From Candidatus Latescibacterota bacterium (GTDB taxonomy: Bacteria; Latescibacterota; UBA2968; UBA8231), in contig CBDAOB010000005.1 of assembly GCA_965197905.1 (NCBI GenBank), positions 608,001 to 672,000 on the forward strand: a DNA stretch of 64,000 bases, in the 5' to 3' direction. Below, in pieces: positions 1 through 64,000 of this stretch (position 1 is its first letter; each line of letters starts with the position of its first letter). Position numbers and translations under genes: made by a program. The notes under the pieces are model-generated. The model was not told where the DNA came from. It did not search any database and was given only the letters and a program-made list of their open reading frames with translations.

Positions 1-954
1 CTCGGGGTTTACCAGGAACTCGGGCTGTTCGCCGCGGAAAATAGCGGCCATATCGCGGGCCATGGAGCCGAAGATGTTTTCGGTGGAGCGAAACGTGACG
101 CCGAGCGAGTGGGGTGCGGTCAGACACTTGGCGCGCTGAAAGATCGGGTGGCTGACATCGGGCGGCTCAGGCGAAAAAACGTCGAGACCCACGCCCGCGA
201 GACGACCATCCGCCATCGCCTCCTCCAGCAGATCGAGGCTTTCAATCAACTCGCCCCTTGCCATATTCACCAAATAACAGTCCTGCCTAAGAAGGCCGAG
301 CAATTTGCCGTTGATCAATCCCTTGGTTTCATCCGTAACGACGGCGTGAACGCTGATGAAGTCGGATCGCTCGAACAGCTGCTCGAGAGACACCAGCGCT
401 GTTTCCAATTCCTCAGCCACCTTTGATTCCACATACGGGTCGTGGGCCAGAATGGTGCACTGAAACGGCTGGAGCATCGTTGCCAGCAATTGGCCGATGC
501 GGCCGAAGCCAACGATGCCTACCGTAGCGCCGTCTAGATCGCGGGTTCTGGTTTCGAATCTACTGTGCCAGTTGCCCGCTTTCAGCTGACCATCCCAGTA
601 GGAAAGATCCTTACACAGGGCCAGCATCAAGGACATGGCGCCTTCCGCCACCGCGCGCGCCCCAGCCCCTGGAGTGAACACCACCGGGATGTTCTTGGCG
701 GTGGCGGCGGCGATATCGATGTTGTTGTACCCCACGCCGCAGCGAGCGATGACCCGCAGTTTCTTGCCGGCCTCGATTACCCGTGCACTGCCGACCCCTT
801 CGCCACGGACCACGAGGGCCATAGCGTCCTCGACCTGTTCGATCAGGGTTTCCTCCGCGAAATCGGGAGCTATGACGATCTCCCCGTACTCCTCGAGGAT
901 TCGGATCGCCAGGTCGGCTATGGGGCCGGTGGCGAGAATCTTTTCTTTAGACAT
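1..954 (-). CDS. D-isomer-specific 2-hydroxyacid dehydrogenase (SerA/phosphoglycerate dehydrogenase-like); 3' end runs off the window
   Basis: Manual translation (absent from the ORF track): MSKEKILATGP...ARCGVGYNNID...TVGIVGFGRIG (Rossmann)...VNMARG...AGVGLDVFSPEP...TAPHSLG. Confidence 0.9.
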   Translation of the reverse strand, partial: MSKEKILATGPIADLAIRILEEYGEIVIAPDFAEETLIEQVEDAMALVVRGEGVGSARVIEAGKKLRVIARCGVGYNNIDIAAATAKNIPVVFTPGAGARAVAEGAMSLMLALCKDLSYWDGQLKAGNWHSRFETRTRDLDGATVGIVGFGRIGQLLATMLQPFQCTILAHDPYVESKVAEELETALVSLEQLFERSDFISVHAVVTDETKGLINGKLLGLLRQDCYLVNMARGELIESLDLLEEAMADGRLAGVGLDVFSPEPPDVSHPIFQRAKCLTAPHSLGVTFRSTENIFGSMARDMAAIFRGEQPEFLVNPE

Positions 955-1136
955 CGTGGCCAATTCTCCCATGGTCTCGAACGAACAGCGGGCTAATCTA
1001 GGCTTGTGAGCAAGGAGGGTCAACCAATGCTCTGCGCAGGCTGGCTCAAGATGTGATCGTGAGAGATGAAGCTGGAAAGGTTGTTGGGAAACGCCGGCTG
1101 AACAATATTAGTCCAACGCATTTCAGAGTGTGAAAG

Positions 1137-2099
1137 ATGACTTCCTTTAACGAATCCGCCAAAAAAACCAGGGCCTGGCTCGAGGCGAACTTCGACCCGG
1201 ACGGTAGCTGCCGCATCAATCCCGAGGACGCCCGGTACTACATGAAAACCCCGTATATGATGACCATGGCGGGTATGCGCGAGAGAGGAGCACGGGTCGC
1301 CCAACAGGTGATGACACGGTTCGTCGGAGATGTCGGCGACTTGGTCTCCTCGGCGCCCCTGGAAAATCGAATCTACGCCATGGGCTGGCTCGTACTGGGT
1401 GCGGTGGTTGCTGAGCGCTTTGATCTGGCACATGTCCTGGCTGATCGGCTCGAGCATTATCAGGACCGCCAAAGCGGGGGAATCGTGCTGCAGGATGAGG
1501 ATGCGGGTGAGGAGGTGGCGGAGGTCTGTTTCTCAGGGGGCGCCGGCATGGCGCTTGCGGCCGCGGGGCGCCTCGAAGCAGCGCGAAGGATGGCCAACAC
1601 CTTCGAAGCGCTTATCGTCGTGCAAGGCGCGGCGGGTTGCTTTTACAACCGCTTCCGGCGGGACGGATCTGTGGTGTTGCGAAAAGCGGGGGGCGAGTGG
1701 GAGAAGGCGTATGATTTACAGCAGGACGAACAGCGTCCCGCCAATTTTGCCACGGTGATCAACACATTGGTGTGGACAGCGCGAGCTCTGCGCGAGGAAG
1801 GTTATTTGCGAGCAGCTCGGAAATATGTTGATCTGGTATATCGGCACCGGCGGAATCCGGCACAGTTTGGGCGCGCCACCAAGTTCGGCTGGTCCATCTT
1901 GAATCTATATGCGGAGACCGGCGACACCGATCTGCTGGAGCGCGCCCGTGAGCTGGGGGAAGTATTGGTGGCAAAACAGAGCCACGACGGGCTCTGGAAC
2001 CCCCAGCCGGGAAACGTGGAGGACGCTCCCGCCTGGGCGCGACTGTCCTATTCCTCTGACTGTGCCATGACCATCTTTGCCCTAGCGAACCTAAGCTAA
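1137..2099 (+). CDS. Hypothetical protein, probable alpha/alpha-toroid fold (prenyltransferase/six-hairpin glycosidase-like)
   Basis: 320 aa ORF; QW-like motifs (QDRQSGG, QSHDGLW) and repeated helical hairpins (LYAETGDTDLLERARELGE). Confidence 0.65.
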   Translation: MTSFNESAKKTRAWLEANFDPDGSCRINPEDARYYMKTPYMMTMAGMRERGARVAQQVMTRFVGDVGDLVSSAPLENRIYAMGWLVLGAVVAERFDLAHVLADRLEHYQDRQSGGIVLQDEDAGEEVAEVCFSGGAGMALAAAGRLEAARRMANTFEALIVVQGAAGCFYNRFRRDGSVVLRKAGGEWEKAYDLQQDEQRPANFATVINTLVWTARALREEGYLRAARKYVDLVYRHRRNPAQFGRATKFGWSILNLYAETGDTDLLERARELGEVLVAKQSHDGLWNPQPGNVEDAPAWARLSYSSDCAMTIFALANLS

Positions 2100-2120
2100 T
2101 AGCCAACAGAAAGGGTTGAA

Positions 2121-2879
2121 ATGACCGAAGATATGGACCCCAGGCGCCATCTGGAACTGGAAGGTACCGTAAATACGAGGGATGTGGGTGGGTACGAAAC
2201 TCGCGATGGCCGGCATACCAAATGGGGTGTCCTTCTGCGCTCCGATTCGCTGCACGAACTGTCGCCGGCCTCCAAGCAAGTGCTGGTGGATTTCGGATTG
2301 AAATCGGTGTTGGACCTCAGGAAGAGTGCCGAGATGCAGAAAACGCGGAACGTGTTCTTCGGCTCTGACACGGTCGATTACTATCACCAGAACATGGTAG
2401 GCGACACTCTCATGCGGGAACGGGAGCATATCCCAGAGGAGCTGGATTACGTCGAGCATATGCGGTGGTCCTACTCGGTGGTGCTCGATCGCCGCAGATC
2501 CCACATACAGGATACCCTCTCACTGTTGGCGCGTCCGGGGACATTGCCCGCACTGGTTCACTGTGCCGGTGGCACCGAACGCACCGGTCTGATCGTCGGG
2601 CTGGTTCTGGGCATCGTAGGAGTTCCCGAAGAGACCATCACGGAGGATTTCGCGCTGACCGCACGATTCACCTATGCCAACTACCTGGAGAAACATCCCG
2701 AGCTATCGGCCGACAGCTACACGCTGGAAGATCATCAAGCGAAAATATGCCGGCCCGACACCATGCTGGCCGTGCTCAGGACGCTGGAAGAGCGTTATTG
2801 CAGCGTTGTCGGGTTTGCCCGCCATATCGGTGTGAGCGAAGAGGAGATGGAGGCCCTGCGGGACGCTCTCCTGGAGTAG
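2121..2879 (+). CDS. Tyrosine/lipid phosphatase, Y_phosphatase3 (IphP/MptpB-like) family
   Basis: NTRDVGGY, LLRSD, VLDLR motifs and a CX5R P-loop HCAGGTERTG. Confidence 0.9.
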   Translation: MTEDMDPRRHLELEGTVNTRDVGGYETRDGRHTKWGVLLRSDSLHELSPASKQVLVDFGLKSVLDLRKSAEMQKTRNVFFGSDTVDYYHQNMVGDTLMREREHIPEELDYVEHMRWSYSVVLDRRRSHIQDTLSLLARPGTLPALVHCAGGTERTGLIVGLVLGIVGVPEETITEDFALTARFTYANYLEKHPELSADSYTLEDHQAKICRPDTMLAVLRTLEERYCSVVGFARHIGVSEEEMEALRDALLE

Positions 2880-2973
2880 TGCCTCGCTAACGCAATAACA
2901 TCACGCGCATTGTCGCCCCGCACCAGGTCGCGGAGAAGCAGAGTTCGCTGAACCTTCCTCGACTACGGTCCCC

Positions 2974-5142
2974 TTGCCCATTCACTCTGAAGACCTTGGT
3001 TTTGCACCTCCTCACCGGCCCACAAAGGTGTTCGGACTGCATGGATATCTTTCCCATGCCAGCGTGTCACGGGGACATCAGCTGGAGATACATGCGAGCA
3101 ACGATGGCCCACTACACCTTCAGCTGCTCCGACTTGGGGTCGGCAAGGTGAACCGGCAGGCCGACGCGATTTCATCGACGGTCCCCATATCCGACCTGGG
3201 TCGCGTCGACTGCGACGAGCGGCCTGTTCATTGCGGAAGTTATGTCCATGTAGCCGACGTGTCCGTTCCTACTGTGTTCGGGTTGGAGGTCTGGTTTCGA
3301 CAGCTGGCTCACCGGGGATGTGCGGGGCTCATCTCCCACGATCGTTTTGCGTTGTCGCTCGGTGCGGAAGGCAGGCTCGAATTTCGCCTCGGTGAAGCGG
3401 CCATCAGGGCGCCGGATGCCCCCTCCTTGAAGATCTGGCATCACGCCTGGACCCAATGCAACGCAGACAAGATCGAATTATTTCTGGATGGCGACCTCGT
3501 GGGCAGTGCGAGCATCCAGAGTGGATCAGAGGGAGCCGGCGGCAGGGAGGGGACGCTCCGCATGGGTGCCTTGCTCAACGACAACAACGAGGCAGATCAT
3601 CTGCTCACCGGTGATCTCTGTGCGCCAGCAGTCTACGACCGGGTGTTCAGTGCAGAGGAAATACGGCATCGCTTTCGCACCAAAGAGCTGGAGCCCGCTT
3701 CCGGTTGCATCGGCCACTGGAAGTTCGATGGCCTGCACGGTCCGCCGTTCCGCGATACCTCTGGCTCGGGGCGGCACGGCCAAGGTGTCAACTATCCGCT
3801 GCGCATGATACCGGGGCCAGGACTGCAAGAGGAACAACCCTGGGCGGAGTTCGATCCGACATCCGACCCGAACCATGGCCACGCCGTGCGCCTGATGGCG
3901 GATCAGCTGGTGGACTGCCGCTGGCCCCAGGTCCTGACCTGGACGGTTCCGGACGATCTGCCTCAAGGCCAGTATGCCATGCGGCTTGAGAATGAAGGCG
4001 GAGACTCGAGAGACCTCCCGTTCATCGTGAGGGCAGCGAAACCTGCTGCCACGCTTATGGTTCTGTCGACGACGGGCACGCGTGTGGCCTACAACTACAT
4101 GCCGTTTGGTGATCCGGAATTGGACTACGGCGCATATCTGAATCATCCCAGCTATCCGATCCTTGGGCATCTGCTCGGTCAACGGCGACCCGCTCGGGGC
4201 GACCCCTATTTCTACCAGGTGGTCAATTTCGAGCTTCCCTTGTGCGCCTGGTTGGATCAGCATCGTATACCGTACGACCTGTATAGCGAGTGGGACCTGG
4301 AGTCGGATCCATCGCTGTTGGTTCATTATGCTGCGGTGGCGTGGGCGGGTCACTGTGAGTACTGGACGGCCACACGGTATGAGGGGTTGTGTCGCTTTCG
4401 CGATCGGGGCGGTCACATCTTGTCGCTCTCTGGAAATACCTGCTTCTGGCGGGTCAGTATCGATCTCGAGAACGAGGTCATGGAGGTCCGCAAGCACGGT
4501 GCCGAGCAGGCCCGAGATAGCTGCATAACCGTAGATGCCATGGTAGACAACTCCCATTGGCACCAGATGGATCACCAGCCGGGCACCCTGATGCAGGCAT
4601 CGGGTTGGCCCCAGTACCGGTTGGGCCTGGGCATGACCAATGGTTGGTCAGTTCCCTGTCGCATCGACGGCGATAGCGCCGGCTACGAGGTGCTGGAGCC
4701 GGAGCACCCCTTGTTTCGCGATCCCCACGAGGTGTCGGTCGAGACTCCGTTTGCCCCCGGCGGCGCCGGTTACGAGACCGATGTCAGCTACCGGTCAATG
4801 GTAGACCGATTCGGCGAGGCTCAGAACCCGGTCCGATCGCCCCGACCGTCGCGGTCTGATGCGAGCACGGAGGGCGCAGCGAAAAACAGCGGCGCCGTAC
4901 TCGCGCGGGCGCGCCTCCAGGACGCTCTTGTCCTGGACCTCGACATGAACAGCACCATCGGCGAGCTGTGGTCCGAGATGCAATTCGGAGAATCGGAAAC
5001 TGGAGGCATCACTTTCGCCGCCGGCAGCTGCATGGCGGCGCTGGTCCTTCTGGAGGATCGGAACTTCTCCAATTTCATGCTCAATGTTCTGCATCGAATG
5101 GGCTTGAACGAAAGTCGCACGAGCGGAGCTGCCGCAAGTTGA
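2974..5142 (+). CDS. N,N-dimethylformamidase large (beta) subunit-like protein with LamG/concanavalin domain
   Basis: LamG-like N-terminal region (GHWKFDG...DTSGSGRHG), then PFIVR, AYN, GHCEYW, LSGNTCFWRV and GYETD motifs typical of the DMFase beta family; TTG start. Confidence 0.8.
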   Translation: MPIHSEDLGFAPPHRPTKVFGLHGYLSHASVSRGHQLEIHASNDGPLHLQLLRLGVGKVNRQADAISSTVPISDLGRVDCDERPVHCGSYVHVADVSVPTVFGLEVWFRQLAHRGCAGLISHDRFALSLGAEGRLEFRLGEAAIRAPDAPSLKIWHHAWTQCNADKIELFLDGDLVGSASIQSGSEGAGGREGTLRMGALLNDNNEADHLLTGDLCAPAVYDRVFSAEEIRHRFRTKELEPASGCIGHWKFDGLHGPPFRDTSGSGRHGQGVNYPLRMIPGPGLQEEQPWAEFDPTSDPNHGHAVRLMADQLVDCRWPQVLTWTVPDDLPQGQYAMRLENEGGDSRDLPFIVRAAKPAATLMVLSTTGTRVAYNYMPFGDPELDYGAYLNHPSYPILGHLLGQRRPARGDPYFYQVVNFELPLCAWLDQHRIPYDLYSEWDLESDPSLLVHYAAVAWAGHCEYWTATRYEGLCRFRDRGGHILSLSGNTCFWRVSIDLENEVMEVRKHGAEQARDSCITVDAMVDNSHWHQMDHQPGTLMQASGWPQYRLGLGMTNGWSVPCRIDGDSAGYEVLEPEHPLFRDPHEVSVETPFAPGGAGYETDVSYRSMVDRFGEAQNPVRSPRPSRSDASTEGAAKNSGAVLARARLQDALVLDLDMNSTIGELWSEMQFGESETGGITFAAGSCMAALVLLEDRNFSNFMLNVLHRMGLNESRTSGAAAS

Positions 5143-5144
5143 GC

Positions 5145-7091
5145 ATGGACCCACACAAGTCGGCAGTGCAGCCCCGGATTACCCTGAGGGCGCTCCTTCT
5201 TGGAGCCCTCACCATAGGTCTCACGTTCTATTACGCTATCACGGAAGTACAGGGGCAGGGGGTCGGCGGTTTCGTGCTGTCGCAGATGCCGATTCTCGTG
5301 CTCGTGCCTTTCTTCACCTGGCTGTTCCTGAACGTGGCCCTCAAATGGCTGTGGCCTGCCATAGCTCTCAGAAGAGATGAGCTGCTGACGATCTTCTGCA
5401 TGCTTTGGGTGGTCGGCACCGTCCCCCACATAGGATGGAGTGGCTATTGGGTGATCGTGCTAGCGATTCCCACCTATTTTGCTTCCGCGGAGAATCAGTG
5501 GGCCGAGGTGTTCTTTGACCTGATGCCGTGGCACCTTTTTCCGGAGTCCTCGGCGAGAGTCATAGACGGGGTCTGGCAGGGGCTGCCACAAGGGGCGGAG
5601 ATTCCGTGGGAGGGGTGGTTGGGGCCGATTGCGCAGTGGCTCGGGGTCTCTATGGGGCTGGTGGTGTTCGGGTTTTGTCTCGTTGCCGTCTTCCAGCGTC
5701 AGTGGGAGGCAAGAGAGAAACTCACCTTTCCTCTGGCGCAGCTGCCGCTAGATCTCACCGCCGGATTCGATTCCAGCCGTCGACTACCCGACATCTTTCG
5801 ATCGAGGTTATTCTGGATCGGTTTTTTTCTGGTTTTCGGCGTCGTGGTGTACAACGTCGCTACCTATTTCTCTCCTGGAATAAGACCTATGGGGATCTAC
5901 TGGGAGATGTACGAAATCGAGTTCCCAGAGCCGTATCCCTCCATCCGCGTGCGTATCATGCCTCTGATCATGGCGGTGACCTATCTCTGTCCGTTGGATA
6001 TCCTCGGCAGCATGGTGCTCTTTCACCTCCTGGCCAAGGGCAAGATGGGTGTCATAGACCGGCTAGGCTTGAGTTTTGGAGAAGAGGGCCGAACCCTGAC
6101 ATCCAATACGGTGCTGCACCTGGAGAGTTATGGGGCCATGATCTTTATCGGCTTGTGGTCCGTCTGGCTGGCCCGTGGCCACTTGCGCCGCGTTTGGCAA
6201 CAGGTGCGTCTGGGCTCCGGCGATCGGGCCGATGTGCGCCTCTACCGCCTCGCCGTTGGCGGATTGCTGCTGTCAGCCCTCTACGTGGTGAGCTGGCTGA
6301 TAATGTTGGGCATGAGTCCACAGCTGGCGGTATTGGTTTTCCTGGTTACGGTTTTGACCTATCTGGTCATCGTCAAGCTGATCGCCGCCACCGGGTGCGC
6401 TTACCTGCTCACCGATTGGGGGCATGTGAAGGCAGAGTCGTTTGTGCACCATCTGCTGGGTACCGAGCGCCTGTCGCCACAGGACATCGTCGGTTTCGGG
6501 ATTTATACGAGCCGCAGTTTTTTTGGTAATCTGCGCATACCGGCGTGGCCATCCCTGCCCCACGTGTTGCGAATATTTCCGCTGCGAGATCAGCCAGGTT
6601 GGGTTACAGCGCTCATTTTCTTGGCTTTTCCAGTCGGTTTTCTGACAGCGGTGGGGGCTACCCTCGAGATGGGGTATGTCAGGGGCGGGCTGGTGTCCAG
6701 CGCCGGCGGCGCCATCGGCGAATACGACCAGATTGCCCGCTTGATTCAAAACCCGACCGCAACCGATCCGGACCGTTGGGGCGTTTTTTCGTTTGGTCTG
6801 CTCGAAGCGGCCTGTCTGGCGTTTCTCCGCGGACATTTCCACTGGTTCCCGCTGCATCCGGTTGGCGTCGCGTTCCAGAACACGATCGTTTCCTCCCGCT
6901 ACTGGTTCTCGCTCTTCCTGGTCTGGCTGGTAAAGCTGATGCTGCTGCGCTACGGCGGAGTCCGCGCCTACCTCACCGCCAAACCGTTTTTCTACGGTCT
7001 CGGAGTGGGGTATGTTTCCGGCGTCATCCTTTCGGTCACCGTGGATCTGATCTGGTTCCCCGGCGGCGGTCATCTCATCCACAACTGGTAA
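5145..7091 (+). CDS. Polytopic membrane protein, DUF6785/DUF6784-like (putative OPT-like transporter), copy 1
   Basis: ATG 5145, 2 nt after the upstream stop; ITLRALLLG, ELLTIF, RQWEAREKLTFPLAQLP, WFPLHPVG, RYGG..Y...KPFFYGL motifs; many TM segments. Confidence 0.85.
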   Translation: MDPHKSAVQPRITLRALLLGALTIGLTFYYAITEVQGQGVGGFVLSQMPILVLVPFFTWLFLNVALKWLWPAIALRRDELLTIFCMLWVVGTVPHIGWSGYWVIVLAIPTYFASAENQWAEVFFDLMPWHLFPESSARVIDGVWQGLPQGAEIPWEGWLGPIAQWLGVSMGLVVFGFCLVAVFQRQWEAREKLTFPLAQLPLDLTAGFDSSRRLPDIFRSRLFWIGFFLVFGVVVYNVATYFSPGIRPMGIYWEMYEIEFPEPYPSIRVRIMPLIMAVTYLCPLDILGSMVLFHLLAKGKMGVIDRLGLSFGEEGRTLTSNTVLHLESYGAMIFIGLWSVWLARGHLRRVWQQVRLGSGDRADVRLYRLAVGGLLLSALYVVSWLIMLGMSPQLAVLVFLVTVLTYLVIVKLIAATGCAYLLTDWGHVKAESFVHHLLGTERLSPQDIVGFGIYTSRSFFGNLRIPAWPSLPHVLRIFPLRDQPGWVTALIFLAFPVGFLTAVGATLEMGYVRGGLVSSAGGAIGEYDQIARLIQNPTATDPDRWGVFSFGLLEAACLAFLRGHFHWFPLHPVGVAFQNTIVSSRYWFSLFLVWLVKLMLLRYGGVRAYLTAKPFFYGLGVGYVSGVILSVTVDLIWFPGGGHLIHNW

Positions 7092-7257
7092 GGGCGATCC
7101 GGTCGCCTTCACAGACCCGATTTTTTAGATTAACACAGGCTGCTGAGTACCCTGCCCGCGGCCTCATATCCGACCGCCCATACCGGAGGCTTCACGTTCT
7201 GCAGCGATAGGGGCCGCGATTACTTCCGTTCCGCCAAGTTCCCATCCCAATCTCAAG

Positions 7258-9195
7258 TTGGAGACCGACGACACGCCAGCGATTACCGCCCGAGCGATAA
7301 TTCTCGGAGCACTAACAGTTGCTGTCGCCCTCTATTATCTGATTACCGAAATCGCCGGACGGGGCATGGGTGGGTTCGTCGCTTCGCAGTTGCCTATGGT
7401 TGCGTGGGTGCCGTTCGTGCTCTGGCTCTTCGCCAACCTCGTGCTGCACCGCATGTGGCCCAGGATTGCGCTTCGCCGCGGCGAACTGCTCACCATCTTC
7501 GCCATGCTCTGGGTTGTGGGCGCGATCCCGCAATGGGGCTGGGTGAGCTACTGGGTCATGTGGCTGGCCGTGCCGCCCTACTTCGCCTCTCCGGAGAATC
7601 AATGGGCAGAGACCTTCTTCGATTACCTCCCCTGGCACGCCTTTCCGGATACCTCCCCGCGGGTGCTGCACGGTCTCTGGCAGGGGTTGCAGGAGGGGGC
7701 GCCGATCCCGTGGGAGGCGTGGATCGGCCACACAGCCAACTGGCTCGGGGTCTCCCTGGCGATGGTGGTCTTCGGCTTCTGCATGGTCTTGCTGCTGCAG
7801 CGCCAATGGGAGGTACACGAGAAGCTCACCTTTCCCCTGGCGCAGCTGCCTCTGGACCTGACCGCCGGATTCGACGATAGCGTGGGCGTTCCTCTGATTT
7901 TTAGGAAACCGCTGTTCTGGGTCGGCTTCTTCGTCGTGTTCGCTCCCGGTCTCTACAACATCATTACCTATTTTACTCCAGGCCTGCCCACGATTGAGCT
8001 ATATTGGAAGTGGTACACCGCCGAACTGCCCCCAGGTTATCCCGAGCTCTACTTTCGTGTCATGCCGCTGGTCATTGCCGTGACCTATCTCTGTCCGCTG
8101 GATATTCTCGGAAGCATGGTGGCATTCGCGGCGCTCGCTTTTCTCAAGGGTTCGCTGATGGGCCGGTTCGGCTTCTCTCTCGGATCCGAGGGGCAGCCGT
8201 TGGAGTGGGGCAGAATTCTACATCTGGAAAGCTATGGCGCCATGCTTTTCCTGGGGCTATGGTCGATCTGGCTTGCCCGTGGTCATCTGCGTCGCGTCTG
8301 GAGGCAGGTGCGACACGGTGTGGGAGACCGGGGAGAGGTGGCCCGCTATCGCTGGGCTTACCTCGGCCTGGTGCTCTCCAGCATCTACGTGATCACCTGG
8401 GCCGTGGGTCTGGGCGTCAGCCTGCCGCTGGCGATATGCGTGTTTGTGGTGATGTTTCTCACCTATCTGGTTCTCATCAAGCTGATCGCCGCCACCGGCT
8501 GCGCCTACCTGCTAACCGACTGGAGCCACATGAAGGCGGAAACCTTCGTACAGGAGCTGATCGGCAACGCCAACCTGTCGCCGCAGAACTACGTCGCCTT
8601 CAAGGTGTTCGTCGGCCGCGCCTTCTTCGGCAATCTGCGCATTCCGACATTGCCGGCCCTGCCCCACGTCTTCCGCATTTTCTCGTTGAATCGGCAGCCA
8701 GGGTGGGTAACAACCCTCGTTTTTGTCGCCTTCCCGCTGGGGTTCGTGGTGTCGGTCATAGCAACCTTGGAGCTGGGTTACACCCGGGGAGAGCTGATCT
8801 TCGAATCAAGGGGGGTCATCGGCAACGTCAACTACATCTTCGTCTATCTCGACAATCCGACCGAGCTGGATCTGCACCGCTGGGCAGTCTGGTTCCTCGG
8901 GTTCTTCGAGGCCGCGGCGCTCGCATTTCTGCGCTCGAGGTACTATTGGTTTCCGTTGCACCCGGTCGGCCTGGCGTTTCAATGGACGATTGTCGCCATC
9001 GTCTACTGGAGCACGTTGATGCTCGTCTGGCTGGCCAAGCTAGTCATCCTTCGTTTCGGCGGCGTGCGCGCCTACCTCGCTGGCAAGCCGTTCTTCTACG
9101 GGCTGGGAATCGGCTACGTGGTTACGGTCATTGTCTCGGTGACCGTGGACCTGATCTGGTTTCCCGTCGCCGGTCACAGGATACACGGCTGGTAA
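7258..9195 (+). CDS. DUF6785/DUF6784-like polytopic membrane protein, copy 2
   Basis: Same motifs as copy 1 (RQWEVHEKLTFPLAQLP, WFPLHPVG, KPFFYGL); TTG start. Confidence 0.85.
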   Translation: METDDTPAITARAIILGALTVAVALYYLITEIAGRGMGGFVASQLPMVAWVPFVLWLFANLVLHRMWPRIALRRGELLTIFAMLWVVGAIPQWGWVSYWVMWLAVPPYFASPENQWAETFFDYLPWHAFPDTSPRVLHGLWQGLQEGAPIPWEAWIGHTANWLGVSLAMVVFGFCMVLLLQRQWEVHEKLTFPLAQLPLDLTAGFDDSVGVPLIFRKPLFWVGFFVVFAPGLYNIITYFTPGLPTIELYWKWYTAELPPGYPELYFRVMPLVIAVTYLCPLDILGSMVAFAALAFLKGSLMGRFGFSLGSEGQPLEWGRILHLESYGAMLFLGLWSIWLARGHLRRVWRQVRHGVGDRGEVARYRWAYLGLVLSSIYVITWAVGLGVSLPLAICVFVVMFLTYLVLIKLIAATGCAYLLTDWSHMKAETFVQELIGNANLSPQNYVAFKVFVGRAFFGNLRIPTLPALPHVFRIFSLNRQPGWVTTLVFVAFPLGFVVSVIATLELGYTRGELIFESRGVIGNVNYIFVYLDNPTELDLHRWAVWFLGFFEAAALAFLRSRYYWFPLHPVGLAFQWTIVAIVYWSTLMLVWLAKLVILRFGGVRAYLAGKPFFYGLGIGYVVTVIVSVTVDLIWFPVAGHRIHGW

Positions 9196-9200
9196 CGCGG

Positions 9201-11147
9201 ATGGATCACTCATCCTCACGATCTGTCGAATCCTCCGCCGAATCAGGCAAAGTCGATCGCCACATCACCGCTCGCGCGATTGCCATCGGGGGAATTACGA
9301 TCGCGGCGATTTTCTACGGAATCGACATAGCGGTCAAATCCCAGCTTCCTCTCATCGTTATCGGCGCCTTCATGATGTGGCTGTTCGTCAACATACTTCT
9401 GAAGAAGCTGCTGCCGTTTCTTGCTCTCAGTCGCAGTGAGCTGCTGACCATCTTCGGAATGCTGTGGGTCGCGGGTACTATTTCGGGCAGTGGGTGGATG
9501 AGTTATTGGGCACTCATCATGGCGACCCCGGCGTATTACGACTCCGAGGAGAATCAGTGGTCGGACACGATCTTCGATTTCATGCCCTGGCATGTCTTTC
9601 CGGAGACCGATGCACGGGTCATCGACGCATTTTGGCTGGGGTTACCGGAAGGCGCCCCTATACCCTGGGACGGTTGGTTAGGTGCAGCCAGTCAGTGGTT
9701 CACGATATCCGTGGCGTTAGTCGTTTTCGGTTTCTGCATAATTCTCCTTTTCCAGCGGCAATGGGAAGAGAAGGAGCGCCTGGCGTTCCCCATCGCACAG
9801 GTCCCGGTCGAGTTGACCGCCGGTGTCGACGGTCCGCGGGCGGTGCCCGAGATGCTGCGCTCCCGTCTCTTCTGGTGCGGCTTTCTCCTGATCTTTGTTC
9901 CAATCCTCTATAGCGTCGCCACCTACTTCATCGCCGGGCTGCCCGCCCTAGAATTCTACTGGATCGCCTACGATCTGAAGATTGGTGGCTCTGTTCCCGA
10001 TCTCTGGGTGCGCATCCTGCCGATGCTGATGATCATGCTCTACCTGTGTCCCCTGGATATTCTCGGGAGTTTCATCCTGTTCTATTTCATCGCGGTCGCG
10101 AAAGGCACGGCGATGCAGCGGATCGGATTCTCGGTCGGTTCGGAGGGTCATGTGCTGGGTTGGGAGAAGATCCTGCAGATGGAAGCCTACGGCGCCCAGA
10201 TCTTCGTCGCGTTGTGGTCCATATGGCTTGCACGCCGTCACCTGCGACGCATCTGGGAGCAGGCGCGAAGTGGGGAAGGTGACCCGAGTGATGTGGTGCG
10301 CTACCGGATCGCCTTCTTGGGATTGGTGCTTTCGGCCATCTATATCATCGCCTGGCAGGTGAGCATAGGAATGAACCTGGTTCTTTCCGTCGGCATGTTC
10401 TTGTTGACAACGCTCATCTACTTCCTCATAGCCAAACTGGTTGCCGCCACCGGATTCAGCTATCTGCTGCCGCACTGGGATCACATGAAGGGAAAGTCGT
10501 TCATCCTAGATCTAGTGGGCACAAACCACATTTCCTCACAGAGCCTGGTAGCGTTCAGCGTGGTCACCAGTCACGCCTATTTTGGCAACTTTCGCGTCTC
10601 GGCATGGCCGGCCATCCCCCATATCCTCAAAATGTTTCCGGTGCGTCGGCAACTGGGCAAGGTCGCGGCGATGGTGGCGGTGGCTTTCGCCGTTGGATTT
10701 GTGTCAGCCTGCGTTTCAGCGTTGAGCACCGGTTACGAAGGCGGCATGTTTCGCAGCGTCGGCGCCGGCGTCAGTTCTTTCGACTACACCGTGGACCTAA
10801 TTCTGAATCCCCGGCTTCCCGACTTCGGCCGCTGGGGGGTCTGGTTGTTTGGGTTCTTCGAGGGGATGCTCTTGGCCATCTTGCGCGCTCGCGTCCACTG
10901 GTTCCCGCTGCACCCGATCGGCTTGGCTTTTCAGTACACGCCGTCGCCACATCGCTACTGGGCGACGTTGTTGATCGTCTGGTGGGTAAAGTTCGCGTTG
11001 CTGCGTTATGGAGGGCCACGGGCGTATGAAACCGGGAAGCGATTCTTCTACGGTCTTGCGGTGGGTTACGTCATGGGAGCGTTGCTGTCCGACGGCGTGG
11101 ACTACATCTGGTTTCCCCTCGATCCGCATATCGTCCACACCTGGTAG
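9201..11147 (+). CDS. DUF6785/DUF6784-like polytopic membrane protein, copy 3
   Basis: Probable true start ATG 9201 (MDHSSS...ITARAIAIG), 5 nt after the copy-2 stop; RQWEEKERLAFPIAQVP, WFPLHPIG. Confidence 0.85.
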   Translation: MDHSSSRSVESSAESGKVDRHITARAIAIGGITIAAIFYGIDIAVKSQLPLIVIGAFMMWLFVNILLKKLLPFLALSRSELLTIFGMLWVAGTISGSGWMSYWALIMATPAYYDSEENQWSDTIFDFMPWHVFPETDARVIDAFWLGLPEGAPIPWDGWLGAASQWFTISVALVVFGFCIILLFQRQWEEKERLAFPIAQVPVELTAGVDGPRAVPEMLRSRLFWCGFLLIFVPILYSVATYFIAGLPALEFYWIAYDLKIGGSVPDLWVRILPMLMIMLYLCPLDILGSFILFYFIAVAKGTAMQRIGFSVGSEGHVLGWEKILQMEAYGAQIFVALWSIWLARRHLRRIWEQARSGEGDPSDVVRYRIAFLGLVLSAIYIIAWQVSIGMNLVLSVGMFLLTTLIYFLIAKLVAATGFSYLLPHWDHMKGKSFILDLVGTNHISSQSLVAFSVVTSHAYFGNFRVSAWPAIPHILKMFPVRRQLGKVAAMVAVAFAVGFVSACVSALSTGYEGGMFRSVGAGVSSFDYTVDLILNPRLPDFGRWGVWLFGFFEGMLLAILRARVHWFPLHPIGLAFQYTPSPHRYWATLLIVWWVKFALLRYGGPRAYETGKRFFYGLAVGYVMGALLSDGVDYIWFPLDPHIVHTW

Positions 11148-11176
11148 CCCAGGCGCCACGTCGCGTCACCGGCTGT

Positions 11177-11935
11177 TCAACGCCCTAAGATGCGGGCAAC
11201 CTCCTCGACGATACGCGATTCGAGCCCGGTGGATTTGTTGACGAATCCTTCCACGTCCGATTTCAGAAAGGCTACGGTGTTCTGGTCGATATCCTCGGAT
11301 AGTACGACGATCGGAATCGTTACGTTCATGTTTCTTCGAAGTTTGCGGATGGCGCCATGGCCGCCGGCGTCCGGGGTGGCGATATCTATCAGGATGAGAT
11401 CGAAAGGTCGCGTAGACAGCAGCTGTACGGCGTGATCGAACGAGGGGGAAAGAATGACGCGATGCCGCTGTCCGAGCGCTTTTACGACCTCGGTCCTGGA
11501 CCCCACCGACGAATCGATGAGCAGGATGGCGGCGCGGCCTTTGAATTCGATGTCAGCGGAACCGCGAGGACGTTCAAGCGCTTTCTCAAGCGCACCAGCC
11601 AGCTTCTCCTCGCTAAACGGCTTGACCACGTATCCGGCAGGATTCGTAGCGCGGGCGCGTTGAATGGTCTGCGGATCGGTGTTTGCGGTGACATAGATTA
11701 CTGGGGTTCCCATTCGCTCGCCAATGACCTGTGCCGCCATGACGCCATCCTTTTCGCCCTCAAGGCGAATGTCCATGAGGACTACATCCGGCTTGAGCTG
11801 CGCGGCCTTGGACACGACAGCGGTTCCGGATGAAACAACTTCAGCGACCTTATACCCCAACTTTTTTACAATATCGGCCAGATGGGTGGCAACGATCGCC
11901 TCGTCTTCGGCAATGAGAACCGTACTATCCGACAT
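11177..11935 (-). CDS. Response regulator with two tandem receiver domains and no output domain
   Basis: VLIAEDE...DVVLMDIRL...YVTA...YVVKPF, followed by a second REC domain ILLID...DLILIDI...VVLS...FVNK. Confidence 0.85.
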   Translation of the reverse strand: MSDSTVLIAEDEAIVATHLADIVKKLGYKVAEVVSSGTAVVSKAAQLKPDVVLMDIRLEGEKDGVMAAQVIGERMGTPVIYVTANTDPQTIQRARATNPAGYVVKPFSEEKLAGALEKALERPRGSADIEFKGRAAILLIDSSVGSRTEVVKALGQRHRVILSPSFDHAVQLLSTRPFDLILIDIATPDAGGHGAIRKLRRNMNVTIPIVVLSEDIDQNTVAFLKSDVEGFVNKSTGLESRIVEEVARILGR

Positions 11936-12225
11936 CTAAAATCGTCCCGTTGTCTGAGTCCTTAAACCGATCAGTAGTAGCCCTAGGGTGTTATATAACA
12001 ATATCGGCAGCTCTCGCCAGAAGGAACGTGACCTATCTTACACATGGAACCGGTAAAACAGATACACGCGATGCAAAACGGTTAACGAATTGAGAAAGTA
12101 TTTTTTATTCACGCCCAGAGGTCGCTGCGATCTGCATAGCAGCCGAACGTATCGAGATGATGATGGTGATTGGCCGCGCGTGGGAGGTTGCTAGGTGTCG
12201 CGATGGGAGTCTAGCGTGGGAAAGT

Positions 12226-12257
12226 GACAACCGCCCAGACATCTCCGGGCGGTTGTC
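12226..12257. terminator. Hairpin, probable intrinsic terminator for the SRPBCC gene
   Basis: Inverted repeat gacaaccgccc...gggcggttgtc about 10 nt downstream of the SRPBCC stop. Confidence 0.55.
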
Positions 12258-12267
12258 GTATTAGGTT

Positions 12268-12690
12268 CTAGGCGAAGCTGCCTTTGAGATCTGCAAGCAA
12301 AGCCTGGTAGATCGGGGAGACGAATTCTGCCACCCCGCCGCCGCTATTCTCCCACTTGGAAGTCCACAACACGAAGGTTGTGTTGTTTTCGGTAATTGGG
12401 GAGATACGAACCTCGCCGTAGTACCCCGACACGTTATCCTTCGACACTGCCTCCGGCCCGTCATCGATGCTGTAGCGTATGACACACTCCGTATCGTCGA
12501 GGGCATGCAGGGTTTCGTGGAAAGCGTCGTTCAGGACGCGTTTGGCACCGACCTGTGTACCCGGTACGTCGCCCACAGCCACGCAGCTGGTCACGACGTT
12601 GGGAAACTTGGACATGTCGTGAAAGTCTCGCACGGCGTTCCAAACCTGGTCCGCTGGAGCGTCGACGACGATTGAGTTGTAACAGCCCAT
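12268..12690 (-). CDS. SRPBCC / polyketide cyclase-dehydrase (Polyketide_cyc2) family protein
   Basis: IVVDAPADQVWNAVRDFH...VGAKR; ATG 12690 preceded by GGAGG. Confidence 0.85.
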   Translation of the reverse strand: MGCYNSIVVDAPADQVWNAVRDFHDMSKFPNVVTSCVAVGDVPGTQVGAKRVLNDAFHETLHALDDTECVIRYSIDDGPEAVSKDNVSGYYGEVRISPITENNTTFVLWTSKWENSGGGVAEFVSPIYQALLADLKGSFA

Positions 12691-12838
12691 TGGAATCCTC
12701 CGAGGTTGCTGTAGGTGGACCCGAAGAACATGAGACATACCAAAGGCGAAATCAAGATTTGGCAGGGCGAGTGATTCGAGTTGCGACCCTCTTTTCAGCA
12801 GCTATGTTTGTGGCATCACCAACTGACTGGAGCCATCC

Positions 12839-13198
12839 ATGAAACATTACGGATTGACCCTTTGTCTGCAGGATGATGCGGAGGTCATAGAGCGCTACAA
12901 AGAATACCATAGGAATCCATGGCCAGGACCGCTGCAAGGTTTGCGAGACGTGGGCATCGTGGACATGCAGATCTTTCTTCTAGGCACCCGCATGTTCATG
13001 TATATGACGACTATCGATGAATTCGAACCCGATGTAGATTTTCCGAAGTACATCGAAGCGAATCCAAAGGCGAAGGAATGGGACGACCTCATGCGCACCT
13101 TTCAAGTCAAGGTGGCCGAAGCAAAAGAAGAGGAGTGGTGGGCGATGATGGAGCACGTGTTTGACCTGGGAAGACATTTGCCTGCAGAAGAGGATTAA
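12839..13198 (+). CDS. L-rhamnose mutarotase (DUF718) family protein
   Basis: YKEYHRNPWP, GIVDMQIF, EWDDLM and MEHVFDL motifs. Confidence 0.85.
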   Translation: MKHYGLTLCLQDDAEVIERYKEYHRNPWPGPLQGLRDVGIVDMQIFLLGTRMFMYMTTIDEFEPDVDFPKYIEANPKAKEWDDLMRTFQVKVAEAKEEEWWAMMEHVFDLGRHLPAEED

Positions 13199-13204
13199 GC
13201 GGCG

Positions 13205-14089
13205 ATGAAGATCGAGCATATCAAGACAGACGCAGACAACACCACCATCGTCATCGAAGGTTTGATCCGAAACCTGAAGCTGCTTCATCTGACCGACAGT
13301 CACATGGTCGAAGGCGACGAGCGTGACCCGGAGGCAGAGGAACACGTCGAAAGATATAGGGAGGTATTCGCAGAGTATGCAGATGGAAGGCCAACCAATG
13401 AGATCTTCCAGGGAATCGTCCGTGCGGTTTCAGATCTGAAGCTGGATGCAGCTCTGCTTACGGGTGACATCATTCATTTCCCCTCCTACGCCGCCTTGGA
13501 GCAGATCGAGTATGGAGTGCAAGACCTTGGGGTGCCGCATCTATACACCGTGGGCAATCACGACTGGTTCTTTCCCCATCTCCCCTGGAACGACGAGACA
13601 CGGTTCCAGTATTACCCCAGATTCCATGGCTTGACTCAAGGTGATCCTTCCTTTCAGGTCCTCGAGATCGGGGGAGTGCGTTTGATCGCAATGGACAACA
13701 GCACGTATCAGGTCAGCAGCGAGCAGGTCAGTCGGTTGAAGCAGGAGCTGGCTAGTGGCAAACCCTCGTTGCTGTCGGTGCACGTGCCCTTGTTTATCGA
13801 ATCCCTTGCCGGCCCCGTAATCGATCGATGGAAGGCGCCTATCATGATGGGCGCCGAGGACGGCTGGTCCGACGAAACCCGCGAGAAGTGGAAGGTTTTC
13901 GAGAACTACGACAGCACCATGGATTGCCTCGATTTCTTGACCAACGGCCCCTGTGACAATCTCGCCGGGGTCTTTTGCGGCCACGTACATTTTCCCCACG
14001 TGGACTTGCTGAGACCGGGCTGTTGTCAGTACGTAGGTGCTCCTGGTTTCGAGGGCCGCTACAGAATCGTCGAACTCAAGGGGTCGTAG
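13205..14089 (+). CDS. Calcineurin-like metallophosphoesterase
   Basis: DSH, TGD, GNHD, HVP and GHVH motifs. Confidence 0.9.
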   Translation: MKIEHIKTDADNTTIVIEGLIRNLKLLHLTDSHMVEGDERDPEAEEHVERYREVFAEYADGRPTNEIFQGIVRAVSDLKLDAALLTGDIIHFPSYAALEQIEYGVQDLGVPHLYTVGNHDWFFPHLPWNDETRFQYYPRFHGLTQGDPSFQVLEIGGVRLIAMDNSTYQVSSEQVSRLKQELASGKPSLLSVHVPLFIESLAGPVIDRWKAPIMMGAEDGWSDETREKWKVFENYDSTMDCLDFLTNGPCDNLAGVFCGHVHFPHVDLLRPGCCQYVGAPGFEGRYRIVELKGS

Positions 14090-14575
14090 ACCTTCGGCCC
14101 ATTTTGGAGCCTAGGTTGCTGCTTTCGCTCCTGATCATCTGGAGCACCTTTTCGTTCCTGATATTCTTCCCATTTCTGCTATTGTTGAGAGCAACAGCAT
14201 TGCGGGGCGACGAGAGGCTCACGGTCGCCGTCTCTCTTTCGATTCTGAATTCGGTGGCGGCCGGATTTTCATTTTACCGCTCGTCTGCCTTATCAAGTCG
14301 TACTCCGGCGGCGGGTGGTATTTCCACTGACTGAGACATTGTCACAAGAGCCTTGTTTTTTTCCGGCAGTGGCCCCCGATACCATGCCCGATCGGCCTTC
14401 ACGACCTCCGTTGATGAGCCTGATTCCGGGGAGCGCCGCTGTGAGTTTTACACGGGATCACGTTCAAACGCCGTGGATGTTGTGGAGCTTGATCGCGGTG
14501 TTTCTCGCGTGTCGGTTCTGGTTTCTGGTGAGAACGACGATTTCTCGACGACAACGACGGCCAGGCATTCCACGA

Positions 14576-15634
14576 CTAGGCCATGGATCGCTCCTGGTGT
14601 TCGTTGTTGGCAGCCTGTACGAGCGCACGTAGATAGGCGATGGAATAGGCCAGTCCGGTGTGCGATCCGCCGACCATGGAGGGGATGTGATCGGGAATGA
14701 CGCATCCGTCGAACTCGACGTCCCGCAGGGCGCGCATGACCTGGTGCATATCGTAATATCCGTCGTCGATGAAGGTTTCTTGCCAGGGTTCCGGCAGCGG
14801 ATTGGAAACGTTGCGAAAGTGAACCTTGAACAGCTTCCCCTGGCTGCCAAAATGTTGTATCGCCTCCTCGACACTGGCGCCCATCGCCTCCGCTCCGCCT
14901 TCCAGCCAGCAACCCACGCATAAGCAGACGCCCACATTGGGACTGTCAGCGATTTCCAACGCTCGCTTATACCCCTCGAAACCGCCGAAGATACAGCGGG
15001 GCACGCCCCCCAACGGATAGATGGGTGGATCGTCTGGATGAATGCCGATATACACTCCTTCCTGCTCGGCGACGGGGGCGACCTTGCGAATGAAATATTG
15101 GTAGTTGTCCCAGATCTCTTCCTCGGAGTACTCGCGGCCGTGGGAGAATTCGCCGTCGTAGTTTACACCGTTCCAGCTGCCCTGTGCGTTCTTCAGGTCG
15201 AAGTGTCTGGCCTCTACTCCACCGCGGCCGGTGGTGGCGCCCGAGCTCCAGGTGCCGCTGGCCATATGAGCGTAGGTGTTGTAATAGATGCCCACTGAGG
15301 CGATATCGCGAATAAATTGAATGAACTCTTCGACCTTCTGGTCACGGCCCGGCAGGTTCAGGGTGATTTCGGGCGAGTTGTGTACGCTTTCGTTGTGGAT
15401 ACGGTAGATTTTGAGGCCGTAATCGGCGAGTCGTTCCTTGAATCTGCGATAGTGAGACAGGGTCTGTTTGTCGCCATCGTACGGAGTGACCATAGCCCAG
15501 TCGACTCCCAGTTGCCGTAGCAGCTGCAGCTCTTCGTCATCGTTATCGGGATTGACGTAGGTTCCGATTTGAATACCCGGGTGGTCTGAATGGTAGCCGG
15601 GGATGACGCGCAGTGAATATTGATCGTTCTTCAT
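14576..15634 (-). CDS. uxuA: Mannonate dehydratase family
   Basis: HPDDPP, VHFRNV, FIDDG, IPDHIP and YLRAL motifs. Confidence 0.85.
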   Translation of the reverse strand: MKNDQYSLRVIPGYHSDHPGIQIGTYVNPDNDDEELQLLRQLGVDWAMVTPYDGDKQTLSHYRRFKERLADYGLKIYRIHNESVHNSPEITLNLPGRDQKVEEFIQFIRDIASVGIYYNTYAHMASGTWSSGATTGRGGVEARHFDLKNAQGSWNGVNYDGEFSHGREYSEEEIWDNYQYFIRKVAPVAEQEGVYIGIHPDDPPIYPLGGVPRCIFGGFEGYKRALEIADSPNVGVCLCVGCWLEGGAEAMGASVEEAIQHFGSQGKLFKVHFRNVSNPLPEPWQETFIDDGYYDMHQVMRALRDVEFDGCVIPDHIPSMVGGSHTGLAYSIAYLRALVQAANNEHQERSMA

Positions 15635-15698
15635 AACGGTATGCCTCTAGGGAGCAACGAAGGTGTAAGCCGCGAGCCGCTCACGGCCGCTGCATGAT

Positions 15699-16544
15699 TC
15701 AATAATATTTTTCCCGGCCTGTGTGTTTCTTTACCAGCTCCTTCAGCTCCGCCTTCTCCCCCATCGCGGTGAGCTCGAGAGTCTCTGGGTCCAGCTCGAT
15801 GCCGTCGTTAGCCGCGTCCGCAAGAGCCTTGTCTATCTGACTATTGTAGTAGTACTGGGGCCGGTAGGCGTAGAACATCATGGTTCGGTCCCGGTCCTTG
15901 GGAAGCCAGGGCAAGGCCGCGTGATTTAGACGCAGCGGCATGATGATCATATCCCCGGCATTCACCGGAACGTTGATGAATCCCAGCTTGTCTCGTTCTG
16001 CGGCATCGGTGGGATAGGCATCCTTCTGATAGAACAGCTCGCGTGGGTATTCGAAGCTCGCCCTGTGGGCTCCCGGAACCACCAGGAGACCGCCGTCGCC
16101 AGGACGAACCTCGGTCAGGTAGACGAAGAAGGTCGACCAGTCGCAATAGATCCTGCGGTGGACCACATCCGTGAAGAAGCGCGGCGCGTCCTCGTGCATC
16201 TCGCTGAGAATGTCCTTGCGCAGATGGAAGTTATGGAACCCGTGGTCGGAATTCTGAACCATCATCGTGCCGTCGACGAGGCGGGGCAAGTTGTTGGTCA
16301 GATGACAGGCGTAGTCGAGCATCTTGGGCGAGTAGGCGATACGCTCCAACACCTTGTCGTGGAGAAAAGCGTTTCGGTACTTATCACCGTAACCGTCTCC
16401 CTTGTTCCCATCTATGAGGTGCTCATGCTCGTTGACGATGCGGTCCGCGCTTTCTTGAGCCTGCGCGAGGGTCTCCGCGTCCACGACGTTCTCCACCTTC
16501 AAAAACCCGAGGGTATCGAACAGGTACAACTCTTCTTCGGTCAT
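15699..16544 (-). CDS. Phytanoyl-CoA dioxygenase (PhyH) family Fe(II)/2OG dioxygenase
   Basis: MTEEELYLFDTLGFL start, YLTEV.PGDGGLLVVPGAH, AGDMII..LNH. Confidence 0.85.
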   Translation of the reverse strand: MTEEELYLFDTLGFLKVENVVDAETLAQAQESADRIVNEHEHLIDGNKGDGYGDKYRNAFLHDKVLERIAYSPKMLDYACHLTNNLPRLVDGTMMVQNSDHGFHNFHLRKDILSEMHEDAPRFFTDVVHRRIYCDWSTFFVYLTEVRPGDGGLLVVPGAHRASFEYPRELFYQKDAYPTDAAERDKLGFINVPVNAGDMIIMPLRLNHAALPWLPKDRDRTMMFYAYRPQYYYNSQIDKALADAANDGIELDPETLELTAMGEKAELKELVKKHTGREKYY

Positions 16545-16671
16545 TGGTCCACCTGCCTTGCGGGGAGTTGATGGTTGTTGTTGGCCGACATGCGTTCGTC
16601 CTCGAAGGTGGTCAGGATCGGTCCGGCGCACAAGTGGATCAGAGAATTTCAGTGAACGGACTGAAGCGGCA

Positions 16672-17655
16672 TCATGGCACCTCGAGCAACACCTTTCCGA
16701 AGGTCTCGTTGCTCGCCACCAGGTCGTGAGCTTCGGCGGCACGGTCCATCGGAAGAACTGCGTCAATAATAGGCTTGATCTCTCCCTCAGCGATGAGGGG
16801 CCACACGCGCTCCCTCAACGCAGTCATGACCTCCCCTTTCCGGGCGACCGAACGCGCCCGCAAGGTCGAACCTACCAGTTTTAGACGTTTGGCGAGGATG
16901 AGGCCGAGGTGGATGTTGGCTTCGGCTCCACCCATCAATCCGATCAATACCAGGCGGCCTTCCATACTGAGGCTCTTGAGGTTTTCTTTTAGATATTGGC
17001 CCCCTACCGGATCGAGGATTACGTCCATGCCTTTATCATCGGTCCAAGCGGCCACGCGCTCGCCAAATCGCCCCTCGTGTCGATTGCAACCCGCCTCAGC
17101 CCCAAGATCCACGCAACGGGCGATTTTTTCATCAGAGCCGGCGGTAACGAAACAAGGACTTGCGAAGGCGCGGCAGAGCTGAATAGCCGCCGTGCCCACG
17201 CCGCTTGCCCCAGCGTGCAACAACGCTCGTTCGCCCGGTTTTAACGCGGCCTCCACAAAGAGGTTCAGGTAAGCCGTGGCAAATACCTCGGGAAGAGCGG
17301 CCGCTTCAACCAGGGAAATTCCGGACGGTACGGGCACCACCTGCGCGGCCGGCACCACGGCCTTTTCGGCGTATCCACCTCCTGCAAGCAGCGCGCACAC
17401 CTCATCGCCGCAGTCGAACGAGGTCACCTCTGCGCCTACGGCATCCACCACGCCGGAGCATTCCAATCCAAGGATCTGACTGGCACCCGGTGGCGGCGGG
17501 TAGTCGCCCCGGCGTTGCAGCAGATCGGCCCGGTTTACCGCGCTGGCGCAAACGGCGATTCGAACCTCGTCCGCTGCCGGTTCGCCGATCTCACAGTCAA
17601 CCCAGGAAAGCCGGTCGCCGTCTATCTGTATAGCTTTTCCTGTCGATCCTCGCAT
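16672..17655 (-). CDS. NAD(P)H:quinone oxidoreductase, PIG3/zeta-crystallin family
   Basis: VNRADLLQR.G.YPPP, LGLECSG, HAGASGVG, GSTLR, GKVLL. Confidence 0.92.
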   Translation of the reverse strand: MRGSTGKAIQIDGDRLSWVDCEIGEPAADEVRIAVCASAVNRADLLQRRGDYPPPPGASQILGLECSGVVDAVGAEVTSFDCGDEVCALLAGGGYAEKAVVPAAQVVPVPSGISLVEAAALPEVFATAYLNLFVEAALKPGERALLHAGASGVGTAAIQLCRAFASPCFVTAGSDEKIARCVDLGAEAGCNRHEGRFGERVAAWTDDKGMDVILDPVGGQYLKENLKSLSMEGRLVLIGLMGGAEANIHLGLILAKRLKLVGSTLRARSVARKGEVMTALRERVWPLIAEGEIKPIIDAVLPMDRAAEAHDLVASNETFGKVLLEVP

Positions 17656-17768
17656 TGGCCACTCGATATTCTCAGGCGTTGGTCGGGTCTTTGAACCTCA
17701 GAACCGAGCGACACAACCGCCCCATGTCAACCCAGGATGCCGCCTTGTGCCACCTCTCAGTTTGACAT

Positions 17769-19181
17769 TTGAGGGGTCAGGAAGCTACTTACCCGGTCCG
17801 GTCTCGAACCAATTACACACCTGATAACTCGTCCCCTGCACGGACAGAATTCGTTTTGACGACCACTGACGGCACTGAAAAACAGAGCGATCTGCGCTCG
17901 CAAGCCGAACGTTACCTGCCCGGAGGAGTGGGCGCCTCGGGGAGGTTCAATCCTTCTCTCGGCCGCGCATTGTACCTGGATTCAGCGGACGGATGTCGCA
18001 TCCGCGATGTGGAAGGCAAGGAGTACATCGATTTCAATCTAGCCCACGGCGCCGCCTTCCTGGGCTACAATCACCCGGCCACCCGTCGGGCCATGCTGGA
18101 AACCGTGGAAAGCGGCATACTCGCCGGGTACGAAACCGCCGCCCATACCGAACTGGCACGCAGAATCACCGAGATCATCCCTTGCGCCGAGCGAGTGCGG
18201 TATGGCAACACCGGTTCGGAGGGCACGATGATCTGCCTGCGGTTGGCGCGTGCCCACACCGGTCGCAAGAAGCTGTTGAAGTTCTGGGGTCACTTCCACG
18301 GCCTCTACGACTACGTCATGTACAATGCCCACTCCCCACTGACCCCGGTAACACCAGGTACGGTTTTGACGCCATCCCGCGAGGCGCCTGAGATCCCCGC
18401 AGCTCTGGACGATCTGGTGGTCGTCGTCCCATGGAAGGACGAGGCCGCTTTGGAACGGGCCATCCGGGAGCATGGCGACGAGATTGCCGCCATCATGATG
18501 GAGCCGGTCAACTACAACCAGGGATGCATCGTCGCCGACACTCCCTATATGCAGTTCGTGCGCGATCTGGCCACGAAACACGGCATTGTGCTGATATACG
18601 ACGAGGTCCTGTCCGCCTTTCGAACCGGCCCCGACTGCGCTCAGGGCTATTACGGGGTCACCCCTGACCTATGCGTGTTGGGTAAGGCGGTGGCGAACGG
18701 AGGAGCGATCGTCGTCATCGCCGGCAAAAGAGAGATCATGGATCAGGTCGGTCCTAAAGGAAAGGTGGTCCAGAGTGGGACATTCACCGGCAATATCCCG
18801 GCCGTGAACACCGCCCTGGCGTCCGTGAAAGAGATCTGTCGCCCCGGATTCTACGATCAGATTCATGCCTCGGCGGAGCGTTTGGAAACGGGCTTACGCA
18901 ATATCTTTGAGCGAGCAGGCATTGCTGCCCGGGCTCAAGGACTCGGCGCTCGATTCGGGATATTCTTCGGATCCACCGATCCGGTCGAGCGCTTCGACGA
19001 TACCCTCGGACGCGACCTGGATATGAAAACGCGCTTTATCCGGGCGTGCTTCGAGAATGGGGTTTACTTCCATGACTACGGCTCGGTGGTAGCCGGCCAT
19101 CACGGCATCTCCGCTGCTCACACGACGGAGGAAATTGACGAGGGGTTAAATCGAATCGAAACCGCGGTACAACACCTTTGA
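17769..19181 (+). CDS. Class III aminotransferase, glutamate-1-semialdehyde aminomutase (HemL)-like; start may be TTG 17856
   Basis: PGGV, YIDF, NTGSEG, HFHG, MMEPV, IYDEV, PDLCVLGK (PLP lysine), SGTF. Confidence 0.88.
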   Translation: MRGQEATYPVRSRTNYTPDNSSPARTEFVLTTTDGTEKQSDLRSQAERYLPGGVGASGRFNPSLGRALYLDSADGCRIRDVEGKEYIDFNLAHGAAFLGYNHPATRRAMLETVESGILAGYETAAHTELARRITEIIPCAERVRYGNTGSEGTMICLRLARAHTGRKKLLKFWGHFHGLYDYVMYNAHSPLTPVTPGTVLTPSREAPEIPAALDDLVVVVPWKDEAALERAIREHGDEIAAIMMEPVNYNQGCIVADTPYMQFVRDLATKHGIVLIYDEVLSAFRTGPDCAQGYYGVTPDLCVLGKAVANGGAIVVIAGKREIMDQVGPKGKVVQSGTFTGNIPAVNTALASVKEICRPGFYDQIHASAERLETGLRNIFERAGIAARAQGLGARFGIFFGSTDPVERFDDTLGRDLDMKTRFIRACFENGVYFHDYGSVVAGHHGISAAHTTEEIDEGLNRIETAVQHL

Positions 19182-19219
19182 CGGAGTGTTCAGAGGACGA
19201 TGGGACTGGAGGTAACAGC

Positions 19220-20011
19220 ATGACTGAGCCAACCGTGCAACGATTATTAGACCTCACCGGGAAAGTGGCACTGGTCACCGGGGGCACCGGTTATCTCGGA
19301 TCGGCGCTTTCGGCGGCGCTTGCCGAGGCGGGCGCTCGAGTTGTCATAAGCAGCAGAGATAAAGACCGCGCGGCTGAAGCGGCGGGTTTGCTGCCCGGAG
19401 ATGCAGACCATCTCGGTGTCCAGTTGGACCACACGGACGCCGATTCCATCGAATCGGGGTTTGCCGCAGCCGTCAGTCTTGCGGGTGGAGTCGATGTGCT
19501 TGTGAACAATGGGCACGACGCTTTGGGAGAGGATTGGACGACGGTTACCCACGACCAGTTTGCCCGCCATCAAATCAACGTTGCGGGATATTTCACCCTG
19601 GCTCGCTTGGTGCGCAATGCCGCCGTCGACCGCGGGAGCGCCGCCAGCGTCGTTATGCTGGGTTCGATGTATGGTCAGGTGGCATCATATCCAGACTCCT
19701 ACGCCGGCGTGTGCAACGCCAGCCCGGCAGCCTATCACGCCCTCAAGGGCGGGATCATCCAGCTGACACGCCATTTAGCGATCTATTGGGCGGCCGACGG
19801 GGTGCGGGTCAACTGTTTGAGTCCGGGGCCGTTCCCGAATATGGCAAAGGCGCCGGCCGCAATGGTGGAGCGCCTTTGCACCAGAAGTCCGATGAAGCGG
19901 ATGGGGGAACCCCACGAGCTAAAGGGGGCAATGGTATTCCTCGCCAGCGACGCCAGCAGCTATATGACCGGACAGAACCTTACAATCGACGGGGGATGGA
20001 CGGCGTGGTGA
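19220..20011 (+). CDS. Short-chain dehydrogenase/reductase
   Basis: TGGTGYLG, VLVNN, YHALK (YxxxK), VRVN.LSPG, DGGW; RBS GGAGGT before ATG 19220. Confidence 0.92.
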   Translation: MTEPTVQRLLDLTGKVALVTGGTGYLGSALSAALAEAGARVVISSRDKDRAAEAAGLLPGDADHLGVQLDHTDADSIESGFAAAVSLAGGVDVLVNNGHDALGEDWTTVTHDQFARHQINVAGYFTLARLVRNAAVDRGSAASVVMLGSMYGQVASYPDSYAGVCNASPAAYHALKGGIIQLTRHLAIYWAADGVRVNCLSPGPFPNMAKAPAAMVERLCTRSPMKRMGEPHELKGAMVFLASDASSYMTGQNLTIDGGWTAW

Positions 20012-20060
20012 GCCACTGATTCTTCTCGACCGGCTTGTGCCAGGCGAAGGGGGGTGCCGA

Positions 20061-21185
20061 TTACCAGTCGCGAGAGTCCGGAACCACCTTCCAACTGCCG
20101 CTGTCGCGGATAGATTCCTGGCTCATGAGCCCTGGCAAGGTCATATCCATCGCCTCGTGAATCCCGATCGGGCAGGGGGTTCCGTTGATAATGCTGTTGA
20201 GAAAATCCTGAACCTCGAGAAAATCCCCACCGCCGTGCCCCGATTTCAAGGTTTCTTCGGTAGGTTTTCTCCAGATATCGGGCAGGTAATCCTCTTCCAG
20301 TTCATCTAGATTCATCCATTTGTTGTCGTCCTCGCACACCTCCGCAAGCCAGATTCTTCCATGCTCACCCCGGGCACGGGCCGACTCATAACATCCCCGC
20401 GTGCCCTGCAAGGTGTAATTGGTCATGGCGTGAGGCCGCTCGGAGATCATGTCCACGCGAATCTTGATCAGAGCCCCGTGCCGCGTCTTGCACAGCATCA
20501 CACAGGAGTCCTGGTTCTCGTAGAGGTCACCCCGGGGATCCCGGTAATGATGTCCACTGCCTTCGCAACAGACCCTCTCGACCCTATCCCCCTCCATCCA
20601 ATCGAGAATCGGACCCAAGCTGTGTGTGCCATAGGTGACCCCATCGATGCCAGTCTGCCACCGTCGCCTCCACGGGGTGACTTCATTATGCTGTTTCAGC
20701 TCGTGAAGGTATTCCCCCTCGGCGTAATAGAGCTCACCAAACAATCCCCGATCCACCAACGCCTTTACCAGGACGTTAGGTTTTCGGTAGGTATAGTTTT
20801 CGGCCATCATATAGATCGCCGGCGACCGGTTGGCCGCCTCCACCAGGGTTTGGCACTCCTCCAGCGAAACGCCAGCGGTAACCTCACTCAGGACATGGAT
20901 TCCCCGCTCCAGGGCGGCGGTCGACTGGGCGGCGTGGAACGGCATCGGCGTTCCGATCACAACGGCGTCGATGCTTGACCGATCTAGCATCTGTTGATAA
21001 TCGACATAGACCTCGACGGCTCCCAATTCCTCTTTGGCCGCCAGGAGCTGATCCTCTCGCAGGTCACAGATCGCCAACAATTTCGCCCCCGGATATGCGC
21101 CGAGGGCTGATTCGAAACTGGCGCCGCGCCCCGCGGCACCGACGATTCCGACATTCAACGTTTCCAGCGACTGTTGTTTGGGCAC
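20061..21185 (-). CDS. Gfo/Idh/MocA family oxidoreductase (start uncertain; ORF open to 21296)
   Basis: NVGIVG, VIGTP..HA, HVLSEV, MMAEN, Y.TH.LG, GHGGGD. Confidence 0.88.
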   Translation of the reverse strand: MPKQQSLETLNVGIVGAAGRGASFESALGAYPGAKLLAICDLREDQLLAAKEELGAVEVYVDYQQMLDRSSIDAVVIGTPMPFHAAQSTAALERGIHVLSEVTAGVSLEECQTLVEAANRSPAIYMMAENYTYRKPNVLVKALVDRGLFGELYYAEGEYLHELKQHNEVTPWRRRWQTGIDGVTYGTHSLGPILDWMEGDRVERVCCEGSGHHYRDPRGDLYENQDSCVMLCKTRHGALIKIRVDMISERPHAMTNYTLQGTRGCYESARARGEHGRIWLAEVCEDDNKWMNLDELEEDYLPDIWRKPTEETLKSGHGGGDFLEVQDFLNSIINGTPCPIGIHEAMDMTLPGLMSQESIRDSGSWKVVPDSRDW

Positions 21186-21484
21186 CGTTTCTATTCTCGC
21201 AGGTTTGGCCTTGAACAGGGCCCTCGGTATCTCGTTCGGCGAGGCGGCCGTTCCGGATACACCGGGATTCGCGCGCCGGCAAATCAGGTCGAGCACGCTG
21301 CCGGTGTCAAGACGCCCACCTGCAGACGTGACTTTTTTTGCGACGCCGTTCTACCTGGAATCATCTAATCGAGTTAACTGCAGTATAGACCTGTCCGGCG
21401 GAAGTCGTGATCGCGAATGGAGGGAGAATCCACATCCACCACCGGACTCGAAGGTTGCCCTCATTACCCATTAAGGAGAAGAAG

Positions 21485-22279
21485 ATGAAAAAGTTGGCTT
21501 TCGTATTCGCCGTTTTGCTCGCAGTGGGCGTGGCCGGCGCTCCGGTCGCGGCCGGCACCTTCGCGACAAAGCCGGGTGATCCTGGCAATACGGTAACCTT
21601 CGAAATCTCCGCGCCGCTGGAGACCATAGTTGGCACGACTGGTGGAGCCGTCAAGGGACATTTCGACTTCGATCCGAACAACGTCAAAGCCTTGAAGAGC
21701 GGCATGTTCGTCATCAACGTCGCATCTTTTGAAACCGGCATTGACCTGCGCGATGAGCACTTTCGCGACAACTTCCTGCATACAGCCAAATATCCCAACG
21801 CTACGTTCACCTTGGGCAAGGTAACGAAAACGTCGGCGAAGTCGGTAAAGACCGGCGCGTCCGTGGACCTGGAGCTGGAAGGCACCCTGGACATGCATGG
21901 GGTCCAACGTAGCGAGACCGTCGCCGCCACCGTCACCTATATGGATGACGGCATGGTCCCCGACAACGTGCTGCCCGGAAACGTAATCGCCGTTAAGGCG
22001 AACCTTCGGGTCGCCTTGGCTGACTACAAGATCGAGCGCCCGGAAATGCTGGTGCTCAAGGTCGGCGAGGTGGTCGACATCGACGTCATTCTGAGAATGA
22101 CCGACTCCCCTAAAACGGTGAATGCCTGCGGTGGTTGCGGGGATTGTGGCGGATGTGGGGATTGTGGCGGATGTGGGGATTGTGGTGGATGTGGTGATGG
22201 CGGTGGCTGCGGCGGCAGTTGCGGTGGTGGTTGTGGTGGTGGCTGTGGAGGCGGTTGTGGCGGTAGCTGCGGAGGCTGA
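21485..22279 (+). CDS. Secreted YceI-family protein with C-terminal Cys/Gly-rich tail
   Basis: AAGGAG RBS; signal peptide MKKLAFVFAVLLAVGVAGAPVAA; YceI motifs TGIDLRDEH, KYPNATF, GTLDMHGV; tail (CGGCGD)4...(CGGx)n. Confidence 0.9.
   Translation: MKKLAFVFAVLLAVGVAGAPVAAGTFATKPGDPGNTVTFEISAPLETIVGTTGGAVKGHFDFDPNNVKALKSGMFVINVASFETGIDLRDEHFRDNFLHTAKYPNATFTLGKVTKTSAKSVKTGASVDLELEGTLDMHGVQRSETVAATVTYMDDGMVPDNVLPGNVIAVKANLRVALADYKIERPEMLVLKVGEVVDIDVILRMTDSPKTVNACGGCGDCGGCGDCGGCGDCGGCGDGGGCGGSCGGGCGGGCGGGCGGSCGG
22127..22276 (+). repeat. Coding tandem repeat: 18-bp unit ggggattgtggcggatgt x3 (22139-22192, third copy with 1 mismatch) plus degenerate CGGx codon repeats
   Basis: Read directly; encodes 50 aa containing 14 Cys, 30 Gly, 4 Asp and 2 Ser. 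Confidence 0.95.
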
Positions 22280-22302
22280 CCAACCTTTTCAGTATCAACA
22301 AC

Positions 22303-22339
22303 AAAGCCCCGCGGATTCCTGCAATCTGCGGGGCTTTTT
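22303..22339 (+). terminator. Intrinsic terminator, probably bidirectional
   Basis: aaagccccgcggatt-cctgc-aatctgcggggcttt stem-loop with T tail, between convergent genes. Confidence 0.85.
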
Positions 22340-22372
22340 CATCAATTGATGGCCGTCGGCGGAGTCACTCCC

Positions 22373-23582
22373 TCACATCTTCTCGTCCAGAGATCTCTCG
22401 CTTTGCATGTGCTTCAATGAGGGTATTACCCGCTTCAGCTCCGCCACGTAGTCCGTTTTCGATACATCTGTTCGTGACTTAGCGGCGCGCGCGAAGCGAA
22501 TAAATTCGTCCGTGGCAGCTGTGTCGACGCCGTTGACCGATTGTTCCACCACCCCAACACAACGAAAACGATTCAGGTCCAAGCTATCTCCCTCGCTGTA
22601 GAACTCCTCGAACGGCTTCTCGCCCGAGGTGTCACTGGAGGTGAACAGGCAAGGCCACCTGTTCTGTGGTAGCAATTTGTCGATGGATGCCCTGGCCTCG
22701 TCCTCAGTCCGGCACTCGAACGCCTCGTACCCCAACATACTTAGAAGCTCGAGTGCGATCTCGGGGAAGGTTTTTTCTTTCAGCACTTCCAATTTCGGAA
22801 AAAAACATCGCCGTTCTCGCCCAGTATGCTTGACAGCAAACAGAGATGTCCAGCCTCCTCGTGGGAGATGAAATATCGCCGAACATCCTTGGGAGCCGCG
22901 AGTGGTTGCCTCTTTTGCAGGCGTTGGAGAAGACCGAAGGGCAGGCTGCCATTGGAGAACGCGACATTGGCGAATCGCGCAGAGGAGTAGTGCTGAACGT
23001 CCGCGTGTGAAAGCAAGACCCTCTCCATAACCATCTTTGTGGCGCCCATAAGGCTGCCGGGATTGACCGCTTTATCCGAGGACACCGAAAAGAAATTGCG
23101 GCATGGTCTTGGCAGGTTGTGCACAAAGTCATTCAAGAACAGGACATTCGTATCCACCATACGCATCAGGGAATAGACATCCTTTTCCGAACGCACATGT
23201 TTCAAGGCGGACAGATTCAGAATAAAGTCGAACGGCTCCTGGTCAGAGAAATAGCGCGCGAACTCGGTACTGCCAAGTCCAATGGGCAATTCTACCAGTT
23301 CATCAGGTGGCCGAATATCCGGCGATGAACGGAGTTCTCGAACCACCTCCACCAGACCATTTTCGTTCAAGTCGAACAACGCCATGGTCTTCGGTGAAAA
23401 CTCCAGAATAGCCCGAACGGTTGAAAAGCCGATCGATCCGGCGGCGCCAACAACAGCGATCCGGCTACCATTTAGCCGTTCGCCGATTTCGCTCGGTGGT
23501 CATCCAGATCACCTGCAAAAAGCGAACGTTCGCGACCGGTAGCGATTTTCTCGTAATCCGAGAGGATGCGTGGCTGGATCAT
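22373..23582 (-). pseudogene. Polysaccharide biosynthesis nucleotide-sugar 4,6-dehydratase (Polysacc_synt_2, CapD/PseB-like), split by two frameshifts
   Basis: MIQPRIL..GRERSLF.GDL / shift at ~23491 / EIGERLNGSRIAVVGAAGSIG...SALKHVRSE...VSSDKAVNP..MGATK...ARFANV / shift in A7 run 22799-22805 / PKLEVLKEK...TSGEKPFEEF. Confidence 0.8.
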
Positions 23583-23676
23583 AGTGGTCTTGCTGGACAC
23601 TCGGCTTCCTCAATTGCCGGGTTCAATTGTTCAAGAAAAGGATGGGCCGAGGTCTCCGCCGACGCAACTGCTGCCC

Positions 23677-25356
23677 CTACTTCCGATTCGCAGCCAGGCC
23701 CGCGCGCGCGCGGAGCACGACGGGGAGTTCCGAATCGGCTAATCGCCAGGTGGCAAGCGCTTGTTCGTAGGCCTGTGCGGCCGCTTCGGTCTGGTTTCCC
23801 ATTTCGTAAGTCTTGGCCAATCCCAGCAACATGTGCCCGCTTCGGGGCCGTTTGGCGAGCGCTTTCTGAAAGGCGTCGCGGGCTGTGCGCCAATCGCCGG
23901 CTCTGAGCGCAACCTCACCGTGGCTTTCGTGCAGAGAGCGGGCAAATTCAGGCGGCTCCTCGTATGGCAGCGCGGCAGAACTGGAAATGGCTCTTGCGAT
24001 ACGTTCGTATGCCTCATCGTGCTCACCCCTGACGCTGTGTATCTGTGCCTGAAGCTGGTCGGCGAGGATTTCGAGGTAGTCGACCCGCCGCCGCCGGTGG
24101 TAGCGGTCCCTCCGGGGCGGCTCCTCCACGAGATACATCCAGGTTAGATTGGTCAGCTTGGCCAGCTCACTTATGGCCAGATCCACATCGTCTGTGGCCA
24201 GCGCGCTCATTCCCCGGGTGTAGGCCAACTGGCCGTTGGCGAACAGGCCGCCAAAGTTGGCGCTTAAGGTGTCGTTGGCCGCCAGTTTGGCTAGGGCAGC
24301 GGATGCCAGTTTCCATTCGCGGTAGCGAATGTGCAACCGCACCCGCGCCATACGTCCCTGGTAATAGATGATCGTGCGCCGACTGCTCAGCGCTACCTCT
24401 TCAAGCTTGCGCGCCCACCGTAGGCCCTCCCGGTAGCGTCCGTCTTCGGCGCAGTTGGCTACCAGGTAGCTGAGGTTGTGCACATAGTTCCAGTTGTTGT
24501 ACGCCGGCGTACCGTACTCGGCCATGTAGGTGGAATCCACCGCGAACGCTTCGACGAATGAAGCCCTGGCACCGGCATAGTCGCCGCTCAAATAGCGGAT
24601 ATGACCGGGCATGTGAACGACGTGTGCGTTGGCAGGCGCGAGGGCTGCTATCTTCTCAGCACTCTCGTGGGCCGCTCCGGGATTGTCCCCGCGTTCCTCG
24701 ATATGAATGTAATAGTGGTGAACCCCGAGATGGTCGGGGCGTGTCTTCAACAACGGTTTGATGAGCGCCAGGGGATCGGGCTCGCCTTTTCGCGGATGAC
24801 CGGGATAATAACCCCGCATAAGGAAGCGGATGAGAAAAATCTTGGCTTCGACGTCTTCGGGGTACGCGGCGATAAGGCTCTGCATCTCTTGGATGTAGGC
24901 CTGGCGGCCGATGGAATCGAGCAGCACGGTCGCCCGCAGATATCGTTGCTCACGGTCTGTAACATCGGGGATCAAGCTCTTGAACTTGCGAAAGGCGGTC
25001 CTATTCTCCGACCTCCTTCCACGCGGCGTTTGATAGATGCCCCACCAGGCTACAGCACATGAGGAATCGAGACGGGTTGCCGTGCGAAACGACCTCATGG
25101 CTTCGTAGTACCAGAACCCGTGCAGGAGGGCAAATCCCTGGTTTACATAACGTTGTGCCTCCGGCGACATCGTGGTAGCGGGAAACGAGGCGGTGCTGAT
25201 GCCGGTCAATAACGCCGGATAATCCGAAGGCTGTGGCGGGGTACTACAGGAAAGAAGGCAGAGGAGTAGGCCGAAGAGAATCAAGGGTGGCGCCGCCGCA
25301 TGGCGCGTTGGGGCACGGATATCGTAGTTCAATACACCTTTTGGTCGACATCTCAT
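23677..25356 (-). CDS. TPR-repeat putative lipoprotein
   Basis: Hydrophobic stretch ending LLSC; AQRYVNQG..LLHGFW..EA.RSF, HYYIH, HMPGHI, HN..Y motifs; C-terminal TPR. Confidence 0.8.
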   Translation of the reverse strand: MRCRPKGVLNYDIRAPTRHAAAPPLILFGLLLCLLSCSTPPQPSDYPALLTGISTASFPATTMSPEAQRYVNQGFALLHGFWYYEAMRSFRTATRLDSSCAVAWWGIYQTPRGRRSENRTAFRKFKSLIPDVTDREQRYLRATVLLDSIGRQAYIQEMQSLIAAYPEDVEAKIFLIRFLMRGYYPGHPRKGEPDPLALIKPLLKTRPDHLGVHHYYIHIEERGDNPGAAHESAEKIAALAPANAHVVHMPGHIRYLSGDYAGARASFVEAFAVDSTYMAEYGTPAYNNWNYVHNLSYLVANCAEDGRYREGLRWARKLEEVALSSRRTIIYYQGRMARVRLHIRYREWKLASAALAKLAANDTLSANFGGLFANGQLAYTRGMSALATDDVDLAISELAKLTNLTWMYLVEEPPRRDRYHRRRRVDYLEILADQLQAQIHSVRGEHDEAYERIARAISSSAALPYEEPPEFARSLHESHGEVALRAGDWRTARDAFQKALAKRPRSGHMLLGLAKTYEMGNQTEAAAQAYEQALATWRLADSELPVVLRARAGLAANRK

Positions 25357-25399
25357 CTAGAATTCAACGGGAGGCGGCTTGTCCGCAAGCTTGGCGCGA

Positions 25400-26359
25400 T
25401 CACGTGCTTTTCGGAACCGTAACCTGCGTAAACTCGAATTTGGGACCCTTCGTGTAGGTTGCTCCCAAACCCAGGCCCCAATCTGCCTTACCCCCGGCCA
25501 ACCGCCCCTCCGCCCAGGCTTTCAACGGTAGGTTATCCCAGTTGTCCGTGAACCAGTACTGGGAAGACGGTCCTCCCAGAGGGTCCTTACCCAGGGGATT
25601 CGAAAGGTCGCCCATCGCCCCCAACAGCTGGCGCCGGATGGGCGAGCTTCGGGCGATCAGATTCGGATCCTGTTCGATGTGACCGCTGGGGCGTATCCAT
25701 CTGGGACCATAGCTAATGTAGAGTGCCTTGCGGAAGCCTCCGGAGAGATTCGGGGTCACCCCGTGGAGCAGCGTTGGCCGCCACAGCAGGGCGCTTCCGG
25801 CCGGCACTCGCAATTCGAAGATCTCTTTGGGATCGAGCCAGGATTCCCAGGTGGCTCGTTGCTCCCGGTTCCATCGAAAACTGCCGGGTACCAGCAAAAT
25901 GGTGCTGTGTCCCTCTGCTGTGTGGTCGGATAGGTACCATCCGACCTTGAAGTCTAGCAACGGCATAACGCCGTCCACGGTGGTCCCGGCGAACTCCTCT
26001 TCGTAGTCGAAGTGCCAGCCCAGCGACATCATTTCGGGATCTGCGCCGATCGGAAGCGGGGCTTTGTAATCGAAGACGCTGTCGCGGTTCTGTATGTTCC
26101 AGCCGAGGATATCCACCAACATGGGCAAGATAGCTGGGTGGTCGATGAGATCGAGAATGTGTTCATGCCGCGAGATGCCATTGCGCAGGGATACGGAATC
26201 GTCCGGGGACAGACCCCGCAGCGCCCGGGTCTGCTCCGCGACCTCGTCCATGGCTCGTGAAACCCGGTCAACGGAGTCGTTGTCCAGGGCATTCTCGACT
26301 ACGGTGAATCCCTGGCCGTTGAGCTCATCTTTTTGTCCCTCGGTTATGGCAATCGGCAT
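25400..26359 (-). CDS. PhyH-family Fe(II)/2OG dioxygenase
   Basis: GFTVVENAL, WHFD (HxD), LVPGS, AGSALLW...LLHG; ATG 26359. Confidence 0.85.
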   Translation of the reverse strand: MPIAITEGQKDELNGQGFTVVENALDNDSVDRVSRAMDEVAEQTRALRGLSPDDSVSLRNGISRHEHILDLIDHPAILPMLVDILGWNIQNRDSVFDYKAPLPIGADPEMMSLGWHFDYEEEFAGTTVDGVMPLLDFKVGWYLSDHTAEGHSTILLVPGSFRWNREQRATWESWLDPKEIFELRVPAGSALLWRPTLLHGVTPNLSGGFRKALYISYGPRWIRPSGHIEQDPNLIARSSPIRRQLLGAMGDLSNPLGKDPLGGPSSQYWFTDNWDNLPLKAWAEGRLAGGKADWGLGLGATYTKGPKFEFTQVTVPKST

Positions 26360-26462
26360 CTGGACACGCCCCTCTGCTAGTGCGGTGTCAAGGTTGAAGC
26401 CCCACTCGTTTTCATCCGTCGTGCTGTAGGCATTGCGTTCTTCCGCGTACCGTGGGCGGTTG

Positions 26463-27377
26463 TCAACGCGCGTAGTCGTCGGGGTTGTTCTTGCGCCAAT
26501 TCGGAAGATAACCCTCCGTCTCGCCGAATCCGTAGGATGGTCCGATTTGATTCGTAGACGTCCACGGCCAGGCTTGACCGCCCATGAGCCGATATTGGTT
26601 TCCTTTGCCGCACAGCCAGTAAAACATGTGGGCGACGTAGCGGGCATCTCCGTGGCCGCCGTAATGGGCGGATCCAGAATCGAACGCTACTTCCCGCACC
26701 CAGTCCCCGACCGGCGGCGTTGTTCGCCAGTAATTGTATTTCAGCATATGGCGAAGCCCATTCGCGGTCGACTTCCCGCGTCGGTGCAGGATGCTTTGGG
26801 AATGGATCCCGAAGGAACCGGCCGGTCCCTCGGCGAGGACGCCGGCCGCGTCTTCCGCCATGGTCGTGGGGCGGATGTGAGATCCTGGTACAAACTCGGT
26901 TGGACCCAGCTCTGCCGGCGTATCCTGAGGAAAATAAAAAACCTCCAGGAAGTTGGTCTCCGGACCGAACACGTGGTCGGCATCGTGGTGCCATCCCTGC
27001 GCTGGTTTTGGGCACTCCATTGGATGGCTGCTAACGAGCACCGGCAGCCCGAGGTCCTTCCCCAGCAACGACCGCAGGGCGCCGGTCAGCCGGGGGTTGA
27101 GCACGACGTTCTCGTGGAACCAATCCTCTAGTAGAATCGTGCTCGGCTCGTGAGATGCGCGGATCCGCTCGAGGTCCGCGGATGTCATGCCTTTGGGAAC
27201 GAACCTCGGATTCGCCGGCATAACGCCGTTGAGATACTCGAGCGTCATTTTGTTGAATTCATTGGGCACGACACCCTCGAGCAGGAGAAAACCTGTGCGA
27301 CAGAACTCCAACACTTGGCTGTCGGTCAGGGTAGGATCGCAATCGAAGGTTTGTCGTGTCTCGTCGTGGTTCGCCAA
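26463..27377 (-). CDS. PhyH-family Fe(II)/2OG dioxygenase
   Basis: LTDSQV.EF...GFL, WHHD, GPTEFVPGSH, ILHR. Confidence 0.88.
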   Translation of the reverse strand: MANHDETRQTFDCDPTLTDSQVLEFCRTGFLLLEGVVPNEFNKMTLEYLNGVMPANPRFVPKGMTSADLERIRASHEPSTILLEDWFHENVVLNPRLTGALRSLLGKDLGLPVLVSSHPMECPKPAQGWHHDADHVFGPETNFLEVFYFPQDTPAELGPTEFVPGSHIRPTTMAEDAAGVLAEGPAGSFGIHSQSILHRRGKSTANGLRHMLKYNYWRTTPPVGDWVREVAFDSGSAHYGGHGDARYVAHMFYWLCGKGNQYRLMGGQAWPWTSTNQIGPSYGFGETEGYLPNWRKNNPDDYAR

Positions 27378-27585
27378 GTGCTAAAATCTCCCATTTGGTT
27401 GAAGCCTGTAAACGTGGGCAACGCCCAAGTTAGGCGTCATATCGGTCGGCCAAAGTCGGAGAAACCTATTAGAGTACGTACGAAAAAGCCAATGGCGTCA
27501 AAATCTCGGACGTCCTGGAAACGCGTGTTCTCCCGCACACACGTTATGAGGCGCAAAGGGTAGGTCGGTCGGGTTACCGCAGGGG

Positions 27586-29267
27586 TTACTCGTACACCAC
27601 GCTTACGCCGCGATGGCGCAGTGCGCCGATCTGGAAGGTTGCTGCCAGGACCGAGAGCGGGTTCCCAGCCAAGGTGATCACGGTTTCCTCGCCAATAGCC
27701 AGGTTCTCAACCAGAGGGGTAAGATCGGATATTTCGTTCGAGGACAGGAGTAACCGACGGAGATTCTGCGAGCCCGCCAGCGGCCCAAGATCACTGATCT
27801 GATTTGAAGAGACATTCAATTCTTCCAGGTTCGTCAACCTGCAACGAAGGCGATGTCGTCGATGCCGTTGTGGCTGAGTTGCAGGTGGGTCAGCGCCTTG
27901 TTGGCCAGGGATGGGACACCGCTGATCTGGTTGTTGTTGGCAACTAGGCTTTCCAGCTTTGGGAGGTTTCCGAGGGTGGACAGGTCGGAGATCTGATTCA
28001 GCGAAATTCTGAGCTCGCGCAGATTGACGAGGCTGCCCAGCGGTCCCAGATCCTCGATCCTGTTGCGATCCAACAAAAGTACTTCGAGGTCTGCCAGGGT
28101 ACCCAACGCGGAGATATCGACGAGGCGATTCTGGCTGAGGACCAATCTCTTCAATCGGGATAAACCGGAAAGCGGCTCCAAGCTGCCAAGCGGATTGTGG
28201 GCGAGTCCGAGCTCACGAAGATTGATCAGACCGGACAGGGCGGAAAGGTCGACGATTCCGTTGAAGTCGAGTGTCAGAAACTCGAGCTGAACCAAAGCGG
28301 CCAGCGGAGTGATATCGACGATCTGATTCGTGCCCAGCGACAGAACCCGCAGATTGCGCAGACCAGCCAGCGGGGTCAGGTCGGTAATTCGATTCAAACT
28401 GACTCGCAATTCCTCCAGACGGGTAAGTTTCTCGATGCCACCAAGGCTGGTGACAATGCTGTTGATTTGCTGGAGCGCCCTGACTCCGGCTACATCCGTC
28501 AGGGTGATCTCCCCCTCCGATATCTGGCTGGCGCGCCGAAGCGATGAGAATAGGAAGGGGTCGTCGAAAACGAGCGGATCGCGAATGCGCATCACCTCGA
28601 AGTTCAGCGGAGCCCGCCGGTCGATCTCCTGTCCTTGAAGAGCCAGCGTTTCGATGTCGAATCCGGAGATGATCACAGAGAACAAATCGGGGTGCGCCTG
28701 GGCTGGAATCGCAGTCTTTGCGGGTCGAGCTGAAAGGATGGTGCTGGGGCCGTCTATCAAGGTCATCTTTCGCGTTTGGGAAGAAGAGCCCGCCTTCAGA
28801 CGGTAGAAGTAGACCCCCGCCGCGACTCCGAAACCGTTTCGGTCCCGCCCGTGCCAGGGTATCTGGTATTGGCCCGCAGGGCGTTCGTCATCGAGCAGGA
28901 TTTGCACCGGATGCCCGAGGCTGTTGTAGACCGCTAAACGCACATGGGATGGGCGGTCGAGCCGGAAGGAAATGAGGGTGCTGGGATTGAAGGGATTTGG
29001 ATAGTTCGGCGACAGGCGGAACCCCTGGGGAACGCCTGAGTCGCGCTCGAAAATCGAAGTGGGAATATCGACGGCGATGACATAGGCCCCAAAGGTATCG
29101 GTGGTATCCGACACGAAACTGTTCCCCGTCGCTTCGTTGGTCAGCTCCACCATGGCACCGGAGACGGCAACACCCTGGCCGTCGGTAACCTGTCCCGAAA
29201 GGTTAAGTGCGCTGGCGGTTTGCACTGCGAGCAGAACGGCGATCGTCAGCGCAACAATCAGTCGCAA
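27586..29267 (-). CDS. Secreted internalin-like LRR protein with carboxypeptidase-regulatory-like and FlgD-Ig/CTD-like domains; frameshift at ~27838
   Basis: Signal peptide; LSGQVTD..G.AVSGA.V; NYPNPFNPST..W.G.D..G..VA.GVYFY; more than 10 LRRs (L.L..N.I.D..PL); the downstream ORF 27586-27837 continues the LRRs if one base is added in gcaggttg. Confidence 0.82.
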
Positions 29268-29391
29268 CGCAACTCCTTTGTTAGGCGTGAGCCTAACGGT
29301 TCGATTCCAAGGGCATGGACATCCAACGGCGATGGCGCTCTCTAGTTAGATATCTCCACGGCCGTTCCCGATTCACGGATTCGGCACAGGG

Positions 29392-30508
29392 TCAAAGGGC
29401 GCCGAAGATCCACCAGCACGGAATATACTGCCCGGGGGAACCCAAACCTCTGCGTTGGAGATCATGTTCCTGCTGATATTCGAAGTACCCGCCTCCAGAC
29501 CTCTGCATTCCATCGATCCATTCGGCGGCCTCGCGGTAAGCGGCTGTCCTACAAAAGGTATCAGATCCGGTAGCCAGATCGTAAAATCTCGAGGCCACGG
29601 CGATGGCTCCGGTGCCGCGAATATTGGCTTCGGAGGTGACGATCCCTCGGCATCCGTCGCGATGACCATAACCCCCTTTGATCTTGCCGCACCTGTATAC
29701 CTGACTGTTCAGCAATGACTGAATGCTCGGTCGGACCTCCCGGGATACGTAATCCGAGCCGCCGTGCCGCAGCATCAGCAGCGCGTGATAGGCACGCATG
29801 AACGGCATGGTTTCCTCGTCGAACGATTCGAAGGCGGCGCGGATGGATTGGACCAGGCGATCCACGACCGGCTCCAGATCCGGTCGCCAGGCGCGCCATT
29901 CCGCCAGTCCCAGCAGGAACATGGCTTGATAGGCGGCGGGGTTGGAACGCAAGCTGCTGAGATGCTCATCCTTGTCTTCGCGGAAGTAGCCGTCCGCCGA
30001 ATTCCACATGGGAAGCAGGTAGGTCAATGCCCGCTCCACCATTTCCCGATAACAGTCGTTTCCGGTAAGATTCTGGAACTTGGCCACGGCGTAGGCGACC
30101 GCGCCCACAACCGGGGGATCCTCGCGCTCCCAAGTGGGGCGTCGCTCTTCCTCGGACGCGGTGAACTCCAGTCCGTCAGGGCCCAGGTCGAGGGTCCACC
30201 CGCCGGAAGGTTTCTGCAAGCGCTGCAAGCGATCGAGAACCCGCGTCGCACCGTCGAGGATCTCGGCTTGACTCCCGATTCGGTACGCCTCCAGCAGGAC
30301 CCAGGCGATCTCCGCGGAGGTAGAGATTGCTTTCCGGACCCCAACGTTCTTCAACCTCGTAGGAGCCATCGGCCTCGAGGTGTTCGAGCAGAAGCCGGCA
30401 GGCGGCGAAGGCATCGTCCAGCCGGCTCAGATCGACCGACTCCAGGTTGCCCTCGAGCGGGCTCAGCCCGGTTGGTGGGGAGTTTTCCTGTTCCGACACA
30501 GCATTCAA
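29392..30508 (-). CDS. Hypothetical alpha/alpha-barrel protein; probable frameshift at ~30320
   Basis: The N-terminal frame (30508, ...LEADGSY...) joins the long frame (SAEIAWVLLEAY...LQKPSGGW...MQRSGGGY); QW-like repeats. Confidence 0.6.
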
Positions 30509-30512
30509 CGTT

Positions 30513-31001
30513 TTAGCGACTGTCTCGCGGATTCCTGATGGAGCCGACGGCAGTAAGCAGAACGGCGGTCAGGAGCAGAAAGGCACCGATTGGCAGCAGC
30601 AGAATCCCGGCACCCGGATCTCCGCCGTAGATAATGGTCCCTCCCAGGAAGAAGCCCGCCGGCATGAGGAGGCTCGCCCCCATGAGCGCAGCGGAAACAA
30701 ACGGGGTAGCGAGAGAGAGATCCGGTTTTGCGTGCAGGGTTGCCGCATAGGCGATGTGAACGAGGGACAAAAAGGTGCCGTGGGCGTGAGCGAGCCGCCA
30801 CATCAACCGGCGAGGTTCCGTGCCCACATCCAGATACCAGGATACTTTGAAGCCGTGAAGGCTCTCCAGGAAGATACCCAGGCAAACGAAGAGGAATAGT
30901 GACCACCACCCGAAGCGGAGGTGTCTCGCGACCAGCTGGGTCACTGGCTGGCTGGCGACAGCGTCTTCAGGACTGCCGGCCGCGCGTTTCGATCTGCTCA
31001 T
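30513..31001 (-). CDS. Four-TM membrane protein with conserved His (LHG, AHAHG)
   Basis: Four hydrophobic segments; LRFGWWSL..LG..LE.LHGFK, LAHAHGT, MPAGFFLGG. Confidence 0.75.
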   Translation of the reverse strand: MSRSKRAAGSPEDAVASQPVTQLVARHLRFGWWSLFLFVCLGIFLESLHGFKVSWYLDVGTEPRRLMWRLAHAHGTFLSLVHIAYAATLHAKPDLSLATPFVSAALMGASLLMPAGFFLGGTIIYGGDPGAGILLLPIGAFLLLTAVLLTAVGSIRNPRDSR

Positions 31002-31037
31002 CAGTACCGTGCCCGGGTGCGGACGATCTCGCCACAT

Positions 31038-32993
31038 TTACTCCTGTAGCCAAACCTCGCGATTATTCCTCTCGGCGAAGATCCGTTCGAAAATGTCGTC
31101 GCGCAAGCCACCTTCCGGCGAGATCAGCACTTGCTTCAGGTCTTCGGTTCGATGTTGAGATCGCTCCCATATCGCCTTCGCCTGGCGGGATTTGACGGCC
31201 AGGATTTCAGGCGTCGCGATATAGTCGTATTCGAAGTCTTCGAATTGCGAAAAGGTGGCAAGGGAGCGATAAGCGACCAATCGGACTGCCGCGTAAGGGT
31301 CATTCAATAACGTGGCCAGATAGGGAGGGATCCACTCCCCTCCGGCCACTTTGCGCGCCGCTTCCCAGCCCAGGCTCCAGCCCATGAGCACCCGTTGTCC
31401 CGCATCCCCCCGCAACGTCCACAACACCGACGCAGCAAAGCTGCGCTCGTCTTCACTTAGGACCGGCCGCGGTATGTCGTACCACTCCTTCAGGTACTCA
31501 GACGTCCACGACAGGGTCTTGTCCAGGTGGCACTGGTTACAGGCGTTGGGGCGCCCCGTTTCAACACTGGCGATTACACTCGGTGAATCCACCTGGTGAC
31601 TACGGATTGCCCCCATGAGACCGTAGGTGGTGTGGGGCATGTGGCAGTTGTAGCACAGGCTGCCGCTGGAGCCGGGTTGGTGACGGGTGTGCTGGACGAG
31701 GGTGTCGCCGACAGCCGGGTGACACTGCAGGCAAGCGTCGTTGGTCTCCATTTCCTGCTCCAACTGCTCGTCGGCCCACGTTCGCATCGACCGCGGGTCG
31801 TCGGCGTCTTGATGCATCCGGTGGCAGGAGAGGCACGTCATCGTACGCTCCGCGTCGTCGTGTTGAAAGCAAGGGCTCTCGATCAAGGCGTTGTATTCGC
31901 GTCCGGTGACCCGAATCATGCCGTCCGACCAGAACAGTGTGCTCATGTAGCCGGGATTCTTGTGGAGGAAGTCGTTGACGGCCGGGTGGTCAACACCGTT
32001 GCCAAAATGTTGTCGCGTTATCGCCAGCTCATCGCCGGGCCGATAGCGATTACCAAACTTGGTCCAAGCCCACATCTCCTCTGGCCGGTTTACCGTCATC
32101 AGCACCCCGTGGCACTGACCGCACACTTCTGCGGAACGTTTTGGCGGCAGATGCTGCGGATGAGTCGTCGTGGCATCTCTGCCGCCGAAGAGATGCAGCA
32201 TATATCGTCGCCACGGCTTCTGATTTTCCCGCACATGGTCCTCCCCCGGACCGTGACACGACTCGCAGGCGATGCCGAACTCGCCTACCTGTGTGTCCAT
32301 TTCGCCGCTCGGGTCAAACCGCGCCCGCGGATGGGTTGCGTGGCATTTGATGCAGGAGGTGTTCCAAACCGCCGGCGACCACTTTCGCTCGGGGGGTACC
32401 ACGTAGGAGGCATTGACCGGGACCCAGCGATCTTCGTGAATGAGGTAGAGGACTGGCAACTGAACCACCCTTCGATCATCCCCCACGGCCATCCAGAATA
32501 CCTGCATGTGATGGGAGCCGGTGGTCATGACGATCTTGCGTCGGATCGGCTTTTGCCCCGATCCGGCCGGAGGATCAAGAGCAATCCAAAGATCCTCGCC
32601 GTCACGCTCTAAGCGCAGCGTTTCGCCGCCAATCTCGACCGTACCAGACCAACGTGGCGCCACGCTCTCGGGGCTCGCCACCTGGGTCATGGTCCGGTGG
32701 TAGGATGAGTGCCAGGTGTCGTACTCCTGCGGGTGGCATGATCTGCAAGCGTCGGAGGAGATGTAGCCGGCGTCCGCGACCTGGGTGGGACGATCGGTGG
32801 TTGAAAGCGGTAGCACGACTTCGTCAAGCCGACCGGCCACAGCCCACCCGGCACCAGCGGGTAGAACCAAGAGTAGGGCCGGCGCGCCGGCGCGAAGCCA
32901 GCGGGAATCGGCTCGCCATGCACGCAAGGCCAGCGGAGCGAATGCCAGCGCAACTAGGGCTGCTGCAGCGATCGTTTCAAGGTTGGTTATCAT
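31038..32993 (-). CDS. Membrane-anchored multiheme c-type cytochrome (8 CxxCH) with C-terminal HEAT-like helices
   Basis: CRSCH, CIKCH, CESCH, CGQCH, CLSCH, CLQCH, CYNCH, CNQCH; two N-terminal hydrophobic segments; ATG 32993 overlaps the ggt stop (ATGA). Confidence 0.92.
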   Translation of the reverse strand: MITNLETIAAAALVALAFAPLALRAWRADSRWLRAGAPALLLVLPAGAGWAVAGRLDEVVLPLSTTDRPTQVADAGYISSDACRSCHPQEYDTWHSSYHRTMTQVASPESVAPRWSGTVEIGGETLRLERDGEDLWIALDPPAGSGQKPIRRKIVMTTGSHHMQVFWMAVGDDRRVVQLPVLYLIHEDRWVPVNASYVVPPERKWSPAVWNTSCIKCHATHPRARFDPSGEMDTQVGEFGIACESCHGPGEDHVRENQKPWRRYMLHLFGGRDATTTHPQHLPPKRSAEVCGQCHGVLMTVNRPEEMWAWTKFGNRYRPGDELAITRQHFGNGVDHPAVNDFLHKNPGYMSTLFWSDGMIRVTGREYNALIESPCFQHDDAERTMTCLSCHRMHQDADDPRSMRTWADEQLEQEMETNDACLQCHPAVGDTLVQHTRHQPGSSGSLCYNCHMPHTTYGLMGAIRSHQVDSPSVIASVETGRPNACNQCHLDKTLSWTSEYLKEWYDIPRPVLSEDERSFAASVLWTLRGDAGQRVLMGWSLGWEAARKVAGGEWIPPYLATLLNDPYAAVRLVAYRSLATFSQFEDFEYDYIATPEILAVKSRQAKAIWERSQHRTEDLKQVLISPEGGLRDDIFERIFAERNNREVWLQE

Positions 32994-34627
32994 GATTCCG
33001 CACCCGCACCCGCACCCGCACCCGCCCAACCGTTCCCCCCAGCGCGAACCGACCTTTCTTCCTTGAGCACCTCGGCGCCATGGGCGTTGCCACAGATCCA
33101 GTCCACCACTTCCACGTCATGGCCCATCTTCCGCAGACCGTTGGCGATATCGCTGTTCATTGTATCGAGGATCTCTATTGGTTCTCCGGTCGTCACGTGC
33201 AATCTGGGGGAGCTGGCCACTTGTAACGAGGTGGCCCCGAAATCGACGAGCTGTTGGGCCATCATGGTGGAGACGCAGATAATCCGGCGCCCACCCGGGA
33301 GACCGATAGCCGCATCGCGGTCCATCGAGCGGACCAGCAGGGGACAGCCGTTATTCAGCGGCCGTTTCCCGGGGGCAACCGAGTTGGCCCGGCCCGGATG
33401 GGGATTGAACCGGCACATTCCATGTCCCAAAATAATTCCGGTTCCGGGTACGGTAAAACAGGAGCCGAATTTCCCGCCCTGGGTCACGGTCATGGAGACC
33501 ACGTTGCCCTCTATGTCGGTCGCCGAGATGTGATGGGTATGGGTATTGGATTTCCCAGACGCCCCTTGGGTGGAGCGGTCGACGTTCTCGGGAAACTGCA
33601 GCAGAGTCTCGACACGGCCACGAGCGCAATCGGCGCTGAGAAGCTGTTCTATGGGGACCTCCATAAAGTTGGGGTCGGCCAGGTAGAGCAGTCGGTCTCG
33701 CCAGGCTAGCTTGGCCACCTCCGCAAGCCGATGCCAATATATCGCCTGGTCCGCATTCACCGGCTCGAAACAGTCCAACATCCGCAACATCTGCAGGGGA
33801 GTAAGCGAACCGTGCGTGAGGACGGGTCCGTAGACTCGAGCATCGCGGTAACGCACGGCGTACGGCTCGCCCACCTCGGCTTCGTAGGACGCCATATCCT
33901 CACGACTCAAGATCCCGCCCGCTGCTCGCACGCTGTCGGCGATGGTGCGTCCCAGGTCTCCGTCATAGAAGTCCCGCCAACCGGCCGTGGCCAGGCGGCC
34001 AAGGGTCTTTTCCATGTCGGGGCGATGCCAGGTCTCATCCGCACCCGGGAGCCGTGCATTCGGCATGAGGTGGCGGACGGTCGGCTCGTACCTGCGAATC
34101 GCCTCTGCGCATTCGGCGGTGTCGTCGGCCAGCTCGCGGCCATAGGGAAATCCATCCTCCAACAGCTGGCGGGAGTGGCCCACAATCCGTTCCCATGGTT
34201 GTTGCCCCCAGCGCTCCCACAGGGTGCCCATCGCTGCCATCTGCCCAGGCACGGCTACCGACAGGGGACCGTAAACGTTGGCGTCGCCGCGGACGCTACA
34301 TCCGTATTCGTCTTCGTTGATGCCTATAGGATTCGAACGGCGGGGAAGGACTTCGAACATCGACTCGTGGGCGGTCGCCGGTGCTTTGCCGCTGGCGTCC
34401 AGTGACCAGGTTTCTCCGGTGGATCCGTCGACCACGACGGCCGACGACATGTAGCCGCCGATCCCGTTCTTGTGGGGAGCCAGCATACAACAGGCGAGGG
34501 CGGCGGCCGTCGTCGCATCCATGGCGTTACCGCCCTGCTCCAGAACTCGCGCCCCGACGCGGGCCGCCTCGTCCGGCGAGGCGGCAACGGCACCTTTTAT
34601 GGAGACGACCTCGTACCCTTCGATCAA
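32990..34627 (-). CDS. ggt: Gamma-glutamyltransferase family (Ntn hydrolase)
   Basis: GAVAA, GGNAMDA, NGIGG, VAVPG, FYDG, HTHHIS (catalytic Thr region), PGKRP, LPGGR; probable TTG start after GAGGG. Confidence 0.9.
   Translation of the reverse strand: MIEGYEVVSIKGAVAASPDEAARVGARVLEQGGNAMDATTAAALACCMLAPHKNGIGGYMSSAVVVDGSTGETWSLDASGKAPATAHESMFEVLPRRSNPIGINEDEYGCSVRGDANVYGPLSVAVPGQMAAMGTLWERWGQQPWERIVGHSRQLLEDGFPYGRELADDTAECAEAIRRYEPTVRHLMPNARLPGADETWHRPDMEKTLGRLATAGWRDFYDGDLGRTIADSVRAAGGILSREDMASYEAEVGEPYAVRYRDARVYGPVLTHGSLTPLQMLRMLDCFEPVNADQAIYWHRLAEVAKLAWRDRLLYLADPNFMEVPIEQLLSADCARGRVETLLQFPENVDRSTQGASGKSNTHTHHISATDIEGNVVSMTVTQGGKFGSCFTVPGTGIILGHGMCRFNPHPGRANSVAPGKRPLNNGCPLLVRSMDRDAAIGLPGGRRIICVSTMMAQQLVDFGATSLQVASSPRLHVTTGEPIEILDTMNSDIANGLRKMGHDVEVVDWICGNAHGAEVLKEERSVRAGGNGWAGAGAGAGAES
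32998..33027. repeat. Hexamer microsatellite (ccgcac)x4 plus a variant copy at the ggt/cytochrome junction
   Basis: Read directly; encodes the AGAGAGAGA tail of GGT. Confidence 0.9.
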
Positions 34628-34673
34628 CGAACCCTCAAACGACGCTGGCGCGCAGGCGGCGGGAAAAGAACAG

Positions 34674-36140
34674 CTACTCGATCCAGAACGAGAACAGGCG
34701 GGCCTGGCGTAGATAGAGCTTGAGGCGCACGGGCTTCTCAAAGACGAGGTCATGGGGGTGTTTCCATTTGATCTTCGCCCTGGTGCTGTCGCCGGTGAAC
34801 GGTTCCGGGCTCTCTGCGGGCACCCAGAAGCCGTCGTGCGGCTTCCGCGTCTCGCCGTCGACGAGCTCGGCGTAGATCTCACCCCAGCTGGCGTCGGCGT
34901 TGATGTAAACATCCTCTCCCTTAAGCTCAAACGGTTTGGAGAGCATCGTGCCGCATTCGCCGCCGTCGAGCGAGACGAAGCCGTCCGGCCGCAGCTTTGC
35001 CAGCGTCAGCGCGCCGCTGTCTTCGAAATGCTCCGGTTTTACGTTGAGCCGAAACAGCTCCTGGGCGCGGCCAAACTCCTTGAATTTCTCGATTGACCCC
35101 GGCATGCGCAGGGCGTTGTAGTAGCACCAGATCTCGCCGTCTGCCTGCACGATCGGGTGACCCGCCATCAGCAGCTGACTGCAGCCGTAATTCTCGCCGT
35201 CGAACGGTTCCAGGCCGATGAACAGGGCCCGGTCTGCCACCCGTTGCCAATTGTAGAGATCGCGGGACACGGTCATCTCGATCTGGTTGATACGCGTATG
35301 GTTGGTGCCGGGTGGCGGGTTGGCGCCGAACGGATTGAAGATGGTCGGAAACCCGATGTAGAAACCCTGATACGGCAGCACTGCCATGTTGTAACACTCG
35401 GCGATGTAATCCTCGTCGTCGATGACCGGCGGCGTTATGTAGAGCGGGTTCTCGATCACTTCCCGCACCCTCTGGCGCCGGTTCTGGCGGTCGATCTCAT
35501 CGGTGTGAAAGATCAGTTTTGGTTCGCTGAACTCGCGAAAGTCCGTGCTGGTGGATAGCCACACCGACCGTCCCCACTCGGTGCTCAACTTGACCATGGC
35601 GAGGAACTGATTGGACTGGTGATCGTGAGTGAACTGAGACTCGTCCTGACTGGGAATGGGGGAGGTGTCCACCAGGTTCCAGTGAAAGCCATCCGGCGAC
35701 ACGGCCGGGTAGCGATTGCTCGCGCTCAGCATCCCCTTGTAACGTCGTTCCGGATCCGGATCGGTTTCGTCGCGAACAATATGGTAGAGGCGCCCGGGAC
35801 TTTTCTCGTTCGGATCGAATGCCGCCTGGCCGGCTGGATCGTAGGCGATGTTGTTTTCTTTGGACCCTTTCCATTCGAACAGCCCCAGGTTCGGTTGCTC
35901 CCAGTGCTCGCCGTCATCGGAGGTTGCGTAATAGACATTTTCCCCGAAGTACCACCACTCCCACAGATTCTTGTCCGAATTCCATTGCGGACAGGTCCTG
36001 CTCTGAATGCCACCGGTAATTACGGGCCCCCATTTCTTCGGGGAATGGATGGTGCGGGTCGCGCCTTTGATGCTGTCGGCGGCGAAGTCATCGACAAAGA
36101 GCTGCCGGTAGGTCTTGGGATCGATCAGTCCGTTTTTCAC
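34674..36140 (-). CDS. Putative five-bladed beta-propeller glycoside hydrolase (GH32/43-like) hypothetical protein
   Basis: RQLFVD, YYATSDDG.HW, RRYKG, SPDG.HW, YNMAV, SRDL..W, RPDGFVSL; GTG start after AGGAGG. Confidence 0.7.
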   Translation of the reverse strand: MKNGLIDPKTYRQLFVDDFAADSIKGATRTIHSPKKWGPVITGGIQSRTCPQWNSDKNLWEWWYFGENVYYATSDDGEHWEQPNLGLFEWKGSKENNIAYDPAGQAAFDPNEKSPGRLYHIVRDETDPDPERRYKGMLSASNRYPAVSPDGFHWNLVDTSPIPSQDESQFTHDHQSNQFLAMVKLSTEWGRSVWLSTSTDFREFSEPKLIFHTDEIDRQNRRQRVREVIENPLYITPPVIDDEDYIAECYNMAVLPYQGFYIGFPTIFNPFGANPPPGTNHTRINQIEMTVSRDLYNWQRVADRALFIGLEPFDGENYGCSQLLMAGHPIVQADGEIWCYYNALRMPGSIEKFKEFGRAQELFRLNVKPEHFEDSGALTLAKLRPDGFVSLDGGECGTMLSKPFELKGEDVYINADASWGEIYAELVDGETRKPHDGFWVPAESPEPFTGDSTRAKIKWKHPHDLVFEKPVRLKLYLRQARLFSFWIE

Positions 36141-36207
36141 GGTGCTTCCTCCTGAGGTGAGTGCGTAATTCGAGAGGTCGGTAGCCGGTTTTGGGACATC
36201 TACTCCC

Positions 36208-37470
36208 CTACCGTCTCGATGAATTGCGCAGCGACGAATCGGGCATTGACTGGATCTGCGTGAACAGCTCGGGCAATCGGTCGATTCCGACTCGCTGGGA
36301 CGAAGCCGGACTGCGATCGGCGGTGAGAAAGGTCTCGCGGAATCCGGACCCACTGAGCATCGCGACCACAGTGCCTTCATCCAGCCTGCCGCTCTGGCGT
36401 AAGCGGTTTAGGCCCGCGATACATGCGGCACTGGACGGCTCCGCGTAGAGTCCCTCGCTGCGTCCTAGTTCAGCCCCCGCTTGCAGCGCTTCTTCGTCGC
36501 TGACCGAGACGAAGAAACCCCCGGAGTCGCGGACGGCGCTAAGAGCATCTGCCCCGTCAGGGGGGAAGGGGTGGGCAATCTTGACCAGAATGGAAGGGGG
36601 AAGATCCTCATAGGGAAGCGCCAAAAGCTCGTCTTGTGTTTCGAGTCCCCGATTCAGCGCCACTTCCAGCCCGTTGTAGTCGCCGGGCACGACGCCGATC
36701 ATCTGCGGCAATTGGGATATCTTCCCCATCCGTTCCAGGTCGCGGAAACCCCGCCAGATGCCGGCAATGGAACCGCCACCCCCCACCGGCACGAGCATGC
36801 GATCCGGGGCGTGACCGAGCTGCTCGACGATTTCGTAGGCGACAGTTTTGTTGCCCTCGCTCTGATACGGATTGGCTGCCCGGGTCGTGGTGCTCACGTA
36901 GAGCCCCAGATCGTGACAGATCTCGGTTACCCGCACAACAATCAGATCGATTTCCGCCTCCACCTCCACGATATTGCAGCCGAGCGCCTCCATGGGGAAG
37001 ATGCGATCCCGGGGAACCCCGGAGGACATCACCGCTATGCTGGCCATGCCGGCACGGCTGGCCATCGCCGCGTTGGAGATGCCGGCGCTTCCGGTGGAGA
37101 CGACGACTGATGCTCGGGCTCCAATCGCGCGCCCGTGATTGATGGCCACGGCAAGGGAGCGGTCTTTGTGGGAGCCGGTTGGATTGCGCGCCTCGTCCTT
37201 GATGAAAATCTGCAGGTCGCCGTCGCCAGTGACCGGTAGGAGGGGGGTGCCTCCCTCTCCCAGAGTGGTTATTGCCTCGGGTCCTTCGACGGGCAGCAGG
37301 GGCCAGAAGCGCCACATGCTGTTGCCGAACCGCGGGTCCCATGCGATGCTTTCGTAGTTGTAGGAAAACTCCAGGCGGCCGTGGCAGACCGAACACAAGG
37401 AGGCCTGCGGTTCGGTTTCCTGGTGCCGACAATCAGAGCAGCAGACTTCGAATCGGCTCAAGGCGGTCAA
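36208..37470 (-). CDS. thrC: Threonine synthase-like PLP enzyme with N-terminal CxxC...CxxC
   Basis: LGEGGTPL, KDE.RNPTGSHKDR (PLP lysine), STG.AG, EGNKT.AYEI, VPVGGG, EPSSA, SGSG. Confidence 0.85.
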   Translation of the reverse strand: MTALSRFEVCCSDCRHQETEPQASLCSVCHGRLEFSYNYESIAWDPRFGNSMWRFWPLLPVEGPEAITTLGEGGTPLLPVTGDGDLQIFIKDEARNPTGSHKDRSLAVAINHGRAIGARASVVVSTGSAGISNAAMASRAGMASIAVMSSGVPRDRIFPMEALGCNIVEVEAEIDLIVVRVTEICHDLGLYVSTTTRAANPYQSEGNKTVAYEIVEQLGHAPDRMLVPVGGGGSIAGIWRGFRDLERMGKISQLPQMIGVVPGDYNGLEVALNRGLETQDELLALPYEDLPPSILVKIAHPFPPDGADALSAVRDSGGFFVSVSDEEALQAGAELGRSEGLYAEPSSAACIAGLNRLRQSGRLDEGTVVAMLSGSGFRETFLTADRSPASSQRVGIDRLPELFTQIQSMPDSSLRNSSRR

Positions 37471-38281
37471 GCAGTCGCTGCTTCCCTCGACCAGACAAGC
37501 GGCACCATCGCCTCGTCGTCCATGACATCGCCGATGCGCAGGCTGCGGGCTCGCTCGACGGAGAGGATATTCTGCAGTCCGTTGAAGGTGGCTCCGTTAG
37601 GCATGTAGGAGCAGGTCATGGCTCGACGCCAATAGGGGGTCATGTTAGGGCCGGCCGCATGGGCTATCGTGCTGTTGTGAACGCCCGCCCGCCCCTCTTG
37701 AGCTCTACAGGTACTGCTTCGACCATCTTGAGCTCAGGATAGATATCGAACAGATCGGGCATGTCGGCTCCGGTGGTGGAGGAGCCGAGGTCGTGTTGGG
37801 TGACCTTGTGGGAGCCCGGAAGATAGTAGAGGCAGCCGTTCTGGATGGTCACTGGATCGAGTGCCACCCAGATGGTGACCGACTGGTAGGAATGAAAGGA
37901 CCACTTGGGGTTGTCCATGTGCCATGACGTGGCGTTGCCCCACGGCGCTTTCTGCAAGGTCTGGTCGTGCCACATCCGAATGCCGTCAATACCGGCAAGC
38001 CGGCAACACATCTCACCCACCTCCGGTGCCAGGAAATATCGACGCACCGTCTCGCTAATCTTCCAGAGATTCAGTCGCTGCAGAAAGATTTTGCTGTACT
38101 GGTCATTGTCCACGAGATCGCGGCCCTCGCCCGCAATCCGTCTATTTCCCAACTCCTCGATGCACTCTTCGATGGCAGACAGAAGCTCTGCGATTTCGTC
38201 CTCACCGAGGAATTCGTCTATTATGGTAAATCCGTCCCGGTCGAACGCTTCGATCTGTTCCTGGGTGATCTGCGTGTTCAT
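37467..38281 (-). CDS. PhyH-family dioxygenase; frameshift at ~37690
   Basis: WHDQ.L.K, WHMD, IWVALD..NGCL.YLPGSH; the other frame continues HNSTIAHAAGPNMT...RRAM to TGA 37467, overlapping the thrC start. Confidence 0.85.
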
Positions 38282-38307
38282 GGTGATGCGCTCCCTTCGC
38301 GGATACC

Positions 38308-38682
38308 GTGATCGCCGGCGCCAATGAGGCAAAGTATGAGGAATTTCGATTCCAGGTCAACCGAAACGCAACCTTAGAGCGGGAAATGCTGGAAGCGCTA
38401 GCCCAACACCCGAATTTGACCATCAAGCTGCCCGGATTCGGTGAGATCTGCGAGTTGCCCTATCCCTTTCAGGAAGTGCCCGAGGCGGTCCGTGATTCGC
38501 TGGAGGCATTTGGACCGGAGCGCGTTATGTGGGGCAGCGATTTTCCGCCGGTCAGCACCCGAGAAGGGTATCATCACTCGCTGGATTTTCCGCTGCAGTA
38601 TCTCGCCGATCTCAGCGAACAAGACCGCGAGTGGATATTTGGCGGCGCGGCGCTAAAGGTGTGGGGCTTTCGAGGGGAGTGA
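38308..38682 (+). pseudogene. C-terminal fragment of an amidohydrolase_2 (LigI/fuconolactonase-like) gene
   Basis: HPNLTIKLPG, FGPERVMWGSDFP, IFGG.A..VW present; N-terminal HxH half missing; in-frame TGA at 38284. Confidence 0.7.
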
Positions 38683-38688
38683 GCGTGG

Positions 38689-39609
38689 CTAGTCCACCAG
38701 CTTCGGATCCAGTGCGTCCCGCAACGCGTCGCCGACCACGTTGAGCGAATAGATAATCCCAAACATCACGATGATCACTCCCACCAATGGCCACCATATT
38801 CCCTGGCTCAGCTCGCCCGTGGCTTCGGAGATCATGGTGCCCCAGCTGGCGCCGTCCTGAATGCCAACGCCAAGGAAGGTCAGGATCACTTCCGATTTGA
38901 TGGCTCCGAGCACGGTGAGGGAGGCGGTGATAATCGCCAGATGCACCACGTTCGGCAGGATGTGACGGAACATGACCGTCATGTTTCCGGCGCCGATCAG
39001 CTTCACCGCAAGGACGTAATCCCTGTTCTTGTGTTTGAGCACCTCACCCCGAATCAAGCGGCACAGTCCTACCCAGCCGACCGCACCCAGGGCGATACAG
39101 ACTGACAGGATGCCTTTGCCCAGCGCGTAGGAGATAGCAATGATCAGCAGGATGTACGGCACCGATGAGATGACGCTGTAGAGCCAGACGACCACCGCAT
39201 CTACCTTGCCCCCAAGATACCCGGACACGGACCCGAAGAAGATGCCCAGCGGAACCGCTATGCCGGTCACCACCAGTCCGATGGTCATCGCGGTTTTGGT
39301 GCCGATCAGGATCTTGTAAAGAATCGAACGGCCGAAGATGTCGGTTCCGAGGAGCTTGGCAAAACTCAAGCTGGGCTCCTCGTAGGAAGAACCGACCCGC
39401 TCCTGGAAATCGGGCAACAACCCCACGTACCCCAGGAGTGCGATCAACAGATAGAGCAGTACGATGCCGAAACAGCTCACCACGTATGGCTTGCGCGACA
39501 GGCGAAACAGCGCTCGGCGGCCGATGCTCTCCCCCTTTGCCGCTCGCAGTGCTCGCGAGTCGCTTCCGCTGCGCACCTCTGTCTCGCTTTGTTCAGTCTT
39601 CACCATCAC
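38689..39609 (-). CDS. oppC: Peptide/nickel ABC transporter permease (OppC/DppC type)
   Basis: LGTD.FGR, EAA-like loop DYVLAVK.IGA, HILPN, LTFLGVG, GDALRDALDP. Confidence 0.92.
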   Translation of the reverse strand: MMVKTEQSETEVRSGSDSRALRAAKGESIGRRALFRLSRKPYVVSCFGIVLLYLLIALLGYVGLLPDFQERVGSSYEEPSLSFAKLLGTDIFGRSILYKILIGTKTAMTIGLVVTGIAVPLGIFFGSVSGYLGGKVDAVVVWLYSVISSVPYILLIIAISYALGKGILSVCIALGAVGWVGLCRLIRGEVLKHKNRDYVLAVKLIGAGNMTVMFRHILPNVVHLAIITASLTVLGAIKSEVILTFLGVGIQDGASWGTMISEATGELSQGIWWPLVGVIIVMFGIIYSLNVVGDALRDALDPKLVD

Positions 39610-40538
39610 GACAGCTGGACTCGCGGGTCTACGTAGGCGTAGAGGATGTCGGTAAGCAGGTTGAAGGCTGAGTAGGCGATCGCCATCAAGATTGTCAGGC
39701 TCTTGAGCACCGGGAAATCGCCGGTATTGATGGCGGTGATCAGGATGTCTCCGACTCCTGGAAGGCTGAAGAATCGCTCCATCAGGAACGCTCCGAGAAT
39801 CAAGAAGGGGATGCCGATCACCGAATAAGTGAGGATTGGGATCATGGCGTTCTTGAGGATATGATTCAGCAGCACTGACGGTTCGCTGGCGCCCTTGGCG
39901 AAAGCGGTGCGCACGTAGTCCGCTTTAGTCTCGTCGAGAAAAACCGTGCGGAACATGCGAATGTCCTGGCCGGCGCTAACGAACATAATGATGATCCACG
40001 GCAAGATCAGGTACTGGATACCTGCCCAGCCCTCTGCGAAGCCGTTGATCGGGAAGAGGTCCCACTTGTATGCGAGCAGGTACTGGAAGCCAATGATGTA
40101 AACCAGGTAGGATACAGACATGGCGGCGACGAAAAAGACGGTGGACCAACGATCGAACCAGCTGCCGCGAAAGAAGGCGATGGCCAGGGCTATAAGCAGG
40201 TTGGTGCTCATGCCGAAGAAGTAGGGGAACACGGTGAGGCTGAGGGAGACGGCGACACCGTCCGCAAACATGTCGGTGAGACGCTCTCCGGTGTTGAAGG
40301 AGCGGCCCAGGTCCAGGGTCGCTATCTGGGCAAGAAAATCGAGAAACTGCAGGGCCAGCGGTTTGTCGAGGCCCCACTGGCTGCGCAGCTCGTCGATCGC
40401 CTCCTGGTTGGCGTGCTGGCCCAAGGCGACCCTGACCGGGTCTTCACCCACTGACGAAAACAGCAGGAAAACAAGCAGGGCGACCCCCAGTATTATGGGG
40501 ATCATATACAACACGCGGCGAATTATGTAGGCGGTCAT
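39606..40538 (-). CDS. oppB: Peptide/nickel ABC transporter permease (OppB/DppB type)
   Basis: YIIRR, GLDKP, DLGRS, DYVRTA.AKG, HILKNA, DILYAYVDPR. Confidence 0.92.
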   Translation of the reverse strand: MTAYIIRRVLYMIPIILGVALLVFLLFSSVGEDPVRVALGQHANQEAIDELRSQWGLDKPLALQFLDFLAQIATLDLGRSFNTGERLTDMFADGVAVSLSLTVFPYFFGMSTNLLIALAIAFFRGSWFDRWSTVFFVAAMSVSYLVYIIGFQYLLAYKWDLFPINGFAEGWAGIQYLILPWIIIMFVSAGQDIRMFRTVFLDETKADYVRTAFAKGASEPSVLLNHILKNAMIPILTYSVIGIPFLILGAFLMERFFSLPGVGDILITAINTGDFPVLKSLTILMAIAYSAFNLLTDILYAYVDPRVQLS

Positions 40539-40555
40539 GTCGAAGCGTTTCGTTG

Positions 40556-42337
40556 CTACCTCAGATTGAGATATTTGTACGGAACATCCACCATCATGTT
40601 GCGTTTCATGTTGCTGAGCCGTGGTTGATAGAGACCGAAATAAACGCGGTTGTTGCGTAAAATAAGCGGTACCTCCTCCGTGATGATCTCGGACATGCGC
40701 TTGAAAAGCTCGAAGCGTTCGGGACCATTCGGCATGAACTTCGATTTCTCATATAGCTGGTCATACTCGGGGTTGCCATACATGCTCATGTTTGGGCCCG
40801 GCTTGCGGTTGGGGCCGTACAAGAGTTGATAGAAGTTCTCTCCGTCGGGATAGTCGGCGCCCCACGCGGCTTCGGCAATCTGGAAGTTGCCCGACTCGAT
40901 CCTGGTCAGGAAGGCGGAGAAGGTTTGGAAGTTGGCTTTTACCTTGATGTCAACCATCGCCAGCTCATTGCGCATGAACTCGAACGACTGCCGCATGTCT
41001 TTGGTAGTGCTGCGAAAATCGATGGTGATTTCAGGCAACCCCTTTCCGTCCGGAAACCCAGCTTCGGCGAGTTTCTTCCGCGCCATCTCGACGTCCTTCT
41101 GGTAGTACTTGAAATCGATGTCGCTCTCGCTGCCGGAGATCGGATGGGGCACTATGGTGTTGAGGGGCATGCCGCGCCCGTTGTGCAACAGGTCTATCCA
41201 ATCCTTCGTGCTCATTGCGTAGGCGAACGCCTGCCGCAAAGCCTTGTTTTCACCGAAGAGCGGATCCTTCATGTTGAAGGCGACATAACCAGCGTAGAGC
41301 CCCGGTTCGGTGTACATCTCGTACTTGTTGGCATATTCCTCCTTGAGGTGGAACCGACCTTCCTCATCGCGGTAAGCCATTCGCACGAAATCGTCCTTGT
41401 TCATGCCGATCCAGTCAATCTCGCCCTTCTTGAACTTGAGCATCGCCGGCTGCGATTCTTCGATCAACGGCAGGCGCACCTCATCTATGAGCGGTAGTTT
41501 CTTGCCCGCATCAGCGAGCAATCCGCGCTCCCTGTCTCCGGCCTCCCCGGAGGTCGGGTAGGTCTGGTGGTAGTTCGGGTTTCTGGCGAGGATCATCTCG
41601 CCTCGCCTGGACTGCTGTTTCATGTAGAACGGGCCAGTGCCGACCGGGTGGCGTCCAATGTCCTCGCCGTACTCCTCAACCGCCTCCCGGGCGAGGATCG
41701 ACATGCCGGAGAACGCCAAAGGAAAGAGCGCAAGTGGATTGTCCGCGGTAAAGCGAACCGTCATGGTGTACTTGTCGACCTTCCGAACACCCGAGATCGC
41801 CGACGCGTCGTAGTCCGTCGGTTTGCCCAAACGTTTGGTTTCCGCGCGGAATTCGTCCATGCCGTCGATAAATCCCTGGATCAAGGAATAGCTCAGAATG
41901 TTCACGTTGGCGTCTGCAAATCGCTTGAGAGTGAAGATGACATCGTCGATGGTGACTTCCCGCCCTTTGCCACCTGCAAAACAGGGATCATCGACAAACC
42001 TCACGGCTTTTTTCAGGGTGAACTTGTAGGTCACACCGTCCACCTGTTTTTCCGGCATGGTGGCCAGCAAACCCGGGATCAAACGATACGGTCGATCCAG
42101 GTAGTGATATTCTATCAAGGTGTCGAACAGGTTGGAGATAACGTTCGCCGACGCCTGGTCGAACTGCTTCATCGGGTCGAGGGTTTTGTGCGCGCTGCTG
42201 CGATGGAGTCGGAGGACTTTCAAACCTGCTGAACTGGTGTCCGTGCTCTCCCGATCGTCGTCAGTGCCGCAGGCGATGGTGAGGGCGAAGGCCAACGCGA
42301 CGATTGAATTTTTTGCGACAACGTTCGATAACTTCAC
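40556..42337 (-). CDS. oppA: ABC transporter substrate-binding lipoprotein, family 5
   Basis: Lipobox LTIAC; TLDP, PVGTGPF, ARKKLAEAG, WGADYPD; GTG start after AGGAG. Confidence 0.9.
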   Translation of the reverse strand: MKLSNVVAKNSIVALAFALTIACGTDDDRESTDTSSAGLKVLRLHRSSAHKTLDPMKQFDQASANVISNLFDTLIEYHYLDRPYRLIPGLLATMPEKQVDGVTYKFTLKKAVRFVDDPCFAGGKGREVTIDDVIFTLKRFADANVNILSYSLIQGFIDGMDEFRAETKRLGKPTDYDASAISGVRKVDKYTMTVRFTADNPLALFPLAFSGMSILAREAVEEYGEDIGRHPVGTGPFYMKQQSRRGEMILARNPNYHQTYPTSGEAGDRERGLLADAGKKLPLIDEVRLPLIEESQPAMLKFKKGEIDWIGMNKDDFVRMAYRDEEGRFHLKEEYANKYEMYTEPGLYAGYVAFNMKDPLFGENKALRQAFAYAMSTKDWIDLLHNGRGMPLNTIVPHPISGSESDIDFKYYQKDVEMARKKLAEAGFPDGKGLPEITIDFRSTTKDMRQSFEFMRNELAMVDIKVKANFQTFSAFLTRIESGNFQIAEAAWGADYPDGENFYQLLYGPNRKPGPNMSMYGNPEYDQLYEKSKFMPNGPERFELFKRMSEIITEEVPLILRNNRVYFGLYQPRLSNMKRNMMVDVPYKYLNLR

Positions 42338-42391
42338 TTCATCAACTCCTTCTGCTATTTCGCTCGTGATGCGAAAACACAACGAGACACA

Positions 42392-43375
42392 TTACGAGCC
42401 AATCTCTTCGAAAAAGTGACAGGCCGCCTGGTGTTCGCGGTTGCCCGTCACTGGGCGCATGGTTGGGTTCTCCTGGCGGCAGCGTTCCTGGACATGCGGA
42501 CACCGGATGTGGAATGCGCAACCGGTCGGTGGATCGCTGGGACTGGGCACATCCCCTTCGAGCGGCTGGCCCTGCTCGCGCCGGCGCGGGTTGGGTAGGG
42601 GTACCGAAGACAACAGCGCCCGGGTATACGGATGGCGGGGCTCGCGGTAGATGTCATCCGAGGAGGCGATTTCCACCAGCCGGCCCAGGTACATCACGGC
42701 GACGCGATCGGAGATGTATTTTACTACCGTAAGGTCGTGGGAAATGAAGATGTAGGTCAGGTCCAACCGATTCTGCAGATCCACTAGTAGATTCAGCACC
42801 TGGGCCTGGATCGACACATCGAGGGCCGATACCGGTTCATCGGCGATGACCAGCCGAGGACCGAGAGCCAACGCGCGGGCGATGCCGATACGCTGTCGTT
42901 GTCCGCCACTGAACTCGTGGGGATAGCGGTAGAGATCCTCGGGCCGCAGGCCAACGGTTTGCATCAGCTCGAGCACGGTATCCAATCTGGCAGCCCCGTT
43001 CCCCACGCGGTGGATCCTGAGCGGTTCCTCCAATATCGAGCGCACTGTTTGCCGTGGGTTGAGCGAGGCGTAGGGATCCTGAAAGATCATCTGCATGTCA
43101 CGTCGCAATTCGCGATCACGATCCTTCGCCACCGCGGTAAAATCCACGCCGTCGAAACGGACCGATCCACTGGTCGGAGCATACAACCTGACGATGGCGC
43201 GGCCGAGGGTGGTTTTGCCGCAGCCCGACTCTCCTACGATGCCGAGGGTTTCTCCCTTTTCAAGACTGAAACTCACATCGCTGACGGCGTATACGGCCCC
43301 CACGGGACGTTTTAGAACGCCCCCGAGAATCGGAAAGTGTACACTCAGATCCTGAACTTCGAGCAGAGGGCTCAT
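42392..43375 (-). CDS. oppF: Oligopeptide ABC transporter ATPase (OppF/DppF type)
   Basis: [29 protein letters not shown]-terminal Cys-rich oligo_HPY domain; ATG 43375 overlaps the oppD stop. Confidence 0.92.
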
Positions 43376-44373
43376 CAGTGGCGTAGTTGGTACGCGGTCA
43401 GCTGGTCGTGTTTGAAACAGGACACCCGGTGCGACGGGGCGCACTCTTGCAAATCTGGAATGGACTGGGAACAGCTGTCCTCCGCGAAGGAACATCGGGG
43501 ATGGAAGCGACATCCCGGAGGCAGATACGCGAGGCCGGGCACCGTGCCTTCAATGATCTGCAGAGGTTCGGTTGAACGGTCCTCGAGGGATGGAATGGAG
43601 TCCATCAAACCGCGGGTGTAAGGATGACGGGGATTCTCGAAGATCTCGAAGACGGGTCCACTCTCGACGATCCGTCCAGCGTACATGATCGCGACCTCGT
43701 CCGCCACCTCGGCGACGACACCAAGATCGTGGGTGATGAAGATGATGGAAGTACCTCGTCTTTCTTGCAGTGCTGCCATCAGCCGCAGAATCTGCGCCTG
43801 GATGGTCACGTCGAGAGCCGTAGTGGGTTCGTCGGCGATCAACAGCTCCGGCTCGCAGGCCAATGCCATGGCGATCATGACCCGCTGACGCATGCCCCCT
43901 GACAGCTGGAACGGGTATTCTCCGGCGTGGCGGGCTGCATCGGGGATCGCCACCTGGTCCAACATGCGTATCGCCTCCGCAAGCGCGTCGTTGCGTGAAA
44001 GGCCGCGGTGGATCCGGAACGCTTCGGCGATCTGCTGACCCACGGTGTATACCGGGTTCAACGAGGTCATCGGCTCCTGGAAGATCATGGAAATGCGGTT
44101 GCCGCGGATGCGGCGCATCTCCTCGTTCCGCAAGGACAAGATGTCTTCCGAACCCAGAAGGATTCTGCCGCGATCGATGGAGCCGTTCGATTTCGGGACC
44201 AGACGCATGATGGAGAGGGCCGTAACCGATTTGCCGCAACCGGATTCGCCGACCAAAGCCAATGTTTTGGCTCGTTGGACCGTCAGGCCTACGTCGTCGA
44301 CCGCGCGGATCTTGCCGGCGTCGGTTACAAACGAGGTGGTCAGGTTCTCAACGCGTAGGAGGGTTTCGGGCAT
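43375..44373 (-). CDS. oppD: Oligopeptide ABC transporter ATPase (OppD/DppD type)
   Basis: [36 protein letters not shown]. Confidence 0.92.
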
Positions 44374-44522
44374 CCCGACAGTTTAAAAGAAAGGAGAGGT
44401 TCTGCTCGAACAGCAAATCCAGCCTCAGCTACTTATATTGAGCGAGTTCCCCAGATGACATTGCGTGAAGCTGCAAACTCCTGAATGTATAACGATTTAG
44501 ATCGCATTGCGAGCGAAGCCCT

Positions 44523-46962
44523 GTGAACGGGAACTCGGGCAAGCTGACTTGGCCATGGGATATCGCCGCCCTGTTGACCGGCACGGCGATCAGTCTGTTT
44601 GCATTCCAGTACCGGACCCTGACCAAACTCTCTGAGCTTCCTCCGAGCTTGAGCTTTGTGACCCTCGGCCGGTTTGTGGAGGAAATTCGGGCAAGGGTGA
44701 CACTGGACTGGGTAGATGGAGTGCTCGCTGCTGCCATCGTCACCCTGTGTCTGTCCGTCTTTGTGCTGGAACTCTGGCGTAAGAGGTTTTCCTGCTTTCT
44801 AGATCAGATCTTTTCCAGCTCAACCCACACTTTGTGGTTGCTGACCATCAGTTCCGTCGTGTTCCTGCGCTACTACCTGGCCCCAGGCGGACTGAGCTGG
44901 GCAGGGGACTCTTCCGCCCATCTCTCGTACGCCCACATAACCGTCCAGGCAATGGTCCGCGGCGAGCTACCGATCTGGACCAACTATCTGGGATTCGGGT
45001 CTCCGTACATCCAGCTCTACGGATTCCTCTTCTTTTATCTCGTTGGTGCCGTGGACATGGCGCTGAACGATCTCGAAACCCCGTTGAAAGCGGTATTGAT
45101 CTGCACCCACGTCGCGTCAGGAATCGGGATGTACGCCTGGGTGCTTGCCGCCACTCAATCTAGACGCGCTGGGTTCGTCGCCGGCATAGCGTTGGTCCTG
45201 GGATTTTGGCATACGCAGCAAGTTCTGTTCATGGGCCGCCTGCCACTGAGCTTGTTCTACGGGTTGGCTCCATGGCCCTTCTTCTTCCTCGAACGATCCC
45301 GTCGAGCCGAAGATATCTGGCCCTGGTTGATCGGAGGAGGATTCGCCCTCGGACTACTGGCATTCACCCATCCCGGCTACGGGTTCTGGATCACGGCCTT
45401 CTTTGGCCTGTACTGGGTTTTGCGAACCTGGAAAGACGGCCAGGTGCGAGGAATCTTGCGAGGCTGGTTGGGGGGAGTGGTAATCCTGGTTTTCGGGGTG
45501 CTCATGGGGGCTTTTCTCACGCTCGGCATTTGGACCGAGCGCGACGACACACACCTGGCCGAAGGGCTCCACATGTCGGGCGTGCCGGATCCCACGGTAG
45601 GTCAGGTATTGGGATGGTCGAATTTCCGCTTCTTTTCATGGCCTCCGGATCCTTTTCATTGGTACGGTGGTTATGTAGGTCTGTCGTTGGTTGCCGTCGC
45701 TGTGGCAGGCGTGCTGCTCTGGAGACCGCGTCGGGAGAGTCAGGGGCAGGGTCCGATGCTCGCGGGAGCTGTGGCCCTGTTCGTCTCCTTACTGCTGGTA
45801 TTCGGGTATCGCTGGTCCATCCTGCAAGCGATTCCCGTGGTGACCGCGCTCAACGCCGGACGCTATCTGCTTTTCGTCTCGCTCTTTCTCGCCTTCGTCA
45901 CCGGGTTAGGGGTCAGCGCCATCTTGAGGCAAAAAGGCCGCTCATTTCGGCGGTCGGGGGTTCGCCATTCTGGTTATCCTGGTGGTTTTCGATTTAGGCC
46001 CCACAACCTTTCAACATCCGTACCGCGGAGGAAGCTCTTCCCCCACAGGGTATTCCGTGGAATTGTACGAGCCGTTCCGTCAGGAGGCCGAAAGCTATCA
46101 CGCCAAAGACCAGATTCCCAACTACCGCATTGTCTGGCTGGCGCCCCGGGTTCATCCGTTTCTGGCAATGGGGCGGCTCGTGGTCAAAACTCAGACGCCG
46201 ACCCCCGCGGCGCCCAGCGGCCATGTGCTCAAAGCGGTGCCCACGTTCTACTGGCCCTTCGAAAGATTTGCTGCGGACTTGATGAAGGATATGGCGACCG
46301 ATCAATTTGCGGAGCTTTTCGCAACGCTCAGAACCGGATTCGCCTTGATGAATACTCGATTCGTAGTTGCGACTCAAACGGATGACTCCCTGACCAGCAT
46401 GGAATGGCGACCACGGACTGAAATTCTTGTCGCACCGAGGATATCGAGATATCCCAGCGAAACGATCGAGGGATCGAGCGATTGGGTGGAAACCGGACTG
46501 GAAACGGCTGACGCCTATCCGCTCGTGTGGTTGGCGCGGAACATGAAGGTGAATTTCGATGAATCCACCTGCGAGCGCATATACCTGATGGAAAGCGAGG
46601 GCGATGAAGACCTTGGAACCGCACCGGCCGTAGATGTGCTGAGCCACGTCGTCGCCAACCAGAAGGTCGAGATGCGAGTCAGGGTTTCTGATGCAAGTTT
46701 CGCTCGCCTTCCCTATGCGTATTACCCTCATCTTTCAGTTACCGTCAACGGCACTGAGGTCCCTTTCATGCAGACGGCAACCCGCTTCATCGCGCTGAGG
46801 CTGGAGGCAGGAATACAGGAGATCGTGGTTGAACCTCGGCTGTCGCCACTTCGCCGCGTGTTATTGTGGGTAGACCTGGTCCTGGTAGCGGGCGGTGCTC
46901 TTGTCATCTGGCGGAGCCTGCGCCGCAGACACCTAAAAAAGCTGCAGGCCGCATCATCTTGA
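44523..46962 (+). CDS. Polytopic membrane protein, PTPS-related/YfhO (GT-C-like); frameshift at ~45927-45961
   Basis: GD...H, P.W....GFGSP....YG motif, many TM segments; the downstream frame (FAILVILVVFDLG...AYYP.L.V.VNG...C-terminal TM) continues it after a 1-nt shift. Confidence 0.7.
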
Positions 46963-47011
46963 TCACTCTGCTCGCGTACACCCAAGCAATGGACGACAAG
47001 GGAGATACTAC

Positions 47012-49861
47012 ATGAGATCCGTGCTTCTGATCTGTTTAACGGCGGCGCTCTTCAACGCTTGCGCGGGAGGCAAGAAGGGTGAAGTATCGGTGCCGGCACA
47101 GCCGCAGATGGGCGCGCTCGACGAGGTCCTGTCCGTGGACCCGCTGGTGTTGAAGGGGACGCTGGCGAACGGGTTCCGTTATCTGATTCGCGCCAACGAG
47201 AAACCGGAGAATCGGGCCGAGCTGCGGCTGGTAGTTGATGTGGGATCGGTACTGGAGACCGAAGCGGAGCAGGGCCTCGCCCACTTCGTCGAGCACATGG
47301 CGTTCAACGGAACGCGCAACTTCGCCAAGCAGGAGTTAGTGGATTACATGGAGTCGATAGGCATGCAGTTCGGCGCCGACTTGAACGCCTACACCAGCTT
47401 CGACGAGACGGTGTATATGCTGACAGTACCCACCGATAGTATCGAGTTCATGGAACAGGGGTTCCAGATACTCGAGGACTGGGCCCACGGCGTCAGTTTC
47501 GAAGGAGCCGAGATTGACAAGGAACGGGGTGTGGTGATCGAGGAATGGCGGTCGCGCAAGGGGGCTGATCAGCGGCTGTGGGATAAGCTGTATCCCGTCT
47601 TACTCAGAGGTTCTCGCTATGCCGCACGGTTGCCGATAGGTCAAAAAGCGGTGCTGGACACCTTTGCCCACGACAAGCTGCGGCAGTTTTACAGAAATTG
47701 GTACAGGCCCGAGCTCATGGGTCTGGTTGCGGTAGGAGATTTCGAGGTCGGTTGGATCGAAGATCTGGTGCAATCCCATTTCTCGCGGTTGGCTTCACCT
47801 GCTTCTCCGCCGGAGCGAGTGGTTTTCCCGGTGCCCGATCATGGAGAAACCCTGTTCTCCATCGCCACCGATCCGGAAGCGACGAGGAATGCGGTCACCA
47901 TCTACTACAAACGGGAACCTCGCGATCAAACTACCCTGCTCGCATTCCGTACGATGCTCATCGAACGTCTATACCACCGGATGCTCAACCAGCGTCTGTA
48001 CGAGCTGACCCAGCTTGCGCGGCCACCATTTCTCTATGGCTACTCCAGTCAGGGGCGATGGTTGCGCTCCAAGGAGTTCTTCATCCTCAGCGCCGGCGTG
48101 CCCGACAATGGGTTCGACCCCGGGCTCGAAGCGCTGCTGACCGAAGAGGCGCGGGTTCGTCGATTCGGTTTCACGAAGTCGGAGTTGAAGCGGAACGCGC
48201 AAGAGATGCTGCGCGCCATGGAGCAGGCCTATCGCGAACGCGACAAGAGTCCGTCCAGCTCGTTTGCCGGCGAGTATGCGAATCACCTGCTGGAAGACGA
48301 GCCGATACCGGGCATCGAGAAGGAGTTCGAGCTGTTTGGACGGTTGGTTCCCGGTATTGAGCTGGAGGAGGTGAACGCGCTGGCCACCTCCTGGGTAGGG
48401 GAGGGCAATCGCGTATTATCCATCAGTGCTCCGGACAAGGAGGGGCTACGGATTCCCACCGAAGAAAGCCTGCTCGCGGTGTTCGCAGAGGTGGGTGCGA
48501 AGGAGATCGAACCGTATGTGGAGGATGTTTCGGATCAACCATTGGTGCCCGATATCCCCCCCATGATGGAGATCGTGGAACGGCACGAGATACCGGAGAT
48601 AGGGGTGACCACCTGGACGTTGGAGAACGGCATCCGCGTGGTGCTCAAACCTACCGATTTTCAAAACGATCAGATCCTGTTCGAATCGTTCAGTCTTGGT
48701 GGTCACTCGCTGGTGGGGGATGACGACTACATCGCAGCCTCGACGGCGACTTCGGTGGTAACTCAGGGGGGCGTCGGTGACTTCAACCTCGTGGATCTGC
48801 AGAAGAAGTTGGCGGGCAAGGTGGTGACCGTTTCGCCCTGGATCGGCTCGCTGAGGGAGGGGATTTCGGGTTCCGCCTCACCTGAAGACATCGAGACCAT
48901 GTTCCAGCTGATTTACGCCTACGCCACCGCCCCCCGGCAGGACAGCACTGCATTCCAGGCGTACGAAACGCGGATGCGCGGGTTTATCGAGAATCGCAAC
49001 GCCCGACCGGAAACAGCGTTCAGCGACACCGTGCAGGTTACCTTGGCGCAGCGCCACCATAGGGCCCGTCCGTGGTCCCTTGACCTTATCGATGAAATGG
49101 ATCTTCACACTTCGATGGCGGTCTACCAGGACAGGTTCTCCGACATGGGCGATTTTACCTTCTACTTCATCGGCAACTTTACCCTCGCGCAGATGGAGCC
49201 GCTGGTGCGCACCTATCTGGGCGCCCTTCCAGCCACCGACCGGCGTGAAAGCTGGAAAGACGTAGGGGAACGTGCACCACGTGGCGTCATAGAGAAGACC
49301 GTGCGGCGCGGCATCGAGCCGAAGAGTCGCACTCTGCTGTCGTTTACGGGGCCGTATCAGTTCGACGGCTGGCGCAACGACTTCGAGTTGCAGGCGATGG
49401 CAGATGTGCTGCAGATCAAGCTTCGGGAGGTGCTGAGGGAAGATCTGGCGGGAACCTACGGCGTATGGGTCAACGGCGGCGGTTCCCATTTTCCGAAGTC
49501 TAGGTATATGGTCAGTCTGGGTTTTGGCTGCGATCCGGATCGGGTCGAGGAACTCACCGCAGTAGTATTTTCACAGATTGACAGCCTGAAGAACTCGGGT
49601 CCGGGCCCCGAATACGTGCACAAGGTGCAGGAAGCAGCAAGGCGGAATCACGAGGTCAATCTCAAAGAGAACAGCTACTGGCGCGGGGCCTTGAGCTCAG
49701 CTGACTTCCACAAGCTGGACCCAAGACGGGTCCTGCGCTACACGACGATGGTGGACAGCCTGACGCCCGGTGCCGTGCAGCAGGCTGCTAGAAGATACCT
49801 CGATACGGAAAACTACGTTCGCGTGGTGCTCTTGCCAGAAGAGAATACGGAGTCCGAGTAG
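47012..49861 (+). CDS. pqqL: M16 family zinc protease (PqqL-like) lipoprotein
   Basis: Lipobox FNAC; HFVEH inverted zincin motif, NAYTSFDETVY, KERGVV.EE, LRE...GTY. Confidence 0.9.
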   Translation: MRSVLLICLTAALFNACAGGKKGEVSVPAQPQMGALDEVLSVDPLVLKGTLANGFRYLIRANEKPENRAELRLVVDVGSVLETEAEQGLAHFVEHMAFNGTRNFAKQELVDYMESIGMQFGADLNAYTSFDETVYMLTVPTDSIEFMEQGFQILEDWAHGVSFEGAEIDKERGVVIEEWRSRKGADQRLWDKLYPVLLRGSRYAARLPIGQKAVLDTFAHDKLRQFYRNWYRPELMGLVAVGDFEVGWIEDLVQSHFSRLASPASPPERVVFPVPDHGETLFSIATDPEATRNAVTIYYKREPRDQTTLLAFRTMLIERLYHRMLNQRLYELTQLARPPFLYGYSSQGRWLRSKEFFILSAGVPDNGFDPGLEALLTEEARVRRFGFTKSELKRNAQEMLRAMEQAYRERDKSPSSSFAGEYANHLLEDEPIPGIEKEFELFGRLVPGIELEEVNALATSWVGEGNRVLSISAPDKEGLRIPTEESLLAVFAEVGAKEIEPYVEDVSDQPLVPDIPPMMEIVERHEIPEIGVTTWTLENGIRVVLKPTDFQNDQILFESFSLGGHSLVGDDDYIAASTATSVVTQGGVGDFNLVDLQKKLAGKVVTVSPWIGSLREGISGSASPEDIETMFQLIYAYATAPRQDSTAFQAYETRMRGFIENRNARPETAFSDTVQVTLAQRHHRARPWSLDLIDEMDLHTSMAVYQDRFSDMGDFTFYFIGNFTLAQMEPLVRTYLGALPATDRRESWKDVGERAPRGVIEKTVRRGIEPKSRTLLSFTGPYQFDGWRNDFELQAMADVLQIKLREVLREDLAGTYGVWVNGGGSHFPKSRYMVSLGFGCDPDRVEELTAVVFSQIDSLKNSGPGPEYVHKVQEAARRNHEVNLKENSYWRGALSSADFHKLDPRRVLRYTTMVDSLTPGAVQQAARRYLDTENYVRVVLLPEENTESE

Positions 49862-49865
49862 ACGA

Positions 49866-52025
49866 TTAACTTGCGGTGATGGTCGTCTTGCCGTTGATGG
49901 GGCTCGCGTCGAATGCCAGCACATCCATCGGGCAAACGTCGATACAGATGCCGCAGTGTATGCAGCCTGAATTGCGGTTGTCGAAAGCCTGCTGATTCTT
50001 GGCGAACGCCATCACATCTACCCCTACCTGACAGAACTTCGAACATTCTGCGCACGTAATGCATTTCTCGTTCGAGACGATCCTCAGTTTCCCATACCAC
50101 TTGGACAGAAGTTGATTGTAGGCCGCCAGGGGACACCAGAACCGACACCAGATCTTGCCTCCGAAGATCGGATAGAGGGCGATGGGAATGACAGCGACCA
50201 ACCAGAAATCAACGATATAATTGTACGCCATCCACCAGAGATTGTTGCCATCGGTGTTATAGAGTCCCACTACCACGAGACAGACAATGACGCTGGCCAG
50301 GAGAACGGCTGTCGCCTGAAATTCCCAGGCGCGGGAGCGTTGGCCCTTCGGGGCCAAATGCCTCCAGCGGTCGCCCAGGGTTTCGGCCAGACCCCCACAT
50401 CCACAGATCCAGGTGCAGAATCGCTTGCCATGGTTTCTGGCAAGGATCGGAATGGCAACCAGGGTCCCTACCAAGCCGCTGCCAACGAAGAACCAGATGA
50501 TCCATTGGGGATCGTTGGGATACCACCAGAAGAAGCTGTTGAAAAATAGGGGGAACGGTTGGTAAAGGCCCCAGGCGCGCCAAGCGTATTTGACGCTGAC
50601 CGCCTGCACCGCGATCAGGTTGACGATGGCGAAAAAGACGACCTGAAAAGAGAGCAGCGAAACGTAGCGCCAGGTTTGATAGCGGCCGTTTCTGGCCTTG
50701 CCGCGCCAGCGCACCAACGCCTCATACCCGAACACCAACATGATCACTGTGTAGAGCAGGCTGTAGAGAAACCCCTGCTGGTAGCCACGATCGGTGCGCA
50801 GGTCGGCTAGCGCCTCAGGAGAAAATAGTAGAGCGAACGGCGCAAAGATCAGATCGAAGAGAGCGAGCAGGGTCTGATCGTAGGATGTGGCGGTGATGAG
50901 ACCCTGGTAGGGCCAGGCCGCGATCCCCTTGCCGTAGCTTTTCAACGCGTAAACGGAGTAGACGACAGCAAACATGCCGATCAGGAACACCCAACGGCGC
51001 AGGTTCCAGGCGTTGCTCAAGCGGATGCCGACTTTGTCAAAGAACCGCAGTGGCAGCTCGGCTCCAATCATCTCGAAAAGGGTGTCGCACCGAAGATCCT
51101 CACTCGGCCCCCCGGACACGGCGATCTCCACCGAATCCCGTCTTACCTGCTGCACCTGAGAGTCGAGCAGTACCTGCAGCTTGCCCTCCTGCTCCAACGC
51201 GCGCACGGCGTCCACATTCCGCTTCTTCGGATAGGTGAACTCCTGATCGATCGCGGAGAGGGTCACCGTGTTGGTTTCGTCCGATGCAAGGGCGATAGCG
51301 GCTTCGCAAGCCACGTCACCGGCGCCGACGATGGTGATATGCTCATGGTGAAAGTCGTCGACATCAAGCAGGCGGTGATGAATGCGATCGGCAAAATCCT
51401 TTTCGCCGGGAACACCCAGCTTTCGAGGATTACCCGATTTCCCCATTGCCAAAACGATCCGGCGCGCAGTGTAGCTGCCAAGGTCGGTGACTACCTCGAA
51501 CCCACCAACCTGACCTTTGATATCGGTAACCTTCTCTTGTTGGCGGATATCTAGCTTTTCCCGCTCGACGGTTTCGCGCCAGTTCGCCAGCAGGTCCTCC
51601 TTCGTGCATTCCTCGAACCAGACGCGTGAGCGGTTTTCCACGTCCATTGGTTCCGCGAACAACCACTTGCCCTTCATCATGGTGACGAAGGTATTGGCGA
51701 AGGCGGCTGCCTCGATGGTGACGTAGCGCAGACCGAGATCGGCGCACGCAAGGGTAGCTGCAAAACCTGAACTGCCGGACCCGATGATCACCACGTCGTA
51801 GAGTTCGCTGCCGTTAGAGTCGCGCTTGAGCTCGGGAGCAAGGCGATGAATAAGGTCGTGGCCGGCGTTCAGACCCAGTTTTACCAGCGGTGTTCCTGCC
51901 AGCTCGCCCACCACGTAGATCCCCGGAATATTCGACTGCCCATCCTTGTCCGCGTGTGGAAGCGTGGGATAGGAGGGTTCGGGAATCTTTCTCGCGAATA
52001 GGGAGCTCAAGAAATTGCGGGTCAT
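49866..52025 (-). CDS. FAD/NAD(P)-dependent oxidoreductase (TrxR/YpdA-like) fused to NapH/MauN-type membrane ferredoxin
   Basis: GSGSSG and GAGDVA dinucleotide motifs; several TM helices; FCTWICGCG and WCRFWCP; two 4Fe-4S motifs CITCAECSKFC and CIHCGICIDVCP. Confidence 0.85.
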   Translation of the reverse strand: MTRNFLSSLFARKIPEPSYPTLPHADKDGQSNIPGIYVVGELAGTPLVKLGLNAGHDLIHRLAPELKRDSNGSELYDVVIIGSGSSGFAATLACADLGLRYVTIEAAAFANTFVTMMKGKWLFAEPMDVENRSRVWFEECTKEDLLANWRETVEREKLDIRQQEKVTDIKGQVGGFEVVTDLGSYTARRIVLAMGKSGNPRKLGVPGEKDFADRIHHRLLDVDDFHHEHITIVGAGDVACEAAIALASDETNTVTLSAIDQEFTYPKKRNVDAVRALEQEGKLQVLLDSQVQQVRRDSVEIAVSGGPSEDLRCDTLFEMIGAELPLRFFDKVGIRLSNAWNLRRWVFLIGMFAVVYSVYALKSYGKGIAAWPYQGLITATSYDQTLLALFDLIFAPFALLFSPEALADLRTDRGYQQGFLYSLLYTVIMLVFGYEALVRWRGKARNGRYQTWRYVSLLSFQVVFFAIVNLIAVQAVSVKYAWRAWGLYQPFPLFFNSFFWWYPNDPQWIIWFFVGSGLVGTLVAIPILARNHGKRFCTWICGCGGLAETLGDRWRHLAPKGQRSRAWEFQATAVLLASVIVCLVVVGLYNTDGNNLWWMAYNYIVDFWLVAVIPIALYPIFGGKIWCRFWCPLAAYNQLLSKWYGKLRIVSNEKCITCAECSKFCQVGVDVMAFAKNQQAFDNRNSGCIHCGICIDVCPMDVLAFDASPINGKTTITAS

Positions 52026-52099
52026 CTTAGGTGAGTGAGACAGTGGTCGCCCAGGTCAACCCTTAGATGCTTCGGTTATTGCGTCAGATTCATCGGCGG

Positions 52100-52792
52100 T
52101 TACTCGGATGGTGGCCACCCTGGGTCGTCTTTCACCACGAGAAAGTCCTTCTTCAACCGCTCGATCGCTTCGTCATCCAAACCGTCGTAGTAGCCGCGGA
52201 TGCGACCGAGCCGGTCGACGAGTGCGAAATGCTGGCTGTGGGCGATCACCATGTCGGAGTCAGGAGCCTCGTTTACCGCCAGCTTGAACCCGTCCTTCGC
52301 GAGCGACCAGATAGCTCTCCGGTCTCCAGTGAGGAAGGTCCACTTCAAGTGGTCGGCTCCAAAATTGCGCGCGTACCGATGGAGGACCTCGGGAGTATCG
52401 TAAGTGGGATCCACAGTGATACTGACGAGACGGCCAGCTTCGAAGTCGACATTGCCAGTGAAGGTTTGCTGCAGCTTGGCAAAGGCGGCTGAGAGCCGAG
52501 GGCAGGTGGCCGGGCAGCGGGTAAAGATGAATGAAACAATCCAGACCCGTCGTCCCAAACGATCGTTGTCGATAGTGAATCCATCCTCGTTGGTCAGCGA
52601 GAAGGGAGGCACGGTGCCGAGAATTGGCGGCTTTTCAGGGTACGCCCCACCTCCGGATCGACCCGCCTCCCCGACTTTAATCTCCTCCCCGGGTTGGGAG
52701 TCTCCACAGCCACACAGAGGCGCAATGGAGAGCAGCGCGAAAAGCAAGCCGATGTTGGAACACAGCAGCGAATGGCGTGCTCCGAACCTCAT
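52100..52792 (-). CDS. SCO1/SenC family copper chaperone (lipoprotein)
   Basis: FIFTRCPATCP (CxxxC), SITVDP.YDTP, IAHS; ATG 52792 overlaps the DegT stop. Confidence 0.9.
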   Translation of the reverse strand: MRFGARHSLLCSNIGLLFALLSIAPLCGCGDSQPGEEIKVGEAGRSGGGAYPEKPPILGTVPPFSLTNEDGFTIDNDRLGRRVWIVSFIFTRCPATCPRLSAAFAKLQQTFTGNVDFEAGRLVSITVDPTYDTPEVLHRYARNFGADHLKWTFLTGDRRAIWSLAKDGFKLAVNEAPDSDMVIAHSQHFALVDRLGRIRGYYDGLDDEAIERLKKDFLVVKDDPGWPPSE

Positions 52793-54036
52793 CGGGCATC
52801 CCTGTGGTGCAAAACAACCTTGCGGAGGGCAGCAATTGCATCGTCCAGGTCCTTCTGGGACAAACTCGGCCGCATCTGCATTGCTATGCTGCGACCCATT
52901 AGTGCCTCGCCGTAAGGACACCAGGCCTTGGTGTAATCCACAGTCTCTTGCCGATTGTAATCAAAAGGGAAGTGGGATTCGCCATACATCTTCGGCTCGG
53001 CGAGAAACGGATTCTTGTAGAGCGGTCCGAAACGTCCACTGCCGATGAAGGGACCACCAAACGGCACCCCCTCCGCTTTCACGGCATCGGCAAAATCAAA
53101 GGCGCTGATGCCCAGGGCATCGGTGTCGACGGTGAAACCGAGCACCCAATGGGTATGGCGGTCTCCAGGGCGAATCTTCTGACGTTGAATCTCCGGCAGG
53201 TCGGCGACTCCATCCATGATGTAGTTGGCGGCGCGAATCTTGCGCTCGACATACCCTTCCACCTTCTCCATCTGCGTTAGTAACAGGGCGCACATCATCT
53301 CGTTGATCTTGTAATTGGGGGCCAGGAAATAGTTGGCGTAATCCTTGCCTTCCAGCGGACCGTTGTCACGCGGCAGTGCCATATTCCGAAACAGGATGGC
53401 ACGTTCCCACAGTGCCTTGTTATTGGTCATAACCATGCCCCCACCCGCGGCGGAGAGATGTTTGCCGCCGAAACTGAATCCGGCAATATCTCCCAAGGAA
53501 CCGACCCGTTTGCCGTTGAACTCGGCAAGGTGAGCCTGGCAACAGTCCTCGATGAGGAAGAGGTCGTGGCGTTTGGCCACATCCCGCAAACCGGCCATAT
53601 CGCACGGATTGCCGAAGAGATGGACGGCAATAATAGCCCGGGTGCGGTCGGTGATCTTCGCCTCCACATCCTTGGGGTCGATGTTATAGGTGTCGTCGAC
53701 GTCGGCGAATACCGGCACGCAGTTTTGAAATAACAATCCGATGATGCTGCCTCCCGAGGTCCAGGGGGTAACGATGATCTCGTCACCGGGGTCGGGGTTG
53801 ATGGCGGCGACGCACGTGTGCATGGCGGATGTACCTGAGTTGGTGGTGACGCCGTACTGGGCGCCGTGCCGCTCGGCGTAGGCCTGCTCGAATTCATCCC
53901 GCTTATTGGTTTTGAATTCGGCGCGCAGAACCTCGGCCACGGCCTCGATATCGGCATCGCCGAAGTCGTGATTCGGACCGTCGAAGGGTTCGGGGCGCAC
54001 CGGGGTGCCGCCGTCGATTGCTAGGGGTGATGTCAT
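52789..54036 (-). CDS. DegT/DnrJ/EryC1/StrS family PLP aminotransferase
   Basis: NSGTSA, VHLFG.PCDM, IEDCCQA, FSFGGKHL (PLP lysine). Confidence 0.92.
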   Translation of the reverse strand: MTSPLAIDGGTPVRPEPFDGPNHDFGDADIEAVAEVLRAEFKTNKRDEFEQAYAERHGAQYGVTTNSGTSAMHTCVAAINPDPGDEIIVTPWTSGGSIIGLLFQNCVPVFADVDDTYNIDPKDVEAKITDRTRAIIAVHLFGNPCDMAGLRDVAKRHDLFLIEDCCQAHLAEFNGKRVGSLGDIAGFSFGGKHLSAAGGGMVMTNNKALWERAILFRNMALPRDNGPLEGKDYANYFLAPNYKINEMMCALLLTQMEKVEGYVERKIRAANYIMDGVADLPEIQRQKIRPGDRHTHWVLGFTVDTDALGISAFDFADAVKAEGVPFGGPFIGSGRFGPLYKNPFLAEPKMYGESHFPFDYNRQETVDYTKAWCPYGEALMGRSIAMQMRPSLSQKDLDDAIAALRKVVLHHRDAR

Positions 54037-54066
54037 GGTTCTCCTCCCAAATTGTTGGATCTCAGT

Positions 54067-55158
54067 TTAATAATCCACAGTGATGCGGCGGCCGGTGTTG
54101 GCCGATTCGTAGATGGCGTCGATCGATTGCAGGACGCGCAACGCGTCTTCCATGGTTAGCTCTGTCTCTTTCTTTTCGCGGGCGCAGGTGATAAACTCCT
54201 GCATCCAAGCAAACATCCATTTCGAACTGGCGTAACCGGCCGGTCCCGGCTCGAGCCGGTGATGGATCGTGCGTTCAGGAGCGTCCTTCCAGGTGCCCCT
54301 GGTGCTCTTCACCATCAACGCCGGTCCGCCAATGGGGGTCCAGTGGGCTTCGCCTTCACTGCCGCGAAACACCAGGGTCTGGTCGTACTCACCTCTCGCG
54401 GCCTGCAGGTAACCGGCATGCATCGTGCCGTAGGCACCGTTTTCGTACTCCATGGTTACCAGCGCAACATCCTCCAGGGGTTCGTCGATAAAGCCAACCG
54501 GACGACCGGTCATCGCCTGTACCGACTTGATTTCGCATCCCATGAGGTAGCGCATCACCTCGAGATAGTGGCAGCCCAGCATGTGCAGGACACCGCCACC
54601 TTCCCCGGCGTCGGTGAACAGAAAACTCTGCGGATCGCGCAGCCCGGGACGCACCTGGGTGGTCACCAGACGCACCTCGATGTCGAGCGGACGTCCCAAG
54701 AGGTCACCATCGATCAGTTGTTTGAGCTCGCGGCAGACCGGATTGAAGCGGTGAGGGTATCCCGGCATGGCCACAACCCCGTTGCGGCGCACAGCCCTTG
54801 CCAATTCCGCTAACTCCGGCGAACGCCGGGCGAACTGCTTTTCCAGATACATATGTTTTCCAGCCTCGGCCAGCTTGATGGCGGTGGCCGGGATCTCCGC
54901 GGCCGGTAGCACGACCACTGCCAGCTCGAACTCTTCGTCGCGGATCAGGTCGTCGACGGAGGTGTAGGTGCGTGCCCCCGGGTCGAACTGCGCCACCGGT
55001 TCCAGCAGGGAAGGGTCAGTGTCTTCGCAATAGGCGACGATCTGAACCCCTTCCAGTTGCCGGAAGGTTCCGATGTAACCCACATAGTCGGGACCCACCT
55101 TGCCCATGTGGCCATGGCGCATGCCGACCATTGCCGTCTTCAACGTGGGGCCGGTCAC
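54067..55158 (-). CDS. Gfo/Idh/MocA family oxidoreductase
   Basis: GKHMYLEK, HRFNP, GGGVL..LGCH. Confidence 0.9.
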   Translation of the reverse strand: MTGPTLKTAMVGMRHGHMGKVGPDYVGYIGTFRQLEGVQIVAYCEDTDPSLLEPVAQFDPGARTYTSVDDLIRDEEFELAVVVLPAAEIPATAIKLAEAGKHMYLEKQFARRSPELAELARAVRRNGVVAMPGYPHRFNPVCRELKQLIDGDLLGRPLDIEVRLVTTQVRPGLRDPQSFLFTDAGEGGGVLHMLGCHYLEVMRYLMGCEIKSVQAMTGRPVGFIDEPLEDVALVTMEYENGAYGTMHAGYLQAARGEYDQTLVFRGSEGEAHWTPIGGPALMVKSTRGTWKDAPERTIHHRLEPGPAGYASSKWMFAWMQEFITCAREKKETELTMEDALRVLQSIDAIYESANTGRRITVDY

Positions 55159-55233
55159 TTCAAGCGCTCCATCGCCGATCTTGCGGAATGCTCCGTCATC
55201 AGTTCGCCGATGATACCGGTGCGACGCGGCGAT

Positions 55234-56277
55234 TCAAGCACACAGCACCACGCGCTGGCGATCGGCGCCCGAGAGCGGCAACTCGACCCAGGCGCTGTTC
55301 TGATCGTGGGAAAGGTGGATAGCGACGATCGCCTCTATAACGTTCACGGACTCCACCGCCGGGTAGGGAAACTCGGTGCCGTTTTCTAGGTTGTCGACGA
55401 TAGCCGCCACGGCCCGATCCATGGAGTTCCTCTCCCCCTTCTTGGAGGGTAACCTATCGCGGCGCCCGTCCCAGTACTCGAATTCCACGTCATCGCCGGA
55501 GGTAGTTGCCCGGCCTTTCGTTCCGTTGATACAGATCTGCGGTGGCACTACAGAGTAGTCGGCGGCATCTACCGTAACCATGAGGCCGCTCTGCATGCGC
55601 AGAACGCTCCACGAACCGTAATCCTTGAAGTCGGGGCCGCGGCAATCCGGTTTGCCGGCGAAATCCAGAGTGCCGGAGACCGCCGCCACGCGCTGTCCGA
55701 CATACATACACATAGCGTCGATGATATGGGTACCGACGCCGCCCGTGCGGCCTGAAGGCCATACCATCGAAACGGAGGTCAGGTCGCCCAGATCCCCGCC
55801 GGCGATGCGGTCGCGAGTCAGGTTCCCATTCGGATTGTAGCGGCGGTTATAGTTGATCGCCAGCAGCGTGCCGCTCTTCTCGCACGCGTCCATCATGGCG
55901 TCGGCGTCACTGGCAATGTTGGCGATCGGTTTCTCGCAGAAAACGGCGCGCACACCCTTCTCGGCGCAGCCAATGGTGATCTCCGCATGGGAGGGGGCGT
56001 AGGTGGCCACACTGACGATGTCGAGATCCTCCTCCTCCAACATCTTCCGCCAGTCGTCGTAGACGCGGGCGCCAGCCCGTTCCGCGAAACGTTCCCGCCG
56101 TCCCGGATCGCGGCTGCTGCCGGCGACGAGATCGACCTTCGGGTTCCCTGCAAGGGAACTGTAGTGGGTGCCATCCAGGTTTTCGACCTGCTGTCCGATC
56201 GCGGTTCCCGAGACCTGGTCGGCGGCTCCAATGAATCCGCAGCCGACGATGCCAGCGCGGTAGTTCGAATCACTCAC
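55234..56277 (-). CDS. Gfo/Idh/MocA family oxidoreductase
   Basis: GIVGCGFIG, VFCEKP, NYNRRY, GTH.ID. Confidence 0.9.
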   Translation of the reverse strand: MSDSNYRAGIVGCGFIGAADQVSGTAIGQQVENLDGTHYSSLAGNPKVDLVAGSSRDPGRRERFAERAGARVYDDWRKMLEEEDLDIVSVATYAPSHAEITIGCAEKGVRAVFCEKPIANIASDADAMMDACEKSGTLLAINYNRRYNPNGNLTRDRIAGGDLGDLTSVSMVWPSGRTGGVGTHIIDAMCMYVGQRVAAVSGTLDFAGKPDCRGPDFKDYGSWSVLRMQSGLMVTVDAADYSVVPPQICINGTKGRATTSGDDVEFEYWDGRRDRLPSKKGERNSMDRAVAAIVDNLENGTEFPYPAVESVNVIEAIVAIHLSHDQNSAWVELPLSGADRQRVVLCA

Positions 56278-56301
56278 GGTTCTTTCCTCCTGCTGCGTTG
56301 C

Positions 56302-57824
56302 TCATTCCAGGTTGAGATCGAAGATGCGTCTTGGATTGGTCCGGTACACCAGCTCGGCCTCAACAGGATCGGTAATGGCATCCATATAGATCCCCAATTG
56401 ATACCAGGGTGCGAAGATCTGCTGGTCGGTTCCAAACAGGATACGCTCCGGGCCAAGAACGTCCGTGGAGCGCCGTATCCTTCCCGCCGTAAGTCCACTG
56501 CTGCAGAACTCGAAATATACATTGGGGAGGTCGGAGATCTTGCGGGCTCCCTCCCGATCATCGCCGTGGGCTTTGATGAAAATCAGATTGGGAAGACGCT
56601 CGGCTGCTTTCCTGAGCCCGGCATAGGGTGCGGCGTCCATATGAATTTTTACCGGCCGGCCGAAGCGATCGACCTCGTCCAACAGCTCCTGCATGCCAAG
56701 ATCGGACATGGGCCCCGCGAATGGACAGTACAGCTTTACACCTACAAAACGAGGATCGCCGAAATACTGTTCCATTTGCGAGACCGAAGCGGGAATGTCT
56801 CGCGCGTCACACACCACGTAGCCGCGCAGGTTGGGATGGCGGGCGAGGAATCCCGCCGTCTGGGCGTTGCCGACGGCCATGTCGTAGTCGATGGCGTGGT
56901 AGGAGGAGACGATGGTCACCTCGATGTTGCACTTCGCCGACATCTCGGGAACGGTCGAGCGATCGAATCCATCGATCGGTTGCGGCAGAAAGAACCCGGA
57001 AACGTGGGCGTGAACGTCTACGATCGGTTTCGCAGGTAGATCGGGCTGATCGTCGATCTGCAGGGGCGAAGCGGGCAGCTGCGTGGCCTTCAGATTCAGG
57101 AGTCGAAGGGCGTTGTTTGCCAGAATCGCCTGTTTCGCACTCTCGGGAATGGAGGCCCCGAGCACCTGATAAAGCAATCCCCGCACGGAATACCTGGGTG
57201 CGTTGCTGGCAAACAGGAAGCGATCCACCAACCCCTCAGACAGGGCGAGCTCCAAACTTCCGGCCAACGTTAACCGGCGGATGCCCGCATGCACCGTTGG
57301 AAAACGGTGCATCACCGTAAGCAGCTCGCCAGTATATTGGTAGGCAACCTCGTTCAAGACAACGGCGACAACGTGGCGCGCGGAGATCTCGCCGATGCGG
57401 TGAATCCAAGCCTCAGACTCTGGCCCGGCCCCGTTAAAATCGACGACGGCGGGAAGTCCCAGGGCGCCTATTGCTTCCAACATCTGCTCAAAGAGCAATG
57501 TGTCCGGCGACCAGTTCTGATTGCCAGGCGCAAAACGGATGGCACGACAACCCCCCCTACGCAGATATCCAGGTCTTCTCTCCATCCCACGTAGCGGCGT
57601 GGATCCAGGGTCCCCACCGGCAGCAACCGGTCATGTCGAGCGGTCTCTTCCAGGGTCTCAACAATCGCCTCGCCATTGACCTGGTTCTTCAGTCCCCGCC
57701 GCGAGGTGGCAAGCGCCAGCGTTATCTTGTGGGTCTCCAACTGACGCACTAGCTCACCGTTAGATGTATTCGGCTCGGCGATCGGATTGGGGCTGAAGTC
57801 GGTAACGAAGTCGACTGCGATCAT
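56302..57824 (-). CDS. Tandem-domain amidohydrolase_2 protein; frameshift in C7 run 57551-57557
   Basis: Degenerate N-terminal barrel (RFLFASNAP, ILANNA.RL) plus complete C-terminal barrel (VDVHAH, GVKL, VKIH, KAHG, ERILFGTD); adding one G joins ORFs 57468-57824 and 56302-57585. Confidence 0.78.
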
Positions 57825-58034
57825 GGTCAGCTCATCAGAAGGGGTTGCCGAAGCGCGATCAAAACGATCTGTTCGGCGCGTCGCTGGGAATCAAGACCGG
57901 AAAATAGTCTCACCGGAGACGAACGTCCATTTCTCAACGCCGTCAGCCGGAGCGGGGCGGGGTAGGCACAGGTTTTTGCCCGGTCCGAGGCCAGCGGCTA
58001 TCTTGGGGCGCACTGAACGGAGACCTGGGGAGAT

Positions 58035-59438
58035 ATGCAGCCAGAATCGACCTTTTCGGTAGAGTGCGGCCGTCGACAGCTGTTCATAGATGGTCACGGC
58101 GTTGCCGCTACCGACCACCTACAGTGGCGCATGCACCAGCCATCGAAAAAAGGCGCGGTGATCAGAGACGAGCGTGGATCTTTGCAAACCCGCAGCATGC
58201 CGGCCTGGGATCCCGAGCAAGAGCAGTACAAGCTCTGGGTCTATTCGGAGGGCGGCGATACGGTCTATCAAAGCAAGGATGGGTTGCACTGGAATCCCGC
58301 CGGCGGACAAAGTGTGAACGTGCGTCACGTGGTGCGTGACGATCTGGACCCCATAGCCTTCCGGAGATATAAAGGCGTGCTGTTGAACGACGGGTTCGTA
58401 TTCTCGGCGGATGGACATCAGTGGCGCTGTCCCGGCGCGGCTCCGGTACGGAGCTCGGATGAGGGTAATCTCTCCTTCAATCGGAATGAAGGGCTCTTTG
58501 TTCATACAGCGAAGCGGGGGGGAACCTATGGACGGTCGGTAGCGATCGCAACGACCCGTGATTTCAAGATCTGGGAGGACTACGGCGTCGTCTTCCAGAC
58601 GGACGAGATCGATCAGAATCGCTGCGCCGGTATCGTCGACGAGTATATGGCGGATGCCACGCCCCTCGACGTGGAACTCCCCGACGACGACGATCCAGAC
58701 TGGGCCTGGCTGAATGTCGATGTCTACAACATGGGTGTATTCGATTACGAGGGGATCTACATCGGTTTGCCGGCAGTCTACTTCCGCCGCGGCAAACGGT
58801 ACTCGAAGTGTATCGTCTGTTTCACCGCCATTGAGCTGACCTGCAGCCGCGACTTGAAGGAGTGGACTCGTCTGGGAGACCGGCAGCCGTTCATAGCCTG
58901 TTCGAAGCCGGGGATGGGCGCCTACGATTTGAGCAAGAACCTGCCGCCATCCAACTTTGTCCGCGGAGATGAGCTCTGGTTCTATTATGCGGGCATAAAA
59001 TCCCAAGGAAGCCAGCAAAGAAGGGATCCCGATCGTGCGGCGGTCTGTCTCGCGGTGCTGCGCCGCGACGGGTTCGTATCGATGGATGCGGGGGAGCGGA
59101 TAGGGACACTTACGACCGAGCCTTTTGTGGTACCCGGTGAAAAGCTGTTCGTAAATGTCGACGCCTATCCGCCAAGGGATGGTTGGTACTGGCGCTACGG
59201 GGCGAGGTTTCGCGAAGAGCCGCAGGAACCCATCCCCGAGCTGCAACTGGGGGAACTAAGGGTTGAGGTCCTCGATGAATCCGGCAACGCTTTTGCGGCG
59301 TCGGCGCCGATTCGGGGAGATCAACCCGGGGCAGAGGTTGAATGGCTGGAGGGCAATGTGGCGAAATCGAACGGGCGTACGGTTCAGCTGAGATTCGCCT
59401 TGCAAAATGCCCGGTTCTACTCCTACTGGTTTGAATGA
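58035..59438 (+). CDS. Putative beta-propeller glycoside hydrolase (GH32/43-like), paralog of 34674-36140
   Basis: RQLFID, SKDGLHW, RRYKG, YGRSV, DVYNM, SRDL..W, RRDGFVSM, YSYW. Confidence 0.7.
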   Translation: MQPESTFSVECGRRQLFIDGHGVAATDHLQWRMHQPSKKGAVIRDERGSLQTRSMPAWDPEQEQYKLWVYSEGGDTVYQSKDGLHWNPAGGQSVNVRHVVRDDLDPIAFRRYKGVLLNDGFVFSADGHQWRCPGAAPVRSSDEGNLSFNRNEGLFVHTAKRGGTYGRSVAIATTRDFKIWEDYGVVFQTDEIDQNRCAGIVDEYMADATPLDVELPDDDDPDWAWLNVDVYNMGVFDYEGIYIGLPAVYFRRGKRYSKCIVCFTAIELTCSRDLKEWTRLGDRQPFIACSKPGMGAYDLSKNLPPSNFVRGDELWFYYAGIKSQGSQQRRDPDRAAVCLAVLRRDGFVSMDAGERIGTLTTEPFVVPGEKLFVNVDAYPPRDGWYWRYGARFREEPQEPIPELQLGELRVEVLDESGNAFAASAPIRGDQPGAEVEWLEGNVAKSNGRTVQLRFALQNARFYSYWFE

Positions 59439-59565
59439 GAGGACAGGGTGTGCTTATTTGATGAATAACAGCAAGTTGCAGAAATATCAGAAGAATGCGC
59501 TTCGTTCCCATCTAACTATTTGCTAATTGGAACTGAAGCGAACGCAGAGCAACTGAAGAGAACCC

Positions 59566-60108
59566 CTAATCCGCTATGGTGTTGGCCCCCCACGCAGCCG
59601 ATCGCGCCGCCATCGTACCCGGGCCGCAAGCCGAGGCCGACGAGGCGACCCTGTAACGGCCGACATACCGGGCAGGGTCAGACGTCCACCTATCGCCGCT
59701 CCTGGGCCACACTACTGGCACGGGTCTTCCGCATCGATGTGACGCGCTGCCCGGACTGTGGTGGTCGTATGAAGATCATCGCCGCTCTCACCGACCCAAG
59801 TTCGATCCGCCGCTGTCTGCAAGGCATGGGCTTACCGGCGCGGGCGCCGCCGATCGCACCCTCGCGCCCAGATCCCCAACCGCAATTCGACTACGCCTGA
59901 TCCTCTGCGGGTGAAGTGTGTCTACCCTCTTGAGCGGCTGCTTAAAGCGGCGTTCAAGTGCCCAAAATAGATCCGCAATAGCGCTTCGCGGCCGTTTCCC
60001 ATGGCCAGCCGACCATACGTTGCAAATGTCCCGAAAAACCCCCACCAGAGCGGCACGGACCCTCGGCGCAACTATCGATAACGGTCTTTATTTGTCCTAT
60101 ACTTTGGC
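59566..60108 (+). mobile_element. IS91/ISCR-family rolling-circle element 3' remnant (transposase C-terminus plus oriIS-like end), copy 1
   Basis: Frameshifted LIRY/VLAPHAADRAAIVPG, then WATLLARVFRIDVTRCPDCGGRMKIIA; about 200 bp after the stop lies TTTATTTGTCCTATAC, resembling the IS91/ISCR oriIS (TT..A.TTCCTATAC). Confidence 0.78.
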
Positions 60109-60276
60109 GGTTCCTGGCGGAAGATGTCGACCGATGGCTGATGCAGCGCGCGGAGCCGGTTGAGTACTTGCCACGCCTGCACGACGCGAAGGCTCGATAG
60201 GTCAACCGAGGTAAAACTTCCAATTCGCGTTCATGGGGCCTGGGTGAAACCGGAACTCAGATGATCAGAACGACAA

Positions 60277-60349
60277 GAGCCGTATGACGGGAGACTGTCA
60301 CGTACGGATCCGTGGGAGCCTGGGGTGCGATTCCCCCGGGCTACCCGAC
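60277..60349 (+). ncRNA. Group II intron 3' remnant (domains V and VI)
   Basis: 34-nt DV GAGCCGTATGACGG-GAGA-CTGTCACGTACGGATC with AGC triad, GNRA loop and bulge, then a DVI hairpin with bulged A ending in AC; no RT ORF nearby. Confidence 0.88.
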
Positions 60350-60467
60350 CCGGCCACCAGCAACTCTGTTCCGGGATCGGGTCGAGAGGCGGCTTACCCA
60401 CCGTGGCGAGGATGAGCAGCTACGGGATCGGGGTCGAGAGAGATCGTGAACTGACAGAGACCCAATC

Positions 60468-61724
60468 ATGACGCTGCATTCCTCAACGGCGAATCGTCAG
60501 CTGACGTCGGTGCTCTTTCTTGTCGTGGGTGCCTTGCTTTGCACTTTTCTCGTTGCCCCAGGGCTTTGGTTAGATCACCCCTTTTTCGGCACCATGCCCC
60601 TCGCCGATGGCCTGCCACGGCTCGTTCCACCCGCCGATTACGTTCTGCTTGCCAGTTTAGTTCTATTGCTGATCCCGATATTGCTGGCAGGCGAACGCAG
60701 ACGTCGGCGCTGGATTCTGCTCTGGTGTGGCCTTTGCGCCGCTCGTTGTATTTGGGATCGAATCACGTGGCAACCATATATCTACCAGTATTTCTTTATG
60801 CTGTTAACGATTGCTTGGGCAAGTTCAGCGGGGCCACGCAGCACGGAGCCTAGGAAACAATTCCGTTCGAAGGCCAAGGAAGCGGAACAGAAACGCGCCC
60901 TGGTCGCGCTAAACATTTTGCGGCTGATCGTCCTTAGCGTTTACTTCTGGTCAGGCGTGTCCAAAGTCAACGCCGGATTTCTCGAAACAGCGATGCCTCA
61001 GTTGTTAGAACATCTCCTGCCAGCAGGTGTCTTTGACATTATTCGGCACTTCGTCGTCGCGATTCCGATCATCGAAATCCTGATTGCGGTCGGACTACTC
61101 GTCGGCCGTTTTCGCACCTTGTCCGTTCTCGGCGCCTTGGCAATGCACGTCAGCATCTTGCTGATGATCGGACCGTTGGAACTGGACTACAACCGAGTTG
61201 TATGGCCGTGGAATGTTGCCATGATGATTTGGGTTGCGCTCCTTTTCTGGAAGCAACGAATGGTCTCGAGCGCCGATATCCTGGGGTGGAGAGCCCCGCT
61301 GTTTCAATGGTGTATCTTGTTTTTCTGCACGGTGTGTCCAGGCCTGGCGTTTATCGGCTTGTGGCATCCTCATTTATCCTTCCGACTCTATTCAGGTTCG
61401 GAGAGCTTGGCGGTTGTCTTATTGTCTCAAGAGGGCATTGATCAACTACCTGAGGCCACCAGAGCGGAGGTCACTCTGGATCCTCGCGAGGAGTACGCGG
61501 GGTACCTGGCCCTCCCGCATTGGTCGGATAAGGAATTGGGCGCACTCGTGCCTTCCGACCCTCGAATCTATCGACGCGTGGGCCGCCGATTGTGCGACGT
61601 GGTAACACCGCCGAACGAGATGGTTCTCGAGATGCGCAGCCCGCCCCATTGGTGGACGGGCGAGATAATTACCGAACGGCTAGCGTGTCGCGATCTTCGT
61701 GCGCATCCGATTCCCGAACCGTAA
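60468..61724 (+). CDS. Polytopic membrane protein, HTTM/MauE-DoxX-like
   Basis: Many TM segments; DR..WQPY.YQY, VYFWSG.SK.N, E...A.GL, AMH..I, VWPWN motifs. Confidence 0.7.
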   Translation: MTLHSSTANRQLTSVLFLVVGALLCTFLVAPGLWLDHPFFGTMPLADGLPRLVPPADYVLLASLVLLLIPILLAGERRRRRWILLWCGLCAARCIWDRITWQPYIYQYFFMLLTIAWASSAGPRSTEPRKQFRSKAKEAEQKRALVALNILRLIVLSVYFWSGVSKVNAGFLETAMPQLLEHLLPAGVFDIIRHFVVAIPIIEILIAVGLLVGRFRTLSVLGALAMHVSILLMIGPLELDYNRVVWPWNVAMMIWVALLFWKQRMVSSADILGWRAPLFQWCILFFCTVCPGLAFIGLWHPHLSFRLYSGSESLAVVLLSQEGIDQLPEATRAEVTLDPREEYAGYLALPHWSDKELGALVPSDPRIYRRVGRRLCDVVTPPNEMVLEMRSPPHWWTGEIITERLACRDLRAHPIPEP

Positions 61725-62147
61725 ATGGCCGAAACAAGGTCAGCGAAACAAGGACGTTCCGGTGCTGGACGACAGGGAGCCTCTCACAACGACGGTGGAC
61801 GAAGGCGCGGTGGCTGAGAGTGCAGCGGTCCGCTGCTTGATCGAAGGTGAGAGAGCTGCTAGTGCAATGCATCAGCTTGATGGGGCGTTATCCGACGAGC
61901 GTCGAAACAGCCAAATGACAGGGTCTACTCTCACCTTGCTCGACCTTCGAGCCTGATTTGGCCCACTCTCATATGGCAGCGATTTCGGACGCACCACACT
62001 AGAGTCCACGGCTCCTAGCTCCTCGCCCAAAATCGTCCCTACAGCTATCCGGCACAAACGTCCCCTGAGCCTTCATCAGCAAAGCTCTGACGCCAGCGTC
62101 TTGAAACAGGACCGGCCGGCCGGCTCCGTAGGCCTCCATTTACCAAA

Positions 62148-62506
62148 TGTCCGGACTGCGGCGGCCCGATGAGGATCATCGCTGCCCTCACCGGCCCACG
62201 TTCGATCCGCCGCTGTCTGCAAGGCATGGGCTTACCGGCGCGGGCGCCGCCGATCGCACCCTCGCGCCCAGATCCCCAACCGCAATTCGACTACGCCTGA
62301 TTTGTAGTGCACAGGTGAAGTGTACCTGCGCCGCCGTGAACCCAACATCTACAGCCCGCCAGGAACCGGAATCCACGCCACACTAGGCGCCGCGCCGCTT
62401 CGGCCGCGTCGCGAGCCGCGAAACGACCCGATACATCGCTCAGTTCACACCCCCGCTGGCTTGCCGAGACTACCGATAATGAGGTTTATTCTTCCTGTAC
62501 TTTGGC
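62148..62506 (+). mobile_element. IS91/ISCR-family 3' remnant with oriIS-like end, copy 2
   Basis: CPDCGGPMRIIAALTGPRSIRRCLQGMGLPARAPP...FDYA*; 102 bp identical to copy 1; end motif TTTATTCTTCCTGTAC about 200 bp after the stop. Confidence 0.78.
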
Positions 62507-62683
62507 ACGGCGTTCGGATTCTAGCATGGCTAACGATCCTTCGACATGCGTGCTTCGTCCCGCACACCGGATCCCCGTCCCGGCGGAGCTGCGAAACTGC
62601 GCGACAACGTTTGTAGATAAGAAACCGAAGGGGTTCAGAATGTATCATTCTTCCCATTCGACGCGCGCGTCAGGAGACATGTC

Positions 62684-63088
62684 ATGATCATCGGCCTGTG
62701 GAATTATGCTGTGAAAGCTGCGGATCTCGAGAGCACCACCGCGTTCTACATCAAGCATATGGGCGCCGAACTGCGGATGCAAGGCGAGGTCTTTGGCTGT
62801 CAGTACAACTTCGTTCGACTGGGTGATACGCGCGTGCTCATCTTTGACCGAGCGCCTTATGAAGAGCAGCATGGCATGAACTTGCCACCCGGCTTTCTCC
62901 ATGTGGTCTACGAGGTGGATGACCACGAGAAACATGTGCAAATGCTCAGGGAAGGAGGGGTGCGTTTCTTGATGGAGCCCCAGGAGATCGAAACTGAGAT
63001 CGGTAAGCGCAAGATTGCCTTCTTTGAAGATCCCAATGGCATCCGGACAGAGGTCATGCAGATCATCGAAGATTGGTCAGACGTGTGA
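62684..63088 (+). CDS. VOC/glyoxalase family protein
   Basis: DLE....FY, GFLHVVYEVDD, AFFEDPNG.RTE. Confidence 0.9.
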   Translation: MIIGLWNYAVKAADLESTTAFYIKHMGAELRMQGEVFGCQYNFVRLGDTRVLIFDRAPYEEQHGMNLPPGFLHVVYEVDDHEKHVQMLREGGVRFLMEPQEIETEIGKRKIAFFEDPNGIRTEVMQIIEDWSDV

Positions 63089-63299
63089 GGAAGGCAGGGT
63101 GTCGAGTGGCGGGGGTCGAGTGGCGGAGTGGGAGGGCGCAGTCGAAGATGCCCTAGGTGCTCCTGTAGCTTTTTCCTGTTTCTCAGCGCGGGTGCCACAC
63201 AGCATCCCAAAGGGTGCTGTGTGCTTGTGACCGATGGGAACACATCACAGACCTGCACACACGAGCCGACGCATCGTGACCCGATACATCGCCCTCCCG

Positions 63300-63597
63300 T
63301 TAAACCTTTTCAGACGAAGCCACCCAGCGGGCACCGCGCTGCACGACCTCCTGGAAGCTCGGATTCTGTAGCACCGCCATGTCATGACCGAGGGTGAAAT
63401 AGAAAACGCGTCCCCGACCATAGGTATGGGTAAATCCCATCACGTGCGCCGCCGGCGAAGATCTCATAGTCCTGCGAAAAACGCGCTTCCATCCCATTGG
63501 CGCCGGATAACAACTCCGAGAGAAACTTGCCATGACTCACGTGGTCGTGGTAGATGCCCTCTGTGCCAACGAATACCAGGACCTTTGTTGTTTCCAT
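63300..63597 (-). pseudogene. ThuA-like domain gene with large internal deletion and frameshift
   Basis: N-terminus KVLVFVG...YHDH joined out of frame at ~63450 to C-terminus YGRGRVFYFTLGHD...FQ....RGARW; only about 99 codons remain. Confidence 0.72.
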
Positions 63598-63708
63598 GAG
63601 TTTCGAATCCGGCAGCACGAAGTTGCGGTAGCTCATCGAGTTCAGGTAGCGGCGCGAATGACGAAATACCCAATGACGAATGAATGTCGAAATCGAAGAT
63701 CCGCGTTG

Positions 63709-64000
63709 TCAATACGAATTGGCTAACGAAGGACGCGCGGTAAATGCCAGTATCCGCTCGACGACAGCGCCGGCCGCGAGCAGCGCTTGATCGTGCATAC
63801 GGCGGCCAACGAGTTGCAGTCCGAGCGGCAGGCCGTGTGCATCCAAATTCATGGGCAACGTCAGTGTGGGGCATCCCACGTACGTCCAGGGTAAGTTCAT
63901 GCGCGGCTCTCCCGTGCTGTCCAAACCACGCGGCGCAGAACCGACGGCCGATGGCGTGAGAAGCACGTCGTAAGTATCAAACAGTTTGTCGATTTCTTCG
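63709..64000 (-). CDS. Amidase signature family protein, C-terminal part (5' end outside the window)
   Basis: YDVLLTPSA...AP, NLPWT..GCP.LTLP, GLPLGLQLVG...D..LL. Confidence 0.88.
   Translation of the reverse strand, partial: EEIDKLFDTYDVLLTPSAVGSAPRGLDSTGEPRMNLPWTYVGCPTLTLPMNLDAHGLPLGLQLVGRRMHDQALLAAGAVVERILAFTARPSLANSY

Follow-up and report, generated by a model that had tools for sequence, protein, structure and literature searches.

Chains that are flexible and dense in Cys usually bind soft metals, as metallothioneins do. Metallothioneins and the Cys-rich copper storage proteins (SmtA, MymT, Csp) are Cys-dense, aromatic-free and disordered without metal, Csp being a helical bundle. The precursors of the microcin B17 type, which give thiazoles and oxazoles, have a Gly-rich core with GC and GSC units.

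The YceI (polyisoprenoid-binding) lipocalins, represented by PF04264 and by the structures of E. coli YceI (1Y0G), TT1927b (1WUB), and BcnA (5IXH), are barrels; according to PMC9113575, they hold ubiquinone-8 or polyprenyl ligands and have been modelled as peroxyl-radical quenchers acting with cytochrome b561. Fusions of YceI with cytochrome c are also known (PMC8981238). Exported Cys-Gly repeat peptides, for their part, are currently read as MNIO substrates; the described precursors are the oxazolins (Buf_EGKCG, HvfA), the bufferins, and the TIGR04222 proteins (PMC12452194, PMC11252979).

The gene analysed here combines a YceI barrel with such a repeat. It lies in a stretch of 64,000 nucleotides from a Candidatus Latescibacterota genome (hereafter, the window) and spans an open reading frame (21485-22279, forward strand) for a 264-aa protein in which a YceI barrel stands between a predicted Sec signal and a Cys-Gly tail. 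Its features are the following:

21473-21478, forward strand: ribosome-binding site AAGGAG, 6 nt 5' of the ATG (sequence)
21485-22279, forward strand: YceI-Cys-tail gene, 264 aa, with the stop codon TGA at 22277-22279
21485-21553, forward strand: predicted Sec signal peptide, residues 1-23 (inspection: basic start, hydrophobic core, without twin arginine)
21554-22102, forward strand: YceI beta-barrel, residues 24-206, APLETIVG-motif subfamily (Pfam, AlphaFold2, Foldseek, alignment)
22127-22198, forward strand: tail block 1, four CGGCGD units, 8 Cys, period 3 (sequence)
22208-22276, forward strand: tail block 2, CGG[S/G] units, 6 Cys, period 4, Cys-Gly-X end (sequence)
22303-22339, forward strand: terminator-like hairpin and T run between convergent genes (folding)

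The gene and its barrel

A preliminary description of this DNA had presented the gene as a standalone one with its own ribosome-binding site and terminator, and this is borne out. The AAGGAG element also precedes the orthologue in genome G002; the neighbours, divergent on the upstream side and convergent on the downstream side, are on the opposite strand; and the hairpin (22303-22337) has 15 pairs and a folding energy of -25.4 kcal/mol (z -6.3, matched by 0 of 200 shuffles), with Ts after it.

The PF04264 profile matches residues 36-201 above its curated threshold (80.2 bits, cut-off 23.7). AlphaFold2 gives a confident antiparallel beta-barrel at residues 24-206; the low pLDDT of residues 1-20 and the first strand at residue 24 agree with the signal peptide predicted by inspection. 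In Foldseek, the barrel matches 1y0g (E 1.3e-12, TM 0.80 by target), and the known lipocalins share the fold at E values from 1e-12 to 1e-9, together with the RDxH and GxLxxHGV segments and predicted export. By profile and modelled fold, the protein is a YceI member, and its barrel is a candidate ligand binder. It differs from the described lipocalins in belonging to the APLETIVG subfamily, which lies far under the cut-off of the YceI equivalog PRK03757 (46.2 bits, 232 required), and in having no cytochrome b561 among the neighbour genes scanned; thus, neither the equivalog-level score nor the adjacent cytochrome of the PRK03757 / BcnA-LcoA system is found at this locus. Moreover, the 13 matched PDB sequences (161-191 aa) are too short for a Cys-repeat tail like that of the window protein.

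The tail: sequence, codons, and strain variation

The tail comprises residues 215-264, that is, 50 aa (G30 C14 D4 S2; 28% Cys, no aromatic residue, no His), and holds all the Cys of the protein. Its formula is (CGGCGD)4-GGG-(CGG[S/G])5-CGG, with Cys spacings of 3 (seven times), 6 (once), and 4 (five times); the formula first proposed, (CGGCGD)4-(CGGx)6, had the composition, the Cys count, and the periods right but lacked the GGG spacer and the truncation of the last unit. Only one of the 127,954 six-frame ORFs of the genome passed a Cys+Gly window filter, namely this gene, and its 14 Cys per 50 residues are the genome maximum, the runner-up having 12.

Like metallothioneins, the tail is Cys-dense (14 of 50 residues), aromatic-free, of low complexity, and predicted to be disordered (pLDDT about 34). 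Unlike SmtA, MymT, and Csp, it has no family match, is predicted to be exported, is fused to a barrel, and consists of slippage repeats of variable number; it has no helical bundle such as that of Csp, and the whole is not a small stand-alone cytoplasmic protein. The tail can therefore be called metallothionein-like in make-up, metal binding being a candidate property. Its Gly-rich composition with GC and GSC units also recalls the precursors of the microcin B17 type, from which it differs in the lack of a YcaO gene in 7/7 carriers of the family and in having, instead of a leader, both a signal peptide and a folded domain.

The repeat units differ mostly at silent positions. All 16 pairwise differences among the four 18-nt units fall at codon position 3; the five 12-nt units show 26 differences at position 3, six at position 1 (Gly/Ser), and none at position 2. 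Nine of the ten variable columns across the units are third codon positions. In an ungapped comparison with the G002 orthologue, for which an end-anchored register of the tail is assumed, synonymous codon changes outnumber non-synonymous ones by 21 to 2 in the tail ends and by 44 to 16 in the barrel. As its codons indicate, the tail is under selection. The idea that synonymous variation reflects selection on the peptide rather than recent slippage alone is thus supported by the third-position bias; yet two of the 18-nt units are identical, which implies that recent slippage occurs too.

Strain coverage, examined up to position 22500, was obtained from assembled contigs, rather than raw reads, of four runs (at most three samples, three studies). 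A contig of run X1, which may be the source sample, covers 22120-22295 with no differences. In the contigs of two further studies, there are variants shorter by a net 18, 21, or 6 nt, and X1 itself has a minor one shorter by 36 nt; all four are in frame. Since units of 12 and 18 nt make in-frame change the expected outcome, these variants document variation, not selection. The preliminary description had named lack of read support for the repeat as a refutation; the contigs bear the repeat out, one exactly (possibly from the source sample) and the others with in-frame variation. An assembly artefact is rejected by the contigs of three studies together with the homologues. A selenoprotein read through UGA is rejected as well: 8 of 10 checked relatives (9 with G014) end with TAA or TAG after the tail, no repeat continues past the TGA of the window gene, the terminator follows, and a tail-less G070 paralogue ends with TAG.

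Elsewhere in the window, a perfect 6-nt repeat (32998-33025, 4.7 copies) occurs where a gamma-glutamyltranspeptidase gene meets a multiheme cytochrome gene; read in the frame of the cytochrome, it appears as Cys-Gly repeats upstream of the likely start.

Cys repeats on YceI barrels and on other proteins

A search of YceI homologues for Cys-Gly tails, as proposed at the outset, shows the tail type to be conserved, 17 of 23 close homologues having at least four tail Cys. Three others have one or two and three have none (one of them frameshifted), some of the short or missing tails being possibly collapsed assemblies. The tail units of these homologues are CGG, CGD, GKCGG, SCGGSEG, and NPCGG; the spacers between Cys (G, D, K, N-P, A, S-E) vary while the Cys are kept, across changes of unit type and over barrels just 30-60% identical, so that the strict Cys spacing claimed at the outset is not a feature of the family. 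A Cys-Gly-X terminus is present in 16 of the 23. Among further 50%-identity representatives, 15 of 149 harbor CG or NPC repeats, at the C-terminus, at the mature N-terminus or at both, with up to 31 Cys; this count is biased toward tailed matches because the search profile contained tail columns. Judging from source names, tailed forms occur in Poribacteria, Planctomycetota, KSB1, and GN15.

A quick tree built from 99 barrels (35 with a tail, 3 with a short one, 61 with none) requires 15 changes of the tail label, seven of them forced by well-supported branches; the tree covers representatives up to P0100 with barrels of at least 150 aa, excludes eight partial, frameshifted, or double-domain rows, and may include truncated sequences among the tail-less ones. 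The tail is old or recurrent, and readily lost. In G001, from the same genus as the window, the tail gene (L038:1-330) is broken by an internal stop and frameshifts, and around G168, in a search of 20 genomes, two copies were found, both tail-less. Plasmid searches gave no tailed relative with usable context, and the ESM Atlas yielded just uninformative YceI clusters, below 0.9.

Two genomes, G070 and G069, have two YceI paralogues each (L075:9138-9776, L076:9772-10572, L180:5515-6246), one with a full NPC/DPC tail and the other shortened or tail-less; the positions are swapped between the genomes, and transposase-like genes lie near. Furthermore, three matches (P0128, P0146, and P0152) are YceI barrels with a long C-terminal extension, in which a c-type cytochrome domain was confirmed for P0128 and P0152.

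At the same locus, the gene of G004 and G020 has lost the barrel: it still encodes the signal and what is left of the first strands, together with (GDGC)n or (GGDDGC)n repeats that hold 27 and 30 Cys. The open frame and the Cys-Gly-X end are retained as well, and both genomes carry other, tail-less YceI genes. The tail is thus kept and lengthened where the barrel has been lost, in what counts as a single deletion lineage since the two genomes belong to one genus. A single-sequence fold model of the tail-only protein has low confidence (pLDDT 44), and a search with the G020 protein gave no homologue at E 0.001, low complexity being the probable reason. The persistence of the tail in these two relatives weakens an obligatory coupling of the polythiol to a quinone-binding barrel, as the preliminary description had envisaged it.

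A search with the NPC-type tail of P0028 alone retrieved, at E up to 10, 45 proteins among 1401 candidates: 25 YceI proteins, six SoxA/TsdA-type cytochromes c, four cytochromes P460, two DUF5818 proteins, one OmpA-domain protein, one DUF6789-like protein, one probable off-frame product, and five without a precomputed family. Half of the non-YceI carriers (10/20) are therefore c-type cytochromes; others are membrane proteins in which hydrophobic segments flank the repeat. In many of the non-YceI carriers the repeat begins directly after the predicted cleavage site, and many NPC-type proteins have repeats at both ends. Examples of NPCNPC on cytochrome c, cytochrome P460, DUF5818, OmpA, and membrane proteins are P0212, P0216, P0218, P0222, P0227, P0240, and P0247. 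Occurring on YceI and on 20 other proteins, the module seems to ride on unrelated, mostly signal-bearing carriers. Portability in this sense concerns the NPC type, by low-complexity matching at lenient E-values, and would extend to the CGG type only via the hybrid tails of P0011 and P0013 in the close clade. The NPCNPC repeat itself matched no Pfam or NCBIfam model, and literature searches, which left most subscription journals out of scope, gave no relevant paper on YceI with a Cys-repeat tail or on NPCNPC. Taken together, these sequences point to a YceI subfamily with a portable Cys-repeat appendage that is real, selected, and apparently undescribed.

Possible functions of the tail

Of the functions proposed at the outset, that of a polythiol for metal binding or redox chemistry is still the best candidate. 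The form that we favor, at somewhat below an even chance, is a periplasmic polythiol that stays unmodified and binds ions of soft metals or metalloids, such as Cu(I), Hg(II), Zn/Cd(II), and As(III). In principle, we can depict the following scenario: the protein would be exported and its signal cleaved; the tail Cys would be held reduced (a DsbD-type protein is encoded) or metal-loaded; the flexible Gly spacers would let CxxC and CxxxC pairs wrap ions into thiolate clusters, with a capacity scaling with repeat number; and the barrel would be mainly a stable exported carrier, dispensable for metal binding. Its weight comes from soft-metal binding being usual for such chains. Moreover, spacers that vary around Cys kept in 17 of 23 homologues agree better with a role in capacity than with one that depends on folding or on recognition by an enzyme; since the only constant is a variable number of Cys, with no fixed spacing, carrier, or known enzyme needed, the tail is best read as a capacity device. 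Against the polythiol speaks the apparent lability of the tail, namely the six of 23 homologues where it is absent or short, the broken G001 copy, and the 15 label changes. Furthermore, the window's genome encodes DsbB in addition to a DsbD_TM protein, and HvfA, which is an exported peptide with Cys repeats, had all its Cys in disulfides, four in number, when isolated in unmodified form (PMC11252979), so that free thiols in the tail are not assured.

The neighbours of tailed homologues, the inspection of which had been suggested at the start, speak in both directions. In the near-identical loci of G100 and L108, an arsenosugar ArsM gene (above cut-off) lies about 60 bp downstream of the tail gene on the same strand, followed by a multiheme cytochrome; in L100, the tail gene is likewise followed by such a cytochrome, and a phosphate transporter is present. 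In L096/L097, a Cys-rich YHS-domain gene, a gene for a CxxxC protein without family match, and a TPR gene lie upstream of the tail gene; Cys-rich YHS proteins accompany mercury operons. Metal-type neighbours thus occur in two of about six tailed lineages with context, but redox-type ones (DUF3179, directly upstream of the tail gene in one genus, and the multiheme cytochrome) are about equally common. The window neighbourhood consists of sugar and redox enzymes, with no metal-resistance or metal-regulator gene among the neighbours scanned, and the G070 neighbours are unrelated. Among metagenome loci, 10 of 80 have C-terminal Cys after the barrel, and neighbours were read for 16.

Those redox neighbours bear on a second reading, which we keep although it appears unlikely: a thiol-disulfide buffer or relay, in which CxxC pairs would cycle, passing electrons to and from a barrel-bound quinone or redox partners in the periplasm, replacing the usual cytochrome b561 of YceI. 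What keeps it is an oxidising periplasm (DsbB, the HvfA disulfides), the quinone biology of YceI, and the cytochrome associations. The quinone or polyprenyl ligands of other YceI barrels (PMC9113575), the YceI-cytochrome c fusions, both those known (PMC8981238) and P0128 and P0152, the cytochromes in L100 and L108 and among half of the non-YceI NPC carriers, and the presence of DsbB with DsbD all agree with it, as does DUF3179, listed as a UxxC/T selenoprotein family in PMC13188914. On the other hand, G004 and G020 lose the barrel while the tail grows, one or two dithiols would suffice where up to 31 Cys are found, half of the window tail has period 4 rather than CxxC, and ligand binding is only presumed in a barrel scoring 46 against the 232 bits of the equivalog. 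Metal binding and a redox relay may also overlap.

That the tail is a RiPP-type substrate, its Cys converted to thiooxazole, thiazole, or thioether by a trans-acting enzyme to yield a metallophore like the bufferins and oxazolins, we consider improbable. The resemblances are several: the family shares with MNIO precursors a Sec signal, Cys-Gly repeats, KCG units in some relatives, and a GGCGX-like end (PMC12452194, PMC11252979); the GKCG units of P0008, P0010, P0014, and P0016 are close to oxazolin EGKCG repeats, and large fused precursors have been reported (both PMC12452194). The Cys-Gly-X end of 16 close homologues points the same way, but it could also arise by internal slippage under an inherited stop.

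The search for enzymes gave a different picture. We considered ten carrier genomes (G000, the window's own, 91% complete, with G002, G004, G014, G015, G020, G025, G069, G070, and G100, of which G002, G004, G020, and G070 are single contigs). MNIO (PF05114) occurs in 7 of 168 genomes of the phylum and in one of the ten carriers, G069, where it lies on a contig other than that of the YceI gene, beside a TIGR04222 gene whose product has a similar Gly-Cys tail end. None was found in G000, and tblastn of G000 with the G069 MNIO, its partner, and the TIGR04222 protein gave nothing at E 1e-5. YcaO is present in 21 of 76 family genomes and in none of the seven family carriers; it is restricted to one genus (L184-L193; 21 of 31 genomes) and is missing from the two tail-gene carriers of that genus. 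The four SPASM genes of G000 are all at a distance of more than 700 kb, and none reaches the RiPP-maturase cut-off; one passes the cut-off for a sulfatase maturase, one resembles AhbD/NirJ, and two are without assignment. No maturase adjoins the YceI-tail gene in any scanned locus, and the tail matched no bufferin, oxazolin, TIGR04222, or other Pfam/NCBIfam model, these being the NCBIfam models and not the Buf_EGKCG profile of the survey. The scan for MNIO and radical SAM genes proposed in the preliminary description, which for radical SAM covered the SPASM type, yielded in G000 the four SPASM enzymes, and that description's suggestion of a substrate for an enzyme encoded elsewhere is weakened, though an enzyme of an unknown class, or a radical SAM without SPASM, may still act on the tail. 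By the tests made on these sequences, the protein is not a member of an MNIO or YcaO precursor family, from which its YceI barrel as carrier also sets it apart. In PMC12452194, the main text mentions neither YceI nor NPC, and two supplementary files contain neither YceI, PF04264, nor NPCNPC. The same survey lists 67 of 2583 genomes with EGKCG precursors, and 490 of 1372 with TIGR04222 precursors, as lacking MNIO; the YceI-tail family behaves like the loosely linked TIGR04222 tails.

It is equally hard to favor a disulfide cross-linker, the tail polymerising the protein or tying it to the envelope or matrix: many flexible Cys, predicted export, DsbB, the repeats at both ends of many NPC-type proteins, and that on an OmpA-domain protein would suit it, but the gene is single in a genome without a second such tail as partner, and very short tails exist. 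As for a weakly selected slippage product with little function, the length differences between strains, the six homologues with absent or very short tails, the repeated gain and loss on the tree, and the broken G001 copy are outweighed by the 21 to 2 ratio of synonymous to non-synonymous changes in the tail ends (44 to 16 in the barrel), the survival of Cys across unit types, and the open frame, signal, and Cys-Gly-X end of the tail-only genes, and we regard it as having little probability.

Returning to the soft-metal polythiol, a YceI family with such a tail in genomes where no MNIO was found can show directly whether Cys repeats bind metals in the periplasm without being modified, and it contains its own natural controls, with Cys numbers from 0 to 31, paralogues lacking the tail, and orthologues lacking the barrel. 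Should the tail prove to bind metals, it would add a periplasmic class akin to metallothioneins and provide a tunable metal-binding tag that can be exported; a modified tail would probably imply an enzyme of unknown class. A wider proposal, possible though on balance doubtful, is that portable Cys-repeat tags (CGG, GKCG, NPCNPC) form a widespread undescribed class making exported proteins of uncultured phyla into periplasmic metallothioneins; this class would be the counterpart, without an enzyme, of MNIO-modified metallophores such as oxazolins, and perhaps also their evolutionary source. The barrel-less genes would then show a free-standing gene for a Cys polymer arising by deletion of its carrier barrel.

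One neighbour recurs with the tail gene:

23677-25356, reverse strand: TPR lipoprotein-like gene, convergent to the tail gene and co-inherited with it in the family; a functional link is only a candidate

Searching with this gene retrieved it in 9 of 76 family genomes, and the tail gene faces it in seven: with one gene between in G000 and G002, directly in G015, G025, G004, and G020, and across a contig break in G014. The remaining two, G131 and G032, have no tail gene within 1.5 kb. The TPR protein carries an HHYYIH motif, and its gene nearly always adjoins the tail gene or DUF3179. A GTGAA-W3-TTCAC-like palindrome, possibly a regulator site, lies 100-120 nt before the tail-gene start in G004, G015, and G020 (weaker in G014 and G025); it is absent before the window's gene and not enriched in G000. 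Lastly, a Polysacc_synt_2 gene of the window (22373-23385, reverse strand) is split in two where an A run near 22805 lacks one base. G002 and G001 have one uninterrupted frame of 403 aa instead, and the split could reflect either a misassembly or a genuine frameshift.
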